Source: Escherichia phage vB_EcoM_LNA2
Reading direction: 5' to 3' (one strand)
Sequence record: MZ311865.1
DNA: 64,000 bases
The translations under genes and the position numbers were made by a program. The notes beneath the pieces are model-generated. The model saw only the letters and a program-made list of their open reading frames with translations. It made no database searches and had not been told where the DNA came from. Position 1 is the first letter of the stretch, and each line of letters begins with the position of its first letter. Shown here one piece after another: positions 1-64,000 of this stretch.

Positions 1-242
1 GCAACTAAGTTGCTTATGAATATCAAGGTGAGTTCCTTCAATTTATATTTCTCTGCTAGTTTTTCAAAGAAATATTTATCTCGGCGTTTTTGATACGCAT
101 TATCCGAAACACGCATGCACCAGTTATATTTGATTACGTCATACCGACCATTAAAATGTTGTTTGCACATCAAGTATAGTTTGTATACCGATTTTCCGTT
201 AATATAACGTTCTCCGTCAGGAGGCATGCGTATTTTAATCAT
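1..242 (-). CDS. 59: helicase-loading protein gp59, N-terminal part (gene runs off window start)
   Basis: Minus-strand ORF from ATG 240-242; N-term MIKIRMPPDGERYINGKSVYKLY... resembles recalled T4 gp59; synteny 59-33-dsbA-rnh. Confidence 0.6.
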   Translation of the reverse strand, partial: MIKIRMPPDGERYINGKSVYKLYLMCKQHFNGRYDVIKYNWCMRVSDNAYQKRRDKYFFEKLAEKYKLKELTLIFISNLV

Positions 243-577
243 AATAAGAAATCTAACGTATTAGTTTTTTCACCACGAGCAACTGATGGGCGAAGCATGT
301 TTTCGTCAATTGCTTCGCTTGTAATTTTTTCAACAATTCCTGTAGGAATAAATTTAGCAAATTGTGTTTCTGGAATAGAATTTTCTTCCAAGAAAGCAGT
401 TGTTGCTTCTAAATAAGACATACCAAATTGTTCAACCATGGATTCGATAATGAATCCGTTTTCTTGACGGTCAAGCAATTTAGCGATATCATCTTTATCG
501 TGTTTTACTGCTAATTCTTGTTCAGATAAACCGGCCTCATCAACCGGTTTAATATCACTTAGTGAAAACTGTGTCAT
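239..577 (-). CDS. 33: late transcription co-activator gp33
   Basis: 112 aa; MTQFSLSDIKPVDE...TNTLDFLL closely matches recalled T4 gp33; conserved position. Confidence 0.85.
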   Translation of the reverse strand: MTQFSLSDIKPVDEAGLSEQELAVKHDKDDIAKLLDRQENGFIIESMVEQFGMSYLEATTAFLEENSIPETQFAKFIPTGIVEKITSEAIDENMLRPSVARGEKTNTLDFLL

Positions 578-824
578 AAAGCTCGACTACCTCTTCATTT
601 TCAGCTTCAAATTGGTCACGAGCGTCTTTATGATAAAGAGCCAACAAACGATTAAACATTTTTCCATCGACGCCAAGCTCTTCTTTAGCACGAGTACGAA
701 TGTCTTTAATCAGTTCATTATAACCAGAAATTTTAAGTTTGTTATCGGAAGCTTCCTTGACTAGTTTAGCCAGTTCTTCACCATGCACATCTTGATTAAA
801 TTCAACTGCTTCTTTCTTAGCCAT
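555..824 (-). CDS. dsbA: dsDNA-binding protein DsbA
   Basis: Track ORF 555..842; likely start is internal ATG 822-824 (SD GAGGT upstream) giving 89 aa MAKKEAVEF...; matches recalled T4 DsbA. Confidence 0.8.
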   Translation of the reverse strand: MAKKEAVEFNQDVHGEELAKLVKEASDNKLKISGYNELIKDIRTRAKEELGVDGKMFNRLLALYHKDARDQFEAENEEVVELYDTVFTK

Positions 825-831
825 GTTTACC

Positions 832-1749
832 TCAGAATTCATTAATTACACTTGTTAATTTAGAAAGACCAGATTTTACAAAGTATGAATAAATCTTGCC
901 TTTAGGTTGTGGTTTATATGAATTATAATACTCTATAATGGTTGAAGCAATATTATCAGGGATATAATCAAAATCAATGAGAACCAAATTTTCTTGGTAC
1001 CGTTTATATTCTTCTGCACTTAATAATACTTCAGCTTGAGAACGGTCATTGGCAATTGCTTCAATAATTGATGTTTTCATGCTTGGAGTTCGTTCACCAT
1101 CAACTCGAGTAAACCAGAAGTCGCCACGAACTCGAACAGATGCAACGCCATCTTTACGGTCACCTTTAAGAATTTTAGTCATGCAATCAATTTCAGCAGA
1201 ACCGTTCTTAATTTTAACCCATTTTTTCTGTGGTGGCGACCACTGTTTAACGTTAGGGTATTTGTGTAATTGTGTAAAGTCACCGTCTGATGCAACAATA
1301 CATACCTTATGACCGGCTAATGACAAATATTTAGTTAATACACCGATATGGTCATCCGCTTCATACTTATCAATATCCATTACAACGTATGGCATGTATT
1401 TCTTAATCTCATCAACAACTTGGCGGAGTGCAGTAAAATATCCTTCCCAATCCCACTTTGAAGCTTCACGATCGGTTTTACGATTTTTCTTGTAATAGTA
1501 AGCAAAATCACGACGCCAATAACCTGAAGTAGCATTATCCATACACAATACAAATTTTGTATAGCCTTGCTTACGGAACATCACTACGTTTTTACGAATT
1601 GAATTCAAGATTACATGGCGAACCATCGGAACAGTAATTTTATCACCATCTTCAAAGTTGTTTAATGCAGCTGCTAATGCAATGTTACTAAAGTCGGCAA
1701 GTGCAATACCTTCTTTGTAATCTTCATCCAACATCATTTCTAAATCCAT
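832..1749 (-). CDS. rnh: RNase H / 5'-3' flap exonuclease
   Basis: 305 aa; near-colinear with recalled T4 RNase H (FEN-1 family); located immediately upstream of gene 34 as in T4. Confidence 0.9.
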   Translation of the reverse strand: MDLEMMLDEDYKEGIALADFSNIALAAALNNFEDGDKITVPMVRHVILNSIRKNVVMFRKQGYTKFVLCMDNATSGYWRRDFAYYYKKNRKTDREASKWDWEGYFTALRQVVDEIKKYMPYVVMDIDKYEADDHIGVLTKYLSLAGHKVCIVASDGDFTQLHKYPNVKQWSPPQKKWVKIKNGSAEIDCMTKILKGDRKDGVASVRVRGDFWFTRVDGERTPSMKTSIIEAIANDRSQAEVLLSAEEYKRYQENLVLIDFDYIPDNIASTIIEYYNSYKPQPKGKIYSYFVKSGLSKLTSVINEF

Positions 1750-1814
1750 ATGAACCTCTTGTTCAGTTAGTCAACTTATCTATAGTAACATACTCATTTG
1801 AAAGCGTAAACTGG

Positions 1815-1822
1815 TATAAATA
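1815..1822 (+). promoter_or_regulatory. T4-type late promoter TATAAATA upstream of gene 34
   Basis: Exact TATAAATA 31 nt upstream of gp34 ATG; late promoter consensus for gp55-RNAP. Confidence 0.5.
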
Positions 1823-1852
1823 AGTATTATTGAAACAATAAAGGAAAAACGA

Positions 1853-4800
1853 ATGGCCGACATCAAACGTAAGTTCAGAGCCGAAGACGGTCTGGACGCC
1901 GGTGGCGACAAGATTGTTAACGTAGCATTAGCCGACCGTACAGTAGGTACTGATGGCGTAAACGTTGACTTCCTGGTACAAGAAAACACCGTTCAAGTAT
2001 ATGATTCTACGCGTGGATATAACAAAGGATTTGTTGTTCTTTATGACAACCGTTTATATCAAGCAATAAATGATATCGTGTCTCCTTCCGGGGCATTTAA
2101 CCTTTTACAATGGCGTGCAGTTCGTACCGATGCACAATGGATAACTGTAGCTTCTGGGTCTTATCAACTTTCTTCAGGTGAATCGATTTCGGTTAACACT
2201 GGTGCCGGCAATGATATGGTTTTCACGTTGCCAAATGCGCCGGTTGATGGTGACACTATTGTTTTGGCTGATATTGGTGGAAGAACCGGGGCAGTTAAAG
2301 TACAGATTAACGCGTCTGTGCAGAGTATTTTAAACTTTAGAGGCGAACAAGTTCGTACAGTTTTAATGACGCGTCCGCGTTCACAACTAGTGTTTGTGTT
2401 TAGTAATCGTTTGTGGCAGATGTATATTACCGATTATGGTAAAGAATCAATCACTGTTACACCTGCTACACCATATCAAGCGCAAGCAAACGATTTTATT
2501 GTTCTTCGTTTTACTAGTGCAGCACCAATCAACATTACACTTCCACGTAATGCTAACAATGGTGATATAATCAGCCTAGTTGATTTAGATAAATTAAACC
2601 CACTGTATCATACGATTATTAAAACATTTGATGATACAACGTCTATTGGCGAAGTCGGGACTCATATCGTCGAAGGTAGAACTTCTTCTGACGCGTTTTT
2701 TGTTTTTGATGCTGCAAATAGTTTATGGCGTATATGGGAAGGCGACCAGAAATCACGTCTTCGTATTATCCGTACAGATTCAAATATTCGCCCAAATGAA
2801 GAAGTTCTTATTTTTGGTACAAATAACGCTACAGCAGAAACTATTAACCTTACGCTTCCTACAGGAATTTTGACCGGTGACACTGTTAAAATTTCAATGA
2901 ACTACATGCGTAAAGGCCAAACAGTAAAAATTAAAGCTGCCGAAGGTGATACAATTGCTTCTTCTGTTGCATTACTTCAGTTCCCTAAACGTTCTGAATA
3001 TCCACCTGATGCTCAATGGGTCTCTGTTACTGAACTAGAATTCAATGGCACTACTTCATATGTTCCTGTATTAGAATTAGCGTATATCGAAGACACCGAT
3101 TCTGACACTCATTATTGGGTTGTGCAACAGAATGTCCCTACGGTAGAACGTGTTGATGCTGGAACTGATGCTACACGAGCTCGTTTAGGTGTTATTGCTC
3201 TTGCTACTCAAGCGCAAGCAAATGTTGATTTAGAGAATACTCCAGCTAAAGAAGTGGCTATTACTCCTGAAACTTTGGCAAATCGTACAGCAACTGAAGC
3301 TCGACGTGGTATCGCTAAAATTGCTACAACAGCACAAGTTAACCAGAATTCCACAGCATCATTTGTGGACGATACTATTGTTACGCCTAAAAAACTAAAT
3401 GAGCGTACAGCAACTGAAACTCGTCGTGGTCTTGCTGAAATTGCTACTCAGGCTGAAACCGATGCTGGTCTTGATGACACAACGATTATTACACCTAAGA
3501 AATTGCAGGCACGTCAGGGCTCTGAAACACTATCTGGTATAGTTAAATATGTATCAACTACTTCTGCTACACCTGCCGCGACTCGTGGAGCTGCAGGCAC
3601 TAATGTTTATAATAAAGACACAACCACGTTAACTATTTCTCCTAAAGCCCTTGACCAATATAAAGCAACTTATGCTCAACAAGGTGCAGTAATTTTAGCT
3701 GTTGATAGTGAAGTAATTGCTGGTCAATCACAAGCAGGTTATTCTCACGCTGTAGTAACTCCTGAAACACTACATAAGAAAACTTCTACTGATGGACGTA
3801 TTGGTTTAATTGAAATTGCTACGCAAGCAGAAACTAATGCTGGGACTGATTATACACGTGCAGTAACGCCTAAGACGTTAAATGATAGGAAAGCTACGGA
3901 AGGATTATCCGGCATAGCCGAACTTGCTACGCAAGTTGAATTTGATACTGGAACTGATGATACTCGTATCTCGACTCCACTGAAAATTAAAACTCATTTT
4001 GATTCTTCTGACCGTACCAGTGTTAATTCTGATTCCGGACTTATTGAAGAAGGAACCTTGTGGAACCATTATACTCTTGATATTTCTAAAGCAAATGAAA
4101 CACAACGTGGTACACTTCGCGTAGCGACCCAGGCAGAATCTAATGCAGGAACTTTAGATGATGTTCTTATTACTCCTAAAAAGCTTTTAGGGACTAAGTC
4201 CACTGAAACGTCTGAAGGCGTAATTAAGGTTGCTACTCAGGCTGAAACTGTAACAGGAACTTCTGCTAATACTGCTGTATCTCCTAAGAATTTAAAATGG
4301 ATTGTCCAGTCTGAACCAACATGGGCTGCTACTACGGCGATTCGTGGATTCGTTAAAACTTCATCCGGTTCTATTACATTCGTTGGTAATGATACAGTTG
4401 GTTCAACACAACCTTTAGAATCATATGAAAAAAATAGCTATGCTATATCTCCATATGAATTAAACCGTGTACTTGCTAACTATTTGCCATTGAAAGCTAA
4501 AGCAGTAGATAGTAATTTATTAGATGGTCTAGATTCATCTCAGTTCATTCGTAGGGATATTGCACAGACGGTTAATGGTTCACTAACCTTAACCCAACAA
4601 ACGAATCTGAGTGCCCCTCTTGTATCATCTAGTACTGCTACGTTTGGTGGTTCAGTTTCGGCAAATAGTACATTGACTATTTCTAACACTGGAACGACTT
4701 CTTCTCGATTTACATTTGAGAAAGGTCCTGCTTCTGGTAGTAATGCTGATTCTGCATTGTATGTTCGTGTATGGGGTAATAAGTACAGCGGCGGTTCTGA

Positions 4801-5731
4801 TGTAACTCGTGCAACGATTATAGAATTCTCTGATGCTACCGGCTCTCATTTCTATTCTCAAAGAGATACGTCAAATAATGTGTTGTTCAACATTTCAGGT
4901 ACGATGCAATCAGTCAACGCTAGCGTTCGTGGTGTTCTGAACGTTACAGGTGTCTCAACGTTTAATAGTTCAGTTACAGCCAATGGTGAATTTATTGGTA
5001 AATCACCAAATGCTTTTAGAGCAATAAATGGAAATTACGGATTCTTTATTCGTAACGCTGGTAATGACACCTATTTTATGCTCACTGCAGCCGGCGACCA
5101 GACAGGTGGATTTAATGGATTACGCCCTTTAGCTATTAATAATCAATCCGGTCAGGTTACAATTGGTGAAAGTTTGATTATTGCTAAAGGTGCTACTATA
5201 AATTCAGGTGGTTTGACTGTTAACTCTAGAATTCGTTCTCAGGGTACTAAAGCATCTGATTTATATACCCGTGCGCCAACATCTGATACTGTAGGATTCT
5301 GGTCAATCGATATTAACGATTCAGCCACTTATAACCAGTTCCCAGGTTATTTTAAAATGGTTGAAAAAACTAATGAAGTGACTGGGCTTCCATACTTAGA
5401 ACGTGGCGAAGAAGTTAAATCTCCTGGTACATTGACTCAGTTTGGTAATACACTTGATTCACTTTACCAAGATTGGATTACTTATCCAACAACTCCGGAA
5501 GCACGTACCACTCGCTGGACACGTACATGGCAGAAAACTAAAAATTCTTGGTCAAGTTTTGTTCAAGTATTTGATGGGGGTAATCCTCCTCAACCTTCTG
5601 ATATCGGTGCTTTACCTTCTGATAATGCAACAATCGGAAACTTGACAATAAGGGATTTCTTAAGGATTGGTAATGTCCGCATTATTCCAGACCCTGTGAA
5701 TAAATCTGTTAAATTCGAGTGGATTGAATAA
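1853..5731 (+). CDS. 34: long tail fibre proximal subunit gp34
   Basis: 1292 aa; N-term MADIKRKFRAEDGLDAGGDKIVNVALADRTVGTDGVNVDF matches T4 gp34; internal ATQAE..ITPKKL fibre repeats. Confidence 0.95.
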   Translation: MADIKRKFRAEDGLDAGGDKIVNVALADRTVGTDGVNVDFLVQENTVQVYDSTRGYNKGFVVLYDNRLYQAINDIVSPSGAFNLLQWRAVRTDAQWITVASGSYQLSSGESISVNTGAGNDMVFTLPNAPVDGDTIVLADIGGRTGAVKVQINASVQSILNFRGEQVRTVLMTRPRSQLVFVFSNRLWQMYITDYGKESITVTPATPYQAQANDFIVLRFTSAAPINITLPRNANNGDIISLVDLDKLNPLYHTIIKTFDDTTSIGEVGTHIVEGRTSSDAFFVFDAANSLWRIWEGDQKSRLRIIRTDSNIRPNEEVLIFGTNNATAETINLTLPTGILTGDTVKISMNYMRKGQTVKIKAAEGDTIASSVALLQFPKRSEYPPDAQWVSVTELEFNGTTSYVPVLELAYIEDTDSDTHYWVVQQNVPTVERVDAGTDATRARLGVIALATQAQANVDLENTPAKEVAITPETLANRTATEARRGIAKIATTAQVNQNSTASFVDDTIVTPKKLNERTATETRRGLAEIATQAETDAGLDDTTIITPKKLQARQGSETLSGIVKYVSTTSATPAATRGAAGTNVYNKDTTTLTISPKALDQYKATYAQQGAVILAVDSEVIAGQSQAGYSHAVVTPETLHKKTSTDGRIGLIEIATQAETNAGTDYTRAVTPKTLNDRKATEGLSGIAELATQVEFDTGTDDTRISTPLKIKTHFDSSDRTSVNSDSGLIEEGTLWNHYTLDISKANETQRGTLRVATQAESNAGTLDDVLITPKKLLGTKSTETSEGVIKVATQAETVTGTSANTAVSPKNLKWIVQSEPTWAATTAIRGFVKTSSGSITFVGNDTVGSTQPLESYEKNSYAISPYELNRVLANYLPLKAKAVDSNLLDGLDSSQFIRRDIAQTVNGSLTLTQQTNLSAPLVSSSTATFGGSVSANSTLTISNTGTTSSRFTFEKGPASGSNADSALYVRVWGNKYSGGSDVTRATIIEFSDATGSHFYSQRDTSNNVLFNISGTMQSVNASVRGVLNVTGVSTFNSSVTANGEFIGKSPNAFRAINGNYGFFIRNAGNDTYFMLTAAGDQTGGFNGLRPLAINNQSGQVTIGESLIIAKGATINSGGLTVNSRIRSQGTKASDLYTRAPTSDTVGFWSIDINDSATYNQFPGYFKMVEKTNEVTGLPYLERGEEVKSPGTLTQFGNTLDSLYQDWITYPTTPEARTTRWTRTWQKTKNSWSSFVQVFDGGNPPQPSDIGALPSDNATIGNLTIRDFLRIGNVRIIPDPVNKSVKFEWIE

Positions 5732-5739
5732 GAGGTATT

Positions 5740-6867
5740 ATGGAAAAATTTATGGCTAAGTTTGGACAAGGATACGTCCAAACGCCATTTTTATCGGAAA
5801 GCAATTCAGTACGATTTAAATTAAGCATAGCGGGCTCTTGCCCGCTATCAACATCTCCTGCTTATATTAAGTTCCAGGATAATCCACTTGGGTCCCAGGT
5901 TTTTTCCGTTGGATTAAACGTTCGTGTAATAAATCCTACAACAGGTGCAGTAGTTGAATCTAAGACATATAATTTCTCTACTGAAAACGACGCCACGTCA
6001 AGTGCATTTGTTACTTTCATGGACACATATGCTTCAAATTTTATATTTGCTCTTGTTACTAACGCTAAAACAAACTTTCCACCAGAAGTTCTTGCATGGC
6101 TTACTAAATCTGGGAGTTCTGCTATTCCATTAGCTCAACAAGTTTTAAATATAGTGGACATTTCTTATTCTGCATTTTATATTTCTGGTAAGAATGCTAT
6201 AGCACTAGAACATATTAAGTATAGTAATAAGAAAACTTCAACCGACTATAGTACACCACTTGATGTTGTGTACGACACGATCGATGATATTGGTGCTACC
6301 GGCTTCCCTAGTCGTACGTACGAATCGACAGACACATTTTTATCTGCTGTTGGAGGTACTAATAATGAAATTAAAAGGATGCCTACAACGTCCCTTATTA
6401 CACCTCTCGCTGGGTATAAATTGAAGCCTGGAGATTTCCTTTATATGAAATTCCAACTAATGGCCGATGCTGATTTGTTAGCACAAGGGACGACACGACT
6501 TTCTATTCGTTTCTTTAAATCTCCTTCTACTTCACCTATTTCATTTAATGATATAAACTTTGATGGGGCTGCAGGTGAATGGAAGATATATGAAGACTAC
6601 ATAGAAATTCCTGCTGGTGCTGACGGGTTCATGATTTATTGTTATCGTACAGCTCCAGTCGGGCAAGGTGGATTAAGAAACGTTATATTCACTGAAGTGT
6701 CATGTAATGGAAGCGTTTCAAAACCTGCTGAGTTTGGTATAAATGGTATTCGTGTAAATTATGTTTCAGAATCTTTAAGTGCTCCAGACATAATGACATT
6801 ACCTACTCAATCTTCAACTGATACTGGTAAGGTATTTGGACAAGAATTTAAAGAAGCATCAGAATAA
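5740..6867 (+). CDS. 35: long tail fibre hinge connector gp35
   Basis: 375 aa ORF directly after gene 34, size and position as T4 gp35. Confidence 0.85.
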   Translation: MEKFMAKFGQGYVQTPFLSESNSVRFKLSIAGSCPLSTSPAYIKFQDNPLGSQVFSVGLNVRVINPTTGAVVESKTYNFSTENDATSSAFVTFMDTYASNFIFALVTNAKTNFPPEVLAWLTKSGSSAIPLAQQVLNIVDISYSAFYISGKNAIALEHIKYSNKKTSTDYSTPLDVVYDTIDDIGATGFPSRTYESTDTFLSAVGGTNNEIKRMPTTSLITPLAGYKLKPGDFLYMKFQLMADADLLAQGTTRLSIRFFKSPSTSPISFNDINFDGAAGEWKIYEDYIEIPAGADGFMIYCYRTAPVGQGGLRNVIFTEVSCNGSVSKPAEFGINGIRVNYVSESLSAPDIMTLPTQSSTDTGKVFGQEFKEASE

Positions 6868-6872
6868 ATTTA

Positions 6873-6897
6873 GGGAGACTTCGGTCTCCCATTTTTG
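6873..6897 (+). terminator. intrinsic terminator, UUCG tetraloop hairpin + T-run
   Basis: GGGAGAC-TTCG-GTCTCCC followed by ATTTTTGT immediately after gene 35 stop. Confidence 0.55.
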
Positions 6898-6905
6898 TAT
6901 AAATA
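6898..6905 (+). promoter_or_regulatory. T4-type late promoter TATAAATA upstream of gene 36
   Basis: Exact TATAAATA 25 nt upstream of gp36 ATG, with AAGGAG RBS. Confidence 0.5.
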
Positions 6906-6929
6906 TGGTATACATATAAGGAGACAACT

Positions 6930-7595
6930 ATGGCCGATTTAAAAGCTGGTAGTACAACTGGCGGTGCCGTTATATGGCACCAAGGTAATTTCCCTTTAAT
7001 GCCAGCAGGTGATGACGTCCTGTATAAAACGTTTAAACTCTATTCAGAATACAATAAACCACAAGCGGCTGATAACGATTTTGTTTCTAAAGCTAATGGT
7101 GGTACTTTTGCGTCAAAGGTAACATTTAATGCTGGTGTTCAAGTACCATATGCTGTAAACAATACAAACCAAAGCGGTATTTATCCTGGCAATGGCGACG
7201 CAGCTACTTTTGCTACAGCAAATATTGATATTGTTTCATGGTATGGTATTGGTTTTAAATCATCACAGGGTTCAGCAGCCCGAACTGTGGTAATTAACAC
7301 ACGTAATGGTGATATTAGTACAAAAGGTGTTGTGTCGGCAGCTGGTCAAGTAAGAAGTGATGCGACTGCTCCTATAGCAGCGAATGACCTTACTAGAAAA
7401 GATTATGTTGATGGACGAATAAATATTATTACAGATAACGCAAATTCCCGTGTATTGCGTAAAGGCGATACCATGACTGGTACTTTAACAGCACCAAACT
7501 TTTTCTCACAGAATCCGGCGTCTGAGGCTAATCATGTTCCTCGTTTCGACCAGATTGTAATTAAAGATTCTGTTCAAGATTTCGGCTATTATTAA
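6930..7595 (+). CDS. 36: long tail fibre distal subunit connector gp36
   Basis: 221 aa; position and size as T4 gp36. Confidence 0.85.
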
Positions 7596-7603
7596 GAGGA
7601 CTT

Positions 7604-10600
7604 ATGGCTACATTAAAACAGATACAATTTAAAAGAAGCAAAGTAGCAGGAGTTAATCCTACTGCAGCACAATTAGCCGAAGGCGAATTAGCGATAAACT
7701 TAAAAGATCGAACTCTTTTTACTAAAGATGACCTCGGTAATATTATTAGCCTAGGCTTTGCTAAGGGCGGGGATATTAACGGTAATGTAACTCAAAATGG
7801 AGATTATTTACAGAACGGTACATATAATCTCAATGGAAACCAGTTTGTTTATGCAGGAAAATATATTGAATTTTTACCTAAAACTGCAGGCAATGGTGCT
7901 TGGGCTAACCAACATCTGAATAAAGCTCCTATCTTTACAGATTTGAGTTCAACTACTTCTGTTTCAGAATATCATCCGCTGATTAAACAACGCTATAAAG
8001 ATGGAACTTTTTCTGTTGGTACGTTAGTAAACGAAGGAAGTTTTAAAATTCATTTTATGAATGAATCTGGTGATTCGAAATATTGGACGTTTCGCCGTGA
8101 CGGTGGATTTACTGTTGATGGTGGAGGTTTAGCAGTATCAGGAGGTAGTATAACTACATCTGGAAATATTGCAGCTCTCGGAAATATTACTTCGCCTCAG
8201 ATTAATACTAAAAATATTATTTTAGACACAAAAGCATTTGGACAATACGATTCGCAATCATTAGTTCAATATGTTTATCCTGGAACAGGCGAAGAAAATG
8301 GTGTAAACTATCTTCGTAAAGTTCGCGCTAAATCAGGCGGAACTATTTACCACGAAATCGCTTCAGCTCAAACCGGTAAGAATGATGAAATTTCTTGGTG
8401 GACCGGAAATACACTTACTACTAAATTAATGGGCCTTCGTAATGATGGCGCAATGGTATTACGTCGTTCGCTTGCTATTGGCACAATTACCACTGACGAA
8501 AATACTAATAACTATGGCTCTCCTACTCCAATGGGAGAAAGATATATTGCTTTGGGCGATGCTGCCACTGGTTTAAAATACATTAAGCAGGGTGTTTATG
8601 ATTTAGTAGGTAATTGGAATTCTGTTGCTTCTATTACTCCAGATAGTTTCCGTAGTACTCGTAAAGGTATATTTGGCCGTTCCGAGGACCAAGGTGGAAC
8701 ATGGATAATGCCGGGAACCAATGCTGCTCTCTTGTCTGTTCAAACACAAGCTGATAATAACAATGCTGGAGACGGACAAACTCATATCGGGTACAACGCT
8801 GGCGGTAAAATGAACCACTATTTCCGCGGTACTGGTCAGATGAATATCAATACCCAACAAGGTATGAAAATTAACCCGGGTATTTTGAAACTGGTAACTG
8901 GCGGTGAAAGTATTAGCTTTAATGCCGCAACTGGAAGTATTAATTCTACATTAGCTTTTCGTCTTAATAAAGGCATAATTATTGATGGACCTGATAATCA
9001 GGGATTCCAGTTTAACGCCCCGACGGCTGCAGATGGTACTAGAAGTATATACTGGAACAGTGGTACTCGCGCAGGTCAAAACAAAATCCCTGTTACAGTT
9101 AAAGTGTGGGGTAATTCATTTAACGCATCTGGCGATCGTTCTCGTGAAACGGTTTTTGAAGTAGCTGATGGGCAAGGTTACCATTTTTATTCTCAACGCG
9201 TAGCTCCTGCTCCTGGTTCTACCGTCGGACCTATTCAATTTCGAGTTAATGGTGGTTTATTAACTTCAGGTAGTATTGTTACTTCTGGTTCTATTACAAC
9301 TGAATCTTCTTTAAGTGTTAATAATGGCATGTCAGTAAACGGACAAGCTAAATTCGGTGGAACAGCTGATGCATTAAGAATTTGGAATGCTGAATACGGC
9401 GCAATTTTCCGTCGTTCAGAAGCATCATTATATATTATCCCGACTCCTAAAGATGCTGGAGAATCAGGCGGTATAAGTAATCTTAGACCATTGATAATAG
9501 AACTGAACACTGGCACAGTTAAAATGTCGCATGATGTTCATTTAGGAGATTCTGGATCTGGTACAGGATTATTACAAGTAAGTAATAGTCTTAAAACTAT
9601 TAAAATGATATGTCCAGTAACTATTACTGAACGTAATGCAGCGCTTACTCTAGATTCTCCTTCATCTTCTTCTGCTAATTATTTACAGGGTTCTAAAGCT
9701 GGAACTAGAACGTGGTATGTTGGTCTTGGTGGCTCTGGAAATGATTTATCACTTTATAGTCAATCTTATGGACACGGTCTTGTTATAAGCGATAATTTCG
9801 TGGCAATCAGTAAACCTCTTAAAGTTGGAAATGCTCAATTCGGTACTGATGGTAACATTACTGGTGGTTCTGGTAATTTTGCTAACTTGAATACCACAAT
9901 AAATAACCTTAAGACGGATATTGTGTCGAGTTACCCAATTGGTGCTCCGATTCCTTGGCCTACTGATACACCTCCTGAAGGTTATGCCATAATGGAAGGT
10001 CAAACATTTGATGCTGGCTTGTATCCTAAGTTAGCTGCGGTGTATCCTTCCGGCACTCTGCCTGATATGCGTGGTCAAACTATCAAGGGTAAACCATCTG
10101 GGCGTGCTGTATTAAGTACAGAAGCGGACGGCGTTAAGTCACATAGCCATAGTGCAAGTGCATCAAGCACAGATTTGGGTACTAAAACTACGTCAAGCTT
10201 TGATTATGGTACTAAGACGACAAGTAGCTTCGACTATGGTACTAAGACCAGTAATACCACTGGTAACCATAACCATACCGTGAGTGGTAATACTGGTTCC
10301 GCTGGTGCGCACCAACACGCGCGTTCAGGTCCTCAGGTACAAGGCGGCATACCCACTAGCGTATTCTATGATGGATACAATAGTGCTGGTCCAAACGGCA
10401 ACGCTAAATTCACTGCAACCGTGAGCGGTGCTACTGCATCGTCGAATATGGCCAAAACTTCTTCAGACGGCGCCCACACCCATAGTTGGTCAGGAACTAC
10501 TAGCGCTACTGGTAACCATGCTCATACTGTGGGTATTGGTGCTCATACCCATTCGGTAGGTATTGGTGCCCACTCTCATTCGGTAGCGATTGGTTCTCAT

Positions 10601-10687
10601 GGCCATACTATCACTGTAAATAGTACAGGTAATACAGAAAACACGGTTAAAAACGTTGCTTTTAACTATATCGTTCGTTTAGCATAA
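7604..10687 (+). CDS. 37: long tail fibre distal subunit / receptor-binding protein gp37
   Basis: 1027 aa; N-term [20 protein letters not shown] like T4 gp37; C-terminal His-x-His repeats ([33 protein letters not shown]) typical of gp37 tip. Confidence 0.9.
10178..10249 (+). repeat. tandem 30-nt repeat (2.4 copies) inside gene 37
   Basis: ggtactaaaactacgtcaagctttgattat / ggtactaagacgacaagtagcttcgactat / ggtactaagacc encodes [10 protein letters not shown] x2.4. Confidence 0.6.
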
Positions 10688-10692
10688 GGAGA

Positions 10693-10714
10693 AGGGACTT
10701 CGGTCCCTTTTTAT
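10693..10714 (+). terminator. intrinsic terminator, UUCG tetraloop hairpin + T-run
   Basis: AGGGAC-TTCG-GTCCCT followed by TTTTAT, 6 nt after gene 37 stop. Confidence 0.55.
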
Positions 10715-10717
10715 AAC

Positions 10718-11269
10718 ATGAAACTCTATCATTATTATTTTGACACTAAAGAATTTTACAAAGAAGAAAATTATAAACCATTAAAAGGCGTAGGATTTCC
10801 GGCTCATTCGACACCAAAAAAACCTTTAGACCCTAAAGAAGGCTATGCTGTTATATTTGATGAACGCGAACAAGAATGGGTATATGTTGAAGACCATCGC
10901 GGAAAAACAGTATGGACTTATGATAAGCAAAAAATTGTTATTGACACCCCAGGTGCTCTTCAAAATGTTACTACAGAAGAACCTGGTGAATTTGACATTT
11001 GGACCGGTGACGGGTGGAAGGAAGATGAAGCATATAAACGCGTAGTTCAACGTGATAAGAAAATTCATGAACTCTATAAATTATTCAGTGTTTTAAGTTC
11101 TCTTATTGACGCAGAGGTTGCTAATAGAGAAGAAAAACGAAAATTTAAAGAGCTCAAAAAATTCTTTGCTCTTTTAGAAAAACATGAACATCTTGGCGGC
11201 GAATTCCCTAAATTCCCTGACCTTGAAAACAAATCTATTATCAAAGCGATTATAAATATCTTTAAGTAA
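10718..11269 (+). CDS. 38: tail fibre assembly chaperone gp38 (T4-type)
   Basis: 183 aa; MKLYHYYFDTKEFYKEENYKP... matches recalled T4 gp38. Confidence 0.85.
   Translation: MKLYHYYFDTKEFYKEENYKPLKGVGFPAHSTPKKPLDPKEGYAVIFDEREQEWVYVEDHRGKTVWTYDKQKIVIDTPGALQNVTTEEPGEFDIWTGDGWKEDEAYKRVVQRDKKIHELYKLFSVLSSLIDAEVANREEKRKFKELKKFFALLEKHEHLGGEFPKFPDLENKSIIKAIINIFK
11251..11258 (+). promoter_or_regulatory. T4-type late promoter TATAAATA upstream of holin t
   Basis: Exact TATAAATA inside 3' end of gene 38, 20 nt upstream of t ATG. Confidence 0.45.
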
Positions 11270-11278
11270 GGAGGTATT

Positions 11279-11938
11279 ATGGCAACACCAAAAGTGTCAT
11301 TTTCGCCTAGTGATATTCTATTTGGGTTGCTAGATCGTATTTTCAAAGATAACGCTACTGGAAAGGTTTTAATGTCCCGAGTAGCGGTAATTATTCTTTT
11401 GTTCCTAATGGCACTAATATGGTACAAAGGAAGTATTTTGCTGGATTATTATGTAAGAGCTAAGTATGATACTTATACTGAAATAATCCAAAAAGAACGA
11501 GCTTTACGTTTTGAATCTGCGGCTCTAGAACAACTGCAAATAGTTCATATCTCATCTGGTGCAGATTTTAGTGCTGTGTATTCTTTCAGACCTAAAAACT
11601 TAAATTATTTTGTCGACCTTATAGCTTATGAAGGCAAACTACCTAGCACAATTTCTGAAAAGTCCCTTGGTGGATTCCCGGTGGATAAAACGGCCAATGA
11701 ATATATAATTCATTTAAGTGGCCGTCATTTCTCGTCTAAATCAGAATTTGCATTTTTGCCTACAAAATCTAAGACTGCCGAACTTTCTTATATGTATAGT
11801 TGTCCATACTTTAATTTGGATAACATCTATGCTGGAACTGTGACGATGTATTGGTATAAGGGGAATAATATACTTGAGGAAGATCGCTTAGCGGCTATAT
11901 GCAACCAAGCGGTCCGAATACTAGGAAGGGCTAAATAA
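11279..11938 (+). CDS. t: holin T
   Basis: 219 aa; MATPKVSFSPSDILFGLLDRIFKDNATGKVL... with one N-terminal TM segment; matches recalled T4 holin. Confidence 0.9.
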   Translation: MATPKVSFSPSDILFGLLDRIFKDNATGKVLMSRVAVIILLFLMALIWYKGSILLDYYVRAKYDTYTEIIQKERALRFESAALEQLQIVHISSGADFSAVYSFRPKNLNYFVDLIAYEGKLPSTISEKSLGGFPVDKTANEYIIHLSGRHFSSKSEFAFLPTKSKTAELSYMYSCPYFNLDNIYAGTVTMYWYKGNNILEEDRLAAICNQAVRILGRAK

Positions 11939-12211
11939 TTAGTTGTTAGAATACATCGCTAAATGACGATAAATATTTTCAAAACCTTCATTGAATTCAC
12001 TAATCAGTGTTTTCTTTTCTTCGGCAGTTAAATTTGTAATTAGTTTTCTGAACGAATTCTGATTTAGCTGCCGACCATCTTTTTTAATTCCAATCTCATT
12101 CAAGAATCCGATGAAACTTGCTCGGTCTTCAACAATATCTTCCCTAGAGAATTTAATCAAAATAGAAGCAATAGTAATAATTTCACGTACGATTTCAATG
12201 TCTTTATTCAT
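11939..12211 (-). CDS. asiA: anti-sigma70 factor AsiA
   Basis: 90 aa; MNKDIEIVREIITIASILIKFSREDIVE... near-identical to recalled T4 AsiA. Confidence 0.9.
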   Translation of the reverse strand: MNKDIEIVREIITIASILIKFSREDIVEDRASFIGFLNEIGIKKDGRQLNQNSFRKLITNLTAEEKKTLISEFNEGFENIYRHLAMYSNN

Positions 12212-12257
12212 AACGTTTTATTCATTCCACTTAATTGATAGGAGTATAGTACCATTA

Positions 12258-12419
12258 TCAGTGTTGATTGTAAACGGCTTTTTCTACGCTTTTAACGTAA
12301 TCGGTATAGTCTTCCTGTTCGTACGAGTGTAAGACCAAGAATTGAACTAATAGTTCATTATAGACTAAAGCCTCACGCTCACGTTCGGCCTCTACTACGT
12401 TCTGAAGATTATGACTCAT
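12258..12419 (-). CDS. hypothetical early protein (53 aa from internal start)
   Basis: Track ORF 12258..12473; internal ATG 12417-12419 has AAGGAA SD and avoids long overlap with upstream ORF. Confidence 0.35.
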   Translation of the reverse strand: MSHNLQNVVEAEREREALVYNELLVQFLVLHSYEQEDYTDYVKSVEKAVYNQH

Positions 12420-12708
12420 ATTGTTCCTTATAACTATCAATGTAGTCCTGTATGTCAAAGAATGACATTTCATATTCTAGGACATTAAGAGCCCGTTCTT
12501 CAGTATAGTCAGAACCAAAGACGATAGTGATTTCACCAGGATTCATGTGATTGAAATCGACACTAAAAGGAATACGAGAACAGACTTCATCTTCCATATC
12601 TACGATAACACTACGACACACTTCTCGGTTAACCTGATAAAGCTCTGCAAGTTCTTCACAATGAATAACAAGTTCAGTGGCAGGATTTTCTTTGATTTTA
12701 GTAAGCAT
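12409..12708 (-). CDS. hypothetical early protein (asiA-motA interval)
   Basis: Track ORF 12409..12795; probable start ATG 12706-12708 (MLTKIKENP...); acidic C-terminus; no recognisable motif. Confidence 0.4.
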   Translation of the reverse strand: MLTKIKENPATELVIHCEELAELYQVNREVCRSVIVDMEDEVCSRIPFSVDFNHMNPGEITIVFGSDYTEERALNVLEYEMSFFDIQDYIDSYKEQYES

Positions 12709-12791
12709 AGTCTTTACCCTTATGTTTTTGTTTACGTTTAGATTGAAGTTCTGATTTCTTTTTGTCCTTATGGACGGAAGCCTTATTGAAA

Positions 12792-13010
12792 TCATGTTTT
12801 GCTACAAGATTGTTCATAATGATTTATAACCTCGTTTAAACATTTGTCTGTGAAAGAAAACTTTTTAGCCACAGAACATTCTATAATGTGCTCTTTCAAA
12901 TCTTTAGAGTCAGTATATCCCATCTCAGTAATAAAGTGACGAATTAAAGCTTTATTCTTATCATTAACAGAATTAAAATAATCTGCTTTAGAATCAATTA
13001 TTCTCATCAT
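12792..13010 (-). CDS. hypothetical early protein
   Basis: 72-aa ORF, same strand and tight spacing as neighbours. Confidence 0.4.
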   Translation of the reverse strand: MMRIIDSKADYFNSVNDKNKALIRHFITEMGYTDSKDLKEHIIECSVAKKFSFTDKCLNEVINHYEQSCSKT

Positions 13011-13275
13011 CTAATTTCCTTAATTGATATTGCAATGAGCTAATAATTTCTTCGTTCATTTTAATATACATGTCGCGCAAGAAAGGTTTTAACCCATCAC
13101 GAATAATTGCTAACGTATCACCTTTACATAAATTAACCAAATAAGGATGGTCTAAAGCCTCCCAACCAGGCTGATTAGCATACATACCATAATTTTCTTC
13201 CATCATAGCATTCAGGCGTTTGATATGATTAATGTGGGCTTCAATAGCATCAATCTGGAGTTGTTTAAGATTCAT
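12994..13275 (-). CDS. hypothetical early protein
   Basis: 93-aa ORF in operon context; no motif recognised. Confidence 0.45.
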   Translation of the reverse strand: MNLKQLQIDAIEAHINHIKRLNAMMEENYGMYANQPGWEALDHPYLVNLCKGDTLAIIRDGLKPFLRDMYIKMNEEIISSLQYQLRKLDDENN

Positions 13276-13736
13276 TAGTAAAGGTCCTCAGAGTAAAGTT
13301 CTTTTTCATTACCACCACGTTCAATACGTACTTGTCCAGCGTAAGTTGCAATAATCATTGCTTCTTCACGTGTCCAATAATTACTATATTGGTCAATAAA
13401 CCCTTGGTCATCATCACAAACTTGTTGAGTAACTAATTGAGGTTTAACTACATCTAAAACTTCTGCCATATCTTTAGAATAATGACGAGCACCTGGAATA
13501 ATAAGAGTTCGTCCATCTTTTAATTTAAAACGGTTGGCTGCACAGACAATTCGTCGTTGATACTTTTGGTTTTCATCCCAATACAAAGTCTGCCAACAGA
13601 TTTCAGGAACTTCATCTAAAACATTTTGTTCTGTATATTCACCACCGTAAGAAGCTAATTTAGCAGCCAAACTTTCCGGAGTCTCACGAGATAAAGCTTT
13701 ATCTAACAGAGCTAAACGTTCTTTAAAAGTTTTCAT
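13275..13736 (-). CDS. hypothetical early protein
   Basis: 153-aa ORF, stop/start overlap with flanking genes. Confidence 0.5.
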
Positions 13737-14062
13737 TTAAACCATCCTTTAATACGTTGCCACAAAGTTTTCTGCTGAGCTTTGTTAACACCAATCGAAC
13801 GAATAACCGGTTGTGACTGCTGATATTCTTTATAATCTTCTTTATAGATTTCGTAAGCTGCATCAACAAATGAACTGATCGCTGCCATGTAGTTTTTACG
13901 AAGGCCAAATGGCGCGTCATTATTTTCACGAATAACCGTATATTGGCCTGCTTTAATCTTTACAATTGTCCCTAAATAAGCCCCGTGGTACCAAATATCC
14001 CATCCTTCCTGAGTAGGTTCTGCACATTTACGAAGTTCGTTAATAATATTCAGCTTATTCAT
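13733..14062 (-). CDS. hypothetical early protein
   Basis: Track ORF 13733..14083; ATG 14060-14062 preferred (GAGGAA SD), 109 aa [12 protein letters not shown]... Confidence 0.45.
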
Positions 14063-14072
14063 TATGTATTCC

Positions 14073-14705
14073 TCACAGTACATTAGTTACAAGGGTAATG
14101 ATTTCTTTGGACACATTAGGGAAGTCAATGTAAGTATATTTACCACCGATCTTAATCTTAACATCATTTTCAAGAGAAGTAAACAGCTTTGATTCAGTTT
14201 CTGACATGTTGTATGCAAAGATTCTAAGAGCGCCATCTCGACGAATTTCAATTTGGCGAATGCCTAGAACTCGTTTAGCGAATCGAACTTCTAAGTTACT
14301 ACGGTTTTCACCAATTTCTTTAACTTCAACTTTATCTTTAATATTTTCAAAAACAAAGTTTGCTAATTCATGCATTTCAGGAGTAACTCCACGTGCTTTT
14401 CTAGTGTTACGTTTCTGAAGAAGTTCTGGAGCATTTTCTTTGGCAAAGAGGTCTGCAGCTTTTTGGATAATATCCATTGCTTCGCCTGTTGCTACAAGTC
14501 CATCACCGGATTTTTCGACTAAACCTTTCTTAATCAATACACCAATGTTAGAGTTAACAACTGATGCATTGTATTCCGCTTCCAGAGCTTCACGGACATT
14601 GGCAGCAGTGGTGAAGTTGTTCTTAATGATATAAACCATTATTGCAGCAGTTTTTTCATTCAGAGCGTTTTCAGAAGCTTTGATGATGTAAGTAACTTTA
14701 GACAT
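14073..14705 (-). CDS. motA: middle transcription activator MotA
   Basis: 210 aa; MSKVTYIIKAS...NIGVLIKKGLVEKSGDGL... matches recalled T4 MotA; position between asiA and gene 52. Confidence 0.9.
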   Translation of the reverse strand: MSKVTYIIKASENALNEKTAAIMVYIIKNNFTTAANVREALEAEYNASVVNSNIGVLIKKGLVEKSGDGLVATGEAMDIIQKAADLFAKENAPELLQKRNTRKARGVTPEMHELANFVFENIKDKVEVKEIGENRSNLEVRFAKRVLGIRQIEIRRDGALRIFAYNMSETESKLFTSLENDVKIKIGGKYTYIDFPNVSKEIITLVTNVL

Positions 14706-14775
14706 TTTATTTCTCCAAATTAGTATTTGTTTTGATAGGTCTATAATATCATGTTTGAAGCAAAAGTAAACTTTA
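14701..14775 (-). repeat. copy A of ~75-bp duplicated promoter/5'UTR/start-codon cassette
   Basis: Near-identical to 15021..15097; includes GTTTAC -35, TATAAT-like -10, SD and ATGTCTAAA start of motA. Confidence 0.7.
14742..14771 (-). promoter_or_regulatory. T4-type early promoter (GTTTAC-N18-ATTATA) for motA
   Basis: Minus strand reads GTTTACttttgcttcaaacatgatATTATA; ~40 nt upstream of motA start. Confidence 0.5.
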
Positions 14776-14809
14776 TTTTGGGCTCTTTTTCCAAAAGCCC
14801 TGGTAAAAT

Positions 14810-15025
14810 TTACAAACTCATTTCTTTAATAAGGCCAATAAGTTTTGCCTTTTTAGAACGAAGCTTTTCTAAACGATGTCCATTTGAACCGCGAACCACT
14901 AAAGAATTGATTTCAACTTCTAAGAAATTTAATTCTTCAACAAGTGCTTTACGGGGAGCATTCATACCAGGTTTAACTTTACCAAAACGAGTAGTTGTGT
15001 TTTGGGTTAATTTCATTTTAGACAT
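14810..15025 (-). CDS. hypothetical 71-aa basic protein flanked by duplicated promoter cassette
   Basis: ORF MSKMKLTQNTTTRFGKVKPG...; starts with same ATGTCTAAA context as motA; lies between genes 52 and motA. Confidence 0.5.
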   Translation of the reverse strand: MSKMKLTQNTTTRFGKVKPGMNAPRKALVEELNFLEVEINSLVVRGSNGHRLEKLRSKKAKLIGLIKEMSL

Positions 15026-15097
15026 TTTATTTCTCCAATTTGGTTGTTTTGTTTTGATAGGTCTATAATATCATGTTTGAAGCACATGTAAACTGTT
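15021..15097 (-). repeat. copy B of ~75-bp duplicated promoter/5'UTR/start-codon cassette
   Basis: Near-identical to 14701..14775 (3-nt indel, few mismatches). Confidence 0.7.
15064..15093 (-). promoter_or_regulatory. T4-type early promoter (GTTTAC-N18-ATTATA)
   Basis: Minus strand GTTTACatgtgcttcaaacatgatATTATA upstream of the 71-aa ORF. Confidence 0.5.
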
Positions 15098-15103
15098 TTG
15101 TGA

Positions 15104-15134
15104 GAAAAATGCACAAAAGGGAGCCGAAGCTCCC
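15104..15134 (-). terminator. intrinsic terminator (UUCG hairpin + U-run) after gene 52
   Basis: Plus GGGAGC-CGAA-GCTCCC (15119-15134); on minus strand hairpin is followed by TTTTGTGCATTTTT. Confidence 0.5.
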
Positions 15135-15210
15135 TAATCATGTTTGTCCAACCAATACAGCCAAATCACTAGTGCAGCTATTGCACCGAGAAATCCTAAG
15201 GCTAGGGCAC

Positions 15211-16536
15211 TCAAAGTGCCTCCAAGTCTTTAGTGTACTCTGTCACAACATCGGTAGACTTCCAATACTCATTTTCTTCTTTCTTAGCTTTAGCTTCTTC
15301 GGCTAGTTTACGTGCTTCATCGGAAGTGATATGGAAGATGTTAAGACCTACCAGTTTATCGACATGTTCTTTATACATTTCTATTTGTGCTAGCTCTTCA
15401 GTCAAAGCTTTACGAGTCTTGCCCTGAATCACAATTTCACCGTTGATAACTTTTTTGATGAAGTGTGCCTTAGCAAAAGCCAGTTTAAATGCTTTTTCAG
15501 ATTCAAGGATTTTGTTGTCAATACGTTTCTGAACGTAAGTCTTACGGACTTCAACAAAATCTTTGATTAAGTCCACTACGTTATCGTAGACAGCTAATTT
15601 ACCCTTTTCATTAATCACTGTGATGTTTTGTGAACGACGTTCGATGAGACTAAAATCTTTCATGATTTTTTCATGACGTAGCTCTTCATCATCAGGAAGC
15701 GAGTACTCTTTACGGAACTTCACCTTAAACCCAAAGCCGTGTTCACCACAATCATCTTCCCATGAGATTAGACCTTTGTCTTCCAACGGGTCAAGAACCT
15801 TACTCACATACGTTTCACGGTCGAATTTATATGGGATTTCAGTTATCTGCATTTGAGTGCGAGATGTGAACTTATACGTTCCGTGAATCTCATAACGCCC
15901 ATCAACTTCATGTACTTCACCACGGAATTCCGGGAATTCAACTTTTGGCTTAGTGACATTTTTACCTTGAAGAGCTTGTAATACAGCCTTTTTTACCGAT
16001 TTAAAACTATGAGGCAGAATATTTGTTGCGTAACCGGTTGCAATACCAGAGACGCCATTCAAAAGAACTGTCGGAATAATAGGAAGATAGAATTTTGGTG
16101 GAATGTGTTCTTTATCTTCATGAGCTGGAGCATATTCAGTATCTTTATATACGTTATAGAAATTTTTACTTACACGAGCAAAAATATAACGAGATGCTGC
16201 AGCTTTTTGGACTGTTCTAGAACCAAAGTTGCCTTGGCCATCTAACAGTGGATAGTTGTTGTTCCATGTGTTAGCCATCAATGCACCTGCATCTTGTGCA
16301 GAAGATTCACCATGGTGATAACCTAAATCTGCAACACCGCCTGCAATTGACGCAAGTTTATGAAATTTTTCTTTATTACCACGAGCCAAATCTAACGCAC
16401 GATGGACCACAAAACGTTGAACCGGCTTAAATCCATCAATCATGTTTGGGATTGCACGGTTTTCAACGGTGTACATCGCATATGCTAAGGCTTCGTTATC
16501 AATAATACTTTTTAGATTACGAGAATTCAATTGCAT
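15211..16536 (-). CDS. 52: DNA topoisomerase II medium subunit gp52
   Basis: 441 aa; MQLNSRNLKSIIDNEALAYAMYTVENRAIPNMIDGFKPVQRF (GyrA-like) matches recalled T4 gp52. Confidence 0.9.
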   Translation of the reverse strand: MQLNSRNLKSIIDNEALAYAMYTVENRAIPNMIDGFKPVQRFVVHRALDLARGNKEKFHKLASIAGGVADLGYHHGESSAQDAGALMANTWNNNYPLLDGQGNFGSRTVQKAAASRYIFARVSKNFYNVYKDTEYAPAHEDKEHIPPKFYLPIIPTVLLNGVSGIATGYATNILPHSFKSVKKAVLQALQGKNVTKPKVEFPEFRGEVHEVDGRYEIHGTYKFTSRTQMQITEIPYKFDRETYVSKVLDPLEDKGLISWEDDCGEHGFGFKVKFRKEYSLPDDEELRHEKIMKDFSLIERRSQNITVINEKGKLAVYDNVVDLIKDFVEVRKTYVQKRIDNKILESEKAFKLAFAKAHFIKKVINGEIVIQGKTRKALTEELAQIEMYKEHVDKLVGLNIFHITSDEARKLAEEAKAKKEENEYWKSTDVVTEYTKDLEAL

Positions 16537-16540
16537 ATTT

Positions 16541-16681
16541 TCACCATATTAATGAACGAATATCCATTATAACATCTGAAATGAAAAGCACTACTTGGAT
16601 TAGTCCAAACATCACACCGTAGTACAGAACCGTAAGCAACAACAAGAGCCCGAAGGCTCCTGCTAAAATTTTCTTAATCAT
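16541..16681 (-). CDS. small hydrophobic protein (46 aa), ac/52.1-like position
   Basis: Hand-translated: MIKKILAGAFGLLLLLTVLYYGVMFGLIQVVLFISDVIMDIRSLIW; TAATG overlap with upstream small ORF. Confidence 0.35.
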   Translation of the reverse strand: MIKKILAGAFGLLLLLTVLYYGVMFGLIQVVLFISDVIMDIRSLIW

Positions 16682-16827
16682 TACTCGCCTTTTAACACGT
16701 TAAGAAGAGCTAAGACCGCTAAGGTACCTTGTGATACGGCCTGTTGAAATACTGTTGTTTCGCCTGTAACTAAAGTGCTAACGAATAAAAATGTCCAACA
16801 CAGCAATGCAATAATCCATGCTATCAT
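16681..16827 (-). CDS. small hydrophobic protein (48 aa)
   Basis: Hand-translated: MIAWIIALLCWTFLFVSTLVTGETTVFQQAVSQGTLAVLALLNVLKGE; GAGGTAA SD upstream. Confidence 0.35.
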   Translation of the reverse strand: MIAWIIALLCWTFLFVSTLVTGETTVFQQAVSQGTLAVLALLNVLKGE

Positions 16828-16879
16828 TTTAATTACCTCAAAAATAAATTAAAGGCCCAACTTAATAGGCCTGTATAAA

Positions 16880-17326
16880 TTAGTAACTCTGCAGAATGAA
16901 TTTGAAATTATCTGCCAGAAGACGGTTCATTTCAGTGAGTGTTTGATATTCTGATGTATGGTTGCGAGTGAATGCCAGAGCCAATTGACCTTTACCATAA
17001 CCAGTGGTCAGTGGTTTCATGTTCTTAGCTGCAACAAAGATTACATCATATTCAATATTGTTAGTGCCCATGGTACGGGCTAGTTGTGAACGGCCTTGAC
17101 GAATGTGAGAAAGAATTGCATCCAACCCTTGTTTAGAACGTTGACGTCCTACAAAGAATCGTGCTGCTACTTGTCGCCAATCAGATGAACCTTTAACGAA
17201 GAAGTAAAAACCTTCACGAGAACGAAACTCTTTAGAAACTTCAGAACCGTATTCGCCATTACGAACTACTGCAACAACTTCACCGCCAACTGCCAGAAGG
17301 TCTTTACGAGTTAAATATTTGGACAT
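16880..17326 (-). CDS. ndd: nucleoid disruption protein Ndd
   Basis: 148 aa; ...FYVGNQRSKQG..LSHIRQ.RSQLART...[38 protein letters not shown] matches recalled T4 Ndd. Confidence 0.85.
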
Positions 17327-17362
17327 GCTAATTTCCTCAATTGATTAATGTTTTTGTAATCC

Positions 17363-17396
17363 ATGAGAGCATTATACTCTGCTCTCAAGAGTTTGT
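17363..17396 (-). repeat. 34-bp exact repeat, copy 1 (promoter-hairpin module)
   Basis: atgagagcattatactctgctctcaagagtttgt identical to 62096..62129; contains inverted repeat GAGAGC/GCTCTC around the -10. Confidence 0.7.
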
Positions 17397-17399
17397 ACA
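17371..17399 (-). promoter_or_regulatory. early promoter (TGTACA-N17-TATAAT) upstream of ndd
   Basis: Minus strand TGTACAaactcttgagagcagagTATAAT; -10 lies in loop of 6-bp stem. Confidence 0.45.
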
Positions 17400-17402
17400 A
17401 TT

Positions 17403-17603
17403 TTATTCGGCTATATCAGAACGTTCAAAAAGCTCTTCAACAGTTAAACATTCAGTGTCATCTTCAATAAAGAATCGAGTCCAACACGTTGGGGCGATAC
17501 AGTTATGAGTTTGTCCGGCTATAGAAGCTACACGAATAAGCTGCTGGCCATTGTTCAGGACAAATTTTTCACCAATTTCAACATCTTTAAAAAGCTTAGC
17601 CAT
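17403..17603 (-). CDS. hypothetical early protein
   Basis: 66-aa ORF; promoter 17632-17661 upstream. Confidence 0.4.
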   Translation of the reverse strand: MAKLFKDVEIGEKFVLNNGQQLIRVASIAGQTHNCIAPTCWTRFFIEDDTECLTVEELFERSDIAE

Positions 17604-17631
17604 TTTGTGTTCCTCATGTTTCAGTAGGACT

Positions 17632-17661
17632 ACTATACCATAATCCTACCTTGTTGTAAAC
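17632..17661 (-). promoter_or_regulatory. T4-type early promoter (GTTTAC-N18-TATAGT)
   Basis: Minus strand GTTTACaacaaggtaggattatggTATAGT. Confidence 0.5.
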
Positions 17662-17663
17662 AA

Positions 17664-17774
17664 TTAAATTACATTAAAATATGTTAAAGCCAACCATGTT
17701 CCAGTGAACGAACATGCAATGTAAAAACCCGTATCACAAATTGTTCTTAGTACAATAAGAAGTGCAATTTTCAT
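17664..17774 (-). CDS. tiny hydrophobic peptide (36 aa)
   Basis: Hand-translated MKIALLIVLRTICDTGFYIACSFTGTWLALTYFNVI; ATGA overlap with upstream tiny ORF. Confidence 0.3.
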   Translation of the reverse strand: MKIALLIVLRTICDTGFYIACSFTGTWLALTYFNVI

Positions 17775-17857
17775 AAGTACCTCAACACAATTGAAAATAT
17801 TATACAAATCATTGGGATACTAAGCAACCATATTCCTATCCACATTTTAGAGCTCAT
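17771..17857 (-). CDS. tiny hydrophobic peptide (28 aa)
   Basis: Hand-translated MSSKMWIGIWLLSIPMICIIFSIVLRYL; start overlaps stop of upstream 87-aa ORF. Confidence 0.3.
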   Translation of the reverse strand: MSSKMWIGIWLLSIPMICIIFSIVLRYL

Positions 17858-18117
17858 ATCTCAACTTCCGCGAGTTCCATATATCCTTTGTTGATAACCT
17901 CTTTAAGGTCTTTAGAAAGAATAACACTAAAATGGTCGTTCATATGTCCATTAACTAAACGAGTTATTTCTGCTTCAGATGACATATAAGGCACGTCTGA
18001 GTCCCAATGAGATAGACCCAAATGGGTATAAATCATCCCTTCGTCATCTGCAGTGTTGTACATTGAAACAAATTCGCCTGTTACTTTATGTTTTGCGTAG
18101 AAAAATTTAAATTTCAT
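17854..18117 (-). CDS. hypothetical early protein
   Basis: 87-aa ORF with promoter 18144-18173 upstream. Confidence 0.45.
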   Translation of the reverse strand: MKFKFFYAKHKVTGEFVSMYNTADDEGMIYTHLGLSHWDSDVPYMSSEAEITRLVNGHMNDHFSVILSKDLKEVINKGYMELAEVEI

Positions 18118-18143
18118 GATGTTATCCTCTTTTAGATAGGACT

Positions 18144-18173
18144 ACTATATCATAGTCCTACTTAGTTGTAAAC
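18144..18173 (-). promoter_or_regulatory. T4-type early promoter (GTTTAC-N18-TATAGT) within stem-loop
   Basis: Minus strand GTTTACaactaagtaggactatgaTATAGT; plus-strand TAGGACT/AGTCCTA inverted repeat flanks the -10. Confidence 0.5.
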
Positions 18174-18185
18174 ACTTTTATGAAA

Positions 18186-18743
18186 TTAAAGATGAAGATA
18201 CCACCCGTTGTAGTTGCTCTTGCGGACGATTTTCTTTAGGTCTTCATGGTCTCCCACGAACTTTATAGAATAAGAGAAGACGTCAGGTGAGGTTTCTTTG
18301 ACATCTAATATAATAATGCAATCTGCGACTCGATGGTTCAAGAAGGGCCCTATATTGATTCCATTACCACCCGGATAATCACCACTGTATCCTGTGGTAA
18401 CTGAAATCCATTTAGAATCTATCTGGTGTGTCTTGACTTCTACACGAATTCCACAATACTTGGGATGGGCTAACACGTCCCACGCATACGTGTACGGGTC
18501 TTCTACGTCTTCAATACCTTTATTAACATATCCGTCTAGCCAATTTGCTACCACATACTCTGCAAAGACCGCAACCTTACAACGTCGAACTACATCTTCT
18601 TTGTTTTGGTCAGGATTTTGGCTCAGGGAATACCGAGCAGTGTCAGCAATCTTCACCTTCATTTCACTAGTCAAAAACTCATTCGACAGGATAAATGTCG
18701 GAAGATTCTTCAGTCTCAACAGTCCCAAGTTCGTCTTTACCAT
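18186..18743 (-). CDS. denB: DenB-like endonuclease IV candidate (185 aa from internal start)
   Basis: Track ORF 18186..18806; position between ndd and rIIB as T4 denB; start at ATG 18741-18743 gives T4-like length; sequence identity not verified. Confidence 0.4.
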   Translation of the reverse strand: MVKTNLGLLRLKNLPTFILSNEFLTSEMKVKIADTARYSLSQNPDQNKEDVVRRCKVAVFAEYVVANWLDGYVNKGIEDVEDPYTYAWDVLAHPKYCGIRVEVKTHQIDSKWISVTTGYSGDYPGGNGINIGPFLNHRVADCIIILDVKETSPDVFSYSIKFVGDHEDLKKIVRKSNYNGWYLHL

Positions 18744-18966
18744 AGATACCTCTGATGTGTAGTTCGCCAAAATAAATGCGGTCACCTTCTTCAAGATATT
18801 CAGCATCTACCGGTGGGATTTCAATAACAACTTCGTCGCATTCTAACCAGCCGTAGTGTGCATCACCAGGATGTTTTACCAATTTAGCACAATAAACTGA
18901 TTTACACTTATGATGACCACGAAGATTAGCAATTTTGGATTCTGATACGTCAAATGGATGAATCAT
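18679..18966 (-). CDS. hypothetical protein
   Basis: 95-aa ORF downstream of rIIB; contains HHKCKSVYC...C; overlaps denB-like ORF start, so one start is uncertain. Confidence 0.35.
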   Translation of the reverse strand: MIHPFDVSESKIANLRGHHKCKSVYCAKLVKHPGDAHYGWLECDEVVIEIPPVDAEYLEEGDRIYFGELHIRGIYGKDELGTVETEESSDIYPVE

Positions 18967-18977
18967 AATTACCCCTA

Positions 18978-19002
18978 AAGAAAAAAGGGGACCGAAGTCC
19001 CC
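18978..19002 (-). terminator. intrinsic terminator (UUCG hairpin + U-run) after rIIB
   Basis: Plus GGGGAC-CGAA-GTCCCC (18987-19002) preceded by A-run; minus strand hairpin then TTTTTTCTTT. Confidence 0.5.
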
Positions 19003-19007
19003 AATTA

Positions 19008-19955
19008 TTATTCTGCAAATAATTCAGTAACGTCTGAAATTACTTCATAACGACAAGTACGCATCTTAGCATCGCCATAGTCAACTGGGATAGATACAAC
19101 ATCACGTGGATGAACTTTAACCTTCACAACTTTATCTGAGCTTGAACCAAAGTGGCGAATATAAGATTTAGCACAAACGTGGAGACCGCGAGAACAGGTT
19201 TGAGTATCATCGTCGTTAACTCGAGTACGAGGCATTGAAACAACTTTACCTGGGGAGTTATCAAACGTACCACTATAGCAGTCTAAATAGTCCTTACGAA
19301 CTACTTTCCACGCATAGAAATGACCATCTTCAGTGATTTCAATATCGTTTGCAACCAAGAAGTCGAATAAACGTTGTACAGCTTTTTCGCTTGGGTTTTC
19401 TAACAGGTTTTCAAGGAATGGCAGATAGAATTTAAAGTCTTCACCTTTTTCCATGGAATCAATAATACGGTTAACCAGCCCTGAACGAATCTCTATACCT
19501 TGATAAAATAAACTACCACCTTCAATAACAACATTACCGTCAACAAACTTACTAATAGCTTTCTTGATGTTAATAAGTTCGACAGCTTTACTAAGGTTTC
19601 CTGCGACCAAATTAGCTTTAATTTCTTCAAAATTTGCATGACTTGATGGAGTCGCATTGTATGCTACGCGTCCTTCAATAATTGAAATAAATTTAGATGA
19701 CGCGTTCCATATGATTTCAGGACGATGTCCGCCGATAATAGGTTCATCATTTTCTGGAACTTCTTCGATTACATAAGAGGCATCGTTTGCTTCAGGGACA
19801 ACGCCTTCTGCTTTAAAATTCTTAACAATCTTACGAAGAGTATCTGTTGAAATGTCGAAGTAATCGGCAATTTCTTTACGAGTCCATTTGCCTGATTCAA
19901 CCAGGCCATAAGCTTCTAACTGTTCTTCTTGGGACAAGCATTTGATATTGTACAT
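19008..19955 (-). CDS. rIIB: rapid-lysis/lysis-inhibition protein rIIB
   Basis: 315 aa; MYNIKCLSQEEQ... and C-terminal FYAWKVVR...TQTCSRGLHVC.KSYIRHFGSS match recalled T4 rIIB. Confidence 0.9.
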   Translation of the reverse strand: MYNIKCLSQEEQLEAYGLVESGKWTRKEIADYFDISTDTLRKIVKNFKAEGVVPEANDASYVIEEVPENDEPIIGGHRPEIIWNASSKFISIIEGRVAYNATPSSHANFEEIKANLVAGNLSKAVELINIKKAISKFVDGNVVIEGGSLFYQGIEIRSGLVNRIIDSMEKGEDFKFYLPFLENLLENPSEKAVQRLFDFLVANDIEITEDGHFYAWKVVRKDYLDCYSGTFDNSPGKVVSMPRTRVNDDDTQTCSRGLHVCAKSYIRHFGSSSDKVVKVKVHPRDVVSIPVDYGDAKMRTCRYEVISDVTELFAE

Positions 19956-19964
19956 AATGTTTCC

Positions 19965-22178
19965 TTATTTGGCCGCTTCCACGGCCTTCATGAATTTAAC
20001 GATTTGAGCGACCTGTTCTTTAGAAAGAGTACCACGTCGTCCCATGTATTCTGACACAATATGATAATTGGTTTCAAATTCAATAACCATTTTATCATCA
20101 TTATCGTAAGCATTATCTTTAAGCTTATCGAAAATTTTAGCACACAATTCTAACTTCTTATTCAGATCTCTGTTAGTAGCACCCGAGAATCGATTCCAAC
20201 CCCAACGATTATTTACTGTTGAAAGTTTTGCAAAATCTTTACTGATTTCTTTGTTCTTAGAGCTAAAATACTTACTAAGGAAGTTAAGCTCTTCATTACG
20301 AGTAATATGATTCAAATAAGGCTGTGCTCTACGACTTGGTGATACATACTCATCATAATCCACTTTATCAATTAGCGTAATATAGTCGTTAATTGATTTT
20401 TCGAACAAGCATTCTACTTCACCAAGTTTACGAACTTTCTTAGCAATCTGTGGACGAACTACAGTGAACTCTTTAATACCTGACAAATCAGCAATACGGG
20501 TCAAGAAATTGGAGTCATAGTTCAACCAACCTTTATCTGCGTCAAGACATTCAGCATTAGAACGATTACGAACTATAGCATAACCTTGGATTTCATCAGC
20601 TTCACTCGCTGGAATAAAGAGATCTTCTAATACCCAAACATCGTTTTCATTCTTAAAGAACCGATGAGCACTTGGAGATTTAGGACGAGGCTCATTAGTT
20701 CGTTTCCTGACTTCAATCCATGGTTTAACGATTTGTAAAAGCTCTGAAGTCTTGTACATGTTAATGCTATCGCCATCAAAGATAACTTTAAGGCGTTCCA
20801 GAAGTTTCATTGCATCTTCGTCTGTAGGGTCAACGAATAGTACGCTTTTACCAAAACCGCGTGGAACTTTACCGGTTAATTTAACCTCGTCTTTAGACAT
20901 TTCAATTGAATTAAGAGCTCGCATTAATGGAACGCGTCCCTTAACGTCGTCAATAACAATTTCAACGTTTTTAATGTTAATGCCAATCAGACTGTTAATT
21001 GAAATGGTTGCCGTTGAGCTACCGCTTTCACGAATACGACGAAGACGAGGGGATTCAACGATATCGTATACGACACCAAGATTACACCACTCAGGCCCCA
21101 TTTTAAAACGTTTGTACAACTCAGAATAAGTTAGTTGTTCTTTAGAGTATTTCAGTGATTCAATATTAGACCCGGCCTTTTCCATGTATTTACGAGCGGT
21201 ATAGCCAAGAGAATCAATTTCACGGAACACATGACGTGGGTATTTACAATCAATCCATTTCTTAGAATCTTCAGCAAATAATTTTGCATCGATTTCTGCA
21301 ACACGTTTATGGATATTTGCTACTGTACGTTTATCAAATGACAATGCTTCACGAGACGGGGCTACATCTAGTTCACCCATAGGGAATTTAATATAAGCTG
21401 TAGTGCATCGCGTCATCATCCATGTTTGTTCTTTAATAACACTTCCGATTGGATATACAATACCACCATAAACAGCCATGATATTACCACGTTCACCCCA
21501 TGGAGCTTCCTTGGCCAAATATACATCGTCAAATTCTGGGAAGTATTTGATATCTTTAACACCGCGAACTTCTGCAATATCACCTAGAGGACGCATAACA
21601 TATGCAATTTCAGATGCGAACTTTTCAAAATCTTCTGGGTTAACCGGTACAACTACTTCTACACCCGTACGGTCATCAGGGCCCATCTTATCTACAAAGG
21701 TTGGCTTAATCTGTGGACCACTGTCATCTTGGTAGATTACGTAACCACGAACTTCACCATTGTGATAAGACGTAAGGTTAAACGTATCAGTATATGCTAG
21801 CGGAGCTTTAGAGCCGAGTCCGAATCCACCAATGAAATCGTTACTCGATGTTTTAGTTGAAGCAAAATATGAGTTATAGATTCCTGGCTCTTCGTCATTA
21901 CCTCGAATGGTGAAATCACTCATACCAGGACCAAAGTCTCGAACTACAAAACGTGGGTCTAAACGACCTGGAGCCTGAACAATAAACTTATCAGTGCAAC
22001 CGTTAAGAATTTGTCCATCGATACAGTTTGTAATTAATTCACGTACACAAGCCAATTCTTTGTTTGTATAAAGGTCATTAGACAAAATCTTATAAACTTT
22101 GCTATTGCCTTGAATAGTAAATGCTGTGCTCTTACCGCCTGAACCAATAATCGTTTCTTTAGCCGTTTCAATAATCAT
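19965..22178 (-). CDS. rIIA: rIIA protein
   Basis: 737 aa; MIIETAKETIIGSGGKS...ELITNCIDGQILNG (GHKL-like N-term) matches recalled T4 rIIA. Confidence 0.9.
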   Translation of the reverse strand: MIIETAKETIIGSGGKSTAFTIQGNSKVYKILSNDLYTNKELACVRELITNCIDGQILNGCTDKFIVQAPGRLDPRFVVRDFGPGMSDFTIRGNDEEPGIYNSYFASTKTSSNDFIGGFGLGSKAPLAYTDTFNLTSYHNGEVRGYVIYQDDSGPQIKPTFVDKMGPDDRTGVEVVVPVNPEDFEKFASEIAYVMRPLGDIAEVRGVKDIKYFPEFDDVYLAKEAPWGERGNIMAVYGGIVYPIGSVIKEQTWMMTRCTTAYIKFPMGELDVAPSREALSFDKRTVANIHKRVAEIDAKLFAEDSKKWIDCKYPRHVFREIDSLGYTARKYMEKAGSNIESLKYSKEQLTYSELYKRFKMGPEWCNLGVVYDIVESPRLRRIRESGSSTATISINSLIGINIKNVEIVIDDVKGRVPLMRALNSIEMSKDEVKLTGKVPRGFGKSVLFVDPTDEDAMKLLERLKVIFDGDSINMYKTSELLQIVKPWIEVRKRTNEPRPKSPSAHRFFKNENDVWVLEDLFIPASEADEIQGYAIVRNRSNAECLDADKGWLNYDSNFLTRIADLSGIKEFTVVRPQIAKKVRKLGEVECLFEKSINDYITLIDKVDYDEYVSPSRRAQPYLNHITRNEELNFLSKYFSSKNKEISKDFAKLSTVNNRWGWNRFSGATNRDLNKKLELCAKIFDKLKDNAYDNDDKMVIEFETNYHIVSEYMGRRGTLSKEQVAQIVKFMKAVEAAK

Positions 22179-22190
22179 ATTTTTCTCTCA

Positions 22191-22391
22191 TCACAAGTTA
22201 CGTTTAAAAATTTCTGCCACTTCGAGAAGTTCTTCTTTAGTAGCTGTATCGGTTTGTATTTTATATCGAATTTCTTTAAAGCGTTCTTTAAAGGACTCTG
22301 CTGACTCGATATCAAAAAATCTTTGGATAAGCCGGAATTCCCGGAGCACTGCTTTATCAAAAAGTTCCAAGTCCACGTTATATGTTCTCAT
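22191..22391 (-). CDS. hypothetical protein (rIIA.1 position)
   Basis: 66-aa ORF immediately upstream of rIIA. Confidence 0.5.
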   Translation of the reverse strand: MRTYNVDLELFDKAVLREFRLIQRFFDIESAESFKERFKEIRYKIQTDTATKEELLEVAEIFKRNL

Positions 22392-22483
22392 AATATTCTC
22401 TTCAGTAGATTCCTAGGGCACTATTACTAAAGACCATATAATCTATCATCTTATGTGTAATAGTGCCTCAGGCTATTCAGGAT

Positions 22484-23584
22484 TTACGCTGTGAAGATTT
22501 TATCCCACATCGCAACAACTGCATCTCGATTATACTTCTTCCATACTGCTTCAGCACGTTTAACTCGAGCTTCGTATGTGTCAGTGAATTCTAATACAGC
22601 TTTTGTGTAAAGCGCAACTACTTCTTTCTTAGGAGTAGAGGAATCAATTTCTACACGCACAGTATCTGGGTCGTATTCGAATGTCGCATGAGGATAATCC
22701 TTAAAAACTAACTGGATTACAGGGACACCTTTAGAGATGGCTTCAATAGAACTATTCTCTACCGTACCTGTGTCAGGACACGTATTAATAAGTGCTTTAG
22801 CTGTTTTAAGACGTTCCATAATTTCACTGTGTGGAGCATCAATAATAACAGGATATTTAGCCGGTGGCGCCCATTTACTAGGACAGTATCCTACACCATT
22901 TTCGCCTAGTGCTTTAATCGCTTCAAGAGCAACATCAGTACGACGCATTTTAGTGTCATAACGTTGTGCACTAATAATCAGATCCGTCGCCGGAAGAACT
23001 TCTGGCTTTTCAGTCAAACAAATAACCGGATAATCTTCGGCTTCAAACAACGGATTTGCTCGCCAATAATCATAATCAATTTTGTCAGTCAGACCTGAAG
23101 TCATATAACAATATTTGCGTTCAAATTCACGGAAGGCTTTAGTAGGAGCATAGCTCTTCCCACCATTCTTATGAATTTGAATAGTCTGGTCCCAAATTTG
23201 AACAATGCCACGAGATACTGGTTCAAATGGTGTTGCCATAAAATTCTTATGAACTTTAGAGAGACCTGCGTCTTTAATTGCCTGAACGGTTAGTTTAGTC
23301 GGTTCCATAGTAACAACAAAATCGTATTCATGGATGCCGGCTAGTTCAACAATCTTACGAGCCATAGTATAACTCATACCTAGACTGAATTTTGTCAGAT
23401 GACCAACAGGATGATGATTAACTTTCCAATCACCAAATGTGTCATTATCAAAACCGATATAATCAATATCAGCACCGATGGACACAAGATATTTCAACAC
23501 GTTCAAATGAACCGCTTCAAGACCACCTTGTACACGTTCTGGGTTAAATGGGACTGCACGAGATGGGATAAACATAACTTTCAT
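22484..23584 (-). CDS. GT-B fold glycosyltransferase, candidate hmC-DNA (arabinosyl)transferase
   Basis: 366 aa; C-terminal GTVENSSIEAISKGVPVI resembles GT-B donor-binding motif; occupies T4 gene 60/mobA slot between rIIA.1 and 39. Confidence 0.6.
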   Translation of the reverse strand: MKVMFIPSRAVPFNPERVQGGLEAVHLNVLKYLVSIGADIDYIGFDNDTFGDWKVNHHPVGHLTKFSLGMSYTMARKIVELAGIHEYDFVVTMEPTKLTVQAIKDAGLSKVHKNFMATPFEPVSRGIVQIWDQTIQIHKNGGKSYAPTKAFREFERKYCYMTSGLTDKIDYDYWRANPLFEAEDYPVICLTEKPEVLPATDLIISAQRYDTKMRRTDVALEAIKALGENGVGYCPSKWAPPAKYPVIIDAPHSEIMERLKTAKALINTCPDTGTVENSSIEAISKGVPVIQLVFKDYPHATFEYDPDTVRVEIDSSTPKKEVVALYTKAVLEFTDTYEARVKRAEAVWKKYNRDAVVAMWDKIFTA

Positions 23585-23610
23585 AATTAAGCCTTATTAA
23601 AATTAAAATG

Positions 23611-23628
23611 AAGCTCCCGAAGGAGCTT
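23611..23628 (-). terminator. UUCG-tetraloop RNA hairpin at 3' end of gene 39
   Basis: Plus AAGCTCC-CGAA-GGAGCTT; on minus strand followed by A/T-rich run. Confidence 0.45.
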
Positions 23629-25444
23629 AGGACATCCATTCTTTACGAAGTTCTGAATCATCACCCATCAACATTTCAAAGAGTTCTTTCCAATTTTCAG
23701 GAAGTTTAACTACGTCGTACACAGGGTTCTGAATCATTTCACGATATTCTGACTTTTCAAGGGAGCCTAATCCCTTGATGTATCGAATACTGTGCTTAGG
23801 CAGTGTATCTTTAACTTCTTCGTACTCAGCCACAGTATAAAACCATTTTTGAGTTTTGCCAATTTGTGCAATAATTACAGGCGTTTTAACAAAGCGAATA
23901 CGTCCTTGTTCAAACAATTCAGGCCAATTACTAAAGAAAGCAAGCAAAGCCGGATAGATACTTCCAAGACCGTCATGATCGGCATCGGTCATAATTGCAA
24001 TATTACGATAGTTCGTATTCTCTGCCTTTTCACCAAGAATAAGACCCGTGATAGCACAGATATCAAAGAGCTCTTTGTTCTTCATCATATCAGCATATGA
24101 CATACCCCAGCTATTCATCACCTTACCACGTAATGGGAATCCACCGTGTAGTTCACGGTCACGAACATCAATGAGATAACCAATTGCCGAATCACCTTCT
24201 GTTAAGAACAATGTCGTATCTGCATCTTTACCGCATTGGTTAGCTTTAATATGCTTATGAACCTTAGCTTTAGTTGCCTTTTTAGCTGCTTTAGTTTCTG
24301 CAGCCTTTTCTGCTGCCAATTTACGAGCTAATGCTGCTTCAACAATAGGCATAATCAAGGCTTCGTTTTTAAGAAGTGCCTGAGCAATTTTCTTAGCATC
24401 TAATTGGATATGATTACGAATATCACCATACGTTGACGTTAAACGTTCTTTAGTCTGAGAATCAAAACGCATGTTGCTCATGTCTCTAATAAACATCAAC
24501 ATTGTGAGACATTCTTTAACACGAGCTTTAGTGACTTCAATACCCTTATATTTCTTTTTAATACCAGGCAAAAGATGTTCGCAGATATCATCCATTACAC
24601 ATTCAACATGATGACCACCATTTTTAGTATGGATGTTATTCACGTAAGTTAAATGACGGAAGCCATCTGGTGATGTTGTGAATGCCATAGAGACTCTATC
24701 GTTTTCTTGAATGATGTTATCTTCGCCAAATTGTTTAGCAAATCGTTTAAAATTACCATCAACCTTTTTACCATTAAATGTGAACTTGATATCAGGATAA
24801 ACGACTGCCAATGTTTGAAGTCGGTCTAAAGTAATATCTAAATAAATTTGAGATAAATTATGCTCTTCAAATGAAGAGAAATCAGGAGTGAAGATTACTT
24901 TAGTGCCTTTACCTTTAGATTTCTTAGAAGACCATGATTTGTTTTCCATTCCGTTTGAACAGTTAACAGTGATTTCATTTTCGCCATCTGACGTGATGCC
25001 TGTAAACAACGTAGAGAAGATATTAGTTAAACTACTCCCGACGCCGTTCATACCACCAGTCTTGCGTTCAGAGTCATCACCAAAGTTACCACCAGCCTTT
25101 GGAATAGTCCAGGCTGCTACAGGCCCAGGAATTTGTTCACCTGTTTGGTCGGTAACTAAACCTTGAGGAATACCACGTCCGTTATCTTCCACTGAGACTT
25201 GATTATTTTTAATTTGCACATCGATTTTATTTGCAAACTTAAATGATGTACGAATAGCTTCATCAACCGAGTTGTCAATAATCTCATCGATTAATTTAAC
25301 CAGACCAGGAACATATTCAACTTGTTGATATTTGCCAAACAAAAAACGCTCATGTGCTTCTTTAGCAGAAGAACCAATATACATACCACTACGTTTCTTA
25401 ATATGTTCTACATCTGACAATACCTTAATTTCATTTTTAATCAT
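23627..25444 (-). CDS. 39: DNA topoisomerase II large subunit, fused gp39+gp60
   Basis: 605 aa GyrB-like ATPase (MIKNEIKVLSDVEHIKKRSGMYIGSS...); continuous ORF, unlike T4 split genes 39 and 60. Confidence 0.9.
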   Translation of the reverse strand: MIKNEIKVLSDVEHIKKRSGMYIGSSAKEAHERFLFGKYQQVEYVPGLVKLIDEIIDNSVDEAIRTSFKFANKIDVQIKNNQVSVEDNGRGIPQGLVTDQTGEQIPGPVAAWTIPKAGGNFGDDSERKTGGMNGVGSSLTNIFSTLFTGITSDGENEITVNCSNGMENKSWSSKKSKGKGTKVIFTPDFSSFEEHNLSQIYLDITLDRLQTLAVVYPDIKFTFNGKKVDGNFKRFAKQFGEDNIIQENDRVSMAFTTSPDGFRHLTYVNNIHTKNGGHHVECVMDDICEHLLPGIKKKYKGIEVTKARVKECLTMLMFIRDMSNMRFDSQTKERLTSTYGDIRNHIQLDAKKIAQALLKNEALIMPIVEAALARKLAAEKAAETKAAKKATKAKVHKHIKANQCGKDADTTLFLTEGDSAIGYLIDVRDRELHGGFPLRGKVMNSWGMSYADMMKNKELFDICAITGLILGEKAENTNYRNIAIMTDADHDGLGSIYPALLAFFSNWPELFEQGRIRFVKTPVIIAQIGKTQKWFYTVAEYEEVKDTLPKHSIRYIKGLGSLEKSEYREMIQNPVYDVVKLPENWKELFEMLMGDDSELRKEWMS

Positions 25445-25485
25445 GTTGTCTCCTCGTTATGAAGGTATTCTATCATCCGAAATCT

Positions 25486-25507
25486 AAAGCAAAAAGGGCC
25501 GAAGCCC
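25486..25507 (-). terminator. short UUCG hairpin + U-run
   Basis: Plus GGGC-CGAA-GCCC preceded by AAAAA; minus strand hairpin then TTTTT. Confidence 0.4.
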
Positions 25508-25951
25508 TTATTTAAATTTAATTTTCTGAAGTGCATCAATTGCAGCTAAACGCCCTTGTTCACTTTTAACTGTAATGACCACATCGCCTGATACGATCAC
25601 CGAACCATCAACAAATTCTATAGAGCCTTTTTTGAAATCGACAGCTGTATCTGGTTCCGGAACTTCTTCAAAGAATTTAAATTCTGCACCATAAATCAGA
25701 ATATCACCTTGCATACTAATGATTGTACGTCTAGGTCCATCGGTTTCAGCGGCAATCATTGAAACACCATAACCAATCATCTCTTCTACAATAAAATCTC
25801 TTGATAATAAAACTGTATGCAGAGTAGTGTTAAGACGTTTACCAGTTGTATTAAGAATTCTCAAGAAATTATCTTCTTGACCTTTGATAATACGATATTT
25901 CTTACCAACTTCAAAACCTTTAAAACCTTTAAAAGCCGTATTAAAAGCCAT
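25508..25951 (-). CDS. hypothetical early protein
   Basis: 147-aa ORF downstream of gene 39. Confidence 0.5.
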   Translation of the reverse strand: MAFNTAFKGFKGFEVGKKYRIIKGQEDNFLRILNTTGKRLNTTLHTVLLSRDFIVEEMIGYGVSMIAAETDGPRRTIISMQGDILIYGAEFKFFEEVPEPDTAVDFKKGSIEFVDGSVIVSGDVVITVKSEQGRLAAIDALQKIKFK

Positions 25952-25953
25952 AA

Positions 25954-26133
25954 TTAACCCTTCTTAAGTAAGTCGTAAAAACCACCGTTCACATGTTTAG
26001 GAGCAGAAACCCGACGAGTAGACAGACGATGACATTCAGGGCAAACATCGTTTTCTCGTTCAGAAATCCTTTTAATTTTTTCATATTCATGACCACAATC
26101 TTCAGATTGACATTTATAGTCGTATAACGGCAT
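25954..26133 (-). CDS. FmdB-like zinc-ribbon protein (59 aa)
   Basis: Hand-translated [59 protein letters not shown]; CxxC...CPxC ribbon; not in ORF track (<60 aa). Confidence 0.45.
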   Translation of the reverse strand: MPLYDYKCQSEDCGHEYEKIKRISERENDVCPECHRLSTRRVSAPKHVNGGFYDLLKKG

Positions 26134-26546
26134 TATTGTTCCTTAAAGTGAGCTTTCAACATTTGATACAAAGACCATGCCTGGTCGTTATTTTCGATAG
26201 TAATCGTCATCACCGGAAATTCAGACAATTCATCAAGTTCACCAGAATCTTGCTCTTCAGACTCTTGATACGGATTTCCAACTTCGTCAAAGAACTCTGC
26301 TTCATTCGTGGAGAGCCAGATAAAGTTTTCATCAAGGATGTCACCGCCTGTTGCGTATCCAACCATGCCAGTAGATGTCACAATTTTAGTAGGACGACCA
26401 AGATGGTCAACATCTAATATTTTAAATGGTTCCATGCCAAGACGTCGTGCGTAAATCCCATTATCAGTGTGGTCTTTAATAAACTCTTCTTGGGCACGTT
26501 TATCTTTAAATTGGTACCATGAGTTAACGCGGAATTTATTAGCCAT
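26133..26546 (-). CDS. hypothetical early protein
   Basis: Track ORF 26133..26564; ATG 26544-26546 gives TAATG coupling with upstream gene; 137 aa, acidic. Confidence 0.45.
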
Positions 26547-26773
26547 TAGTAAGTTTCCTTCCAATAAGTTGTACCATTTTCAGTGATTTCACGGAAGATA
26601 CCATAGATAGGCATTTCGTCACCGAGTTTTTCGTAAACGTAAACCACTTCAGTGTAGCATAAAAATTCAGTCCAGTTTTTCTGTACAACAACTAAATCAG
26701 GATTAAACAGAACATCTTCAAACTCATCGATGTTTGAATCAGTAGTTACGTTTTTAATGATTTGACGTTTCAT
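26546..26773 (-). CDS. hypothetical early protein
   Basis: Track ORF 26546..26818; internal ATG 26771-26773 with GAGGAGAA SD lies downstream of promoter 26802-26830. Confidence 0.45.
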
Positions 26774-26801
26774 AATATTCTCCTCTTGTTTTGATAGGTC
26801 T

Positions 26802-26830
26802 ATAGTATCATAGACCATAGTTGTTGTACA
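26802..26830 (-). promoter_or_regulatory. early promoter (TGTACA-N17-TACTAT) within stem-loop
   Basis: Plus GGTCTA-tagtatca-TAGACC inverted repeat encloses the -10. Confidence 0.4.
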
Positions 26831-27355
26831 TCATTTTAGCAAAATAAAATCAACTTGTTCTGCCAATGAACGTCTGAACATTAATTGACAACTTCCGAGG
26901 ATGAAATCAGGTGCTTCATAGACCGCGATGTAGTATCCTTTAGCTTTCAAGAGTTCAACATCCACCTGGTCATCAAACCATGCATAAACCGCGTCAACAC
27001 TTTCAAATCCAAAATAGAACTCTTGAGCCCAATCTTCGCTCAATTCAAATGTGTGCTCAATTCTATAGTATCTTAAGATATTTTGTTCAAGGAGTTTGTC
27101 TTCATTTACTGTAGGACGATTAGGGACATTATAGTTGTCGCCATGATGGTAGAAGTTACCTGAGAGTATTCCATGCTTATCAAGGAACTCCCATGTTTCT
27201 TCAGAGTTGTCGGTGCCCGACCAACCGTATGGCGAACGAGGTTCTTTATTCCAAGAGGTTTCCCAAATTCTGACGGCTTTACCGTCTTCAATAGCAATTC
27301 CTGGTAATGATTCACGTTGAGTACAAAAACTACGTTCTACGCGGTAAACTAACAT
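26831..27355 (-). CDS. hypothetical early protein
   Basis: 174-aa ORF; 5' UTR carries 12-bp inverted repeat that would pair with the SD. Confidence 0.5.
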   Translation of the reverse strand: MLVYRVERSFCTQRESLPGIAIEDGKAVRIWETSWNKEPRSPYGWSGTDNSEETWEFLDKHGILSGNFYHHGDNYNVPNRPTVNEDKLLEQNILRYYRIEHTFELSEDWAQEFYFGFESVDAVYAWFDDQVDVELLKAKGYYIAVYEAPDFILGSCQLMFRRSLAEQVDFILLK

Positions 27356-27360
27356 ATTAT

Positions 27361-27410
27361 TCTCCTCTGGTTGATATGGTTATAATATCAAAACCAGAGG
27401 AGAAGTAAAC
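27361..27410 (-). promoter_or_regulatory. promoter-in-stem-loop module: 12-bp inverted repeat sequestering SD + internal early promoter
   Basis: TCTCCTCTGGTT (27361-27372) / AACCAGAGGAGA (27392-27403) perfect inverted repeat; GTTTAC 27405-27410; -10 at 27381-27386 in loop. Confidence 0.5.
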
Positions 27411-27414
27411 AACT

Positions 27415-27834
27415 TTATGCAAAAGATGCTGGACAATATTTTTTGATTTGGAACTCAGGAACTACCATGAACTGTCCAGCAAAAACAATGTTATAAAGCT
27501 TGACTCCATCTTCAACCCATTGGTCACTGATGAACCCAGCGACTTGATTCGTTGTCCACGGTGTTCCATCTGTCGCAGAGGCAATGGTGAACTTGTGGTC
27601 TTTTACAACTAAAACCGATCTGCACAGTTTCCATTTGAACGCTTTTTCTTCCGGTTCAATGAATTGGCTTTTAACGTAACCAATGTTACCATCGGCGTCA
27701 CGAACTTTAACTTCGTTACGTCCAAAAACAGGATCACTCACATAAAGAACTTCAACCAACTTCCCGGCAACTTTAGAGCGAGAAGCATCCGATACGTGTA
27801 CATAATCACCAATAGAGAGATTTGCAATATTCAT
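27415..27834 (-). CDS. paralog family member A (139 aa), unknown function
   Basis: Shares C-terminal motif GFISDQWVEDG.KLYNIVF.G.F.VV with next two ORFs. Confidence 0.55.
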   Translation of the reverse strand: MNIANLSIGDYVHVSDASRSKVAGKLVEVLYVSDPVFGRNEVKVRDADGNIGYVKSQFIEPEEKAFKWKLCRSVLVVKDHKFTIASATDGTPWTTNQVAGFISDQWVEDGVKLYNIVFAGQFMVVPEFQIKKYCPASFA

Positions 27835-27843
27835 AATAATTCC

Positions 27844-28341
27844 TTAAGCTTTACGAGGAGACACATAGCGAGTGATTTCAGATTCTTCAACAACTCGGAA
27901 GTCACCTAAGAATACAATATTGTATAGCTTTTTACCATCTTCAACCCATTGGTCGCTGATGAAGCCGCACATAGTATCAGTTTTGCTTGGATAACCGTAT
28001 TCGTCGATGTAATCAAATTCTTTATCGGTTATAAATTCAACGCCTTTGCAAAGGGCCCATTTGAACTGTGTAGTAGGCTCAACGATATCGCTTGAAGCAA
28101 AGTGTGCAGGTGCAACTTCTTCGCTTGAAGCAAATTGGACTCGTATATGTTTTTCCAGGAATTTAGGACTTACGTAAGCATACTGGGCATCTTGTCCGCC
28201 AAAACTGGGGATGATTCGAACTTTAACTTCTTTAACACGTCCCATGCCGTTAGTACGAAGCCCTGCTACTTCAACCAGACGACCTGCAGCTTTAGAACGA
28301 GAAGCAGGAGATACACGAAGGATTTCACCAATAGTAATCAT
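27844..28341 (-). CDS. paralog family member B (165 aa), unknown function
   Basis: Track ORF 27844..28404; start moved to ATG 28339-28341 (MITIGEIL...) because promoter 28372-28402 lies inside the longer ORF. Confidence 0.55.
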   Translation of the reverse strand: MITIGEILRVSPASRSKAAGRLVEVAGLRTNGMGRVKEVKVRIIPSFGGQDAQYAYVSPKFLEKHIRVQFASSEEVAPAHFASSDIVEPTTQFKWALCKGVEFITDKEFDYIDEYGYPSKTDTMCGFISDQWVEDGKKLYNIVFLGDFRVVEESEITRYVSPRKA

Positions 28342-28371
28342 ATTTTTTCTCTCTTTGTTTAAGTTGAATTC

Positions 28372-28402
28372 ATTATACTCCATCCATCCTTGGATGTAAA
28401 AC
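28372..28402 (-). promoter_or_regulatory. T4-type early promoter (TTTACA-N17-TATAAT)
   Basis: Minus strand GTTTTACatccaaggatggatggagTATAAT. Confidence 0.5.
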
Positions 28403-28403
28403 A

Positions 28404-28898
28404 TTAATTAAGAATATTAACTACTGCACTACGTGGAACAACACTAAAATCACCAGCATGAACAACGTTAATAAGTTCAACACCATCTTCAATCCACTGG
28501 TCAGTTACCCATCCACTCACTGGACCTGCGAACGGACGTCGAATTGAAACGGCTTTACACAACAAATCAGTAGGCTCAATAGGCTTAATCAGAGTACCGT
28601 ACATACAAGCGATGTCCATATCAAAGTGGAGACCATCTTTAACAGGTGCTTCTTCAATCAAGAGTTCAAAGTCGGTGCTCGGAAGGGCAGTAGTAGAAAT
28701 TGTACCGTATGAATTTTTAATTTCTAAGAATAACCAAGGGCCTTCAACTTGTTTGATGAAGTTAACAATAGTGAAACTATTACCTTGAGTGGCACCTAAA
28801 ATTTCACAAAACTTTTCATAAGCTCGCACTGAAGCACCGTACCAATTGATTTGTTTTTCGTCTTTCAGGATGTAAGTAGCCGTAGTATTGATATTCAT
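28404..28898 (-). CDS. paralog family member C (164 aa), unknown function
   Basis: C-terminal SGWVTDQWIEDGVELINVVHAGDFSVV aligns with paralogs A/B. Confidence 0.55.
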   Translation of the reverse strand: MNINTTATYILKDEKQINWYGASVRAYEKFCEILGATQGNSFTIVNFIKQVEGPWLFLEIKNSYGTISTTALPSTDFELLIEEAPVKDGLHFDMDIACMYGTLIKPIEPTDLLCKAVSIRRPFAGPVSGWVTDQWIEDGVELINVVHAGDFSVVPRSAVVNILN

Positions 28899-28929
28899 AA
28901 TGTTTTTCCTGTTTGGTTAAGATAGAAAG

Positions 28930-28959
28930 ATTATACTCCAACCATCCTTGGTTGTAAAC
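28930..28959 (-). promoter_or_regulatory. T4-type early promoter (GTTTAC-N18-TATAAT)
   Basis: Minus strand GTTTACaaccaaggatggttggagTATAAT; spacer near-identical to promoter 28372-28402. Confidence 0.55.
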
Positions 28960-28964
28960 TGCTT

Positions 28965-29642
28965 TTATCGCTGTTTTACACTTAACGGGTCAGGATTCTC
29001 AGGGACATCTTCAAGGCCAAGCGCATAACGCTGAGCATATTTTAACATCAAAATATCTTTAGCACAATCATGAATACTATCATGGGCAACGAATCCTTTT
29101 AGCGTACCCATCGGTAATGGACACATACTTAATCCTCGTGTCAACGAGTAAGCTTCGATTGCTGTACGAATATCACGTTGAGCCCAGAATTTAACCGGTT
29201 CTAATTTATCAGTATCAATATCTGGTTCAAGAACACCTTCATCACGATAGAGGTCACGAATCAAATCGACCAAGATTGGGAAGTCAAAGCTCATACCACG
29301 GCACCACATCTGTGATTTCCATTGGTCAACTTTATTAGCTCGACAATAATCTAAAAAGATTTTAATGCCTTCAAGCGTAGTGACATCGTCTTCAGACGGA
29401 GCCAAGTTTTTACGCGCTTCAGCAGATTGTTCTTTCCACCATTTCATAGTGGATTTAGCGAAAACTCGCTTCCCTTTCTGAGAAGCTAAATTAAATTTAA
29501 TTCGCTTACCTCGTTGAACAAGGTCTTCAAATGATTCAACAACTTCTGGGTCGGAATTATATGCAATAACCGCAAGGTCAATAACAGCCGCTTTTGATGT
29601 ATTGCCGAATGTTTCAAAATCTATAATAACATCAGTGCTCAT
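28965..29642 (-). CDS. dexA: exonuclease A (DEDDh 3'-5' exonuclease)
   Basis: 225 aa; N-terminal IIDFETFG Exo I motif; position upstream of dda as in T4. Confidence 0.8.
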   Translation of the reverse strand: MSTDVIIDFETFGNTSKAAVIDLAVIAYNSDPEVVESFEDLVQRGKRIKFNLASQKGKRVFAKSTMKWWKEQSAEARKNLAPSEDDVTTLEGIKIFLDYCRANKVDQWKSQMWCRGMSFDFPILVDLIRDLYRDEGVLEPDIDTDKLEPVKFWAQRDIRTAIEAYSLTRGLSMCPLPMGTLKGFVAHDSIHDCAKDILMLKYAQRYALGLEDVPENPDPLSVKQR

Positions 29643-29651
29643 AATTTTCTC

Positions 29652-30965
29652 TCAAATAAAATGGACGTCAAACCGGCCACGAGTTGTGCCGACATACAAT
29701 AACTGTTTAGCTAATTCTGAATCGGCATAATGGATACACGGTGTATAAACAAAGGCCGTGTCAACAGACATACCCTGAGCCTTATGGAAGGTTGATACTG
29801 GTAGTGCCTTCACCTTAGTGAACATACGTTTAGCATCCCAGAATTCGCTCCATGGAGCTTTACCACCTTTATTCCAGAATTTGTATGTTTCTGCTGTCTT
29901 AGCCAAAAACAAATTGAATTTATAAAGCTCTTCTTCAGAAGAAATAACCTTTATATCTTCACGGATGTATTCTTCATCATCCCCATATGTTTCTACTGTA
30001 AGATTCCAGTATCGTATCATATATTCGCCTGAAACACCACGTGCTTTAACGAATGTAGACGTTTCTACAGCATCTCGAATACGAACGAATTGCCCATTAT
30101 TGAAAAGCATTTCGGTCATATTTTTACCGTCTAGCTTATATGTCTTAGTAAATGGCTCTTGTAGAACAATGACTTCGTCTTTAATAAATGGTTTTTCTGT
30201 TTCAAGAAGTTTTCGGCGAATAATTGAATTTAACTTGTCCACCGACTTATTTGTGAATGCCATCATTCGATTTTCGAAAAGGTCTTCAGGAGTTTTAACG
30301 ACGTTAAAATAGTTCATCATATACGATTTAAGGTCTGTATATCCATGAACACCGTGTCCATCAACTACTTTATCGTAAATCCATTTGCCATTACGAATAT
30401 CAGTCGCAACATCAATAATTGGTGCATTACTACGTTTAACTTCTGTAAGGTTGCATTGCACGAAGTCTTTGTGAGTGAAGAAAGGACTTAGATACGCAGT
30501 TGATTCGCCTGGGTCTACCGGTCGAATTTGACATCGGTCGCCGATTCCAATTACTGTGCACCATTTAGGGATACTAGCTAACATTATTTTAAACAGAGAA
30601 CGGTCGCACATTGACGCTTCATCAAATAACAGTACACGACACAAGGCTAAGTCGGGAACCTTTTTCTGTTCAAACAATACGTTTTCTTCGTATGTAGTTG
30701 GGTTGATTTTAAGAATGCTATGAATAGTCGATGCTTCTTGACCTGCAAGTTTGCTTAGAACCTTTTTAGCAGCATGTGTAGGGGCTGCTAAAATAATACC
30801 TGATTCTCCAGAAGAAATAAGGGCTTCAACGATGAATCTAGTAAGGGTTGTTTTACCTGTACCAGCAGGTCCATTAATAGTTACATGATGTTTCTTTTCT
30901 TTAATAGCTTCCATAACAACGTTGAAGGCGTTTTTCTGGCCTTCAGTCAAATCATCAAATGTCAT
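29652..30965 (-). CDS. dda: Dda DNA helicase (SF1B)
   Basis: 437 aa; MTFDDLTEGQKNAFNVVMEAIKEKKHHVTINGPAGTGKTT... near-identical to recalled T4 Dda. Confidence 0.9.
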   Translation of the reverse strand: MTFDDLTEGQKNAFNVVMEAIKEKKHHVTINGPAGTGKTTLTRFIVEALISSGESGIILAAPTHAAKKVLSKLAGQEASTIHSILKINPTTYEENVLFEQKKVPDLALCRVLLFDEASMCDRSLFKIMLASIPKWCTVIGIGDRCQIRPVDPGESTAYLSPFFTHKDFVQCNLTEVKRSNAPIIDVATDIRNGKWIYDKVVDGHGVHGYTDLKSYMMNYFNVVKTPEDLFENRMMAFTNKSVDKLNSIIRRKLLETEKPFIKDEVIVLQEPFTKTYKLDGKNMTEMLFNNGQFVRIRDAVETSTFVKARGVSGEYMIRYWNLTVETYGDDEEYIREDIKVISSEEELYKFNLFLAKTAETYKFWNKGGKAPWSEFWDAKRMFTKVKALPVSTFHKAQGMSVDTAFVYTPCIHYADSELAKQLLYVGTTRGRFDVHFI

Positions 30966-31273
30966 CGTAAAGTCCCTGCAATTGGAATACTAACAATACG
31001 GCCTGTATCCAGGATTCGTTGATACAATTTTTGCGTCTCCGCATCTAGTTTAATGTGTTTCATTTCAAGCTTATTAAACCAGAATTTACGCGGAGTTTCG
31101 ACCATTCTTAGAACTCCCATTTTTAAATCTGTTTTATACTGTGTTTTCAAAGTATCGAAAACTTTATCTGCAATATCCTTTCTAAAAAATACTGCAGGAC
31201 GATGCTCATCAAGTGGAACCGGGACAGTAAATCCTTCCATATCTCGATAAACTATTGCATATACATAAACCAT
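30962..31273 (-). CDS. hypothetical protein (dda.1 position)
   Basis: 103-aa ORF translationally coupled to dda. Confidence 0.5.
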   Translation of the reverse strand: MVYVYAIVYRDMEGFTVPVPLDEHRPAVFFRKDIADKVFDTLKTQYKTDLKMGVLRMVETPRKFWFNKLEMKHIKLDAETQKLYQRILDTGRIVSIPIAGTLR

Positions 31274-31275
31274 AA

Positions 31276-32022
31276 TTAACCTTTAATCAGTTGGAATAAT
31301 GATGCGCTAAGTGGTAAGCCACGTTTCAATTTTAATTTACCAATGAAACCGATCTTTTCAAAACGTTGCAGACCTTGGATAACTTTATCATATGTATCGA
31401 AAAGCGATTCAGCGTCAGTTAATTTAGTTTTAGTTTTCCAGTCAGAGCCTTTAAGAAGAACGTTGAGTTTAGTAAGTTCACGGCCTTCTGCTTGATGTGA
31501 GCCATTAATGCGTGCTTTCAAAGCAACAATTCTAAGTTTAGATTCGTTAGATAAAGGTTGATTTTTCATCATGTTCGCCATATGCTTAACACGATTTTCA
31601 CGTTTTGCTCGGATTTTTAAAATAGTACCATAAACCTTTTTAATTTGGGCCCATTTCTTCTCGTCGAGATTAAGTTTCTCTACTTTACTGGCAGAAGGAT
31701 TAGCGATACGTCTTGCAATGGCATCACGTTTCTCAATAAGCTCTTCTAATGTTAAATCAGAACGAGCCGTGTTATATTTTTTCTTAACTGGGATAACATT
31801 ACCTTTAATGTAGCCTATATCATTATTAAAACGTTCTAAGGATAATTTCTCACCTTCAACAGAGTTATTGAAAGATTCACCTGAGTAAGCGCAGACCTTT
31901 TGATCAAGAATGTTTTTAAGGTAATTAAAGTCTAAGTTAAAATCCTTAGAGCGCCTCTTCGCAGAAGCTCTGGTGTGGTCAAGACGACGATTGATTTTGT
32001 TAATTTTATTATTAGATAACAT
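31276..32022 (-). CDS. Srd-like protein candidate (248 aa, basic)
   Basis: Size and position (between mod genes and dda) fit T4 srd; sequence identity not verified. Confidence 0.4.
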   Translation of the reverse strand: MLSNNKINKINRRLDHTRASAKRRSKDFNLDFNYLKNILDQKVCAYSGESFNNSVEGEKLSLERFNNDIGYIKGNVIPVKKKYNTARSDLTLEELIEKRDAIARRIANPSASKVEKLNLDEKKWAQIKKVYGTILKIRAKRENRVKHMANMMKNQPLSNESKLRIVALKARINGSHQAEGRELTKLNVLLKGSDWKTKTKLTDAESLFDTYDKVIQGLQRFEKIGFIGKLKLKRGLPLSASLFQLIKG

Positions 32023-32070
32023 AATATTTTCCTCTGTCTTACGGACGTTAGGTCATTTAGCTGATGGGTC

Positions 32071-32099
32071 TATAATATCATGCCCTCAGGTAGTGTACA
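32071..32099 (-). promoter_or_regulatory. early promoter (TGTACA-N17-ATTATA) upstream of srd-like gene
   Basis: Minus strand TGTACActacctgagggcatgatATTATAGACC; shares GGTCTATAATATCATG motif with other copies. Confidence 0.4.
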
Positions 32100-32174
32100 C
32101 TCCTTTTTCGTAAAATGCTTTAATTTTTTATGTGTTATAATGGTTCTGAGTTCCATCCGGTTATTCCAATCCAG

Positions 32175-32783
32175 TCAGTAACCGACAATAGACAGATTCC
32201 AGATTGTATAACGTCCATCTTGAATAATAGAATCTACACGCAGTGTAGTCCCTATAGGGAGCATAAATTCACATTCGTCAGATATAAGCCTAGCATTAGA
32301 CCGTCTTGTCGCTTCAGGGAAAGCTCCATTGAACTCACAAGATGGCGCAGCCAGAATCATGTTAAGCATATGTTCACGGAAGTTGAAAGCAAATGGCGCA
32401 TCTTTGATGCAGAACATATTAAATGTTCCGTAAAAATTATACGAAGCAAAGTTACGTGCTACACCGAACACTGGGCTGAAGCTCATTACTCTGTCAAATT
32501 TAATAATACTACCAATGCCTTTATCATCAAGTGTGGCCATAGTTTTCTTAGAGATTCCACGATACATTGTCTCAGGAACAGAAGATGTCCAATTTCTACG
32601 AACGATTGAACTTAACTCCTGTTGAATACAGTCTGGCTTGTTTTCCATACACTGCCAAAGGATGCTTTGTTCATTATCGTTGAATTGACTATCAATTTCA
32701 TACTGCAATTCATCTTGATATTCAGGGTTTTGAGCACGTCGAACCATTTCTTCAATTTCACACTCGTTATACGGCATAAACAT
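32175..32783 (-). CDS. modA: Mod-family ADP-ribosyltransferase (ModA-like)
   Basis: 202 aa; R-S-E type motifs (MYRGISK, SFSP, DECEFMLP); paralog of adjacent ORF; modA vs modB assignment tentative. Confidence 0.6.
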   Translation of the reverse strand: MFMPYNECEIEEMVRRAQNPEYQDELQYEIDSQFNDNEQSILWQCMENKPDCIQQELSSIVRRNWTSSVPETMYRGISKKTMATLDDKGIGSIIKFDRVMSFSPVFGVARNFASYNFYGTFNMFCIKDAPFAFNFREHMLNMILAAPSCEFNGAFPEATRRSNARLISDECEFMLPIGTTLRVDSIIQDGRYTIWNLSIVGY

Positions 32784-32840
32784 TTAGGTTTCTCCTGTGG
32801 TTGATAAAGGTATAGTATCATCATCGGAAGAGTTTGTACA

Positions 32841-33422
32841 CTAAAAATTCAACATTTTCAAATGAATGATTTTGTATAATCGAGATAAAGGGTCATATTC
32901 TAAGTCTTCAATTTCCACAATCTCAAATCTAGAGATACCTGAGACCATGTACTCTTGTTCAGATTCAATCATATCTAGGATGTCAACACGCGTTTCTTCC
33001 ATAACATGCTTAGGGTTCTTTCCGGCGAGTACAATGTTAACCATGTTTTGGTAGTAATCAAAAATGAATGGAGCATTCCTGAGACTAAGAATAGTGTACG
33101 TCTGATATTCCCATCTCCCAGAGAATTGACGAGCTGTACTGAAATCAGTTGTGAATGATGTTACTCGTCCAGGAGACCAATAGCATCCAACAGAAAGAAG
33201 TGAAAGACGTTCTACTTCTTCTGGAGTTACACCACGGTAGAGTTCTACTGGTACTGTAGAAGTCATATGCTTACGAACAAGATGGTCTAATTCATAGTGG
33301 AAATCCGGGTCTTCCTTAGAATCGGTGCAAGCCCAGAGAATGTTTTGTTCTTGGCGGGTGAATTTGCTATCAATCAGATTTGTTAGGTATTCACGTTCTT
33401 GAAGTTCAGATTGACATGTCAT
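32841..33422 (-). CDS. modB: Mod-family ADP-ribosyltransferase (ModB-like)
   Basis: 193 aa; LYRGVT, SF.TTDFS, SEQEYMV motifs; shares N-terminal ...NILW.C... with adjacent paralog. Confidence 0.6.
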   Translation of the reverse strand: MTCQSELQEREYLTNLIDSKFTRQEQNILWACTDSKEDPDFHYELDHLVRKHMTSTVPVELYRGVTPEEVERLSLLSVGCYWSPGRVTSFTTDFSTARQFSGRWEYQTYTILSLRNAPFIFDYYQNMVNIVLAGKNPKHVMEETRVDILDMIESEQEYMVSGISRFEIVEIEDLEYDPLSRLYKIIHLKMLNF

Positions 33423-33449
33423 GATAGACCTCCATTTAAAGATAAGCCT

Positions 33450-33478
33450 ATCATAACACGAGAGGAGGGAATGTAAAC
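33450..33478 (-). promoter_or_regulatory. T4-type early promoter (GTTTAC-N17-TATGAT)
   Basis: Minus strand GTTTACattccctcctctcgtgtTATGAT upstream of modB-like gene. Confidence 0.4.
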
Positions 33479-33638
33479 TACTTTTTAAGCTTTCCTACTA
33501 AAGGTCCGTCAGGTCCAGGTTGTTCTAACATGAATAAGGATGCTTTAAAAAGCAATGTCAACCCTTTCACCATTCGATACCATGTCTCAAAGTCTTTTTC
33601 CTTGATTTCTAGTAAGAATTTCTCTTTAAATTTCTCTT

Positions 33639-33827
33639 TCATTTCCAAGGACTCCATGGTGGAGGGTCGTCATAATAAGAGGCAAGGTCTTTCAGGGCTT
33701 CAACAGGTAAACTAAAGCCGTGACGTTGTATAATACTATCTAGTTCATCAACAAGTTCACTACGATGCACTTTAGGAGCCTCAACTTCAGGCTCATCAAA
33801 CATACTCATCAAGTCCATATTATTCAC
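33639..33827 (-). CDS. hypothetical protein
   Basis: 62-aa acidic ORF. Confidence 0.35.
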   Translation of the reverse strand: MNNMDLMSMFDEPEVEAPKVHRSELVDELDSIIQRHGFSLPVEALKDLASYYDDPPPWSPWK

Positions 33828-34284
33828 CGAGATAAAAACTAGCAGGTTCAGAGAATGTTTCTAGCGCTACACCTTTTGTCTTAAAAAATTTCCAAATAGC
33901 CCGTTGCAAATGGATTAAATCCGCTAATGATGTGATAAAGTATTTTTTGGCAAAATACTTATGGTCTCGCTTTTCAAACAAGTCTAAACGCTTTTCTGGA
34001 TTCACATAAACTGCATTTTCCGTAGATTCATAACCTAAGTCCTTTATGCCTTCTTCAAGACTAAACGGAGAATTTTTAGAACGAGTAATAGCTCCAACTC
34101 GCTCTACACGAATTTTGTAACCTTTAGGAATCTGCAATTTACAGAATTCTTCTACGATATATTGCGGATTATTTAGACTTTTGTTAATGAGAATAGCTAT
34201 TTCTAGTGGAGTCTTATCTTCTACTGGTATATGTTTAAACGACTTGGCTTCAAGCAAATACATTTTAAATAACATAACATCCAT
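33820..34284 (-). CDS. hypothetical protein
   Basis: 154-aa ORF in soc-modB interval. Confidence 0.45.
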   Translation of the reverse strand: MDVMLFKMYLLEAKSFKHIPVEDKTPLEIAILINKSLNNPQYIVEEFCKLQIPKGYKIRVERVGAITRSKNSPFSLEEGIKDLGYESTENAVYVNPEKRLDLFEKRDHKYFAKKYFITSLADLIHLQRAIWKFFKTKGVALETFSEPASFYLGE

Positions 34285-34490
34285 TATAATTTCCTCGATG
34301 GTTCACCCATATAAAGTTTTACAATACGTTCGCCTTCATCTTCGATGAGCTTCTCTTCGTGTTTCTGGAATTCTTTAGCCATATTCTCTTCAAGAACATC
34401 CAGCCAATCTTCTGGACCGACACCATCGTCCCAGCTTTTAAACCATTTTACTATTCTGTTCATTCGCAGCTCCCTGAGCTTGAACCACAA
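34284..34490 (-). CDS. hypothetical protein
   Basis: 68-aa ORF, ATGA-type coupling with downstream gene. Confidence 0.4.
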   Translation of the reverse strand: MWFKLRELRMNRIVKWFKSWDDGVGPEDWLDVLEENMAKEFQKHEEKLIEDEGERIVKLYMGEPSRKL

Positions 34491-34660
34491 TCAGAATAAC
34501 TTGACCCAGAATCACCAGGCCAAGACGATACGTATGAATGATTATAATCGGAAGAGCTTGAAGCATTAACCTGTTTTGTTTTTGGACGAACAACTTCTTC
34601 CATCATTCCGTCACCGATATATTCCCAACTTTTTTCGTGTGTATCAGGAATAGGCATCAT
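34460..34660 (-). CDS. hypothetical protein with Ser-rich C-terminus
   Basis: Track ORF 34460..34783; start moved to ATGATG 34655-34660 to avoid 110-nt overlap; C-term SSSSDYNHSYVSSWPGDSGSSYSDCGSSSGSCE. Confidence 0.35.
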   Translation of the reverse strand: MMPIPDTHEKSWEYIGDGMMEEVVRPKTKQVNASSSSDYNHSYVSSWPGDSGSSYSDCGSSSGSCE

Positions 34661-34673
34661 ACCTTCGCCTGGA

Positions 34674-34901
34674 TTAACAGCAAACAACTTCTTCAGCATC
34701 GTAAGCATTAATTGTTCCTCGAACAAAACGAACACCGCCATCGTCCCAACGGATTTCGGCGTTAAATTTGACGTCTTCACCATCCATCATGAATGAGTGT
34801 ACGACTACATCATCATAGTATCCAAGACCATACTTCAATGAAACTTCTTGAGCAATCAAAGCACCTAATGTGTTATTAGGTTTAATCCAACGATTTAACA
34901 T
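34674..34901 (-). CDS. hypothetical protein
   Basis: 75-aa ORF with promoter 34930-34959 upstream. Confidence 0.4.
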   Translation of the reverse strand: MLNRWIKPNNTLGALIAQEVSLKYGLGYYDDVVVHSFMMDGEDVKFNAEIRWDDGGVRFVRGTINAYDAEEVVCC

Positions 34902-34929
34902 ATTGTTCTCCTCTTAAGTAAGTAAGAAT

Positions 34930-34959
34930 ATCTTAACACAGTTTTTAGTGGTTGTAAAC
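34930..34959 (-). promoter_or_regulatory. T4-type early promoter (GTTTAC-N18-TAAGAT)
   Basis: Minus strand GTTTACaaccactaaaaactgtgtTAAGAT. Confidence 0.4.
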
Positions 34960-34969
34960 TGTAGAAACA

Positions 34970-34998
34970 AAAAAAAAAAGGAATCCCGAAGGATTCCT
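34970..34998 (-). terminator. intrinsic terminator (UUCG hairpin + long U-run) after soc
   Basis: Plus A10 then AGGAATCC-CGAA-GGATTCCT; on minus strand hairpin followed by T10. Confidence 0.55.
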
Positions 34999-35005
34999 TG
35001 AATTA

Positions 35006-35242
35006 TTAACCAGCTACTGGTGTAGGCGTAAACATTGCGGCGTTCTTAGTTTTCCAATCAGATGCATCAGAAACTACAGTAGAATATGCTGCCTTTTCTG
35101 ACGGAAAGATTTGGTAATGAGAATCCGCAATCCGATGTTCGTTTGAATAAATCTCAAACGGCACAGAAACTTCCATACCTTTAACTTCTTTACCTTCACC
35201 AGCAGGATGCGTAAAGGTTTTGATGTTTACATAACCACCCAT
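35006..35242 (-). CDS. soc: small outer capsid protein Soc
   Basis: 78 aa; GYVNIKTF...HYQ.FPSEKAAYSTV matches recalled T4 Soc. Confidence 0.8.
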   Translation of the reverse strand: MGGYVNIKTFTHPAGEGKEVKGMEVSVPFEIYSNEHRIADSHYQIFPSEKAAYSTVVSDASDWKTKNAAMFTPTPVAG

Positions 35243-35273
35243 AATTAACTCCTTTGTTGTTTAATTACAGGTG

Positions 35274-35281
35274 TATTTATA
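35274..35281 (-). promoter_or_regulatory. T4-type late promoter TATAAATA (minus strand) upstream of soc
   Basis: Plus tatttata = minus TATAAATA, about 35 nt upstream of soc ATG. Confidence 0.45.
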
Positions 35282-35288
35282 TCAGTAA

Positions 35289-35810
35289 TCAGTAACCATT
35301 ATCCTGGCGTTCAAAGTTGTGTTGGTTTTTCAAGTAGTAAAGTTTAAAGATTTCTTCAGCGGAAAGACCAAGACCTTGGAACATATTCAGAACAAAGTGC
35401 AGAATATCAATCATCTCGAATTTAATTTCGAGCTGGTCTTCAGGAGACAGTTCATCGATACGACGATTTCGATATTCAGCATGTTGAGCTTTCCAAGGCT
35501 TCCATACAGAGCTAGCGGCTTTTTCACCATTGCTCATACCACCAAGTGAAGTCAACAGTTCACGGAATTCATCATCAATATAATCTTTCTGATTACGCAG
35601 CCAATCAACAACATCGCCAGCAGTGGCCAATTCGTCAGGATGTTTGTTATGTTCAGGCTTATCATTTGCCAGACGAACCTGTAAAGATTTCTGCATATCA
35701 AGCATTACCTGCAGAGGGTCTTTATCTTCATGAATCAGAGCATTAAAATAAGCTTCTTCTGCTTTATCAACACCAGAAATAAGTTGTGAACATTCGTTAA
35801 AGTGCGCCAT
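35289..35810 (-). CDS. 56: dCTPase-dUTPase gp56
   Basis: Track ORF 35289..35825; start at ATG 35808-35810 (MAHFNEC...); DPLQVMLDMQ...ETAGDVV.W...DDEFRELLTSLG matches recalled T4 gp56. Confidence 0.85.
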   Translation of the reverse strand: MAHFNECSQLISGVDKAEEAYFNALIHEDKDPLQVMLDMQKSLQVRLANDKPEHNKHPDELATAGDVVDWLRNQKDYIDDEFRELLTSLGGMSNGEKAASSVWKPWKAQHAEYRNRRIDELSPEDQLEIKFEMIDILHFVLNMFQGLGLSAEEIFKLYYLKNQHNFERQDNGY

Positions 35811-35900
35811 TATTTTTCCTTTCAATTCAGTATAAGAGAGTTTAATTCTAACATTAATTTTATAAAGCGTAATAAATAATAAGGTAACTAAGGAGATATT

Positions 35901-36098
35901 ATGTTTAAACTTCCATCGTTAATCAACGCTATTAAAGGCAATAAAAAGAAAACTGCTATCGCTGCAATAGTTGTAGGTGGCATTATTTCATGGAACTTCG
36001 GGATTGCGCCATTGTTAGTTGCCCATGGTGTTATGGTTCCTTCTGTTCCATTGGATACTGTAGTTGATTTGGCCTTTGCTATTATAGGGCTTGTTTAA
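35901..36098 (+). CDS. small membrane protein (65 aa) on opposite strand
   Basis: Strong AAGGAG RBS 8 nt upstream; two predicted TM segments; convergent with gene 61. Confidence 0.5.
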   Translation: MFKLPSLINAIKGNKKKTAIAAIVVGGIISWNFGIAPLLVAHGVMVPSVPLDTVVDLAFAIIGLV

Positions 36099-37117
36099 AT
36101 CTTAGAATAATGAGATAATCTCATTTTAGCATGCAACCCACTTGAAATATTCTGTTTCATATATTCTAAAATTTCTTGTGGTGTTGCATTTTCTTTCATT
36201 ACCATATCATTCACATCCTTTGATCTCCACGGAGCTCGGTCCCAGAACATGACACGTTCGCCTGCATCAACTAATCGCTTCATGCGAGCTATAGTATCCG
36301 GATGCCTAGGTTCATTATCCATCACCCATACCCGACGTTCTTTAAATGGTACCACATCTAAATCTATTGAGCCGCCTGTAATAGCTATTGCATTGGGTAT
36401 GAATAAACTATCAATAGGGCCTTCCATTACCCAGACGTCTCCTTCCTTAACACGTTCAACACCATAAATTTTTGTTGCAGACTCAAATGCTTTAATAGTG
36501 ATATATTTCTGAGGAGCATCTTTACGAAGTGCACGTCCTTGGAATGACTCAGCCTTCCCGTCTTTATTAAAAATAGGAATCACTAAACGTGGTTCGGGAA
36601 TCTCTTTCTTATACGTACCAGGTTGAATCTTGTTGACCAATTTAGGCCATTCTAATGTGAACCATAATCTGTTCCATGATTCTTTAGGAATGCATCGAGA
36701 CTTAACATATTTCACAATAGGATGCTCTTCAGGCAGCTTGTCCAGACGAGAACAAGACGGCAAAGAATTTATAGTCTTTTTCTCCGGTTCTGGTTTATGT
36801 TCAGGAACCTTTTCAATCTTTGGTTCCATTCTAGCTTTTTCTTTACGAACTTCCATTAGATATTCGCGGTAAAGCTCTTCATCATACTCTTTTAAGTATC
36901 CGGAAATTGTATTGTGGTATTGGCAGTTATAGCAATGTACATTACCAGGAGTACCGCCATAATACCATCCACGAGCTTTCATTGCATCTGTCTGGGAGTC
37001 GCCACAAACTGGACAACGAAATGTTAATTTAAATGTGCTTGAATTATTGATTTGTCTAAAACGAGGTAGGTGAGAAAACGCACGATAAGCAAATTCATTA
37101 TCTATCCATTCAGCCAT
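36095..37117 (-). CDS. 61: DNA primase gp61
   Basis: 340 aa; N-terminal zinc ribbon CPVCGDS...CYNC and TOPRIM-like core; position as T4 gene 61. Confidence 0.9.
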   Translation of the reverse strand: MAEWIDNEFAYRAFSHLPRFRQINNSSTFKLTFRCPVCGDSQTDAMKARGWYYGGTPGNVHCYNCQYHNTISGYLKEYDEELYREYLMEVRKEKARMEPKIEKVPEHKPEPEKKTINSLPSCSRLDKLPEEHPIVKYVKSRCIPKESWNRLWFTLEWPKLVNKIQPGTYKKEIPEPRLVIPIFNKDGKAESFQGRALRKDAPQKYITIKAFESATKIYGVERVKEGDVWVMEGPIDSLFIPNAIAITGGSIDLDVVPFKERRVWVMDNEPRHPDTIARMKRLVDAGERVMFWDRAPWRSKDVNDMVMKENATPQEILEYMKQNISSGLHAKMRLSHYSKI

Positions 37118-37156
37118 AGTATTCTCCAGAGGCCTTAAATTAATAAGGCCATCATA

Positions 37157-37624
37157 TCACAACTTATTAATATTTACTTTAATTCGCTTTCTTTTCTTGG
37201 AAGGAATTTGTTCTGGACCTTTATTTACGACTGCACCTGTAGTTGTTCCTGATGCAACAGCTTGAGGACTACCGCCTGAATCACCAGCAACCATATCCTC
37301 AAATAAAGGGAGTTCTTTAAATATTTCTTTCTGTTGTTCTTCCGTAATGTTATAGCGTGAAGCTACAGCACTCCAGGCAGACATCATTGAGGCCATTCCA
37401 TTAAGACCTGGAACAGTGCTCATCATTCGCTTCATTGAACGAACTGAAGCATGAAAAGGTGTATAAGCCGCTTTCTCTTCGGGAGTAGAAGGACGTTTAA
37501 GAACACTTCCACGTTCATCGATGATTTTGGCTTCGTATGCTTTCCATTCGGTAAAAGGTTTTTGCATTAGCCGAATAAACTTATATGCATAAACAGAATC
37601 TATTGCAGTGTTAATAATACCCAT
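37157..37624 (-). CDS. hypothetical protein (61.1 position)
   Basis: Track ORF 37157..37651; start at ATG 37622-37624 preceded by AGGAGG SD. Confidence 0.5.
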   Translation of the reverse strand: MGIINTAIDSVYAYKFIRLMQKPFTEWKAYEAKIIDERGSVLKRPSTPEEKAAYTPFHASVRSMKRMMSTVPGLNGMASMMSAWSAVASRYNITEEQQKEIFKELPLFEDMVAGDSGGSPQAVASGTTTGAVVNKGPEQIPSKKRKRIKVNINKL

Positions 37625-37643
37625 AGGTACCTCCTGAGTATAT

Positions 37644-37841
37644 TTAATCAATTACAAAGATTGCTTTGTCACCATTTATATCTGTGACTTCATACGTAGT
37701 GCCTTCATACTGTGGAATATTCCAAATTACACCATCATTAGCTTTTACGCTAATATGGCATTGGTGTTTTGAAACAACTTCATAATCTTCAAAACTTGTA
37801 AAAACACTAATTTTAGAACCAGTGCAAATTGCAGTAGTCAT
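37644..37841 (-). CDS. hypothetical protein
   Basis: 65-aa ORF. Confidence 0.4.
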   Translation of the reverse strand: MTTAICTGSKISVFTSFEDYEVVSKHQCHISVKANDGVIWNIPQYEGTTYEVTDINGDKAIFVID

Positions 37842-37842
37842 T

Positions 37843-38502
37843 TTAACCTCGATTCATAAATGCATTAAATATTTGGTCATCAACAGAAATTTCTAATTCG
37901 ACTTCAATTGTTTCAGCCTTTTCTTCAGGTGGTAATTCGTATCCACACACTACAATTTTTTCATCGATATCAAAATATACAGAAGCAATACGATTAATGT
38001 TACTTTCAGTTAAGTCTAAATCAACATCAACATCTTTTTGACCTACACTTAAAGGATAACTAATACGGGTTATTTTATTATCTTTAACAAAGAGTCCACC
38101 GACATACTCTGTACTACGTTTGAAGTTTACACGTTTCCGAAATGAAAGATATGATGCATCTTTACCGTGAGCTCGGCTCATAGGACATAATGAATAGCTA
38201 GAATAAGAGATGTCAAATCCTACACCTTCAATATGAGCCAACGCGTCATGATTAAACCAATTATAATCATATGCCAAATCCATTATATTGTAATATGTGA
38301 AAGGCACCGGATTAACATCATACGTTGTACCTTTAAAATCTGCCCAGGCAACGATTTCGTTATCTTTAACAATTACAAAAATTACACCAATATGGTATCC
38401 GTTATTATTTTCGTTAGGCGTTATATTATAACATTGTGCATTAGGAAATTTACCATATTTAAATGGCGCATTTTTGTGCATATAATAAATCATATTATTC
38501 AC
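37843..38502 (-). CDS. hypothetical protein
   Basis: 219-aa ORF between sp and 61. Confidence 0.5.
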   Translation of the reverse strand: MNNMIYYMHKNAPFKYGKFPNAQCYNITPNENNNGYHIGVIFVIVKDNEIVAWADFKGTTYDVNPVPFTYYNIMDLAYDYNWFNHDALAHIEGVGFDISYSSYSLCPMSRAHGKDASYLSFRKRVNFKRSTEYVGGLFVKDNKITRISYPLSVGQKDVDVDLDLTESNINRIASVYFDIDEKIVVCGYELPPEEKAETIEVELEISVDDQIFNAFMNRG

Positions 38503-38788
38503 CTGTGATTTCGGTTACGATATCTTTGTTATCGAAATTAGGGTCACAATACAAAACATAATTGTACTGCATGATACCACCAGACTTAAGTTGTTCAACA
38601 ACTTTATTAACCATATTAGGACGGTCTCGTTTAGTGATGTTCATGATATCAGAGAAGATTTGTTGTTCAACATCTTCTTGATTTGCAGTCATTGACCACT
38701 CACAGAGGTCTTTATCATAACCTGCTGTAACTGGAGCCGGTGCACATGATACTGCAAGTAAGATTGCTGCCAATGATAACTTTTTCAT
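38495..38788 (-). CDS. sp: Spackle periplasmic protein (Sp)
   Basis: 97 aa; signal peptide MKKLSLAAILLAVSCA; GYDKDLCEWSMTA...SGG.MQYNYVLYCD matches recalled T4 Sp. Confidence 0.8.
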   Translation of the reverse strand: MKKLSLAAILLAVSCAPAPVTAGYDKDLCEWSMTANQEDVEQQIFSDIMNITKRDRPNMVNKVVEQLKSGGIMQYNYVLYCDPNFDNKDIVTEITGE

Positions 38789-38817
38789 TTTAACTCCTTA
38801 GTTGATTTGATAGGACT

Positions 38818-38847
38818 ACTATACTATAGTCCATCTATAATGTAAAC
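38818..38847 (-). promoter_or_regulatory. T4-type early promoter (GTTTAC-N18-TATAGT) within stem-loop
   Basis: Minus strand GTTTACattatagatggactatagTATAGT; plus GGACTA/TAGTCC inverted repeat. Confidence 0.5.
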
Positions 38848-38851
38848 AAGT

Positions 38852-39100
38852 TTATTCTTTTTCGCGAATAATAATTACTTGTTGAGGCTGCTGAGCAGAT
38901 TTCTTTTCGGCAACGATAGACCAAATTAAAGTTCCAATCCAACCAATCATCGTCCAGTTAAAGAGTAAAGATACAAAGAAGATTGCTGTTGTGCTTTTTG
39001 TGCCACGAATAAGTGCGATTACCCAAGGCAACATGTAAATGATGATTGAACCAATACCTGCGATTAAAACTGCTACTGAACTAGCTACGAATAATTCCAT
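38852..39100 (-). CDS. superinfection-immunity (Imm)-like membrane protein
   Basis: 82 aa, two TM segments, motif LIRGTK...LLFNWTMIGWIGTLIWS resembling Imm family. Confidence 0.5.
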   Translation of the reverse strand: MELFVASSVAVLIAGIGSIIIYMLPWVIALIRGTKSTTAIFFVSLLFNWTMIGWIGTLIWSIVAEKKSAQQPQQVIIIREKE

Positions 39101-39161
39101 GTTAATTTCCTCTTGATTTGTTATGTTTATAATATCTTGTTTTAACTTTGGTGTAAACCAA

Positions 39162-39530
39162 TTAATTAAATTTGTTTAAACGTTCAATACACTGGACGTA
39201 GTTATTTGCGATTTGTTTCTGGGTAGGCTCTTTACCAGTTGTTTCAACATAGCGAATGAATGCGATTTCAGTAGCCTGTAGACAATGTTCTTTAACGCGT
39301 TGTTCTTTTGACAATGCTACAGTATCAGAGTCACGATAACGTTGAGCATGGGCATCAGCTTGAATCATTCGATTACCTACAGTAACCGGGTCTTCCACTT
39401 CAACTTTAGGTTGGTCGTACTGTTTAACATTCGGATTGTAAATCAGTTGGCCAACGTTATTAGGGATAAAGCCATGGGCACCACATCCGGTTAATCCAAA
39501 TACCATTGTTAAAGCGATTAATTTTTTCAT
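39162..39530 (-). CDS. putative lipoprotein
   Basis: 122 aa; signal peptide with lipobox LTGC (MKKLIALTMVFGLTGC). Confidence 0.55.
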   Translation of the reverse strand: MKKLIALTMVFGLTGCGAHGFIPNNVGQLIYNPNVKQYDQPKVEVEDPVTVGNRMIQADAHAQRYRDSDTVALSKEQRVKEHCLQATEIAFIRYVETTGKEPTQKQIANNYVQCIERLNKFN

Positions 39531-39559
39531 TTTAATTTCCTCTGTAGTTGATAGAAAGA

Positions 39560-39589
39560 TAGTAACATAGTATGTGGTGCTTGTAAACA
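39560..39589 (-). promoter_or_regulatory. T4-type early promoter (GTTTAC-N18-TACTAT)
   Basis: Minus strand GTTTACaagcaccacatactatgtTACTAT upstream of lipoprotein gene. Confidence 0.45.
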
Positions 39590-39601
39590 GTTATTTTAAA
39601 A

Positions 39602-39790
39602 TTATCGAAAATCTGCTTCGAAAACTTTCTCGTCATTAACAAATGCTTTAACTAATGCGTTGTTCACTTCAGCAAGTTGTACCGTAACCCACTCGATTTC
39701 TTCGCGATCACCTGATAACATGATATCTTTAGTGAACATCTCACCGCTTTTAAACCAACCGATAAAAGTAACTTTAGTTAATTTGCTCAT
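39602..39790 (-). CDS. dmd: Dmd antitoxin (discriminator of mRNA degradation)
   Basis: Track ORF 39602..39811; from internal ATG 39788-39790: MSKLTKVTFIGWFKSGEMFTKDI...VNNALVKAFVNDEKVFEADFR matches recalled T4 Dmd. Confidence 0.75.
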   Translation of the reverse strand: MSKLTKVTFIGWFKSGEMFTKDIMLSGDREEIEWVTVQLAEVNNALVKAFVNDEKVFEADFR

Positions 39791-40104
39791 ATTTCCTCGC
39801 AAAATGCCCATTCAGCGTGATAAACTGTAGCACCTTTAGTATCATTCATTTGAACTACGTCTACCGGAGAAATTACTCGATAGAGACGTGGTTCACCTCC
39901 ATAAGAGCGTGCTGCTCGTCCTGCATAAATCTTTGCTAAACCGATATCTTCAGTAAAGAATACACGATCCAAGTTTTTCTTACGTCCAGTTTCAGACAGA
40001 ACTCCTGTTTCCTCAGGAGGACAAAGCATGTTTTCGATGTTAGCTGAACTACTTGAACCGTGATAAAAAATCTTAAATTCTGCTTTACAATCGATGGTTT
40101 TCAT
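39787..40104 (-). CDS. hypothetical accessory protein (105 aa)
   Basis: ORF between 41 and dmd with no remembered T4 counterpart; contains FYHGSS...KIYAGRA...E. Confidence 0.45.
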   Translation of the reverse strand: MKTIDCKAEFKIFYHGSSSSANIENMLCPPEETGVLSETGRKKNLDRVFFTEDIGLAKIYAGRAARSYGGEPRLYRVISPVDVVQMNDTKGATVYHAEWAFCEEI

Positions 40105-40129
40105 TTTGTTCTCCAGTAGTTGATAGGTC

Positions 40130-40159
40130 TATAATAACACAACTACTGGAGAAGTAAAC
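40130..40159 (-). promoter_or_regulatory. T4-type early promoter (GTTTAC-N18-ATTATA)
   Basis: Minus strand GTTTACttctccagtagttgtgttATTATAGACC. Confidence 0.45.
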
Positions 40160-40534
40160 TTAAAAACGTAATTTAGATATATCTGCGTTGATTTCGGTTT
40201 GGTTTGCGTCGTATGCAATTAAACGAACAGCTTTAGATGGATCATTCAATGCATAGAAATGATGGAACATTGCTCGAACGATATCACCATTTACGAGTTC
40301 TACCTGGATAGGAGAACCTTTTTCGAGTTGGAAATGTTCATAGGCTTTGATGGTTCGCAGATAATCAAGTTTTTGATTTCCGGCTCCAACAATTTGTACG
40401 ATACGTTTGCCCATGTTTTCCATACGAGATACAATAGTTTTAGGAGCAAGAATAACGTAGGTTGCCAGCGGAGAAACTACTTCAACAGTGGTGTTTTCGG
40501 TGATTGCAGTAAAAATTGCTTGAGACATATTCAT
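40160..40534 (-). CDS. hypothetical accessory protein (124 aa)
   Basis: ORF immediately downstream of gene 41 on minus strand. Confidence 0.45.
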   Translation of the reverse strand: MNMSQAIFTAITENTTVEVVSPLATYVILAPKTIVSRMENMGKRIVQIVGAGNQKLDYLRTIKAYEHFQLEKGSPIQVELVNGDIVRAMFHHFYALNDPSKAVRLIAYDANQTEINADISKLRF

Positions 40535-40563
40535 AATGTTTTCCTCTTGGTTTGTGTAAGTAC

Positions 40564-40593
40564 ATCATATCATGCCTAGAGGAAGATGTAAAC
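40564..40593 (-). promoter_or_regulatory. T4-type early promoter (GTTTAC-N18-TATGAT)
   Basis: Minus strand GTTTACatcttcctctaggcatgaTATGAT directly after gene-41 hairpin. Confidence 0.4.
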
Positions 40594-40599
40594 CCCGAA

Positions 40600-40617
40600 A
40601 GGAGACCGAAGTCTCCT
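40600..40617 (-). terminator. UUCG-tetraloop RNA hairpin after gene 41 (no U-run)
   Basis: Plus AGGAGAC-CGAA-GTCTCCT; 5 nt after gene 41 stop on minus strand. Confidence 0.4.
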
Positions 40618-40622
40618 TTTTG

Positions 40623-42065
40623 TTAAAATTTTAACTCATTGGCTAAGCTATCTAGGTCAGCACGTGTTGCTTTGGCTTTACCTACGCGTTCCGTACGATT
40701 CACCTCTGCCTGACGCATCTGAGCACCTGCGTTTTCATTTACTGTGTTAGGTGTGTTCATGCCTTCTTGCTCAATCTCAACCCATTTCTGGTTGCCTTTA
40801 CGTACACCCATCAGGAATTTATTCCACTTATTCTTATCACCATATCGTGATTTGATTTGTTTGATAAGTTGTTGTTCAGCTTGTGCAAGTTCTTCGGTTT
40901 CAATTACGGCCAACATGAAATCTGCTGTTGCTGGTAAACCTGCTGATTCTGCAATATCGCTCATGTTCATATCCGAAGCATCCCATGCTGCACGTCCTAC
41001 TTGAGCTGCAGTCCATAGAACTGTTTCAGATTCTACTGCTAATGCACGAAGTTCTTCTGCGATAGCTTTAACTAATGTGTAGCTATTTTCAGTGTAAACT
41101 CTGATACGACAAGACCCACAAATACCTAAGTAATCAACCATGATTACAGATGGCACAAAGTTCTTCTTGAGTTTCAATTCATTAAGCAATGCACGGAATG
41201 TATTAGCATTAGCTCCGCCAGTAGGATACTGTTTAACTACTAAACGTCCTAATGTGGATTTTGAACGCCATTTTTCCATCTTGGCTTTATATTCAGCATA
41301 AGATACGTTACCATCATCAATATCATCGAGTGATACATCAAGCATGTTTGCATCTATACGCTTAGCACAAACTTCTTCGGCCATTTCCATGGAAATATAA
41401 AGAACATTATGACCTGTTTGAAGATAATCTGCAGCAAGTGAACAAAGGCCTAAAGATTTACCAACGTTAACACCAGCCATTAAAACATTCAGCGTACCGG
41501 TTTCAGCACCACCTTTAGTGATTTTATTCAGAATGTTTAATTTGAACGGGACCTTACGTGCTTTATTTAGATAAGAAAGCCAGCGTGCTTCATAGTCTTC
41601 CATCCAGTCATGTCCAACATAACTATCAAACGAAATTGAAAGTGCTTGACGCATAATATCAGGAATAGCTCCTACGTCAGGCATTTTCTTGTTACGTTGT
41701 TCTGGAGGTAGTTCAGCATTAGACTGAATCTCAATGATTTTGGACGTAGCGTTATACATCGCTTTTTGCTGGACATATTTCTCAGTTTCTTTAACCAACC
41801 ATTCGTGGTCTTCAGGAGTATCAGCCAATTTTTCAATTAGGTCTGAAGTTCCTTTATATTCAGCTTCAGTTAAAGAACTGTTATCTAAAGCCACCTTTAA
41901 TGCATTGATAGACGGCATTGCATTATATTCGTTAACGTGGCTCTTTATAATTTTAAAGACATTTTTTGCCGGTCCACGCTCAAAATACTCAGAATCCATA
42001 TAAGGCCAGACCTTAGAAAAATAAGCCTGGTCATATACTAGATGAGACAAAATAATTTCTACCAC
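40623..42065 (-). CDS. 41: replicative DNA helicase gp41 (DnaB-like)
   Basis: 480 aa; Walker A GVNVGKS, RecA-like core; position and size as T4 gp41. Confidence 0.9.
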   Translation of the reverse strand: MVEIILSHLVYDQAYFSKVWPYMDSEYFERGPAKNVFKIIKSHVNEYNAMPSINALKVALDNSSLTEAEYKGTSDLIEKLADTPEDHEWLVKETEKYVQQKAMYNATSKIIEIQSNAELPPEQRNKKMPDVGAIPDIMRQALSISFDSYVGHDWMEDYEARWLSYLNKARKVPFKLNILNKITKGGAETGTLNVLMAGVNVGKSLGLCSLAADYLQTGHNVLYISMEMAEEVCAKRIDANMLDVSLDDIDDGNVSYAEYKAKMEKWRSKSTLGRLVVKQYPTGGANANTFRALLNELKLKKNFVPSVIMVDYLGICGSCRIRVYTENSYTLVKAIAEELRALAVESETVLWTAAQVGRAAWDASDMNMSDIAESAGLPATADFMLAVIETEELAQAEQQLIKQIKSRYGDKNKWNKFLMGVRKGNQKWVEIEQEGMNTPNTVNENAGAQMRQAEVNRTERVGKAKATRADLDSLANELKF

Positions 42066-42074
42066 GATAACTCC

Positions 42075-42437
42075 TTAAAAGAATTTAAATTTTTTCTTGG
42101 TCCGTTCATTAAAAGCTTGTTGTACTTGCATTGTAATACATTTTTCAACATGCGGTGCAAGTTCTGCTTTTCTGTCCTGGTCAAGAACTGCAAAGTCCAT
42201 TACGATTTTACCATCAACCCAGTCTAGTTTTGTAATATAGACTATATGATGAGAACCATCTTCAAGTGTAATCAGAATCTCTTGAATGACATTTTCCATT
42301 GCTGAACGGATAATTTTAAGAGATTCATTAAACACTCGTTCTTTGCGAATGTCTTCCCCTTCCGAAGAAGGGGATTCATCAACGATTTCTAGATTTAAAT
42401 CATCGAGATTATTCATCGAAATCTTCCATTTCATCAA
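42075..42437 (-). CDS. 40: gp40-like head vertex assembly chaperone candidate
   Basis: 120-aa ORF between uvsX and 41 as T4 gene 40; assignment by synteny only. Confidence 0.45.
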   Translation of the reverse strand: MMKWKISMNNLDDLNLEIVDESPSSEGEDIRKERVFNESLKIIRSAMENVIQEILITLEDGSHHIVYITKLDWVDGKIVMDFAVLDQDRKAELAPHVEKCITMQVQQAFNERTKKKFKFF

Positions 42438-43581
42438 GGTCGTTTTCTATATCTGCTGCAGACGGAGCATCAGAAGTTTTAACCGGAACTTTAGTTGTTG
42501 CTTTGCAATTAATAAGGTCATTAACAGCGTCATCAACTTCTTTAATAGAAGAGATAGCACCTAGTTTATATTTAGTTTCAATTGCATCTCGGAAAGGTTT
42601 GTGTTTAAACAAAGGTCCCCAGAATTCTACACAATCAGTAGCTTTAGCACGCCATGATTTTTCTTCACGAATCATTTCGCCAGTTTCTTCGTCAAGGAAT
42701 TCACGAGCATACCAACCAGCTTTAGGCTTAACTACAAAACCAATTTCAGTTGCCATTTCTAACAAGCCACTGAATGGGTCGATACCACCATCAAAATTAA
42801 CAGTGATTGGGAAAGTAGATTTTTCTTTAACGGTGCGAGATTTTTCCGCTTTCAACGTGAAGTCATAACCGGTCAATTCTGTACCTTCTTTAACCTGACG
42901 TTTAGAGATAAAAAATACCGTGTTGGCAGAATAAAGAATACCTGTACCACCACCCATAATCTCTTTAGGATACAATCCGCCGATTTCCATTGCTGTATGG
43001 TTGATTGCAACACATGGAATATCTTTAATAGTCAGATAAGGAGTCACAATGCGGAACAGAGATTTAAGTGCCTTAGCACGAGACATATCACCTACAACTT
43101 TCTCGTTCAATGCATCTTCAGTTTCTTTCTTAGATGCAGTATTACCGATTGAATCGATAAAGATAATAACTTTATCACCGCGTTCAATCGCGTCAAGCTG
43201 ATTAGTCATATCAACTTTAAGTTGTTCGACAGATTGAATCGGAGTATGAACTACACGGTCTAAATCAACACCCATTGAACGAAAATAAGATTCTGAAGCA
43301 CCAAATTCAGAATCATAGAACAAACAAATTGCATCTTTATATTTCTTCATATATGCTGCAACCATGGTCAGCCCAAACAACGTTTTAAAGTGTTTAGAAG
43401 GAGCAGCAAAAATAGTTAAGCCTGATTGCAACCCGGCATTCAGTGCACCACCTAATGCAATATTCAACATCGGAATACGAGTAGGGACTTCATCACGATT
43501 ATTAAACAGCTTAGACTTAGTCAAGTCTGCAGTCATTTTAGAAGTAGAAGCTTTAATCAGACGAGATTTTAAATCAGACAT
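42409..43581 (-). CDS. uvsX: UvsX recombinase (RecA-like)
   Basis: 390 aa; MSDLKSRLIKASTSK...KNGWYAREFLDEETGEMIREEKSWRAK...FWGPLFKH.PFRDAI matches recalled T4 UvsX. Confidence 0.9.
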   Translation of the reverse strand: MSDLKSRLIKASTSKMTADLTKSKLFNNRDEVPTRIPMLNIALGGALNAGLQSGLTIFAAPSKHFKTLFGLTMVAAYMKKYKDAICLFYDSEFGASESYFRSMGVDLDRVVHTPIQSVEQLKVDMTNQLDAIERGDKVIIFIDSIGNTASKKETEDALNEKVVGDMSRAKALKSLFRIVTPYLTIKDIPCVAINHTAMEIGGLYPKEIMGGGTGILYSANTVFFISKRQVKEGTELTGYDFTLKAEKSRTVKEKSTFPITVNFDGGIDPFSGLLEMATEIGFVVKPKAGWYAREFLDEETGEMIREEKSWRAKATDCVEFWGPLFKHKPFRDAIETKYKLGAISSIKEVDDAVNDLINCKATTKVPVKTSDAPSAADIENDLDEMEDFDE

Positions 43582-43680
43582 TGTATTTTTCCATAGGCAT
43601 CATTATATTTTACTCATGTTTAAAAGATAAGACGATTATATAATAAGGGTTATACAGCATTTAAAACTTTAAACAGGCTC

Positions 43681-44229
43681 TTAACGAGCCCATTTGATAA
43701 TTTCTGTAATCAAATTATTACGTTCGCTTGCATTAAATCCTATAACTTTGTTAGCACCATCATGATTAAGTAATTGATACGTTTGGATTTCGTTATGAAT
43801 TGCAAACTCTTCAAAATATGAAATGACTGTATTAAAACCAAATGAAGACAAAGTAATAAGGTCGTCTTCAAAACTTTCAGTCATTTCGTTACGTGTTAAA
43901 ATAATTGTGAACACATCATGGTTTTGGCAAAGACGAACATAGTCCTGTTCATAAACGTCAAGAACCGAGTCCGCATCTTGTCGAATACGTCCGTAAACCC
44001 AGTTACTAATATATCCACGGTCTAATAGATAAATCTTAGTAGGGTCTAAATAATTCAACATCGTTTCGAAACAGCCAACTTCATTTCGAGACTTAACATC
44101 GAAACGTCCATCAACTGTTCGTTTAGGGAAATCAATCTTTACATATCTTTCACTAATTTCCATTATGTCATTAATGAAAGTTGTTTTACCAGCATTATCT
44201 GGGCCATCTACTAAAATAATTTTAGCCAT
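43681..44229 (-). CDS. P-loop NTPase / small kinase-like protein
   Basis: 182 aa; Walker A LVDGPDNAGKTT at N-terminus; occupies T4 uvsX-beta-gt interval. Confidence 0.5.
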   Translation of the reverse strand: MAKIILVDGPDNAGKTTFINDIMEISERYVKIDFPKRTVDGRFDVKSRNEVGCFETMLNYLDPTKIYLLDRGYISNWVYGRIRQDADSVLDVYEQDYVRLCQNHDVFTIILTRNEMTESFEDDLITLSSFGFNTVISYFEEFAIHNEIQTYQLLNHDGANKVIGFNASERNNLITEIIKWAR

Positions 44230-44230
44230 T

Positions 44231-45130
44231 TTATTCCTCGATTACGACATCTTCATATTTAGGTATATTATACGGTGAAGAAATTAAAGCGTTAAAGTAG
44301 ATGAACTCACCAAGACCTGGATGGAATACTTCTTCAGGATTTTCGAAATATTGAATTTTCGGACGTCCTTTAAGAATTTGATAGTACTCAGTTTTAGTTG
44401 GTTTAAAAATTCGAATCAACGCTTCTTCAGGATACTTATTTCTGTCGAAGCTATTATTTGGATCGGTTATATAAAGCGGTTGACCTAATTGAATTGCGCA
44501 TTCAACAACTTGTTCAAAACGATAGCATGGGTCACTAATTCGAAATGGATGAAAAATACCATCTAGATGAATAGGAGCCAAATCACCTACAAGACGCTGC
44601 ATGATGGAAGGACGTATAACTTTCTGCGTTACGATAATCTTATTACCATCTGCACCAGCGTTAACCAGCACTTCTTTTTGACGTTCATTCAACACAGTAG
44701 TTTGAAGTGAACGATTAACCGACAACATATCGGTTTTTAAGAATTCGTCAATATAAAAACGTGGTTTATTAGGGTCTGCAGTGATATTGAAATTGAATTC
44801 CGCATCAAAAGCGCCGTCATATCCAGTGATATCTGTGATTAGAAAATCACAGTCATAATAAGCAATTAATGAATCAACCACAAATTCATTTTCAGACCAG
44901 AAATATTTACGAGTGTTATACGCGTTATCTTTATACCATAATGGAACAAACTTAAATTCTGGAAAAAGACGTTCGCATTCTTTAATATCAGATGCATTAC
45001 GTGGATATGTAATCACATCACCCGGATTAGCACGGTGCAAATGAAGTTGGAAGTTGCCATCCTTAAGGATAGCATACTGTCCAGTTTCATAAGACCGCAT
45101 ACTCAAGATAGGTACGCGGAAAATAGCCAT
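44231..45130 (-). CDS. hypothetical protein in beta-glucosyltransferase slot
   Basis: 299 aa between uvsX and gene 42 where T4 has beta-gt; no resemblance to recalled T4 beta-gt. Confidence 0.5.
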   Translation of the reverse strand: MAIFRVPILSMRSYETGQYAILKDGNFQLHLHRANPGDVITYPRNASDIKECERLFPEFKFVPLWYKDNAYNTRKYFWSENEFVVDSLIAYYDCDFLITDITGYDGAFDAEFNFNITADPNKPRFYIDEFLKTDMLSVNRSLQTTVLNERQKEVLVNAGADGNKIIVTQKVIRPSIMQRLVGDLAPIHLDGIFHPFRISDPCYRFEQVVECAIQLGQPLYITDPNNSFDRNKYPEEALIRIFKPTKTEYYQILKGRPKIQYFENPEEVFHPGLGEFIYFNALISSPYNIPKYEDVVIEE

Positions 45131-45846
45131 TAGTCAAGGAATCCTTTAACATAATCAAAATCACGTTCAAACACATGGGCACTTACCATGGTATGAGTAT
45201 AATCACCAACTTCTACACCACATTCTTTAGCGATATAATGAAGTAATTTTCCTTGGAGATAAAAATCCAACTGCATAACAACAGCACAGTTCTGAGAACG
45301 CATATGACAGTGGGTATAAAGCTTACCATCACGAATATAATAAGTCACTGAGTCAGTACATGGATATTCAAGTGTTTCGTCCGAATCAAGCAAAGCCTGA
45401 TCAGAACTTTCTAGAATTTGGAACACAACTCTTCGAGAGTTAGGCTTCTCTTTAAGTTCTTTTAGAAGAGCTGGTAATTGGGCCGCAATGCGAGGACCAT
45501 AGAAAGTGTTGAAGTTCGCCGGCAAAACATCTGATTTTGGTTTAGAAATAAATTTAGCGACATTAGGATATGCCTTAAACGCTTCTTCTGCGTTGGTACC
45601 ACCAGAAATCATAAACTTCCAGAAGTCTTCGGCATATTCATAAGAGATGCGGTTAATACGTGGGTCGGTCATTTTGAATGATGATGGAGTGTCAACAACT
45701 ACTGTCATAGACCCAATTTCATTACAACGTCCAATACGAGAATCAGTTACGAATTCCGGGTTTTCTAAAATTTCACGATTGACAGCTTTAAATGCGGATT
45801 GAAAATCTGCGGCTTTAATATATTTCATTGTGTTATGTTTTCCCAT
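45130..45846 (-). CDS. 42: dCMP hydroxymethylase gp42 (thymidylate-synthase fold)
   Basis: 238 aa; YPCTDSVTYYIRDGKLYTHCHMRSQN resembles TS/dCH catalytic-Cys region; conserved position. Confidence 0.75.
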   Translation of the reverse strand: MGKHNTMKYIKAADFQSAFKAVNREILENPEFVTDSRIGRCNEIGSMTVVVDTPSSFKMTDPRINRISYEYAEDFWKFMISGGTNAEEAFKAYPNVAKFISKPKSDVLPANFNTFYGPRIAAQLPALLKELKEKPNSRRVVFQILESSDQALLDSDETLEYPCTDSVTYYIRDGKLYTHCHMRSQNCAVVMQLDFYLQGKLLHYIAKECGVEVGDYTHTMVSAHVFERDFDYVKGFLD

Positions 45847-45978
45847 GTTTACCTCAATACAATTTATTATATACTCAATTCATAAAGCTTATTTGAATTT
45901 CTTAGCGATGTTGATATAACGTAAAGCTTCAGCATCGATATTTCCAAGAACACTATGAAGAAATGCATCAGCGTAGTA

Positions 45979-46128
45979 TTACAGTTGAACAGGTTCTTTA
46001 ATCACTTTAGCCGCTTTAGTTTCAAACAGGCCCATCAGGGCCTTTTTAAGAATTTGTTCGTTAGTGTTCAGTTTCGTAGTCAAAATCTCTTCATTAAGTT
46101 GGTGGTTAAAAGTTTTTCTAGAAATCAT
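45979..46128 (-). CDS. small protein (49 aa) coupled to Cys-rich enzyme gene
   Basis: Hand-translated MISRKTFNHQLNEEILTTKLNTNEQILKKALMGLFETKAAKVIKEPVQL; ATGA overlap with upstream gene. Confidence 0.3.
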   Translation of the reverse strand: MISRKTFNHQLNEEILTTKLNTNEQILKKALMGLFETKAAKVIKEPVQL

Positions 46129-47285
46129 TCCGGGTACCTCAAAGCGTCATCAGAGTTAGTTATATCAATAATAGATATAGAGTTTTCTGATAACCCATTT
46201 TTAGATAACTGACGTTTATAATATCTTTCACAATATGTACACGTTGACCCACAGATTTCATTAGCACAATCGAAATCTGGATGTCTGAACCACCTTTTTT
46301 CTAAAAAGCCATCTAACAAAGAGGTTTCAATATTTACTGTATGTGAAAACTCAGTTTCGTTTTCAAGAGTGAAAATAGTCTCTAAAGGCTTCCACAGTTC
46401 TAACAAATTACCTTCAAACTTTTCAGAAGCGTATGCTTCAAGAACTTTCAAAATGTAGTCTGTGCTACCTGTACGTCCTGAAACTTTGAATTGAGTGATA
46501 CCAATATCATTATAAAGTTTCAAATCTTGAGGACGAACAAAACGAGTTCTCAACCAGTTAAATGGGTCTGTATCACGAGCTTTAATACAGTGCTGCATAG
46601 GATATCCGTTTAAGGATTTAGCATCATCAGCTGTAACATCAGTACTATGGAAAATATAGCAAGAGTCACGATAGCTACAATGTGTTGTATACCCTTTACC
46701 AGCATTAGAACAGAACTCATTTACAAGAACTTCAAATATTATATTGTTCTTATTACAAAACTCTGCTGCACGCTTCAGGAAAGAAACTGAACGGTTCTTA
46801 TGAATTCCACAGCAGACCTTTTTGATATTATATTGGTCGTGCAAGTATTTGATTTGAGTTACAGCATCGACATGTAGAATTGTTGAAACTTCAATCTCAA
46901 TGTCTTTATTGACTTCACGAACAATTTCCATAACAACAGGGTTAGCGATAGTAATACGCCATACGCCTATTGACCAAAGATACTGAACATAATCCTGAAT
47001 AGCTTTCTTCTTCCACTCAACTAGTTCTCTTTTTGAACCAGGATTTATCGTGTTGAGTGTATAGTTAAAGCAAATACCTAATTCGTTACAACGTTTAACG
47101 TAATCTTCTAACATCTTTTTGTCAACGTCAGGAAGCCTAAAATCAGGTCTGGCTGCTACAAAAGCCATTTCTCTTGTAGAGCCGTATACTTCGTTTATCA
47201 AGCTATTAGGATAAGTTTTATTGAGCTCTACGATTTTATCAAGAAGAGCTAAATCAAAATTCGTTCCGATTTTAAAAGTATTCAT
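46125..47285 (-). CDS. Cys-rich enzyme of unknown function (possible Fe-S/metal enzyme) in sugar cassette
   Basis: 386 aa; Cys clusters VCCGIHK, EFCSNAGKGYTTHCSYRDSC, C-terminal DCANEICGSTCTYC (CX3CX2C). Confidence 0.5.
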   Translation of the reverse strand: MNTFKIGTNFDLALLDKIVELNKTYPNSLINEVYGSTREMAFVAARPDFRLPDVDKKMLEDYVKRCNELGICFNYTLNTINPGSKRELVEWKKKAIQDYVQYLWSIGVWRITIANPVVMEIVREVNKDIEIEVSTILHVDAVTQIKYLHDQYNIKKVCCGIHKNRSVSFLKRAAEFCNKNNIIFEVLVNEFCSNAGKGYTTHCSYRDSCYIFHSTDVTADDAKSLNGYPMQHCIKARDTDPFNWLRTRFVRPQDLKLYNDIGITQFKVSGRTGSTDYILKVLEAYASEKFEGNLLELWKPLETIFTLENETEFSHTVNIETSLLDGFLEKRWFRHPDFDCANEICGSTCTYCERYYKRQLSKNGLSENSISIIDITNSDDALRYPE

Positions 47286-47343
47286 TTTTTTGCATCTCGC
47301 GTTAATTGATGCGATGGTTTTTTTGCAGGTCTTACTTAAATTA

Positions 47344-47745
47344 TTATAGATTCGGTTTATACGATTTAAATGTTTCGAATTCGCCTTTATTCATAAGAGC
47401 TTTGAATTCGTCAGGACGCATAGCTTTGTCGTCGATAATCCAATCATATACTGGTTTATGTGTTAGCAAATTATGGTACTTCAAGCCAATGTTTGCCAAG
47501 TTCTGAATCAGACTTGGGAGAATGTCAATTGCTATACGACCAGGACCTACTGACTTCATACCGCGAGCAGTGTAAAGCGTTATGGTATGCCCTGCATCAT
47601 ACAGAGCATTAATGGCAGACACCATTTCGGTGTCTGGTTTGAAGTTCACGTAATCACGATTGTTATTCCATTCCGTGATGCAATCATCGACATCAAAACA
47701 AAGATTAAGCATGTTTTCTACACGGTGCATTAGATTCGTTCCCAT
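47344..47745 (-). CDS. HAD-superfamily phosphatase (KdsC-like)
   Basis: 133 aa; motif I FDVDDCIT, motif II ITLYTARG, motif IV WIIDDK. Confidence 0.6.
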   Translation of the reverse strand: MGTNLMHRVENMLNLCFDVDDCITEWNNNRDYVNFKPDTEMVSAINALYDAGHTITLYTARGMKSVGPGRIAIDILPSLIQNLANIGLKYHNLLTHKPVYDWIIDDKAMRPDEFKALMNKGEFETFKSYKPNL

Positions 47746-49415
47746 TGATGAGTGATATCGCCACCGATTGGACGATAGGAAACACCAGTTTCTTTATCAG
47801 TTAGTACCCATTTACCAGGATTTTTTGTAATCAGAGTAGCCGTTACAGGTTCTGCTACGTCATAACTAATAGAGCCGTCTTGAAGTACACGGCCCATATT
47901 ACGTAATTGCTTAGTCAGAAGTTCCATACCTTTATAATATGCGGCTACCGCTTTAAGTGGATTATTCTTGAAATAACCACCTAATGCAATCCAGATAATT
48001 GCTACAGCCAAATGATGATACTCGTTAAACGAACTCATCTTTCCATATTTGTAAACTAGTGGATTGATGTTAATAGTCACATTACAAGTTGTTTCGTCAA
48101 TAGTAAACTGTCCCCAGGTCGGATTAGCGTTGAATTCATCATAACCTGAAACAGCATAAAGCACTTTAGCTTCATCGTACAATTTTGGCCCGTAAATCTT
48201 GGTTTCACCAAAATATCCACGAGGGTCGATAAACTTGACTTCGCCGTTATCAGTAATCATAGTATTACTGAAGTTCGGGTCGCCGTGAATAACAGAGTAC
48301 TGTCCCTGAGAACGGTTATGATAACGAATAAGGTGTTCTAAAGCTTGTTTCAGCATTGGCTTCAGACGTCCAATCTTAGTGTAGTTCACATGTGTGATTT
48401 TACCAAATGAATCAATCAATGGTTGAATGCTTTCACAACGATCAATAACTTTCGTATAGAATTCTTTAGTGAAATCACGACGAACAGTTTCAGGACTTAC
48501 AAAATAAGTGTCTGTGCTGAATTTCAGTGCATCTAAAATTGCACCAACAATTTGTGGACGAGCAAGACTTGATTTGGATTTAATATATTCAAATGCCGGC
48601 TTACCTTTAATGCGTTCCATTTCAAAGTTATTTTCATTAACAGAAACTAACTGAGGGACTGAATCTGATTTCACTTTAAGATACCATGAAATCTCATCTT
48701 TCTGAAGAGCTCGACCCTGTTCGGTTAATGCGAATTTAGTTACAGTTTCTTCACCAATTTCAACTGCATTAAAACTACGATTAAGTTCACGAACTTCATG
48801 AGCTTTTTCAAGTTTAGGCATATCACCTAAATCAATTAGATTCATAAGCTCTGATTTATTGAATGTGCTGCCGTAAAGGAATTCTACGAAATCACGTCCT
48901 TTGCAGTATTCATGAATTTCCTCATCAGTAGAACCCATATAGAATTCCCAGTCTTTGAACTGATAAATTCCTACAACATTACCACCTGTTGAACCTACGT
49001 TAGTGATATTTTCACCGTCGAAATTATATCGACATTCGTCACCCTTAACATAGATTGCGTTAACATTCCAAGACCATGAACCAAAATCGGGAATAATATC
49101 ACACCAGTTAACAATTACGTTATGGCCGTCTAAATCTTTGTGTAATTTAGCAAGAGCATAAGCAGAACCATACGCTTCATCAACTGTACGAATAGTCACA
49201 TTGAACTCTTCTTGCTCACAATAAGCTCGAACAGTTTCAGCAAATTTTGAATGAACTACTACAATAATTTCATCTGCGCCAAGGTCAGAATAAATTGTAT
49301 ACAAATTGCTCAGAATAGTGTCTTGTTTATAGTTAACAAGCACCTTAGGAATATGATGCGTTATTGGATACAAACGAGTTGCTAATCCAGCACCAAGAAT
49401 AACAGCTTTTTTCAT
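47730..49415 (-). CDS. bifunctional sugar-1-phosphate nucleotidyltransferase / anomeric sugar kinase
   Basis: 561 aa; N-term KAVILGAGLATRLYPIT (RmlA/GalU-type); C-term VIHGDPNFSNTMI...FIDPRG (APH/choline-kinase-like catalytic loop). Confidence 0.65.
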   Translation of the reverse strand: MKKAVILGAGLATRLYPITHHIPKVLVNYKQDTILSNLYTIYSDLGADEIIVVVHSKFAETVRAYCEQEEFNVTIRTVDEAYGSAYALAKLHKDLDGHNVIVNWCDIIPDFGSWSWNVNAIYVKGDECRYNFDGENITNVGSTGGNVVGIYQFKDWEFYMGSTDEEIHEYCKGRDFVEFLYGSTFNKSELMNLIDLGDMPKLEKAHEVRELNRSFNAVEIGEETVTKFALTEQGRALQKDEISWYLKVKSDSVPQLVSVNENNFEMERIKGKPAFEYIKSKSSLARPQIVGAILDALKFSTDTYFVSPETVRRDFTKEFYTKVIDRCESIQPLIDSFGKITHVNYTKIGRLKPMLKQALEHLIRYHNRSQGQYSVIHGDPNFSNTMITDNGEVKFIDPRGYFGETKIYGPKLYDEAKVLYAVSGYDEFNANPTWGQFTIDETTCNVTININPLVYKYGKMSSFNEYHHLAVAIIWIALGGYFKNNPLKAVAAYYKGMELLTKQLRNMGRVLQDGSISYDVAEPVTATLITKNPGKWVLTDKETGVSYRPIGGDITHQWERI

Positions 49416-49456
49416 GTTGTGGTCCTCATTGGTAAGTAGGTGTATTGTACACTATT

Positions 49457-49600
49457 CTAGTTAAAGCATTCATACTTTGCTTGTAGTCCAATCATAATCC
49501 ATCCAATTACAAGTGTTGGAATCATTACTGGAGCCGTTAAGCTCCAGTAGATAGTCATGGCAAGCATCAATAGTAAAAGTCCTATTGTTATTGCTTTCAT
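49457..49600 (-). CDS. small membrane protein (47 aa) inside sugar cassette
   Basis: Hand-translated MKAITIGLLLLMLAMTIYWSLTAPVMIPTLVIGWIMIGLQAKYECFN; start overlaps SIS gene stop. Confidence 0.3.
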   Translation of the reverse strand: MKAITIGLLLLMLAMTIYWSLTAPVMIPTLVIGWIMIGLQAKYECFN

Positions 49601-50232
49601 TGTTCGCCTCGTAACATGGCACCTAGTGCACCGCCTGGATGGAACTTAAGGAAGTCATTAGAGGTAAATCCACGTTCAGACGAAAGGTTGATAGCAAACG
49701 TATCGATAAGCGCTAACAACAATGTAGTGGACATAGTCGGAGCCAGAGAATTCTCATCAACCTCTACCGCGATGCCTGTACAGAAAGAGTAATCAAAAAG
49801 GGCTTCATTTTCTTGTGGAATGTCTGGGTTACAATGCAACAGAATCTGTTTGACGTTCGGTCGAATCATTTTAAGATGCTTAGCCACGCCTATCATTTCT
49901 TCAGTTTTACCAGAACGACTAATATGAATCAACACATCATTAGGCGCAATGAATCCTGCATCACCGTGAGAATAATGCCCAGTGTTCAAGTACATACTCG
50001 GGATACCGAGTGAAGCAAATGTCTCAGAAGCTTTAGTTGCAATATTAGCATTCTTACCAACACCTGTAATAATTACTCGGCTTTCATAATTACTAAGTCC
50101 CGGGCGTCGAAGAGTTTCTAGAATAGCATTATAACGAGCAGGGTTTTGACTAATTACTTTGGCCATAGCGGCCAAAGAAGAAGCTTGTTTTATGATTGCG
50201 TCAATAGCGATAGTAATAGGAGTAGTTTTCAT
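49597..50232 (-). CDS. SIS-domain sugar-phosphate isomerase (KdsD/GutQ-like arabinose-5-phosphate isomerase, no CBS domains)
   Basis: 211 aa; VIITGVGKNANIATKASETFASLG...LIHISRSGKTEE resembles SIS domain of API. Confidence 0.65.
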   Translation of the reverse strand: MKTTPITIAIDAIIKQASSLAAMAKVISQNPARYNAILETLRRPGLSNYESRVIITGVGKNANIATKASETFASLGIPSMYLNTGHYSHGDAGFIAPNDVLIHISRSGKTEEMIGVAKHLKMIRPNVKQILLHCNPDIPQENEALFDYSFCTGIAVEVDENSLAPTMSTTLLLALIDTFAINLSSERGFTSNDFLKFHPGGALGAMLRGEQ

Positions 50233-50272
50233 ATTTCTCTCATTTAATTAGTTTACCGTCCATGGCATTATA

Positions 50273-52984
50273 TCAAAAATCGAACATATCGAACAGAGAT
50301 GCTTTCTTCTCGTAATCGAGTTTCGCTGCTGATGTGAATCCTTCAAGTGGTTTAATAAATGTCTTCTCAAGGAGAACAGTGTAGTCCATCCAATGAAGTA
50401 CATCGTCTTTAATTAAATCTGTGATTTCAGTACCAGAAGGCCATGCGATACATTTATCACCGAATGGGTTTCCTTCACGTAAAGGCAGAACATATACTTT
50501 TTCACCTTCTACAACTTGTGGTGCATCGATATTACCTTTGATAGCCCGGTTATACGTCAGAATTCCACGAATATGGAACGGGCATTTAGGACCAGGGAAT
50601 CCACCGACGTCATATTTAGCAATGTTATTCGCAGAAGATACCGACGCGATGCTAATATAATTCAATTGACGGAATTCTTTTTCAAACTCTTTAAAATATT
50701 CTTGTAATGATTCTTCACCTTCTTGAAGCATACGACGAATACATTCTTTAAGAGCTTTCTGTACTGCTTTAGGAGTCGAAGATTTCTGAGTCTCTAGACC
50801 CATGATTTTGAGTTTAGGCTCAGCGTAACGAGTACCTTCCATATCCCACACGTTTAATGCATAACGTTTCTTACCAGTCCAAAATCCGCCAATACCTTTA
50901 GAACCGAGTGGAGGCCCAGCGATAGCTTCTCGGTCCATGAACATTAAGTGTTGTTTATTGTTCATGTATTCACACATTTCACGGAAACCTCTATCAATAG
51001 CAGGTTCCATACGTTCATGTGCAAACTTATCTAAGAAGTCTACCCAATGGTTGGTATCACGGAATTTAGATTCACCAACCTTATCAATAATTTTATCTGC
51101 AGATACGTAAATGGAGTCTGTATCACCATATAGAACGAAAGCTTCACCTTCTGTACCACAAACTTCATTCAGATATTCATTAACTTTACGTTCAATCCAC
51201 TGTAAAGCCATTTGCCCGAATGTTGTGATTGCAGTAGCATTACGCAAATCATAATAACGGAACCAAACGTTTCCAAGTGCACCATAAAGCGAGTTGATGA
51301 GCAATTTACGGTTAATCTGTGCAGTCATACCTGCAACTTCAGTACGTTGAGCTCTAAACAACATTTCATTAAGAGATTTAGCAGACAACTTTTTAATCTT
51401 TTCTTTAATCTCGTCAGTGAAGTCGAAACGATAATCAACATCTAATGGTTCGTCAACAGAAAGATTAGGATTATGCAATGCCTCTTTAATTATTTCACCA
51501 TTACGTTGAGCTGCAAGCATGTAACCTTTATGTTCTTTACGTTGATTAAAGACCTTAGTGATTTCAGTTGGAACTACACCATCACGGTCTTTATAATACA
51601 TCATGCCGTTAGGAGAACAACTGTACACATCAGAAGGACGTTCAGCAACAGCGTTAATATAATCATGCAATGGAGCTACTTTAAACGTTCCTGCTATTGT
51701 TTCTGGGCTAATATTCACTTGGCGAATGATGCTTGGATACAGAGATGTAAGGTCGAAACTCATTACATATTTGTATCGATTTGGAATAGGTTCCTTAACA
51801 AAAGCGCCAGGATAAGGTTGAACCGGGTGAGAACGACCTTGTGGAATCACCTTGTTCTGCTCTTTAAGGCTATTAAAAATAATAGCATCCCATGTTTTAA
51901 TTGGACTAAACACAGATTGAATCTGTATCTTAGCATAATAACCCATGTCCAAACTCAAGTTGATGAACTGACGCTTAGCATCAATTTGCAATACACGATA
52001 CACGTCGATAATGTTATAAGAAATATATCGTTGGTGATTGCTTTCACGAAGCTTAGAAATAGGGCCGTCATATTTCAGTTTACCAACGTTCAATTCAAAT
52101 TCTGAAATGTAATCCAGAGAATACGACGGTTGATTGGTAAAAGAGAATTTTTTGTAAAGGTCAATGTAATCAAGAACAGAGATACCGAACAATGTAATGA
52201 TTTCACGAGAACCATACATGTTTTCGATAACTTTAACACGAGTTTTACGATGTGGTGATAAACGTTTCGCAGTAGATTCGCCAAAAATATTCTTGATTCG
52301 GTTATACACATATGGAATATCAAATGACTCAACGTTCCATCCAGTCAAAATGACAGGAGTTTTCTGTTGCCAGAAGTTGAGATATTCCATCAACAATTCT
52401 TTTTCGTTATCGAACGGCATATAAATGATTTTATCGATAATTTCAGATGGAACTTCATCACCACCTTGTTCTTGAAGTTTAGCAGCGATTTCAATAGACC
52501 ATTCTTCTACATTACCGTATGGAGAATTCAATAGATCAAATACGTAGAACCTGTCGTCAATTGAGTCATAATGGGTGATAGCATCAATCGGATGTTTTGC
52601 TTGTGACGGCTCAGGGAACCCATCTGGAGATGTTACTTCGATGTCGAAGTTAGCCACACGAATTTTTGTATGGTCGTATTTGATTTCATAGTTATAAGTG
52701 TCAGACAAATACGCCAATTTGAAATCGTCCATGCCAAGTGCTTCAAGTCCGATATCTTCCATGCGTTTAATCCATTGGGAGGCATCACGCATATTAGCGA
52801 ACAACTTACGAGTACACGGCTTACCGTAGATATCGAAATATTTCGTAGCCTGACTTTCCGGACAATGAGCAAACAGTGATGGTTTATATTCTACTTCACG
52901 AGTACGTTCACGGCCATTAGAATCGATGTAACGTTCAAAAATTGAATCACCAATCTGTTCAACCGTTAAGTAAAATTCTTTCAT
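50273..52984 (-). CDS. 43: DNA polymerase gp43 (family B)
   Basis: 903 aa; MKEFYLTVEQIGDSIFERYIDSNGRERTREVEYKPSLFAHCPESQATKYFDIYG... matches recalled RB69 gp43; exo DIE and pol YGDTDS motifs. Confidence 0.95.
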   Translation of the reverse strand: MKEFYLTVEQIGDSIFERYIDSNGRERTREVEYKPSLFAHCPESQATKYFDIYGKPCTRKLFANMRDASQWIKRMEDIGLEALGMDDFKLAYLSDTYNYEIKYDHTKIRVANFDIEVTSPDGFPEPSQAKHPIDAITHYDSIDDRFYVFDLLNSPYGNVEEWSIEIAAKLQEQGGDEVPSEIIDKIIYMPFDNEKELLMEYLNFWQQKTPVILTGWNVESFDIPYVYNRIKNIFGESTAKRLSPHRKTRVKVIENMYGSREIITLFGISVLDYIDLYKKFSFTNQPSYSLDYISEFELNVGKLKYDGPISKLRESNHQRYISYNIIDVYRVLQIDAKRQFINLSLDMGYYAKIQIQSVFSPIKTWDAIIFNSLKEQNKVIPQGRSHPVQPYPGAFVKEPIPNRYKYVMSFDLTSLYPSIIRQVNISPETIAGTFKVAPLHDYINAVAERPSDVYSCSPNGMMYYKDRDGVVPTEITKVFNQRKEHKGYMLAAQRNGEIIKEALHNPNLSVDEPLDVDYRFDFTDEIKEKIKKLSAKSLNEMLFRAQRTEVAGMTAQINRKLLINSLYGALGNVWFRYYDLRNATAITTFGQMALQWIERKVNEYLNEVCGTEGEAFVLYGDTDSIYVSADKIIDKVGESKFRDTNHWVDFLDKFAHERMEPAIDRGFREMCEYMNNKQHLMFMDREAIAGPPLGSKGIGGFWTGKKRYALNVWDMEGTRYAEPKLKIMGLETQKSSTPKAVQKALKECIRRMLQEGEESLQEYFKEFEKEFRQLNYISIASVSSANNIAKYDVGGFPGPKCPFHIRGILTYNRAIKGNIDAPQVVEGEKVYVLPLREGNPFGDKCIAWPSGTEITDLIKDDVLHWMDYTVLLEKTFIKPLEGFTSAAKLDYEKKASLFDMFDF

Positions 52985-53044
52985 TTAATTTCCTTTAGAC
53001 GAGTTATTGTCTTTTGTTTGTTGATGAACTTATTATACTCCAAA

Positions 53045-53060
53045 TGGGACCGAAGTCCCA
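53045..53060 (-). promoter_or_regulatory. UUCG hairpin between regA and gene 43 (terminator and/or gp43 translational operator element)
   Basis: Plus TGGGAC-CGAA-GTCCCA; lies 61 nt upstream of gp43 ATG on minus strand, followed by TATAAT-like box. Confidence 0.4.
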
Positions 53061-53065
53061 TTGCT

Positions 53066-53434
53066 TTAATTACCAATTGTATATTTTGCTTTCAAAGTCC
53101 AGTCATCTTTCTGTTTAAAAGAGATGACACGGAAGTTATTAGTCAGGCCAAACAGATCTTCACGAGCAGAGTCTTCAATAACAATCAAGCCCCAGTCTTC
53201 AAGCAACTGAGCAATCGAATCACGTCGCTGATAGTCTTCACCATCAATATCAACCTGCCGTCCATCCATACGCAACATTTCTTTAAAGTGGACGATGTAG
53301 TATTTACCTTGCTTTTGGAGGATATGACAGGACTGATAAAGGACTTTATCCTTGTTATTAGCGATGCCCATACGGGTCAGAGTCTCTTTGACTTTCAGAA
53401 AATCTTCGGGGTTCTTCAATTTAATTTCGATCAT
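53066..53434 (-). CDS. regA: translational repressor RegA
   Basis: Track ORF 53066..53443; start ATG 53432-53434 gives 122 aa MIEIKLKNPEDFLKVKETLTRMGIANNKDKVLYQSCHILQK... matching recalled T4 RegA. Confidence 0.85.
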   Translation of the reverse strand: MIEIKLKNPEDFLKVKETLTRMGIANNKDKVLYQSCHILQKQGKYYIVHFKEMLRMDGRQVDIDGEDYQRRDSIAQLLEDWGLIVIEDSAREDLFGLTNNFRVISFKQKDDWTLKAKYTIGN

Positions 53435-53436
53435 TT

Positions 53437-54000
53437 TTACCATTCCAATGCTAATTTTTTAAATTGTTTTTGTTCTTTCACATTTTTTGTAACTTCTTTG
53501 AGAAACTCATCAGTGACCATGGCCTTCAGTTCTTTAAGGACTATTGGCAACTTGTTATTTTTTTCAAGGAGCCGCTTATACTCGGTAGCATCATTCATGT
53601 TGATTGTGTAATGTTTCATCAACAGTTTGATAACTAGTAACTCTGAAGTGTCTTCGACTAGTTTAGCCCATTTAGAGAATCGACGACCACGCGGAATTGC
53701 CGCCATCATATAGTTGAAGTGCGCTTCATCACTTAATTCAGAACCGACTAAGTTCATCATGTAAACAGCTGGCATACATTCTGGGAACTGGGATAATGAG
53801 TTCTCAACCATAAATTTTGAATAGTCGACCTGAGCAATTGACATAGATTTCTTTTCATTAATAGCATTAATGATTTTAAAAAATTCATTCTCAGGTTTTT
53901 CTTTAAACATATCAGCACATTTTTGAATCGCATCAGCGTCATTAGACTTCCATGCAATTTGGTGCTCGTTAAGCTGGACGTCATCATCAAATAAGTTCAT
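53437..54000 (-). CDS. 62: clamp loader small subunit gp62
   Basis: 187 aa; position between 44 and regA. Confidence 0.85.
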
Positions 54001-54001
54001 A

Positions 54002-54964
54002 TTATTTCCAAGTCAGTTCGCAGGTCAGTTGAAGAAGCATATACATAACATGTAATTCAATATTACTTGCTAATCCATGAAACTTATTATTTTCGCCTGC
54101 AATTTCATAAAGCGAAATAATACTTTTACCAGGTGCAACTTGGTCATAACATTCTGAAACTAATTTATCGATGAACCATGAATAATCTGCGGCATATTTT
54201 GGAGCTAATGCACGAAGCTGTTTGATATCTTTATTTTTCATTGCTTCTATGACATCATCTACTGTGCCACGATCATTGGTCACAATCGACAAAATACCTG
54301 CGTCAAGAACACCTTTAGACGAGTACTGGTCTAATTGACCAATTGTACGACGAAAGTCCGGGAAGTTCTTTTTAACCAGAGCTGCAACAACTTTCATATC
54401 AGCGATTTCGATATTTTCGTTCTTACAGATTTCAACCATACGATGAATCATTTTCTTCATCATCGAGATTTTATCTTCTTCGGTTGGACGTCCGAATTCG
54501 ATAACTCGACAACGACTACGTAATGGTTCAATAATTCCATCGATGTTGTTAGCAGTAATAATAATAGAACAGTTACTAGAGAATTCTTCCATGAATGTAC
54601 GAAGGTGCCGTTGTGATTCGGCGAGGCCACTACGGTCAAATTCATCAATAACAATAACTTTAGGCTTGCCTTCCATTGAGACTGAACGAGCGAATGCAGT
54701 TAACGGACCACGTACAAAATCAATTTTACAATCAGAACCGTTGACGAACATCATTTCAGCGTTGATATCGTTACATAATGCTTTTGCTACGGTTGTTTTA
54801 CCGGTACCAGGAGATGGAGAGTGCAAAATAATATGAGGAAGTTTTCCTTTAGATACTAAAGACTTGAATGTTTCATGGTCATACGCAGGCAGAATACATT
54901 CGTCAATGGAAGAAGGACGATATTTCTGTTCTAGAATGTGCTCTTTGGAATTGATAGTAATCAT
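54002..54964 (-). CDS. 44: clamp loader large subunit gp44 (AAA+)
   Basis: 320 aa; [29 protein letters not shown]...[10 protein letters not shown] matches recalled T4 gp44. Confidence 0.9.
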
Positions 54965-55039
54965 GTAATTTTCCTCATTATCATTAAACTGGAGGATTTC
55001 TCCTCCATAATCGTATCACAATAAACGTAAAGCTTTGAC

Positions 55040-55726
55040 TTAGAAGTCGTGAGTAGAATCGGCTTCCATCGCAATAACATAACTTACTTGAGAGCTTTCA
55101 AACTTAGCTGCAACTTTATCACCAGCTCCCCACAACATTACTTTATAGTTACCTGGCTGGATTTTCATATTAGCCATATTGATTACGAAGTTAAAGTTGT
55201 TAGAACCATCATAATCGGTAAGAGTCAAAGAATACTTAGGACGAGTTAGTCCAGAATCTTCAACTTTATTGTAGCCATTGATAACAATTTTACCATCTTT
55301 ATTTGTAATAGCAATTGTATCAATCTGAAGACCACGTGAAACTCGAAGCAATTGTTGAAGGTCTTCGGCTTTAATTTCAGTAATCACAGAAGCCACTGGG
55401 AATTGAATTGGCTTATTAGGAAAAACAATGGTGCTCTTGTCGGCAGCAGGCCAATAAACTGTAGAACGTGTATCTGCAATTTTAATATTGCCATCAGTAT
55501 GCATTGAAATTTCGGCATCATCAGACACTAGACTCAAAATGCTTAAGAAGCTATTCAAATCATAAAGTGCTACGTCAAAATCAATTTCATCAGAGATATT
55601 TGCTTCCGCATAAGTGGTGCCATTAACTGCACGAGTCATAATAAATTTACCTTGACTCAGCAGAATACCGGAGTTAATAGAGGCAAAGTTTTTCAGAATA
55701 GCGATAGTATCTTTAGACAGTTTCAT
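55040..55726 (-). CDS. 45: sliding clamp gp45
   Basis: Track ORF 55040..55741; start ATG 55724-55726 gives 228 aa MKLSKDTIAILKNFASINSGI... matching recalled T4/RB69 gp45. Confidence 0.9.
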   Translation of the reverse strand: MKLSKDTIAILKNFASINSGILLSQGKFIMTRAVNGTTYAEANISDEIDFDVALYDLNSFLSILSLVSDDAEISMHTDGNIKIADTRSTVYWPAADKSTIVFPNKPIQFPVASVITEIKAEDLQQLLRVSRGLQIDTIAITNKDGKIVINGYNKVEDSGLTRPKYSLTLTDYDGSNNFNFVINMANMKIQPGNYKVMLWGAGDKVAAKFESSQVSYVIAMEADSTHDF

Positions 55727-55768
55727 TTTATTTCCTTTCAAGACAATTCAAAGTTTATAACAAATTTA

Positions 55769-56185
55769 TTATGCAGCAACCATCTGCTTTTTAATAGCTT
55801 CAGGCAGTGATTCAATATATTCTGGAATTTTGGAAGCAACAATTTCGCCAGCTGCAATTAGTTGTTCGTCGGCATCAACACAATAGAAATCTTCCAGACG
55901 CTCAGAACCGTCTTTATCAAGAACGATTTTTCCGCCGGCTTCAATAGAATCTTTATAGTGCTTACGCATCAGATGAATCCACATATCAGATACATCGTTA
56001 TCAATAAAACCATAAATCATAAAACGAGTTTCTTGTGGCAAAGATTGGAGTTTTTTAGCACTTGCGTCATCACAATGCAGGACCCATGCTTTACGAACAC
56101 GATTATGGTTATGTGGGTTAGCGTCAGTACGGATAGAAGTAACTTTCAGATCAGCAGCAGTGAAACCTTTAGCAGTAGTAAACAT
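55769..56185 (-). CDS. rpbA: RNA polymerase-binding protein RpbA candidate
   Basis: 138-aa ORF between 45 and 46 as T4 rpbA; by synteny. Confidence 0.55.
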   Translation of the reverse strand: MFTTAKGFTAADLKVTSIRTDANPHNHNRVRKAWVLHCDDASAKKLQSLPQETRFMIYGFIDNDVSDMWIHLMRKHYKDSIEAGGKIVLDKDGSERLEDFYCVDADEQLIAAGEIVASKIPEYIESLPEAIKKQMVAA

Positions 56186-56197
56186 ATTATTTCTCTC

Positions 56198-56398
56198 TTA
56201 TTCGTAGAAGTCGGTAACTGTCCATGCGGAATTGCGATTAGACATTATTTTATTATACTCATCTTTAAAAGCAGATTTGAGCATTTGTTCAGTAACAATA
56301 TGTTCTTCACCTGAAAACGTATTGGTCAAAACATATTTTTTAATTTCAGGGACAACGAGAAGATGTTGACCGGTTGAATACTCCATGTTGTTCTCCAT
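56198..56398 (-). CDS. hypothetical protein
   Basis: 66-aa ORF. Confidence 0.4.
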   Translation of the reverse strand: MENNMEYSTGQHLLVVPEIKKYVLTNTFSGEEHIVTEQMLKSAFKDEYNKIMSNRNSAWTVTDFYE

Positions 56399-56440
56399 TT
56401 AATTTGATGTGGTCATTATAACCACATCATGTTAAAGCGT

Positions 56441-58129
56441 TTATGAAACAGTCATTACCGTAAATCGTCCAACTTTGCTCATCTGAAGATGTTGTCCATA
56501 CCGTTGAGGGTCATGGTCTCGATGAGAGATAATGAACACATTAGTATTTTGTAAACTTCCAAGAATGGTATCTATAGCCTTAACAGCCTCAGAATCGACA
56601 GCACCATCAAAAACCTCATCAAGAATCAGAGTGTTGATTTTAACACCAGAGACCTTTTCAGCAATATCTCGCCATGTAAACAACAATGCGATATCGATAC
56701 GTGCCTTTTCACCTTGACTAAATGAAGCATAGCTAAAATCTTCACGACCACGTGATTTTATAGATTCATTGAATTCTTCGTCAATAGAAAACACGTAATC
56801 AGCTTCCATGATTTTAAGATAATGATTAATCTGCTTGTTGAACAGAGGCACATATTTTTTAATGATAGCACCTTTAATACCAGAATCTTTTAACATATCT
56901 GTGATAATACCACGATGGTATTTTTCAAGAACGATATCCGATTTTGTTTTAATGATTTTATCAAGTTCTTTTTGAAGCAAAGCTATCTCATCAGCATGGT
57001 CGATAAATTCCGCCGAGGCTTGTTCTATTGCAGCTTTAACTTTCTTAGCTTTATCAATAGTGGCAATCATTGCTTGTTTCTTGGTACGAATATCAGATGC
57101 AAGGTCCTGTTTAGTCTTAACATTAGCTCTATATTCGTCCACTAGGACACTCAGATTATCTCTGTGATAGGTAAGTTGCTCGAATGAGTGATTACATTCA
57201 TGAAGCTTATCGGTAATCTTAGAGACAATAGGATCGCCCTGATGCAACTGTGATGCACAAGTAGGACATGTACCGCCATCATGATACATCTTAATAACTT
57301 TGTTATATGAGTCAATTTTAGATTTAATCAAGAATGCTTCTTGTCCTATCTTGTTGAATGCCTCAGTAGGGTCTTCATCAAGAACGATATTAAGTAGTCG
57401 CTCATTAGCTTCTTCGATTTCTGCTTTTAATGAACGAGCTTCTTTGGCTAGGTCGTCATACATATTCTGTAGACGCGCTACATTATCACCAGATAATTTC
57501 TTTTGACGTTCGATATTCTCGTTATAAATCTTAATTTGTTGGATAATACCATCTTTCTTGGCATCGAGAACTTGTCCCTGGGAATTAAGTTCTCGAACTT
57601 GAGACTTATTGATTTTATCCATTTCAGCGAGTGTGCCGACTTCTAAAAGGTCTTCGACAAGTTTTCTACGAGCAGGGGTGCTAAGAGCCATGAAAGGGGT
57701 ATACCCTGCCGTCCCAAGCACAACGATCTGTTTAAAAGACGCGTATGACATTCCGATGCTACGTTCAAATTCTTCTTGGAAGTCACGACTGCTGGCAGAT
57801 TCATCAAGACGAACACCGTCAACGGAGATTTCGAAAATATTGGGCTTTTGGCCACGTTTAATGAAGTATTTTTTATCATCGAATTCCATCCAAAGCTCAA
57901 CTAAGAGCTCTTTCTTGTTCGTGCTATTAATGATTTGTCCTTTCTTAACATCACGAAATGGTTTACCGAAAAGTCCGAAAGTAATGGCTTCTAACATCGT
58001 AGATTTACCACCGCCATTTTTACCAGTGATTAATGTCTTTTGGACTTTATCTAATTGGATATCAATAGGATTCCCACCTACCGACATGATGTTTTGATAA
58101 CGAACACGATTTAATTTAAATGATTTCAT
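56441..58129 (-). CDS. 46: recombination endonuclease subunit gp46 (Rad50/SbcC-like ATPase)
   Basis: 562 aa; Walker A GKNGGGKST, coiled-coil centre with CPTC zinc hook, signature and Walker B at C-terminus. Confidence 0.9.
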   Translation of the reverse strand: MKSFKLNRVRYQNIMSVGGNPIDIQLDKVQKTLITGKNGGGKSTMLEAITFGLFGKPFRDVKKGQIINSTNKKELLVELWMEFDDKKYFIKRGQKPNIFEISVDGVRLDESASSRDFQEEFERSIGMSYASFKQIVVLGTAGYTPFMALSTPARRKLVEDLLEVGTLAEMDKINKSQVRELNSQGQVLDAKKDGIIQQIKIYNENIERQKKLSGDNVARLQNMYDDLAKEARSLKAEIEEANERLLNIVLDEDPTEAFNKIGQEAFLIKSKIDSYNKVIKMYHDGGTCPTCASQLHQGDPIVSKITDKLHECNHSFEQLTYHRDNLSVLVDEYRANVKTKQDLASDIRTKKQAMIATIDKAKKVKAAIEQASAEFIDHADEIALLQKELDKIIKTKSDIVLEKYHRGIITDMLKDSGIKGAIIKKYVPLFNKQINHYLKIMEADYVFSIDEEFNESIKSRGREDFSYASFSQGEKARIDIALLFTWRDIAEKVSGVKINTLILDEVFDGAVDSEAVKAIDTILGSLQNTNVFIISHRDHDPQRYGQHLQMSKVGRFTVMTVS

Positions 58130-58380
58130 ATGTATTCTCTTCGAATGAAGTCCTCTACATATTTTAACATGTCATCTCTATCAGCAAAATACTCATCTAG
58201 TTCTGCATACATAACAACACCTGGTGCGTACTCGCAGGTAACATACATTGTTCCAAAGAAACGAGGAGTTGATTCCTCGTAATTCTCAGTCCATTCAACG
58301 ATACCAATATAACCATCACCAATACTAAATTCATGACGATGGATTTCATAATCAGTCTTCGTCATTATACGCATCCTCAA
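58126..58380 (-). CDS. hypothetical protein (46.1 position)
   Basis: 84-aa ORF coupled to gene 46. Confidence 0.45.
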   Translation of the reverse strand: MRMRIMTKTDYEIHRHEFSIGDGYIGIVEWTENYEESTPRFFGTMYVTCEYAPGVVMYAELDEYFADRDDMLKYVEDFIRREYI

Positions 58381-58609
58381 TACACGCTTCAGCCATTTTA
58401 AGAATAGATCCAGGAGTATCGTTGTCCATTATATTAAAGCTAAATTCAATAGCCCAGTCGGTGCAGACATGAACTGCTTTAACTTCATTGCCTTCAACGC
58501 GTAATGGCTCAATCCAATACTTGATAGTGTTCTCGAATCCATCATCATCTTTAACGTCCATTTCAACTTCAAGCCCGAGCCCAGCATTATTAAATTCATC
58601 TAAAGTCAT
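58352..58609 (-). CDS. hypothetical protein (46.2 position)
   Basis: 85-aa acidic ORF. Confidence 0.45.
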   Translation of the reverse strand: MTLDEFNNAGLGLEVEMDVKDDDGFENTIKYWIEPLRVEGNEVKAVHVCTDWAIEFSFNIMDNDTPGSILKMAEACIEDAYNDED

Positions 58610-59625
58610 TGTGTTGCCTCAATATAAAGTTCGTTGGAATATTTGACCAGCGCTTCTCTGTCTTCGTCTGAGATATCTGGAATCGCGTCAATATATTCTT
58701 TAATGATATCTTGAAGTGATTTAATCTCGATTTCCTGGTCGTCATCAGATTCAACACTGTTATCAACTTTAGAAACCATACGAAGAGAGTGAACTACTTT
58801 TTCAAGTTCAGATTCAAACTTAGTCAACTCTGAATCAATTTCTGATACTATAACACGTACGGCTAGATTAGTATAATCAGAATAATTGATTTTGCCTTTA
58901 AACGGATAAGTGATTCGTCTATGCCATGTTGTTTCATTAGGAATAAATTCCATACGTTCAACATCAGTGTCAAATACCCAGAATCCGCGCGGGTCATTCT
59001 CATCACCTGCAGTAAGGGTCCATGGTGTCCCAATATATTTGACGTTAGCAGCTTCAGAGATTGTGTGGAAGTGGCCAGACCAGACTTGTTTATAGGTCTT
59101 TAAGAAATCAGGTTCAAGCCCATGAGACTTCATTCCTTTATAGAAATAAAAGCCGTTCAGTTCCCAGTGACCAACACAATACGCAGCAGAAGAAGTCTTG
59201 ATGTGCTCTAAGATTTCACCTGTATTTTCTTCACACATCCATGGAACGATATCAATCAGACATCCGTCAAAATCTACAGTAGTTGGATGCTCGTAAATAG
59301 TAAAGTTTTCAAATTGAGTCAACAATTCAGAAACAGTGTTAGGTGTTATTGTATTCTTAAACGCCATGTCATGGTTTCCTATCGTGACATGAACGTGAAT
59401 GCCTGCTTTAGAAATCATATCAACGATTTCACGATTGAATTCCATTGTACGATGTGTTATTGCTTTACGGACGTCAAACCAATCACCGTACTGAATCCAA
59501 GTTTTAATCCCGTGTTTCTTAGAGTATTCAATTGCTTGTCGAATACCATCACGTTGAATATCTTGAACCCATGGGTCGTCTTGTTTGACTCCGATATGGA
59601 AGTCGCCTAAGTGCAAAATTTTCAT
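58606..59625 (-). CDS. 47: recombination endonuclease subunit gp47 (Mre11/SbcD-like)
   Basis: 339 aa; phosphoesterase motifs LHLGDFH, GDWFD, GNHD, GHWE/GHFH. Confidence 0.9.
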   Translation of the reverse strand: MKILHLGDFHIGVKQDDPWVQDIQRDGIRQAIEYSKKHGIKTWIQYGDWFDVRKAITHRTMEFNREIVDMISKAGIHVHVTIGNHDMAFKNTITPNTVSELLTQFENFTIYEHPTTVDFDGCLIDIVPWMCEENTGEILEHIKTSSAAYCVGHWELNGFYFYKGMKSHGLEPDFLKTYKQVWSGHFHTISEAANVKYIGTPWTLTAGDENDPRGFWVFDTDVERMEFIPNETTWHRRITYPFKGKINYSDYTNLAVRVIVSEIDSELTKFESELEKVVHSLRMVSKVDNSVESDDDQEIEIKSLQDIIKEYIDAIPDISDEDREALVKYSNELYIEATQ

Positions 59626-59670
59626 ATTATTTCCTCATTAGTTAATTCATTTTATCATCCGTTTATAAAG

Positions 59671-59697
59671 CAAAAAAAGGAACTCCGAAGAGTTCCT
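59671..59697 (-). terminator. intrinsic terminator (UUCG hairpin + U-run) upstream of gene 47
   Basis: Plus A7 then AGGAACTC-CGAA-GAGTTCCT; minus strand hairpin then TTTTTTTG. Confidence 0.5.
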
Positions 59698-59869
59698 ATC
59701 CACATAGTACACCGTACAGAGGCTCATTTGAACTTTTAAATCGAATGGGCTTGTACGTAATAGTTCCTTCGGCTTTAGCTTTATCATAAGACTCTTTAAA
59801 ACGTCTCATTCTTTCTGCTTTGCCTTTACGGATTTTATCAAAATTTTCAGAAGTCAGGATGTTCGTCAT
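59696..59869 (-). CDS. small basic protein (57 aa)
   Basis: Hand-translated MTNILTSENFDKIRKGKAERMRRFKESYDKAKAEGTITYKPIRFKSSNEPLYGVLCG; not in ORF track. Confidence 0.3.
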   Translation of the reverse strand: MTNILTSENFDKIRKGKAERMRRFKESYDKAKAEGTITYKPIRFKSSNEPLYGVLCG

Positions 59870-59908
59870 GCATAAGCACCTCTCAGAAAATGCCTAAACC
59901 GATTTCTC

Positions 59909-60130
59909 TCATCGTTTCCACCATTTCTTAACTTGAAATGAATCGACCCACACGAGTTGTTTTGGGTCTGCCTTTACAATAGGCGGACAAATTTCTGTAA
60001 TAGAACCGTCGTGATATTCCTTTTCAGAAATTTTAACACAAAGAGGACCTCCCAATTTAAGGGTGAACCCTGCGTTCAGCTTCAGACGTTTAAACTTTGT
60101 TTGAACTAGCGCCATTAATGATGTCCTCAA
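59909..60130 (-). CDS. hypothetical protein (start uncertain)
   Basis: 73-aa ORF overlapping next ORF by 40 nt. Confidence 0.3.
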   Translation of the reverse strand: MRTSLMALVQTKFKRLKLNAGFTLKLGGPLCVKISEKEYHDGSITEICPPIVKADPKQLVWVDSFQVKKWWKR

Positions 60131-60413
60131 TAGCCTGACGAGTAGTAACCCACTGGATTTTAATTAACTTGTCATTATACGGTTGTCGTAGAATATCCCG
60201 AGATTTCTTAATAGCATATTCGTAAGCTTCGAAGTTGTTTTGAATTGCTGCTTCTTGAGCATGAGCATAAAGACGGTTTAGTTCAAAACGATTCTTTTTA
60301 AGAATCTTTTCGGATTTTTTACGTGCTTCAGCTTCATTTTTCTTTTGGATTTCTTGTAGCATTTTAGCTACTGCATCTTCTGCTTCTTTATTTTCAATAA
60401 TCTCGGTAGTCAT
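60090..60413 (-). CDS. hypothetical protein
   Basis: 107-aa ORF, Lys/Glu-rich. Confidence 0.45.
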   Translation of the reverse strand: MTTEIIENKEAEDAVAKMLQEIQKKNEAEARKKSEKILKKNRFELNRLYAHAQEAAIQNNFEAYEYAIKKSRDILRQPYNDKLIKIQWVTTRQAIEDIINGASSNKV

Positions 60414-60414
60414 A

Positions 60415-60624
60415 TTATCTCATTAAATTAAAATAAAAACGTCCATCCTCTTCAATACAGAACTCATATTCAACTGGAGTCCCGTTTATCGAAAATGACA
60501 CGTCATGTGGGTTCAAAGGGTCGATGTCAAAATTAATTTTAAATTCACGACCCAACAGTTTTACCAAATAAGGGATTGCTTCGTCAAAAGGTTCTTCTAA
60601 GTAGTTAGAGATGTCAATTGTCAT
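60415..60624 (-). CDS. hypothetical protein
   Basis: Track ORF 60415..60708; internal ATG 60622-60624 reduces overlap with gene 55. Confidence 0.4.
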
Positions 60625-61171
60625 CCTCATATAAAAAATCCAAACTAGGCGAATCGCTAACAACTTCCTTCTTTTCAGCCCCAGGAGCTTTATAAGCGGA
60701 TTCTTCATAATGCGTCATTTTATCGTAGATGTCTTGAATAAACGTTTCATCTACCAACGCTACCATATCATCGTCATGACTGTCGTAGACATTATGAACG
60801 AAGTAACTATATTTCTTTGCAACTTCCTTACGTTCTTTTTTGATACGTTGGACAAAAGCATTAAAACAAGCTCGAGTTATGTATGCATGTGGGTTATTGT
60901 ACTTAGTTTCGTCGAAATTATGAAGTCCCTTAATAGAGGCTTCAATCCCATCTGCAATCATCTCCTGCTTCCAAGACTGGGTATATCCTGAAAAGTTGAA
61001 ACGTTTGGACAGGCCTTCGGCGATAAGCATAATTGCTAAACCGATGGTATCATTCTGACGAATAATTTTGTTTGGGTCTTTATTATTTAAGAGCTCCTTT
61101 TTCCACTCGATTATAGCGGCGAGAAGCTCTTTATTATTCACATAGTTATTTTTAGGTTTTTGTTCAGTCAT
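60614..61171 (-). CDS. 55: late-promoter sigma factor gp55
   Basis: 185 aa; ...[77 protein letters not shown] near-identical to recalled T4 gp55. Confidence 0.9.
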
Positions 61172-61243
61172 AAGTACCTCTTAGCTCAATTCATAGGTCT
61201 ATTATATCATAATATTTAGAGACCTATCTTAAAGCACGAGATA

Positions 61244-61513
61244 CTATCGGAGCAAACAATAAGCCTGAAACACTTTTTCCATTAAACGTTTGAACTCATG
61301 GATATCGATATAAAGCTCAGTAAGACCGGCATTATAAAGAAAATCTAAAAAGTTCTCATGTGTTTCGTTATAGTCGCCTTCGTTTAATTTAGATACATGA
61401 GTTTCCCAAAAACCAACACCTTTAACGAATGGAAAATACGTGACTTTCATATATTCGTCAACATAAAATTCGCCCAGCTTTTCTTCAGTTATACTGATTC
61501 GAGTTAATTTCAT
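61244..61513 (-). CDS. hypothetical protein
   Basis: 89-aa ORF. Confidence 0.45.
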   Translation of the reverse strand: MKLTRISITEEKLGEFYVDEYMKVTYFPFVKGVGFWETHVSKLNEGDYNETHENFLDFLYNAGLTELYIDIHEFKRLMEKVFQAYCLLR

Positions 61514-61737
61514 TCTAGTTCCTTTGCTGCTTCAAGAGCATCATCCAACGAATCAAATTGGTCAACGAAATCGATATTCAACGCATCGTCAGCCGTAGCA
61601 TATAGCCACCATTGTTTGAATTCATATTCTAGGATAAATCCAAGCCCTTCAATCTGAGAAAGACCTAGGCTATTTGTACCAACTTCGTAACCAGCTAGAC
61701 GCAGGTCATTAATCAAAGATTCTGTTAATACGCTCAT
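61510..61737 (-). CDS. hypothetical protein
   Basis: 75-aa acidic ORF. Confidence 0.45.
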   Translation of the reverse strand: MSVLTESLINDLRLAGYEVGTNSLGLSQIEGLGFILEYEFKQWWLYATADDALNIDFVDQFDSLDDALEAAKELE

Positions 61738-62066
61738 TTTACCGCCTTAACAATTTTCAGGTCAACGAATTTTTTCTTACGTTGATTTTTCATACGACGG
61801 ATAGTCTTTTCAGAGATTTCATGTTTCTGATAAGCTTTAGATTCAACACCAAATGCAGCAACATCAAATTCAGAAAGAATATATTGTACTAGAATTTCAC
61901 GAATAGAATTACGTCCAATTTTCTGGTCGTGTTTTTGCATGATTTCATAAAGACGGAATTCCCACGCGTCAAGAACTTGAGGAGTAACAATATTGCCGGA
62001 TTCCAGAAGAGCAACAACTTTATCGAAAGCGAAAGAATTAACTACATTTTTGATTTTAGTAGACAT
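61734..62066 (-). CDS. hypothetical protein
   Basis: Track ORF 61734..62105; ATG 62064-62066 has GAGGAAAA SD (MSTKIKN...); longer ORF would start inside promoter repeat. Confidence 0.45.
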   Translation of the reverse strand: MSTKIKNVVNSFAFDKVVALLESGNIVTPQVLDAWEFRLYEIMQKHDQKIGRNSIREILVQYILSEFDVAAFGVESKAYQKHEISEKTIRRMKNQRKKKFVDLKIVKAVK

Positions 62067-62095
62067 ATTATTTTCCTCGGTTATTTTATTATCCA

Positions 62096-62129
62096 ATGAG
62101 AGCATTATACTCTGCTCTCAAGAGTTTGT
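62096..62129 (-). repeat. 34-bp exact repeat, copy 2 (promoter-hairpin module)
   Basis: Identical to 17363..17396. Confidence 0.7.
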
Positions 62130-62132
62130 GCA
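62104..62132 (-). promoter_or_regulatory. early promoter-like element (TGCACA-N17-TATAAT)
   Basis: Same -10/hairpin as ndd promoter; -35 diverges just outside the repeat. Confidence 0.4.
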
Positions 62133-62372
62133 TTATTCCGTGATAAGATAATGTAAATAGTTTGCTTGACGAACACTGATATCAACACCCATATCAAAGA
62201 TACCTTTATAGAACGGGTATTTGTTTTCAGTAGAATCTAGACTAAAAGCCTTTCCACCACAACTAACGGTAATAGCATCAGTTAAAGTGTCATATACAAA
62301 CTTAATAGTTGAGCCATTCACTACGACTTCAAGACGTTTTTTCGATGTAATAACGTCTAATTCTTGTTCCAT
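62133..62372 (-). CDS. hypothetical protein
   Basis: 79-aa ORF. Confidence 0.4.
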   Translation of the reverse strand: MEQELDVITSKKRLEVVVNGSTIKFVYDTLTDAITVSCGGKAFSLDSTENKYPFYKGIFDMGVDISVRQANYLHYLITE

Positions 62373-62435
62373 GATATTTTCCTCATTTTAAGACGATAGG
62401 AAGATAATAACATGACTTCCTATCGTTGTATATTA

Positions 62436-62648
62436 TTATCCGAACTTTTTAGCGCCTTTCCAACCTTCGTACATAGCTGCGCAAGTCAATAGCACGGCAT
62501 GTTGGCATTCTTTGTATTTGTAAATCCAGAACCAGCGTAAGAAGTCTTCATCCTCAACGCCGTTGAGTTTCATATTGGCAAAGAATTCGGCACGTTCTTC
62601 ACGAAGCTTTTGCGATAACATAGATTCAGGATTCATTTTGTGTTCCAC
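62436..62648 (-). CDS. hypothetical protein
   Basis: 70-aa ORF. Confidence 0.4.
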   Translation of the reverse strand: MEHKMNPESMLSQKLREERAEFFANMKLNGVEDEDFLRWFWIYKYKECQHAVLLTCAAMYEGWKGAKKFG

Positions 62649-62860
62649 GCCCCATTTTCATCGATGAACTTAATCCAGTCATTTACAGACCATTTAGTTG
62701 TATCACCCTTTGGATTAACATTTAAAGTATATAATCCCTGCTTAAAAAGCATTCGTTTGATATTCATAATTTCCTCAACTGTAACGATAACATTCGTTAG
62801 CTTTACGTTTGGCTTCAGTATGAGAAGTATTATAATCATACTCTTCTTTACTGTAAACAT
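62633..62860 (-). CDS. hypothetical protein
   Basis: 75-aa ORF. Confidence 0.4.
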   Translation of the reverse strand: MFTVKKSMIIILLILKPNVKLTNVIVTVEEIMNIKRMLFKQGLYTLNVNPKGDTTKWSVNDWIKFIDENGAWNTK

Positions 62861-63068
62861 CTTTTTTCAACTTACGAACTTCTTTGCGGAGTTGTCGATT
62901 CATTTCATTCTTGACTTCAGAATCAACGCCTTTCATACGTTTCCATTTATCTGAGCGGAAAATGTTTTCAACCATGTCTTTGTGGCTAACACCGTCAGGA
63001 GCTTTACGCTTACCAAAATAGTCGTAATCGCGAACTTTCAAATCTTTACGACGATATGTTTTACCCAT
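62775..63068 (-). CDS. hypothetical basic protein
   Basis: Track ORF 62775..63095; ATG 63066-63068 with GAGGT SD (MGKTYRRKDL...). Confidence 0.4.
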   Translation of the reverse strand: MGKTYRRKDLKVRDYDYFGKRKAPDGVSHKDMVENIFRSDKWKRMKGVDSEVKNEMNRQLRKEVRKLKKDVYSKEEYDYNTSHTEAKRKANECYRYS

Positions 63069-63075
63069 AAGTACC

Positions 63076-63324
63076 TCAGAGGTTGATTGATACAACGCGT
63101 TTGATAAAATTCACTTCACTTACTGAAAGGTCTTTAAGACCGATTGATTCTAAACGCTGAGTAAGCGTCAACATCGGGATATAATCCCAATGAGTTTTAG
63201 TTGCTTGATAAGTACGAACTCCATTAGCAATTTCAACGTTCAAATCGGAAATGGTAATGAATATCGGACGCTCGTCATTAACTTTAAGGGTTAGAACAAC
63301 TTTCTTTGAATCTAAACTAATCAT
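63076..63324 (-). CDS. hypothetical protein
   Basis: 82-aa ORF. Confidence 0.4.
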   Translation of the reverse strand: MISLDSKKVVLTLKVNDERPIFITISDLNVEIANGVRTYQATKTHWDYIPMLTLTQRLESIGLKDLSVSEVNFIKRVVSINL

Positions 63325-63503
63325 GACTTAATTTCCTTCGCAATTGAACAGAAGATACCACGGTCACAAAGCATTTCACCAATTTCTGGATATTTGATTG
63401 AACGGTACCAAACATCCAGGCTTGAAACTCTGGTTATCTGTATGGCATTACCATTGACAGAATAGTACTGGTCAACCTTAATTTCTTTATCTTCAATTGT
63501 CAT
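63321..63503 (-). CDS. hypothetical protein
   Basis: Track ORF 63321..63665; ATG 63501-63503 with GAGGAAA SD (MTIEDKEIK...) preferred; long N-terminus is hydrophobic run through promoter region. Confidence 0.35.
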   Translation of the reverse strand: MTIEDKEIKVDQYYSVNGNAIQITRVSSLDVWYRSIKYPEIGEMLCDRGIFCSIAKEIKS

Positions 63504-63669
63504 TTTATTTTCCTCTATAGTAGATGGTTTAATCTTAACACATCTATTGAGGATGTAAACTGTTTTATGAAAATATTTTTTGATTTGAGAGGGGCACAAG
63601 GAGATAGTGAAGTGAAGATTCCAATGGATTATATTAGAAATGAGATAAAGAAGACCAGGCGGCACCTGG

Positions 63670-63978
63670 TCAATCTTCTATGATATCAGAGTCATATCCT
63701 AATGAAATCAAGGTCTTTTTAAACTCTGCAATATTCTTTTGTTTCTTATCATTTAAAAATATGACAGGATAACGAATATTAAGTGAAGTGAATCCTGCAC
63801 GTTTAGCAAGAGATACGATTAAAGGACGGTCATATTCAATCTTACCATTATTAGTGAGGACTTTATAAAATGTATAAGGGGCATTGAGCTCCTTTAAAAG
63901 TTTTGTAACAGTATAACATCCTGGACAACGTCCTACTTCTTCAGGGATGCCATAAATTTCAATCTTGTTGTGTTCCAC
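63670..63978 (-). CDS. nrdH: glutaredoxin-like redoxin (NrdH-like)
   Basis: 102 aa; N-terminal CPGC redox motif (IEIYGIPEEVGRCPGCY); located beyond gene 55 as T4 nrdH. Confidence 0.5.
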   Translation of the reverse strand: MEHNKIEIYGIPEEVGRCPGCYTVTKLLKELNAPYTFYKVLTNNGKIEYDRPLIVSLAKRAGFTSLNIRYPVIFLNDKKQKNIAEFKKTLISLGYDSDIIED

Positions 63979-64000
63979 AATTATTCCTTACCAAAAACAG

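Follow-up and report, generated by a model that had tools for sequence, protein, structure and literature searches.

A small, widely conserved gene of T-even phages lies against the strand of the early region and probably encodes a late membrane protein

The stretch of DNA analysed here, 64,000 nucleotides long and referred to below as the window, comes from a T-even phage, an RB69-like member of the genus Mosigvirus. In it, an open reading frame (ORF) on the plus strand separates gene 56 from gene 61, both encoded on the minus strand (Table 1), and the 2-kb stretch around this ORF shares 98-99% identity with the Escherichia phages AV117, HX01 and SF. The coordinates given in a preliminary description were all correct, and the arrangement it reported, a 65-residue plus-strand ORF with an AAGGAG ribosome-binding site that converges on gene 61 with overlapping stop codons, was confirmed in the sequence. 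The same description had called the ORF the sole plus-strand gene in about 52 kb. From position 11939 to 64000 the coding strand is indeed the minus strand, and four plus-strand ORFs of at least 35 residues lie mostly outside minus-strand ORFs. The three intergenic ORFs other than the one studied here all lack a Shine-Dalgarno sequence, and the 85-residue ORF at 45955, the only one of the three that was scanned, had no match in PHROGs. Plus-strand ORFs in the early block at 14751, 15073, 25993, 45955 and 59611 were rejected as genes; those spanning 14751..15306 give way to a minus-strand ORF that has a phrog_6200 match and is annotated on that strand in HX01 as well. With the other candidates either displaced or devoid of a Shine-Dalgarno sequence, the claim of a single plus-strand gene was borne out. 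Three tiny plus-strand ORFs (78-114 nt) are annotated in the early block of the HX01 RefSeq record (L001; 2260..2373, 2380..2457 and 3602..3679), one of them overlapping the gene 56 start; these are probably spurious annotations, by which a reading based on strand could be led astray.

Table 1. Features at the gene 56 to gene 61 locus, in window coordinates.
Feature	Position	Strand	Remarks
Gene 56, dCTPase, divergent neighbour	35289..35810	-	phrog_173, E=1.6e-45; RB69 annotation, 522 nt; ATG at 35810
T4-type late promoter motif AATAAATA, -13 to -6	35871-35878	+	22 nt upstream of the ATG
Predicted late transcription start	35884	+	Placed six bases past 35878
Shine-Dalgarno sequence AAGGAG	35890-35895	+	5 nt upstream of the ORF ATG
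Sigma-70-like match TTGATT-17-CATAAT (tentative)	35898-35926	-	Inside the 5' end of the ORF, aimed at gene 56
Coding sequence of the ORF, 65 codons	35901..36098	+	ATG start, TAA stop; RB69ORF029w orthologue, phrog_2024
Codons of the predicted transmembrane helix, residues 15-41	35943..36023	+	AlphaFold2 and hydropathy
Codons of the predicted C-terminal hydrophobic/amphipathic helix, residues 51-62	36051..36086	+	After the conserved G-x3-P turn
TTAA, overlapping stop codons	36095-36098		TAA of the ORF at 36096-36098 (+), TAA of gene 61 at 36095-36097 (-)
Gene 61, DNA primase, convergent neighbour	36095..37117	-	phrog_47, E=5e-101; RB69 annotation

The ORF product matches the PHROG 2024 profile from end to end (E=2.6e-27, residues 1-65 on profile positions 1-65 of 65). 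This family has no assigned function, and its RB69 member, RB69ORF029w, is annotated as 'hypothetical protein'. The RB69ORF029w, RB32ORF030w and bas37_0144 entries of PHROG 2024 represent the same gene as the one in the window, with the same position, strand and 4-nt overlap with gene 61, and none of them has been assigned a function, promoter or topology. The gene is therefore not new as an object, being already annotated as hypothetical in most relatives. Searches with tblastn matched the protein in 692 phage records, comprising about 150 with at least 90% identity (Mosigvirus), over 500 with about 55% (Tequatrovirus, T4 included) and Gaprivervirus-type members at about 45%; the RB69 protein itself is 95% identical, with three differences in 65 residues, as against about 55% for the T4-type orthologues. 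In addition, searching 1.84 billion representative proteins with a profile returned eight matches, four of which are remote homologues (P0077-P0080, E=7e-5 to 1e-3). Three of these (P0077, P0079 and P0080) lie on the plus strand in the gene 56 to gene 61 interval of T4-like contigs, and P0078, on a 745-nt contig (L016), shows the same strand arrangement, on the plus strand between two unidentified minus-strand ORFs.

The gene is found in six genera of the Tevenvirinae (Mosigvirus, Tequatrovirus, Gaprivervirus, Jiaodavirus, Karamvirus and Kanagawavirus), with the same position and orientation in all of them, and annotated members include those of Jiaodavirus PKO111, Karamvirus CkP1 and Kanagawavirus KLB31. 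The homologues measure 60-68 residues, and a Shine-Dalgarno sequence is present in 15 of 15 loci in the form (A)AGGAG(G), AGGAGG, GGAGG or, in L007, GGAG. Conservation across relatives had been proposed as a check on the gene, and frame, length, Shine-Dalgarno sequence and synteny are kept throughout the six genera. The interval from gene 56 to gene 61 is an insertion hotspot, which holds dam in T4 (L003, 2347..3126, minus strand), a homing endonuclease gene in YenM_P8 (L005, 2786..3553, minus strand) and extra small ORFs in L017 (4204..4578, minus strand), L019 and CkP1; the small plus-strand gene has been kept despite all of these insertions. A tandem paralogue was seen in L007, where a 67-residue copy (…VWNLVIVPLAATQAIILPQVELQHILSIIKAIG…) at 2805..3008 on the plus strand lies directly upstream of the family gene and has its own CATAAATA and AGGAGG, so that the two form a two-gene unit. 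Gaprivervirus-type phages carry what appears to be a truncated paralogue remnant downstream (…WNLLVVPIAATQGVHLPQVTMEHIHSIIGYF…), without an obvious ATG (in SP18, L024, at about 1660-1780 on the plus strand). A short plus-strand ORF in the same interval of YenM_P8 (L005, 2715..2816) is annotated as 'DNA packaging ATPase', which is implausible.

Spurious plus-strand ORFs reaching 60 residues or more number in the dozens in the window, and the length of the ORF alone is therefore not above chance. What sets it apart from a chance frame is its location in a gap together with its Shine-Dalgarno sequence, promoter motif, conserved synteny and the signature of purifying selection. In pairwise codon comparisons the synonymous sites are saturated (pS 0.70-0.84, about 0.75), while pN is 0.16-0.38, and dN/dS is 0.08-0.36 where dS can be estimated, except in the near-identical pair of window and HX01 with its three differences. 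Differences between the window ORF and L007 are likewise dominated by third codon positions (17, 6 and 37 at the first, second and third positions). Judged by these substitution patterns, the ORF is protein-coding and under purifying selection at the level of the protein.

The spacing and sequence of the upstream region point to a late promoter. The T4 late motif is defined by positions -13 to -6 relative to the transcription start (PMC1524935), and the element found here, AATAAATA, is the A(-13) variant of TATAAATA. The late promoters of T4 relatives often have A or T at -13 (PMC1524935), and in T4 itself, whose late promoters tolerate a single deviation from TATAAATA, A(-13) is the commonest natural variant, occurring in 9 of the 50 promoters listed (PMC2988020). 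Of 15 homologous loci from the six genera, 13 retain the block NATAAATA at 14-33 nt upstream of the start codon, and the two exceptions carry a degenerate motif (TATTAATA in L011 and ATTAAATA in CkP1). The spacers have diverged across the 15 loci, and only the NATAAATA and Shine-Dalgarno blocks persist. Position -13 was A, G or C in every locus examined and never the consensus T. The corresponding motif of the T4 orthologue, GATAAATA, lies at 17709-17716 of NC_000866, with a predicted start at about 17722.

Motifs of this kind are scarce in the window. WATAAATA occurs 7 times against 17 expected and ATAAATA 10 times against 29, a roughly threefold depletion, and in none of 100 shuffles did either count fall below the observed one; the depletion of ATAAATA is consistent with selection against stray late promoters. 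All seven WATAAATA sites lie on the coding strand, in the late block of tail-fibre and holin genes, before soc or before the ORF, and five of them stand 20-31 nt before a start codon, with gaps to the ATG of 30 nt for gp34, 24 nt for gp36, 20 nt for the holin gene t, 31 nt for soc and 22 nt for the ORF. The 52-kb early block contains only two copies, those of the ORF and of soc. Three ATAAATA copies have no obvious late gene start nearby (73-79 and 7178-7184 on the minus strand, 11969-11975 on the plus strand), the last of them falling within the first minus-strand ORF, just past where the holin gene stops.

A consensus scan found no sigma-70-like promoter on the plus strand. Sigma-70-like matches are not enriched (2 observed against 4.3 expected in shuffles), and the tentative minus-strand match in Table 1 would, if real, make the 5' end of the ORF double as a promoter for gene 56; a search by eye for a MotA-box middle promoter of gene 56 within the ORF found none. 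Early and middle transcription of T4 runs counterclockwise throughout (PMC2988020), that is, on the other strand, so that a gene on the strand of the ORF can only be late. Judged from its sequence, the ORF is in all likelihood a late protein-coding gene. The earlier suggestion of an independently regulated, possibly late, membrane factor thus gains support from the conserved late motif, the strand and the predicted transmembrane helix described below.

An AlphaFold2 model built from a 16-sequence alignment (mean pLDDT 82.7) predicts helices at residues 3-11, 15-41 and 51-62. The second of these is hydrophobic, with a best 19-residue Kyte-Doolittle mean of 1.9 in the window protein and 1.8-2.6 in the homologues. 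Across the family it is flanked by 4-6 lysine or arginine residues on the N-terminal side and 0-2 on the C-terminal side, and this bias predicts an N-in/C-out orientation by the positive-inside rule. On these sequence features, the ORF product is probably an N-in/C-out membrane protein. The preliminary description had noted two hydrophobic segments and proposed a prediction of membrane topology as a check. One clear transmembrane span emerged, by hydropathy and as the AlphaFold2 helix at 15-41, and a second span was not supported. The other hydrophobic segment, at the C-terminus, contains two Asp residues in the window protein and Glu, Lys or Gln in remote members; being short and Asp-containing, it is more likely to form an interfacial helix on the periplasmic side than to cross the membrane.

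In a broad alignment W31 and P37 never vary, and N32, replaced by Asp in a single homologue, is almost invariant, as are G43 and P47, which gives the helix and its end a conserved W-N/D-F/Y…P…G pattern. Conserved polar residues in the middle of a membrane span are among the features through which helices can bind one another. Outside the membrane core, the most conserved stretch of the family is P-x-A-x2-G-x2-L-P-P-x3-E (residues 35-59 of the window protein). It resembles residues 3-27 of AaeX (DUF1656), a 67-residue E. coli membrane protein encoded in the aaeXAB efflux operon (aaeX lies at 3135..3338 on the minus strand of L025). An hhalign comparison of the family with AaeX gave a pairwise P of 0.0011 and a probability of 20% over 25 columns, and one remote member matched the NCBIfam AaeX model at E=0.013 (15.8 bits against a cut-off of 82), with no Pfam match. 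We rejected homology to AaeX on these values, which are too weak and lie far below the family cut-off, and keep the resemblance as a lead only; for AaeX itself we know of no mechanism.

Searches for a function gave little to build on. Scans with Pfam, NCBIfam and PADLOC of the window protein, the T4 orthologue and the four remote homologues returned no significant match, the PADLOC models for defence and counter-defence matched none of six family members, and a profile search of PDB sequences was negative. Foldseek retrieved family members only, all in BFVD, and nothing in PDB. Genetic data come from the Bas37 orthologue bas37_0144, which is placed at 91945..92145 on the plus strand, 201 nt long and overlapping the primase gene by 4 nt, in a preprint (bioRxiv 10.1101/2025.11.20.689424). 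In the HIDEN-SEQ Tn-seq data given there, insertions were recovered at 20 of its 24 TA sites, making the gene non-essential on E. coli K-12, and it was depleted neither on uropathogenic CFT073 (log2FC +0.33, p=0.46) nor in a second comparison (+0.20, p=0.66; bioRxiv 10.1101/2025.11.20.689424). This dispensability, together with the lack of depletion in two host comparisons, offers no hint of the process involved. The gene looks accessory, with a new modulator of the late envelope as the likely pay-off and a core function unlikely.

Several known T-even genes invite comparison. In T4 and RB69, soc is likewise a lone small late gene amid early genes, with a motif of the TATAAATA type that precedes its ATG by about 20-30 nt (in the window the soc motif lies at 35274-35281 on the minus strand), but soc shares the strand of the early genes and its product is a soluble protein that decorates the capsid, whereas the ORF lies on the opposite strand and would encode a membrane protein. 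Imm, Sp, RI and Ac are, like the ORF product, short accessory T-even proteins that act at the inner membrane or in the periplasm; imm and sp, however, are early genes on the other strand, and the Pfam scan of the window protein revealed no relationship to them. Several small envelope-acting genes cluster within 3 kb of the ORF, sp and imm at a distance of 2.4-3 kb. In the window, as in RB69 and HX01, imm adjoins the spackle gene (sp) in the interval between genes 61 and 41 (38852..39100 and 38495..38788, both on the minus strand); in T4, imm instead adjoins gene 42.

A further comparison is with the T4 holin T (phrog_860), a late-expressed membrane protein of a lytic phage, as the ORF product would be if late timing holds, and it raises the question of whether the family comprises holins, pinholins or antiholin-type lysis proteins. 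The product is small and predicted to have at least the one transmembrane domain of a holin (one helix, Kyte-Doolittle 1.8-2.6), its late promoter is of the same kind as that of the window's holin gene t, the orthologue in vB_EcoM_OE5505 is labelled 'Holin' in UniProt and BFVD, and one remote homologue hit GTA_holin_3TM, very weakly and below threshold (E=0.1). The OE5505 label, however, has no evidence behind it, and neither Pfam, PHROGs (including its lysis families) nor NCBIfam gave a significant match to a holin family. The charged, hydrophilic C-terminal tail of holins is absent as well, since the charge cluster of the ORF product sits at the N-terminus; its last 24 residues are hydrophobic, without Lys or Arg, and carry a net charge of -2. 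Moreover, the window already encodes a T holin, from which the ORF product differs in having no family match and no large periplasmic domain and in the dispensability of its orthologue, which proved non-essential by Tn-seq in Bas37. A role as a lysis protein of this type thus seems improbable.

The convergence with gene 61 raises a different alternative, in which late antisense transcription or collision would silence primase mRNA late in infection and the ORF would be incidental. The stop codons overlap in TTAA, and we found no terminator-like hairpin within 600 nt downstream of the ORF in the window; a weak AUGAGA/UCUCAU hairpin at about 36111-36125 was rejected as a terminator, as it is not conserved in RB69 or T4. 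Without a terminator, the late transcript should run antisense into gene 61, and there are sites in T4 where both strands are known to be transcribed, though at different times (PMC2988020). The same 4-nt overlap recurs in RB69, HX01, T4, Bas37, L016, L017, L019, CkP1 and KLB31. The partner is the primase gene in T4, Bas37, L019, CkP1 and KLB31; it is a 124-residue ORF in L017 and an unidentified partial ORF in the 745-nt contig L016. The 4-nt overlap is absent, however, from L007, L011, L014, PKO111, CJ20, YenM_P8 and L009, in the last of which the family ORF overlaps gene 61 by 14 nt. GC-rich hairpins occupy the short gap between the convergent genes in L007 (AGGGAGgaaaCTCCCT followed by a T-run), L011 and PKO111 (GGGGCttcgGCCCC), and the two genes are separated by a 118-nt spacer in CJ20, by the homing endonuclease gene in YenM_P8 and by another ORF in L017. 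The antisense overlap is thus not conserved, interrupted as it is in L007, L011, PKO111, CJ20, YenM_P8 and L017, whereas the protein is conserved there and the ORF is under strong purifying selection at the protein level. The antisense relationship with the primase transcript that the preliminary description had raised is therefore not a conserved feature of the locus. The overlap looks like a by-product of tight packing, with the protein as the conserved element, and a function at the level of RNA is quite improbable.

If the conserved element is a protein, its helix could in principle be a leader rather than an anchor. A signal peptidase might cut at the A/T/S-x-G pattern that follows the helix, and a secreted peptide some 22 residues long (VMVPSVPLDTVVDLAFAIIGLV) would then be the product. 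A basic N-region, a Pro at -7 and small residues at -3 and -1 (A-H-G in the window protein, T-H-G, S-H-G and T-K-G in relatives) would suit such a long cleavable signal peptide, but Sec leaders rarely have a hydrophobic stretch as long as its 24-27 residues, position -3 is Phe in L019, and the best-conserved residues of the family (W-N-F and P) would fall inside the part that is removed and in the N-terminal helix, which would be unusual. We regard cleavage as very improbable. That the ORF is a chance reading frame or annotation artefact in an AT-rich intergenic region, as the many spurious plus-strand ORFs of similar length in the window and the absence of the gene from the T4 and SP18 reference annotations might suggest, is effectively refuted by the frame, the 60-68-residue length, the Shine-Dalgarno sequence and the promoter conserved across six genera, by saturated synonymous sites with low pN, and by the kept synteny of the remote homologues.

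We propose instead that the locus is a self-contained late transcription unit set against the grain of the early region, in which the gp55-type late promoter AATAAATA and a strong Shine-Dalgarno sequence would drive a 65-codon gene. Its product would be a small bitopic inner-membrane protein, with the basic, amphipathic N-terminus remaining in the cytoplasm and a single transmembrane helix (about residues 15-41) bearing the polar W-N/D-F/Y motif, the Pro and the Gly, followed on the periplasmic side by a turn rich in Pro and a short helix of hydrophobic or amphipathic character. We infer that such a protein would not act as an enzyme but through a partner: like other small membrane proteins, it may use the polar motif in mid-membrane to bind itself or a larger membrane protein of the phage or host. 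Binding might then tune a late event at the envelope, for which lysis timing, lysis inhibition, membrane integrity or membrane-associated assembly are guesses on our part. Taken as a whole, a self-contained late unit for an accessory bitopic protein of the inner membrane that acts through a partner is the explanation towards which we lean, if only slightly, and the assignment of any particular process to the ORF product would at present be unlikely to be right.

The T4 reference annotation lacks the gene. The T4 orthologue has 66 codons, lies at 17738..17938 on the plus strand of NC_000866 (3239..3439 of L003) and overlaps gene 61 by 4 nt, and at its place the NC_000866 and AF158101 annotations have an empty gap of 309 bp. 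The exact protein has no NCBI or UniProt accession in a collection of 15 billion proteins, and the SP18 annotation omits the gene too. Our searches of the literature on the ORF names, on T4 Ribo-seq and small ORFs and on T4 transcription start and antisense maps found nothing on the locus; the conserved late promoter, the breadth of the family at a fixed, inverted position and the gap in the T4 annotation go unmentioned in the literature and annotations searched. The CRISPRi-ART library for T4 was designed on NC_000866 (PMC11879866) and would thus have missed the gene, as would the HIDEN-SEQ screen of T4, since no gene is listed between dam and gene 61 in the T4 gene table used for it.

T4 serves as the reference phage of this group, and its list of genes is commonly taken to be complete, so that adding the ORF would close a gap in a model genome; the locus also offers a clean, single-gene late promoter island on the strand opposite to the early region. 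A bolder reading, which we consider unlikely but worth stating, is that the family is an overlooked group of late inner-membrane proteins, held in a single slot across six enterobacterial genera and unannotated in T4, that acts through the intramembrane W-N-F…P…G motif on a membrane protein of the phage or host and thereby controls a late envelope process. If this were true, the timing or inhibition of lysis, resistance to late superinfection or to lysis from without, and membrane-bound prohead initiation would be the candidate processes, and screens built on the T4 reference annotation would have missed the family.

Follow-up and report, generated by a model that had tools for sequence, protein, structure and literature searches.

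The 64-kb window (the whole stretch of DNA that was analysed) is, on sequence, from an RB69-like phage, a Mosigvirus, and shares 98.4% DNA identity with RB69 across 6.7 kb. As initially annotated, four co-oriented ORFs occupy positions 46125–50232 on the minus strand; a fifth, short ORF within the block had been missed (Table 1). In T4, for which the initial annotation gave imm alone between genes 42 and 43, that interval holds only imm and imm.1. The block is not a chance feature: the 6.7-kb query matches 210 phage records, 154 of them at 95–99% identity, and its coverage reaches 80% or more in 151.

Table 1 Features of the block and of the genes beside it
Feature	Position	Strand	Evidence
Thymidylate-kinase-like nucleotide kinase (RB69 gp45)	43681..44229	-	phrog, identity
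Putative DNA arabinosyltransferase 1, 299 aa (RB69 gp46:47, intact here)	44231..45130	-	
Predicted 5-hydroxy-dCMP synthase, ThyA homologue (RB69 gp48 orthologue)	45130..45846	-	Identity, residue signature
Truncated remnant of RB69p049-type small ORF (49 aa; 79 aa in RB69)	45979..46128	-	
U32-family putative Fe-S protein, 386 aa (RB69 gp50); initially a 'Cys-rich enzyme'	46125..47285	-	
AfhF orthologue, HAD-type phosphatase, 133 aa	47344..47745	-	NCBIfam, DxD motif, identity
AfhE orthologue, 561 aa: N-terminal sugar-1-P nucleotidyltransferase and C-terminal APH/choline-kinase-fold kinase	47730..49415	-	
47-aa ORF, two hydrophobic stretches, membrane-spanning in appearance	49457..49600	-	ORF list
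SIS-only arabinose-5-phosphate isomerase, 211 aa (RB69 gp55 orthologue)	49597..50232	-	Pfam, NCBIfam, identity

Gene order and content are the same as in RB69 gp45–gp55 and the Afh genes of phage HY126. The cassette proteins are 96–100% identical to those of HY126 and, where comparable, the window proteins are 98–100% identical to those of RB69; on the strength of these identities, the published RB69 and HY126 steps are assigned to the window, with gene functions carried over by homology. The block is very probably part of the published arabinosyl-5-hydroxycytosine DNA-hypermodification cluster of the RB69/HY126 type, in keeping with the initial proposal of a phage-made, activated arabinose as the donor in DNA hypermodification. 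The sugar-donor cassette is already known, its role having been proposed in 2018 (PMC6024577) and its biochemistry described in 2025–2026, and nothing in the cassette itself is new.

The isomerase gene is identical in protein sequence to its RB69 counterpart (100%; HY126, 99.1%) and matches Pfam SIS (1e-10) and the NCBIfam KpsF/GutQ (2e-32) and KdsD (7e-31) profiles, the latter two over their SIS half only. Because the match covers just positions 2–153 of the 268 in the KpsF/GutQ profile, the protein lacks the CBS pair, as had been proposed. It has the SIS catalytic domain in common with KdsD, GutQ and KpsF, but whereas KdsD and GutQ continue into a tandem CBS pair, the window protein ends after SIS and is a truncated variant. 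The product of the known isomerases serves Kdo synthesis, whereas that of the window enzyme would feed DNA modification; its proposed step is ribulose-5-P to arabinose-5-P (PMC6024577, PMC13326640). The start of the 47-aa ORF overlaps the SIS stop codon. Its product matches phrog_3610 (unknown function; 4.5e-27), is 95.7% identical in HY126 and, when compared with T4 Imm, showed no similarity to it.

The description of the next gene as a nucleotidyltransferase–kinase fusion is borne out by Pfam matches to NTP_transferase at residues 3–99 (4.9e-10) and, weakly, to kinase folds at residues 354–409. This AfhE orthologue is 96.4% identical to the HY126 protein and matches the NCBIfam MurU profile (7.5e-6). 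AmgK and MurU form a recycling pair of anomeric kinase and sugar-1-P uridylyltransferase. Like AfhE, such MurU-type enzymes and their separate anomeric kinases combine a minimal nucleotidyltransferase fold with an APH-fold sugar kinase; in AmgK–MurU the activities reside on separate proteins, whereas AfhE fuses both in 561 aa. MurU is also named as the best structural match in PMC13326640. The single ORF in the window agrees with the correction of the RB69 gene to one ORF by Thomas et al. (PMC6024577). HY126 AfhE is reported to have Ara5P 1-kinase and UDP-arabinose pyrophosphorylase activities (He et al. 2026, as cited in PMC13326640). By that account the AfhE-type kinase acts on Ara5P and yields a bisphosphate, so that, unlike in AmgK–MurU, a HAD phosphatase is then needed.

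Such a phosphatase is encoded by the adjoining gene, an AfhF orthologue (99.2% identity to HY126) with no match in Pfam. The initially noted FDVDDCIT stretch, in its N-terminal region, is HAD motif I, DxDx(T/V), and together with matches to the NCBIfam capsule-biosynthesis phosphatase profile TIGR01689 (3e-13) and to HAD-SF-IIIA (0.014) it places the protein in the HAD superfamily. The start may lie at 47730, as RB69 and HY126 annotate the gene 15 nt shorter. HY126 AfhF reportedly converts Ara-1,5-bisphosphate to Ara-1-P (PMC13326640, citing He et al. 2026). The presence of both AfhE and AfhF orthologues marks the window cluster as one of this type, and profile comparison with the KdsD, MurU-type and HAD families yielded the similarity anticipated for the SIS, fusion and HAD proteins.

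The phage has to produce the donor itself, since no synthesis of NDP-arabinose is known from enterobacteria (PMC13326640). The order given for HY126, in the citation of He et al. 2026 in PMC13326640, is Ru5P, Ara5P, Ara-1,5-bisphosphate, Ara-1-P and UDP-Araf, rather than the route through free arabinose initially drawn. In the window, the isomerase would convert ribulose-5-P to arabinose-5-P, the C-terminal kinase domain of AfhE would phosphorylate C1 to give arabinose-1,5-bisphosphate, AfhF would take off the 5-phosphate and the N-terminal domain of AfhE would convert the resulting Ara-1-P to UDP-arabinofuranose. That these three genes together would make UDP-arabinofuranose is part of the published core, a core that as a whole we regard as highly likely to apply here.

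The gene on the other side of the block had been taken for dCMP hydroxymethylase (gene 42). Its product is 98.3% identical to RB69 gp48 and 97.9% to the HY126 protein and, aligned with E. coli ThyA and T4 gp42, has the signature E143/N169/D177 (E. coli ThyA numbering), where T4 gp42 has D143/D169/D177. We rejected a gp42-type, folate-dependent hydroxymethylase on the basis of Asn169, the residue that marks the cluster, in place of Asp. RB69 gp48 yields 5-hydroxy-dC rather than hm-dC and uses O2, as tested with 18O2, and D169N is diagnostic (PMC13326640). By homology, the window protein would act on dCMP as a 5-hydroxy-dCMP synthase that depends on flavin and O2. Next to it, the intact glycosyltransferase matches phrog_3891 and is 99.0% identical to HY126, giving the window cluster its predicted DNA arabinosyltransferase gene; the arabinosyltransferase assignment of gp46:47 was made by structure comparison (PMC13326640). 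The kinase matches phrog_761 (thymidylate kinase; 5e-45), is 100% identical to HY126 and is listed as 'nucleotide kinase' for gp45 (PMC13326640). After replication, glycosyltransferases would decorate the 5-hydroxyl group in DNA with one or two arabinoses.

These genes bear on the acceptor base. The initial annotation had all four genes of the block making an NDP-arabinose by way of free arabinose, with hmC from a gp42-type hydroxymethylase as the acceptor. The domain families fit that route on paper, and arabinosyl-hmC was indeed the 2018 assignment for RB69 (PMC6024577), but this has since been revised (PMC13326640) and termed erroneous (PMC13390438). LC-MS and NMR of RB69 DNA place arabinose in ether linkage at C5 of 5-hydroxycytosine (PMC13326640), independent LC-MS is available for a Mosigvirus (PMC13390438), and arabinosylated 5-hydroxycytosine is found in virion DNA of RB69 and Mosigvirus NP (PMC13326640, PMC13390438). 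The hmC version is thus contradicted by published LC-MS, NMR and 18O2 data; in addition, the neighbouring gene encodes a close relative of the tested 5-hydroxy-dCMP synthase, the HY126 enzymes reportedly pass through the bisphosphate (PMC13326640) and a sugar-nucleotide route has no evident place for the fourth, Cys-rich protein. We consider this version highly improbable.

The arabinosyl-5-hydroxycytosine cluster resembles the glucosyl-hmC system of T4 (gp42, gp1 kinase and alpha- and beta-glucosyltransferases), which occupies the same uvsX–gene 43 neighbourhood. The logic is shared: dCMP modified by a ThyA homologue is phosphorylated and incorporated, and glycosylation follows on DNA. The T4 base is 5-hydroxymethylated (D169) and its sugar is glucose, whereas the window-type base is 5-hydroxylated (N169) and carries arabinofuranose from a phage-made donor.

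The 'Cys-rich enzyme' does have ten cysteines that are invariant across 29 homologues, but it belongs to the U32 family (Peptidase_U32, PF01136; 7.3e-11; 42.2 bits, with the cut-off at 22.4) and its genomic context is not that of sugar activation. It is 99.7% identical to the HY126 protein. Comparison by hhalign with E. coli UbiU, TrhP, RlhA and UbiV gave a probability of 96.4%. Three of the invariant residues, C203, C209 and C233, align with C169, C176 and C232 of UbiU, that is, with three of its four cluster ligands; the region of the fourth, C193, has no aligned counterpart, and a candidate for the missing Fe-S ligand is the invariant C192 of a phage-specific insert. The canonical CX6C spacing is altered to CX5C. 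The AlphaFold2 model (pLDDT 90) has a TIM-barrel fold; its best match in the PDB is 5d88 (U32 protein Mk0906), and sugar enzymes are among its many weak matches.

Of the known U32 members, RlhA (ho5C2501) hydroxylates cytidine and TrhP (ho5U34) uridine, both at C5, and UbiU/UbiV hydroxylate the quinone ring of ubiquinone, all independently of O2 and with a need for prephenate (PMC5727448, PMC6599085, PMC10990095). The window protein has, like them, a U32 domain above the Pfam threshold, and three of its cysteines align with cluster ligands, but it falls into a separate subfamily, roughly 360–390 aa in length and carried mostly by phages. This subfamily has an additional C-terminal motif, CX4CX3CX2C, and a phage-specific insert, NEFC, and lacks the accessory regions of RlhA (DUF3656) and TrhP (C-terminal). 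Whereas known substrates include cytidine C5, a deoxynucleotide or DNA is the presumed substrate of the phage protein. Many phage records, as well as phrog_5757, to which the window protein matches, carry the names 'peptidase' or 'collagenase-like protease'. A protease is nevertheless the least probable of the functions considered, as the name stems from a few old reports, those members that have been characterized serve in hydroxylation as Fe-S factors (PMC5727448, PMC10990095), there is no variation in the cysteines that align with Fe-S ligands, and the neighbourhood is one of nucleotide metabolism rather than of morphogenesis or lysis.

U32 occurs in 221 phage records, none of them from Acinetobacter, whereas AfhE occurs in 376, including 57 from Acinetobacter, all of which lack U32. 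This absence may represent only one or a few evolutionary events. Dhakaviruses of E. coli, such as JS10, also have the cassette without U32. Across genera U32 is the best conserved of the cassette proteins (in Bragavirus, 82.6% compared with 63.9% for UvsX). A small AroQ chorismate mutase is encoded just downstream in Kanagawavirus, Winklervirus, Tegunavirus, Mosugukvirus, Bragavirus, F48-type Marfavirus, Gualtarvirus and Shewanella phage Thanatos. Its gene directly adjoins U32 in some genera and lies one small ORF away in others; chorismate mutase accompanies U32 in 56 records. All eight chorismate mutases sampled match Pfam CM_2 and have intact catalytic R/R/K/E/S/Q residues, and in Thanatos the two genes have relocated together to a different position.

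Mosigviruses, including the window, have no chorismate mutase, and the ORF in the slot that it fills in other genera is unrelated and decaying. We rejected RB69p049 and its remnant in the window as an AroQ enzyme (hhalign probability 0.1%; no NCBIfam match). In the window a TAA replaces the GAA of RB69 at codon 50, and the HY126 counterpart has a frameshift near codon 41; apart from this stop-shortened ORF, the window differs from the RB69/HY126 cluster by point differences only.

Uncultured phages have U32 homologues at about 50% identity. In one type of block, the order is NTP pyrophosphatase, Tmk-like kinase, gp46:47-like glycosyltransferase, U32 and glycosyltransferase; in another it is SIS, AfhE-like, DAHP synthase–chorismate mutase fusion, HAD and U32. 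Some of these phages have Bacteroidota-type DAHP synthase–chorismate mutase genes, some have U32 beside dCMP deaminase, NT5C or dNK genes, and some combine U32 with a kinase and glycosyltransferases but have no SIS or AfhE genes. In the flanking DNA covered, up to 10 kb on either side of U32, we found no ThyA homologue of the 5-hydroxy-dCMP-synthase type in uncultured phages. As far as gene neighbourhoods tell, U32 is linked not with sugar activation but with genes for base hydroxylation, kinases and glycosyltransferases.

That context also bears on two further functions. U32 could tailor the sugar or its carrier, for example in a reductase- or epimerase-like step towards the UDP-arabinose donor, as its position, with the HAD phosphatase on one side and base-modifying genes on the other, its barrel fold with weak matches to sugar enzymes, the GenBank label in ChristianSchoenbein (MZ501056.1; 'putative enzyme involved in UDP-arabinose biosynthesis') and the entry for gp50 in Table 1 of PMC13326640 ('sugar or heterocycle reductase') would suggest. 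Yet Acinetobacter phages and Dhakaviruses do without it, and Acinetobacter phage DLP3 has tri-arabinosyl DNA and a published cluster that lists no U32 gene (PMC13326640). The uncultured phages with U32 but neither SIS nor AfhE point the same way, and prephenate chemistry is indicated by the recurring association with chorismate mutase or DAHP synthase. We also know of no U32 members that act on sugars. A tailoring role is unlikely, and U32 is probably not a sugar enzyme. Alternatively, U32 might hydroxylate RNA (tRNA U34 or 23S rRNA C2501) and tune translation, unrelated to DNA modification: TrhP and RlhA are of the same family and T4-like phages manipulate translation. This we find very unlikely, because the accessory regions of both enzymes are missing, the gene lies consistently within DNA-precursor and DNA-glycosylation blocks of unrelated phages and it is absent where the 5-hydroxycytosine system is absent, the host genera of all 221 matches also having AfhE-positive phages.

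We tentatively propose, at close to but below an even chance, that U32 is an Fe-S, prephenate-dependent and O2-independent pyrimidine C5 hydroxylase. The linked chorismate mutase and DAHP synthase–chorismate mutase genes would fit the prephenate requirement of known U32 factors. U32, with the phage chorismate mutase in most other genera, could plausibly make the 5-hydroxypyrimidine acceptor, likeliest at the dCMP level, by adding the C5 hydroxyl without O2, which would open an alternative way to the hydroxylated base. Both routes would then be present in phages of facultative anaerobes, whereas those of strict aerobes would rely on the ThyA homologue, with its need for flavin and O2, and a sizeable group of uncultured phages on U32 alone. 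The pairing would parallel UbiI/H/F with UbiU/V and TrhO with TrhP in E. coli. Several observations weigh against a hydroxylase: the CX5C spacing, the unmatched C193 of UbiU, the lack of chorismate mutase in Mosigviruses and the presence of the cassette without U32 in Dhakaviruses, whose host, E. coli, is a facultative anaerobe.

Arabinosylated 5-hydroxycytosine DNA shields phages from restriction enzymes and alters their sensitivity to other defence systems. The ThyA-type base hydroxylase needs O2, and the gut bacteria that serve as hosts often grow without it; an O2-independent U32 route, if correct, would account for the maintenance of hypermodification where habitats are anoxic. Prephenate-dependent hydroxylation would then reach beyond RNA and quinones to DNA precursors, DNA base modification would gain a new class of enzyme, and the known pairings of an aerobic with an anaerobic hydroxylase would number three. 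Many uncultured phages would then be likely carriers of 5-hydroxypyrimidine-based DNA modifications.

Nine ORFs, all on the minus strand, lie between uvsX (42409-43581) and the DNA polymerase gene 43 (50273-52984). The four that the initial annotation had described as a sugar-nucleotide cassette (46125-50232) are all present at the coordinates it gave, and its domain calls stand on family and profile matches. Its account of T4, with only imm between genes 42 and 43, was right about imm and overlooked imm.1, the two being the sole genes of that interval. The start of the 47-aa ORF overlaps the stop codon of the SIS gene; this ORF is kept in phage HY126, and the RB69 record has only a 36-aa version. 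The idea that it is a short Imm was rejected after a comparison with T4 Imm showed no similarity. Because a scan for promoters and terminators returned sites no more numerous than in shuffled sequence, we claim no transcription units.

Table. Minus-strand ORFs between gene 43 and uvsX, listed from the polymerase side
Feature	Coordinates	Strand	Remark
SIS protein	49597-50232	-	first ORF from the polymerase side
47-aa ORF, two hydrophobic stretches	49457-49600	-	phrog_3610
561-aa nucleotidyltransferase-kinase fusion (AfhE-like)	47730-49415	-	
HAD protein	47344-47745	-	
U32-family protein	46125-47285	-	
49-aa ORF	45979-46128	-	RB69p049-type; slot 45889-46128
ThyA homologue	45130-45846	-	
299-aa glycosyltransferase	44231-45130	-	
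Thymidylate-kinase-like protein	43681-44229	-	

Over the 6.7-kb region the DNA shares 98.4% identity with RB69, and the region is covered to at least 80% by 151 phage records; 154 of the 210 matching records, RB69-type phages of E. coli and Shigella, are 95-99% identical to it. Its proteins share 98-100% identity with those of RB69 where comparable, and 96.4-100% with those of HY126. The glycosyltransferase and fusion genes are each a single intact ORF here; in the RB69 GenBank record, each is broken into two, an artefact of sequencing errors for which corrections are now published (PMC6024577, PMC13326640).

As a donor-sugar pathway, the cassette is already known. Thomas et al. 2018 found arabinose in RB69 DNA and proposed ORF055c and ORF53_52c as genes for UDP-arabinose synthesis (PMC6024577). 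The modified base, which the initial annotation took to be 5-hydroxymethylcytosine (hmC), is contradicted by the LC-MS and NMR data of Lee et al. 2026, who identified 5-hydroxycytosine with one or two ether-linked arabinoses (PMC13326640); an independent study also calls the arabinosyl-hmC assignment erroneous (PMC13390438). Nor is the neighbouring gene a dCMP hydroxymethylase: the ThyA homologue in the window has E143, N169 and D177 (E. coli ThyA numbering), Asn at position 169 is diagnostic of 5-hydroxy-dCMP synthesis, and its RB69 orthologue, gp48, is a flavin-binding protein that makes 5-hydroxy-dCMP and incorporates 18O from O2 (PMC13326640). The suggested passage through free arabinose also gives way, at least on the account of He et al. 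2026 relayed in PMC13326640, in which AfhE of HY126 is an arabinose-5-P kinase and UDP-arabinose pyrophosphorylase, and AfhF, a phosphatase that depends on Mg, turns arabinose-1,5-bisphosphate into arabinose-1-P. The original observation is confirmed and its interpretation partly supported.

The RB69 orthologue of the U32-family protein, gp50, appears in PMC13326640 only as a table entry ('sugar or heterocycle reductase'), without discussion, and the RlhA and TrhP RNA hydroxylation pathways cited in the discussion of that paper are not tied to it. Full-text literature searches returned no paper that joins phage U32 proteins with prephenate or chorismate mutase. The protein scores above the Pfam threshold for U32, and a profile of 29 homologues aligns with E. 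coli UbiU, TrhP, RlhA and UbiV at a profile-profile probability of 96.4%. Direct MAFFT alignment with these four proteins misaligned the cysteine motif, and cysteines were mapped from the profile-profile comparison instead. This places C203, C209 and C233 on three of the four cluster ligands of UbiU (C169, C176 and C232) and matches E185 to the glutamate of the motif. Ten cysteines are invariant among homologues with identity down to 46%; one is C192, which lies in an insert specific to the subfamily, and others form a C-terminal CX4CX3CX2C motif. Searching the PDB by sequence gave no match; a fold search with an AlphaFold2 model (pLDDT 90) gave as the best solved structure the U32 protein 5d88, a match already published.

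The U32 members characterized so far have their roles in hydroxylation without O2, for which RlhA is required at cytidine C5, TrhP at uridine C5 and UbiU/V at the ubiquinone ring. They depend on Fe-S clusters and on prephenate, which in the case of UbiU/V was shown to donate the oxygen (PMC5727448, PMC6599085, PMC10990095). We tentatively suggest, with slightly more doubt than confidence, that the phage protein is a prephenate-dependent pyrimidine C5 hydroxylase for DNA modification, which under anoxia would offer another route than gp48 with its need for O2.

The link to prephenate comes from gene order. In Entb_45, the gene that follows U32 is annotated as a chorismate mutase, and homologues occur in 56 phage records from at least 11 host genera, between U32 and the ThyA homologue; in some genera the gene immediately follows U32, and in others one small ORF intervenes. 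All eight sampled phage sequences match Pfam CM_2 and retain equivalents of Arg11, Arg28, Lys39, Glu52, Ser84 and Gln88, the catalytic residues of EcCM. Thanatos has U32 and chorismate mutase shifted as a pair to another position. Mosigviruses lack the chorismate mutase and would have to draw prephenate from host PheA and TyrA. The slot is filled in these phages by a 79-aa ORF, RB69p049, which sequence comparison shows to be unrelated and not a diverged chorismate mutase. At codon 50, its window equivalent reads TAA and RB69 reads GAA, and the HY126 version carries a frameshift near codon 41. The ORF appears to be decaying in the place that holds chorismate mutase in other genera. On the U32-carrying IMG/VR contig L026 (10001-11918), just 44 nt separate U32 from the ThyA homologue, leaving no chorismate mutase there, whereas Marfavirus F48-type phages have one, which indicates gain or loss among closely related phages.

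Cultured phages with U32 account for 221 records, every one at 80% identity or more, with hosts in Enterobacterales and Shewanella and none in Acinetobacter. AfhE homologues occur in 376 records, including 57 from Acinetobacter phages, and the cassette occurs without U32 in Acinetobacter phage AM101 and E. coli Dhakavirus JS10. No other protein of the cassette is as well conserved as U32 (87.6% identity in Entb_45, a Kanagawavirus; 82.6% in Bragavirus; 79% in Thanatos); UvsX of Bragavirus is just 63.9% identical. The JS10 cassette (L014, 5062-10175) retains Imm and lacks SIS, U32 and chorismate mutase; its arabinose-5-P presumably comes from host KdsD or GutQ.

In metagenomes, more than 100 proteins are 46-58% identical to U32, and their neighbourhoods consistently concern nucleotide metabolism or DNA glycosylation. 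These include a dCMP deaminase directly upstream together with Tmk, UDG-family, DnaE and SSB genes close by; NT5C, dNK and nucleoside deoxyribosyltransferase genes; and UDP-galactopyranose mutase with a TET-associated glycosyltransferase and a protein of the dUTPase/DCD family. Distant homologues are present in 25 of 40 recovered IMG/VR loci, in recurring layouts: dUTPase_2-type NTP pyrophosphatase, Tmk-like kinase, glycosyltransferase like RB69 gp46:47, U32, GT47-like glycosyltransferase and DnaE; Tmk-like kinase, SIS, AfhE-like fusion, DAHP synthase-chorismate mutase fusion, HAD and U32; or glycosyltransferase, SIS, AfhE-like fusion, HAD and U32. The closest named relatives of the DAHP synthase-chorismate mutase fusion are Bacteroidota bifunctional enzymes (45-49% identity). 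When a ThyA-family profile was run at E up to 0.1 against stop-to-stop six-frame translations of local DNA, up to 10 kb on each side, only one of the distant loci gave a match, with the canonical dTMP synthase signature (L143/D169/N177). In these phages U32 thus occupies the place that the base-modifying ThyA homologue has in T4-like phages. In phages of approximately 45-50 kb that carry U32 only, all close relatives of the DnaE polymerase are metagenomic contigs.

Several of these loci from uncultured phages have further features. The fusion adjoins U32 in L054 (8332-9387), L050, L051 and L053, from large phages, and a phage-encoded entry enzyme of the shikimate pathway is unusual. A DAHP_synth_1 gene beside U32 could instead be KdsA, acting on arabinose-5-P; this was set aside for L054-type fusions owing to their CM_2 domain and nearest cellular relatives, annotated as bifunctional DAHP synthase/chorismate mutase, and is possible for an unfused 248-aa gene in L011. 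In the viral contig L049 (8689-9951), an IS605 OrfB/TnpB-type gene (Cas12f-like TNB domain) lies between the AfhE-like and HAD genes and U32. L007 (8001-15428) combines a U32 homologue and a second, faint U32-like protein with dNK, NT5C, nucleoside deoxyribosyltransferase, an NMN transporter and a radical SAM/SPASM protein; genes for dockerin and GH43 proteins lie on the same contig, which may derive from an anaerobic Firmicute or its prophage. The viral contig L012 (3777-12179), with U32, a Tmk-like kinase, a TET-associated glycosyltransferase, a dUTPase/DCD-family protein and UDP-galactopyranose mutase, and neither ThyA nor TET homologue in view, has a layout like that of RL38JI, which makes galactofuranosyl 5-hydroxycytosine, except that U32 is present.

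The hydroxylase reading has weak points: Dhakaviruses lack U32 although their host is facultatively anaerobic, Mosigviruses lack chorismate mutase, the missing U32 in Acinetobacter phages may reflect one or a few evolutionary events, and the search for ThyA homologues covered local DNA. We infer a hydroxylase role as the most economical reading of the family, linkage and context evidence. What remains of interest here is the U32 gene and the part it may have in phage DNA modification, and not the cassette itself.

Follow-up and report, generated by a model that had tools for sequence, protein, structure and literature searches.

A phage-encoded U32-family protein as a candidate oxygen-independent cytosine C5 hydroxylase in an RB69-type phage

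Prephenate-dependent hydroxylation by proteins of the U32 family has been described for RNA and for quinones. RlhA (YdcP), the 23S rRNA 5-hydroxycytidine-2501 synthase of E. coli, converts cytosine C5-H into C5-OH and depends on Fe-S biogenesis as well as on prephenate, which PheA/TyrA provide through their chorismate mutase activity. The tRNA modification ho5U34 is produced by the prephenate-dependent U32 protein TrhP in parallel to the unrelated, O2-dependent TrhO; the TrhO-type enzyme is missing from obligate anaerobes, while facultative anaerobes have both (PMC6599085). In UbiU-UbiV, the anaerobic counterpart of the flavin/O2 hydroxylases of ubiquinone, [4Fe-4S] clusters have been proven spectroscopically, and 18O labelling has identified prephenate as the oxygen donor. 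So far none of the U32 hydroxylases has been assayed in vitro or reconstituted (PMC10990095), so that the chemistry of the family is still deduced from genetics.

In RB69-type phages cytosine is wholly replaced, the DNA base being 5-hydroxycytosine and not hmC (PMC13326640). The 5-hydroxy-dCMP synthase function has been proven experimentally for RB69 gp48, which strictly uses O2 according to 18O2 labelling (PMC13326640). A published group stated that it had "no valid hypothesis" on the origin of the hydroxyl (PMC12838424). Here we report on gp50, encoded in the same cassette of an RB69-type Mosigvirus, Escherichia phage vB_EcoM_LNA2 (MZ311865.1), of which a stretch of 64,000 nucleotides (the window) was analysed. 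We propose, with a probability of roughly 0.6, that gp50 is an O2-independent, prephenate-dependent cytosine C5 hydroxylase that would back up the O2-dependent gp48. A literature search, in which coverage of recent papers was incomplete, found no earlier proposal of an anaerobic hydroxylase role for this protein.

The gp50 gene and its cassette

The gp50 gene (RB69ORF050c homolog, Peptidase_U32 family) is located at 46125..47285 on the minus strand, and its verified codons encode 386 aa from an ATG start, as the first-pass annotation had described; the three cysteine-containing strings quoted there are all found in the translation. The gene had also been assigned to a sugar cassette, which is borne out, as it lies in an arabinose/DNA-modification cassette flanked by the genes for DNA polymerase (gp43) and uvsX. 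Among Mosigvirus phages gp50 is under strong purifying selection, with 24-29 nucleotide changes against one amino acid change. Genes of this type have historically been annotated as "peptidase U32 / collagenase". The record of phage ChristianSchoenbein lists a "putative enzyme involved in UDP-arabinose biosynthesis", and the RB69ORF050c-type gene is labelled "sugar or heterocycle reductase" in Table 1 of PMC13326640.

The surrounding genes are likewise on the minus strand. They comprise gp45, a Tmk-like nucleotide kinase (43681..44229), gp46:47, the DNA arabinosyltransferase 1 (44231..45130, one intact ORF here; PMC13326640 Table 1), and gp48, the flavin- and O2-dependent ThyA-homolog 5-hydroxy-dCMP synthase (45130..45846; Pfam Thymidylat_synt), whose sequence carries the D169N and N177D signature "HMRSQNCAVVMQLD". 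They further include gp51, an AfhF-like HAD phosphatase (47344..47745), gp52:53, an AfhE-like bifunctional sugar kinase/nucleotidyltransferase (47730..49415, again one intact ORF), and gp55, an arabinose-5-phosphate isomerase with a SIS domain (49597..50232). Since the DNA base of these phages is 5-hydroxycytosine, a U32 hydroxylase would be meaningful in this setting.

Between the U32 gene and the ThyA homolog there is a slot (45867..46128, minus strand) that holds a chorismate mutase gene in most other genera. In the window it holds a 49-aa ORF (45979-46128, minus strand), a homolog of PM2_045/TG1_051 that is interrupted by an in-frame TAA. A decayed chorismate mutase was ruled out, as the phage chorismate mutase HMM scored at most 2 bits across 45847-46128 and CM_2 of Pfam gave no match there. 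Chorismate mutase has been lost from this lineage, which would therefore depend on the host PheA/TyrA for prephenate.

Family, fold and conserved cysteines of gp50

Residues 94-286 of gp50 score 42.2 bits (E=7.3e-11) with PF01136 (Peptidase_U32), for which the gathering cut-off is 22.4, in line with the loose U32-peptidase-like resemblance noticed earlier in the N-terminal region. A U32 domain is also precomputed on gp50 homologs. Fold searches place the protein in the TIM-barrel-like U32 fold; the only solved U32 structure among their matches was Mk0906 (PDB 5d88), with 14% identity, and a direct search of the PDB with the gp50 sequence returned no matches. When gp50 was aligned with characterised U32 proteins using hhalign, RlhA was the best match (E=4e-5 over 195 columns), followed by TrhP (3e-3) and UbiU (0.014). 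Among the NCBIfam equivalogs UbiU, UbiV, RlhA and TrhP, gp50 matched UbiU alone, and its 18.5 bits fall well short of the cut-off of 440. Being so far below that cut-off, gp50 belongs to a distinct U32 subfamily, which comprises 722 clusters at E<=1e-10 with a typical length of about 360 aa.

Cysteine conservation in gp50 is far above chance. Ten cysteines (C158, C177, C192, C203, C209, C233, C340, C345, C349 and C352) are invariant in 32 homologs with 46-88% identity, and eight of these positions persist as potential ligands down to 25% identity. In 54 representatives with 25-50% identity, C192 was retained in 53 and C203 and C233 in all 54, while position 209 was occupied by Cys (38), His (15) or Asp (1), an exchange of Cys and His that looks like the conservation of a ligand. 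At the C-terminus, C340, C345 and C349 were each retained in 53/54 and C352 in 54/54. Conservation of C158 (36/54) and C177 (10/54) is confined to the closer clade, and C159, C66 and C72 are not conserved. The first-pass annotation had regarded its cysteine clusters as conserved; this holds for the two four-ligand sites described below, but in "CCGIHK" C159 varies and C158 is restricted to the closer clade. The reported C-terminal CX3CX2C is present, but as part of a longer motif of four cysteines, CX4CX3CX2C.

Putative metal site 1 (C192-X10-C203-X5-C209-X23-C233; 46587..46712, minus strand, codons verified) is located inside the U32 domain and is presumed to be a [4Fe-4S] site equivalent to the cluster ligands of RlhA and UbiU. 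C203 and C209 of gp50 align to the essential C169 and C176 of RlhA, and a C-Y-x-x-H motif then follows in both proteins. Comparison by eye indicates that "GYPMQHC233IKAR" of gp50 resembles "GYPTLC232KGR" of UbiU, in which C232 is a proven cluster ligand (PMC6747719). The spacing CX10CX5CX23C departs from both the canonical U32 pattern (CX6CX15CX3/4C) and that of UbiU (CX6CX16CX38C). Putative metal site 2 (C340-X4-C345-X3-C349-X2-C352; 46230..46268, minus strand, codons verified) may hold an auxiliary Fe-S cluster or zinc, of which we favour the former; RlhA, too, needs C-terminal cysteines (Cys580/Cys611) besides those of its U32 motif (PMC5727448). We take gp50 to have two metal sites, probably both of the [4Fe-4S] type.

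Linkage to prephenate supply and cassettes lacking a gp48-type enzyme

Three independent arrangements tie U32 genes to genes for the supply of prephenate. In 55 T4-like phage records, covering at least 12 host genera, the neighbour of U32 is an AroQ chorismate mutase (CM_2, E=2e-10), the enzyme that forms prephenate; it mostly lies between U32 and the ThyA homolog and is often translationally coupled. In Thanatos the U32-chorismate mutase pair is found elsewhere in the cassette and is still adjacent; this phage was considered as a T4-like case with U32 only, which was ruled out when its ThyA homolog TH1_062 was found. In Kanagawavirus the two genes are either both present or both missing. Stand-alone chorismate mutases (CM_2, E~1e-14) follow the U32 stop codon in six jumbo-phage contigs, and in seven further loci U32 is adjoined by DAHP synthase-chorismate mutase fusions (CM_2 down to 2e-24) or by DAHP synthase alone (NCBIfam 3e-70), partners that are also present beside U32 in MAG contigs of Gastranaerophilaceae and Clostridium. 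In total, chorismate mutase, DAHP synthase or their fusion is found beside U32 in 13 of the 38 distant loci and in five of the 10 genome/MAG loci. It was also considered whether the DAHP synthase-family neighbour could be a KDO8P synthase using arabinose-5-P, which was rejected on the basis of the profile scores (DAHPS 3e-70, KDO8PS 3e-17) and of the chorismate mutase domain fused to it in five loci. One chorismate mutase match outside the U32 phages, on the faecal scaffold MT836175, was weak, fell on a larger fusion protein and had no U32 gene in its surroundings, so that it was set aside as irrelevant.

The distant loci (38 loci, 652 kb) were surveyed over 10 kb on either side of the U32 gene. 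A gp48-type ThyA hydroxylase was present in 0/38 of them within this distance, compared with 21/21 T4-like loci, and as only these surroundings were covered a gp48-type gene may lie elsewhere on the distant genomes. The lone "ThyA" match (locus L038) was a canonical thymidylate synthase, with 243 bits to Pfam, and was excluded as a gp48-type enzyme. These cassettes do contain a gp46:47-like glycosyltransferase (24/38), an NTP-transferase/kinase (17/38) and a SIS isomerase (10/38), and Tmk-like kinases co-occur in them with U32. Without a gp48-type enzyme in the cassette the hydroxyl would need another source, and the U32 protein is the conserved candidate.

Host physiology was compared using phage records that are phylogenetically non-independent. 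Of the records with a gp48-type enzyme, all 58 from the strictly aerobic hosts Acinetobacter and Pseudomonas lack U32; among the other 287, almost all of which have Enterobacterales or Shewanella hosts, about 221 carry it. About 65 enterobacterial phage records have gp48 without U32; a perfect correlation with aerobic or anaerobic life was ruled out by enteric phages such as Dhakavirus KIT01 and Kanagawavirus IME523, which lack the U32-chorismate mutase module. Five of the 10 U32-bearing MAG/genome contigs are named Romboutsia, Clostridium, Phocaeicola, Erysipelotrichales and Gastranaerophilaceae, which are strictly anaerobic taxa.

Proposed role, alternatives and comparison with known systems

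In the proposed pathway gp50 would hydroxylate cytosine at C5, probably as dCMP to give 5-hydroxy-dCMP, with prephenate donating the oxygen and leaving as phenylpyruvate and CO2. From there the route would be the one already known, with the product passed on by the Tmk-like/dNMP kinase and NDP kinase to the DNA polymerase and arabinosylation taking place on the DNA. In an anoxic setting such as the gut gp48 could not work, and gp50 would allow arabinosyl-5-hydroxycytosine DNA to be made. The demand for prephenate is roughly estimated at 10^7 molecules per burst. By extension, the large and mostly viral U32 subfamily may supply the route, missing until now, by which 5-hydroxypyrimidine DNA is formed without oxygen, a wider proposal to which we give about an even chance. 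In phages of strict anaerobes, genomes with glycosylated 5-hydroxycytosine (or 5-hydroxyuracil) would depend on U32 as their sole hydroxylase; where the host is a facultative anaerobe, U32 and chorismate mutase would form an accessory two-gene module beside the O2/flavin ThyA-type enzyme of the phage; and in some phages DAHP synthase-chorismate mutase fusions would rewire host shikimate flux towards stoichiometric prephenate.

If true, gp50 would complete the biosynthesis of the newly described arabinosyl-5-hydroxycytosine DNA hypermodification, and would explain how gut phages with full cytosine replacement replicate without O2 when their sole proven hydroxylase needs it. Prephenate-dependent hydroxylation, described for RNA and quinones, would reach DNA precursors and viruses as well, and DAHP synthase and chorismate mutase would be given a definite purpose as auxiliary metabolic genes of phages. 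Because the substrate of gp50 would be a soluble mononucleotide, a first in vitro reconstitution of U32/prephenate chemistry could be possible, for which a small single-chain protein would be an attractive model. The fitness of Mosigvirus-type phage-therapy candidates in anoxic infection sites may vary with the U32 module, and gp50 could serve for the anaerobic production of 5hoC-DNA.

The same chemistry could be performed at another level, on cytosine in polymerised DNA (or on dCTP/dCDP) and not on dCMP, as the nearest characterised relatives, RlhA and TrhP, work on polynucleotides. We regard this as unlikely. A dedicated Tmk-like kinase accompanies U32 even in cassettes without a ThyA-type enzyme, where it would be pointless unless a modified dNMP were formed, and genes of the dCMP-deaminase family and for dUTPase/DCD are frequent near U32. 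T4-type phages reach complete cytosine replacement via control of the nucleotide pool. In RB69-type phages the replacement is complete (PMC13326640).

A role in the sugar pathway, with gp50 tailoring or reducing the activated pentose, would be in line with the position of its gene in an arabinose cassette, where the phosphatase lies on one side and the ThyA homolog on the other, with the reductase and UDP-arabinose labels cited above (PMC13326640 Table 1; ChristianSchoenbein record), and with the NTP-transferase/kinase, SIS isomerase and HAD phosphatase genes that often accompany distant homologs, a co-occurrence that leaves room for such a role. Action on the sugar, which had been suggested in the first-pass annotation, nevertheless appears improbable. 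U32 is missing from 57 Acinetobacter phage records and from Pseudomonas phage PspYZU05 although they carry the isomerase marker of the arabinose pathway, and the two U32-less cassettes that were inspected hold the complete set of isomerase, kinase-transferase, phosphatase and glycosyltransferase. Three characterised Afh-type enzymes already cover the route from Ru5P to UDP-Araf, some U32 homologs are located beside dCMP deaminase, Pol III alpha, NT5C or dNK with no sugar genes nearby, and the linkage to chorismate mutase and DAHP synthase would be left unexplained. To our knowledge, no U32 protein acts on a sugar. Moreover, experiments have established that DLP3 modifies its DNA with tri-arabinosyl-5hoC without U32 (PMC13326640).

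It is very unlikely that gp50 is an RNA hydroxylase, analogous to TrhP or RlhA, that forms ho5U34 or ho5C on host or phage tRNA/rRNA and so tunes translation during infection. RNA is the substrate of all characterised nucleic-acid U32 enzymes, and T4-like phages encode tRNAs, but gp50 is no equivalog of TrhP, RlhA or UbiU by its NCBIfam scores and has neither the DUF3656 of RlhA nor the C-terminal domains of TrhP. Furthermore, U32 genes are embedded in DNA-modification cassettes of very different phage lineages, often with overlapping stop and start codons, and the gp50 type is restricted to phages with a 5hoC-type cassette. That gp50 is radical-SAM-like, or truly a protease of the collagenase type, as the CX3CX2C spacing and the historical annotation might imply, can be dismissed almost entirely, since four C-terminal cysteines are conserved where radical SAM uses three, neither a Radical_SAM (PF04055) match in Pfam nor a radical-SAM fold among the top structural matches was found, and the U32 family has no known protease catalytic mechanism, the characterised members considered here being hydroxylation factors (PMC10990095).

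The reading of gp50 as a prephenate-dependent cytosine hydroxylase is closest to RlhA, which belongs to the same Pfam family, gave the best profile match and catalyses the very reaction proposed here. Like gp50 with its two conserved cysteine groups, RlhA has essential cysteines both in the U32 motif and at the C-terminus, and the C-Y-x-x-H motif follows the second cysteine in both. RlhA differs in its length (653 aa), its DUF3656, its CX6CX15CX3C pattern and its substrate, a ribosomal assembly intermediate, whereas the phage-encoded gp50 has 386 aa, CX10CX5CX23C with a compact CX4CX3CX2C tail, and a place in a DNA-precursor cassette. Mk0906 (247 aa) has no counterpart of the C-terminal extension that bears site 2. 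The ThyA-homolog 5hodCMP synthases (gp48, DLP3 gp80 and the HY126 hydroxylase) have the product proposed for gp50 and share its pathway and operon, but differ in their thymidylate synthase fold, flavin cofactor and obligatory O2, and the activity of gp48 is proven whereas that of gp50 is predicted.

The UbiU-UbiV complex holds two clusters, of which gp50 may hold an equal number in a single chain; the former is a heterodimer that works with the UbiT carrier and has a lipid quinone as its substrate, while gp50 is a single polypeptide that presumably acts on a soluble nucleotide. TrhP and TrhO, which act on tRNA uridine, differ in that the O2 partner is a rhodanese and not a flavin-binding ThyA homolog and in that TrhP has one four-Cys motif, yet they make the same 5-hydroxypyrimidine by the logic proposed for gp50 and gp48, and their distribution is paralleled by that of the phage enzymes, with gp48-type only, gp48 and U32, or U32 only. 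The gp48/gp50 pair would thus stand beside two known dual pathways, UbiI/H/F (O2) with UbiU/V (prephenate) and TrhO (O2) with TrhP (prephenate).

Conserved cysteines of gp50

The window originates from an RB69-like Mosigvirus, in which the U32-family gene gp50 is an ORF of 386 aa (46125-47285, minus strand) with 99.2% nucleotide identity to RB69ORF050c; the ORF and every cysteine string quoted in the first-pass annotation were present as described. Full-length copies were identified in 221 phage records. The gene is part of a minus-strand cassette that comprises, in order, DNA polymerase gp43, a SIS arabinose-5-P isomerase (gp55), an NTP-transferase/kinase (gp52:53, 47730-49415), a HAD phosphatase (gp51), gp50, a small ORF, the ThyA homolog (gp48), a glycosyltransferase (gp46:47, 44231-45130), a Tmk-like kinase (gp45) and uvsX. 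In the window, neither gp52:53 (561 aa) nor gp46:47 (299 aa) is interrupted, each being read as one ORF; this matches the published view that a sequencing error accounts for the split form annotated for both in the RB69 reference genome. gp50 is under strong purifying selection: the copies in TH12 and TU01 depart from that of the window at 2.1-2.5% of nucleotides and at only one amino acid (dN/dS ~0.01).

RB69 DNA has been reported to contain arabinosylated 5-hydroxycytosine (5hoC), not hmC, in a 2026 NAR paper (PMC13326640), in which gp48 was shown to form 5-hydroxy-dCMP with flavin and O2 (18O2 labelling) and arabinosylation to take place on DNA. There, gp50 occupies a single line of Table 1 (‘Sugar or heterocycle reductase’, best hit 5d88), and the Discussion covers RNA hydroxylation pathways and makes no tie to gp50. 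Neither its family nor its function is mentioned in the original RB69, Durham-collection and Thanatos papers.

gp50 has a U32 fold. Equivalog identity with UbiU, UbiV, RlhA or TrhP was rejected (best NCBIfam score 18.5 bits, where 440 is required); when the gp50 family profile was aligned with these four E. coli proteins using hhalign, RlhA scored best (E=4e-5, 195 columns), followed by TrhP (3e-3) and UbiU (0.014), while UbiV gave no match. RlhA is the 23S rRNA 5-hydroxycytidine synthase, which requires prephenate and Fe-S biogenesis, Cys169 and Cys176 in the U32 motif, and C-terminal Cys580 and Cys611 (PMC5727448). Its C169/C176 align with gp50 C203/C209, and the same C-Y-x-x-H motif then occurs in both. 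Similarly, GYPTLCKGR around the proven UbiU ligand C232 (PMC6747719) resembles GYPMQHCIKAR around gp50 C233.

Ten cysteines are invariant across 32 gp50 homologs of 46-88% identity. In an exhaustive search the subfamily came to 1186 clusters under a threshold of E<=1e-3, of which 722 also passed E<=1e-10; most are ~350-370 aa long. Conservation was also evaluated in 54 representatives of 25-50% identity. Judged from the alignment, the conserved cysteines probably form two four-ligand sites: site 1 with C192 (53/54), C203 and C233 (both 54/54) and position 209, which is Cys in 38, His in 15 and Asp in one representative, a Cys/His swap as is typical of metal ligands; and site 2 with C340, C345 and C349 (each 53/54) and C352 (54/54). 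C158 and C177 are retained in closer relatives only; C159, C66 and C72 show no conservation. Non-conservation of the cysteines, which would have refuted the first-pass reading, is thus not what the homologs show. The resemblance to radical-SAM enzymes that had also been suggested is superficial, since no Radical_SAM signal was detected and the conserved C-terminal cysteines number four, not three.

Genomic coupling to prephenate supply

Chorismate mutase (CM) produces prephenate, and DAHP synthase (DAHPS) catalyses the entry step of the pathway leading to it. The gp50 family is genomically coupled to this supply. Entb_45, an Enterobacter phage, encodes an AroQ CM of 79 aa (Pfam CM_2, E=2.4e-10) between U32 and the ThyA homolog, with a 4-nt overlap with each gene. 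As a tblastn query it retrieved 56 phage records (hosts Klebsiella, Serratia, Yersinia, Enterobacter, Edwardsiella, Erwinia, Proteus, Pectobacterium, Shewanella, Providencia, Morganella, Kosakonia, Escherichia and Shigella), and in 55 of these CM and U32 share a cassette; the 56th is a weak, irrelevant match. U32 and CM move together as a module: in Thanatos, a Shewanella phage, the pair follows the Tmk-like gene instead of preceding the ThyA homolog, and Kanagawavirus phages have either both genes (Entb_45, CIP9) or neither (IME523), a clean two-gene indel. This indel is flanked by the phosphatase gene and the ThyA-homolog gene (locus L001 5560-8092 in Entb_45, L081 5637-6693 in IME523), and these two phages of one genus offer a natural isogenic-like pair for testing module function.

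In an unbiased neighbour analysis, all ORFs within +/-6 kb of U32 were clustered for 38 distant loci (U32 homologs of 40-55% identity, carried by contigs of viral or metagenomic origin, the longest 466 kb). DAHPS adjoins U32 in seven of them and is fused to CM in five of the seven (CM_2 E=1e-9 to 2e-24). Fusion genes next to U32 on phage or MAG contigs are L047 8411-9433, L050 7302-8357, L051 8332-9387, L061 11079-12197 and L072 6922-7956. Such phage fusions would be shikimate-pathway auxiliary metabolic genes, and no example in phages came up in the literature searched for links of phage U32, CM or prephenate with DNA hydroxylation. Assignment of this neighbour as KDO8P synthase was discarded (NCBIfam 3e-17, vs 3e-70 for DAHPS). 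In six jumbo-phage contigs, a stand-alone CM (CM_2 E~1e-14) comes directly after the U32 stop codon.

No CM signal was found in the slot after gp50 (45847-46128) of the window. The 49-aa ORF in this slot (45979-46128) and the next in-frame segment, together covering 45867-46128 (minus strand), are homologous to a 57-65-aa ORF between U32 and CM in phages PM2 and TG1; it is split in the window by an in-frame TAA, only 40 aa are annotated in HY126, and it looks like a gene in decay. The adjacent CM is wholly deleted in the Mosigvirus lineage, and it is likewise missing from a Klebsiella phage whose U32 is 89% identical. In E. coli, prephenate is supplied by PheA/TyrA (PMC10990095).

Host distribution, and cassettes lacking the O2-dependent hydroxylase

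The arabinose-5-P isomerase marker was found in 57 Acinetobacter phage records and in Pseudomonas phage PspYZU05, all absent from the U32 search results; in their cassettes the phosphatase runs straight to the ThyA homolog. For DLP3, a phage with this type of cassette, production of tri-arabinosyl-5hoC has been demonstrated by experiment (PMC13326640), so the sugar chemistry can proceed without U32. Action on the sugar, named at first pass as a possibility, is not supported, nor is the radical-SAM part of that reading; its supported part is the likeness to Fe-S proteins of the U32 family. Of the 345 gp48-type records, ~287 come from hosts outside Acinetobacter and Pseudomonas, nearly always Enterobacterales or Shewanella, and U32 occurs in 221 of these vs 0/58 Acinetobacter/Pseudomonas records (naive Fisher p = 3e-31, for records that are not phylogenetically independent). 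About 65 enterobacterial gp48-type records lack U32, as confirmed for KIT01 and IME523.

A gp48-type profile built from nine enzymes matched 21/21 T4-like loci and, among the 38 distant loci (loci, not whole genomes), gave one weak match only, to a canonical thymidylate synthase. These loci nevertheless contain gp46:47-type glycosyltransferases (24/38), NTP-transferase/kinases (17/38), SIS isomerases (10/38), HAD-type phosphatases and Tmk-like kinases. U32 fills the hydroxylase position in cassettes without a ThyA-type enzyme, and within these loci it is the only candidate for the hydroxyl source. Other family members have dCMP-deaminase-family genes, dUTPase/DCD, ThyX, UDG and Pol III alpha as neighbours; the combination of nucleotide-metabolism and glycosyltransferase genes ties the family to deoxypyrimidine metabolism and DNA glycosylation.

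Several loci depart from the RB69 arrangement. In L010 (5474-13179), U32 overlaps a GT-like gene upstream and a TAGT-type DNA glycosyltransferase downstream, followed by dUTPase/DCD and UDP-galactopyranose mutase genes with no ThyA-type gene in view, an arrangement suggestive of an uncultured phage with a galactofuranosylated 5-hydroxypyrimidine. In L006 (7447-9086) and L011 (6504-8083), U32 is immediately preceded by a dCMP-deaminase-family gene, which overlaps it in L006; Pol III alpha, UDG and SSB are encoded on the same very large contigs, whose length reaches 466 kb. Here either dUMP or dCMP could be the substrate, and 5-hydroxyuracil, not 5hoC, could be the product. A different nucleotide cassette, seen in L007 (8001-15428), L008 and L070, one contig being binned as a Bacillota MAG, may be a candidate for another base-modification route: besides U32, L007 contains an NT5C nucleotidase, a PnuC-type transporter, a deoxynucleoside kinase, a nucleoside 2-deoxyribosyltransferase, a radical-SAM/SPASM protein and a second, far more divergent U32 (377 aa, weak TrhP match).

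A scan of 185,579 species genomes located the subfamily on 10 contigs, attributed to Romboutsia (two contigs), Clostridium, a Phocaeicola faecalis isolate, Erysipelotrichales, Gastranaerophilaceae, an unclassified Bacillota MAG, Planctomycetota, BRC1 and Woesearchaeota, many of which are strict anaerobes. On these contigs, too, CM or DAHPS-CM is accompanied by GT, kinase and sugar genes, and a ThyA-type match was obtained on none of the 10. The 44%-identical homolog of P. faecalis FXJYN30E22 (L077 6049-7134; scaffold 17, 102 kb) comes from the assembly of a cultured strict anaerobe, a potentially tractable U32-only element whose base composition is measurable.

Proposed function of gp50

We propose, with a probability of roughly 0.6, that gp50 is an O2-independent, prephenate-dependent cytosine-C5 hydroxylase. 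The gene itself was already known and annotated; the function is new as far as the literature examined extends, since no proposal tying phage U32, CM or prephenate to DNA hydroxylation was found in full-text sources, in which subscription papers are partly covered. As in UbiU/UbiV, the active site would contain a [4Fe-4S] cluster, bound by site 1, and site 2 would hold a second cluster, or Zn, relaying electrons to an acceptor. dCMP would be oxidised at C5 and then quenched by hydroxide from the decarboxylative aromatisation of prephenate, a scheme put forward in PMC10990095, and the resulting 5hodCMP would enter the known kinase, polymerase and arabinosyltransferase route. Prephenate demand could be considerable (~6e4 cytosines per genome x burst size, a rough estimate), and such stoichiometric use would rationalise phage-encoded CM and DAHPS.

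Prephenate has been established, genetically and isotopically, as O donor or requirement in the characterised U32 hydroxylation systems (PMC10990095, PMC5727448, PMC6599085), of which gp50 would, if the proposal is true, be a virus-borne variant. UbiU-UbiV is a two-cluster dimer, whereas gp50 would be its single-chain equivalent, and the phage pattern of O2 enzyme only, both, or U32 only mirrors the published distribution of TrhO and TrhP.
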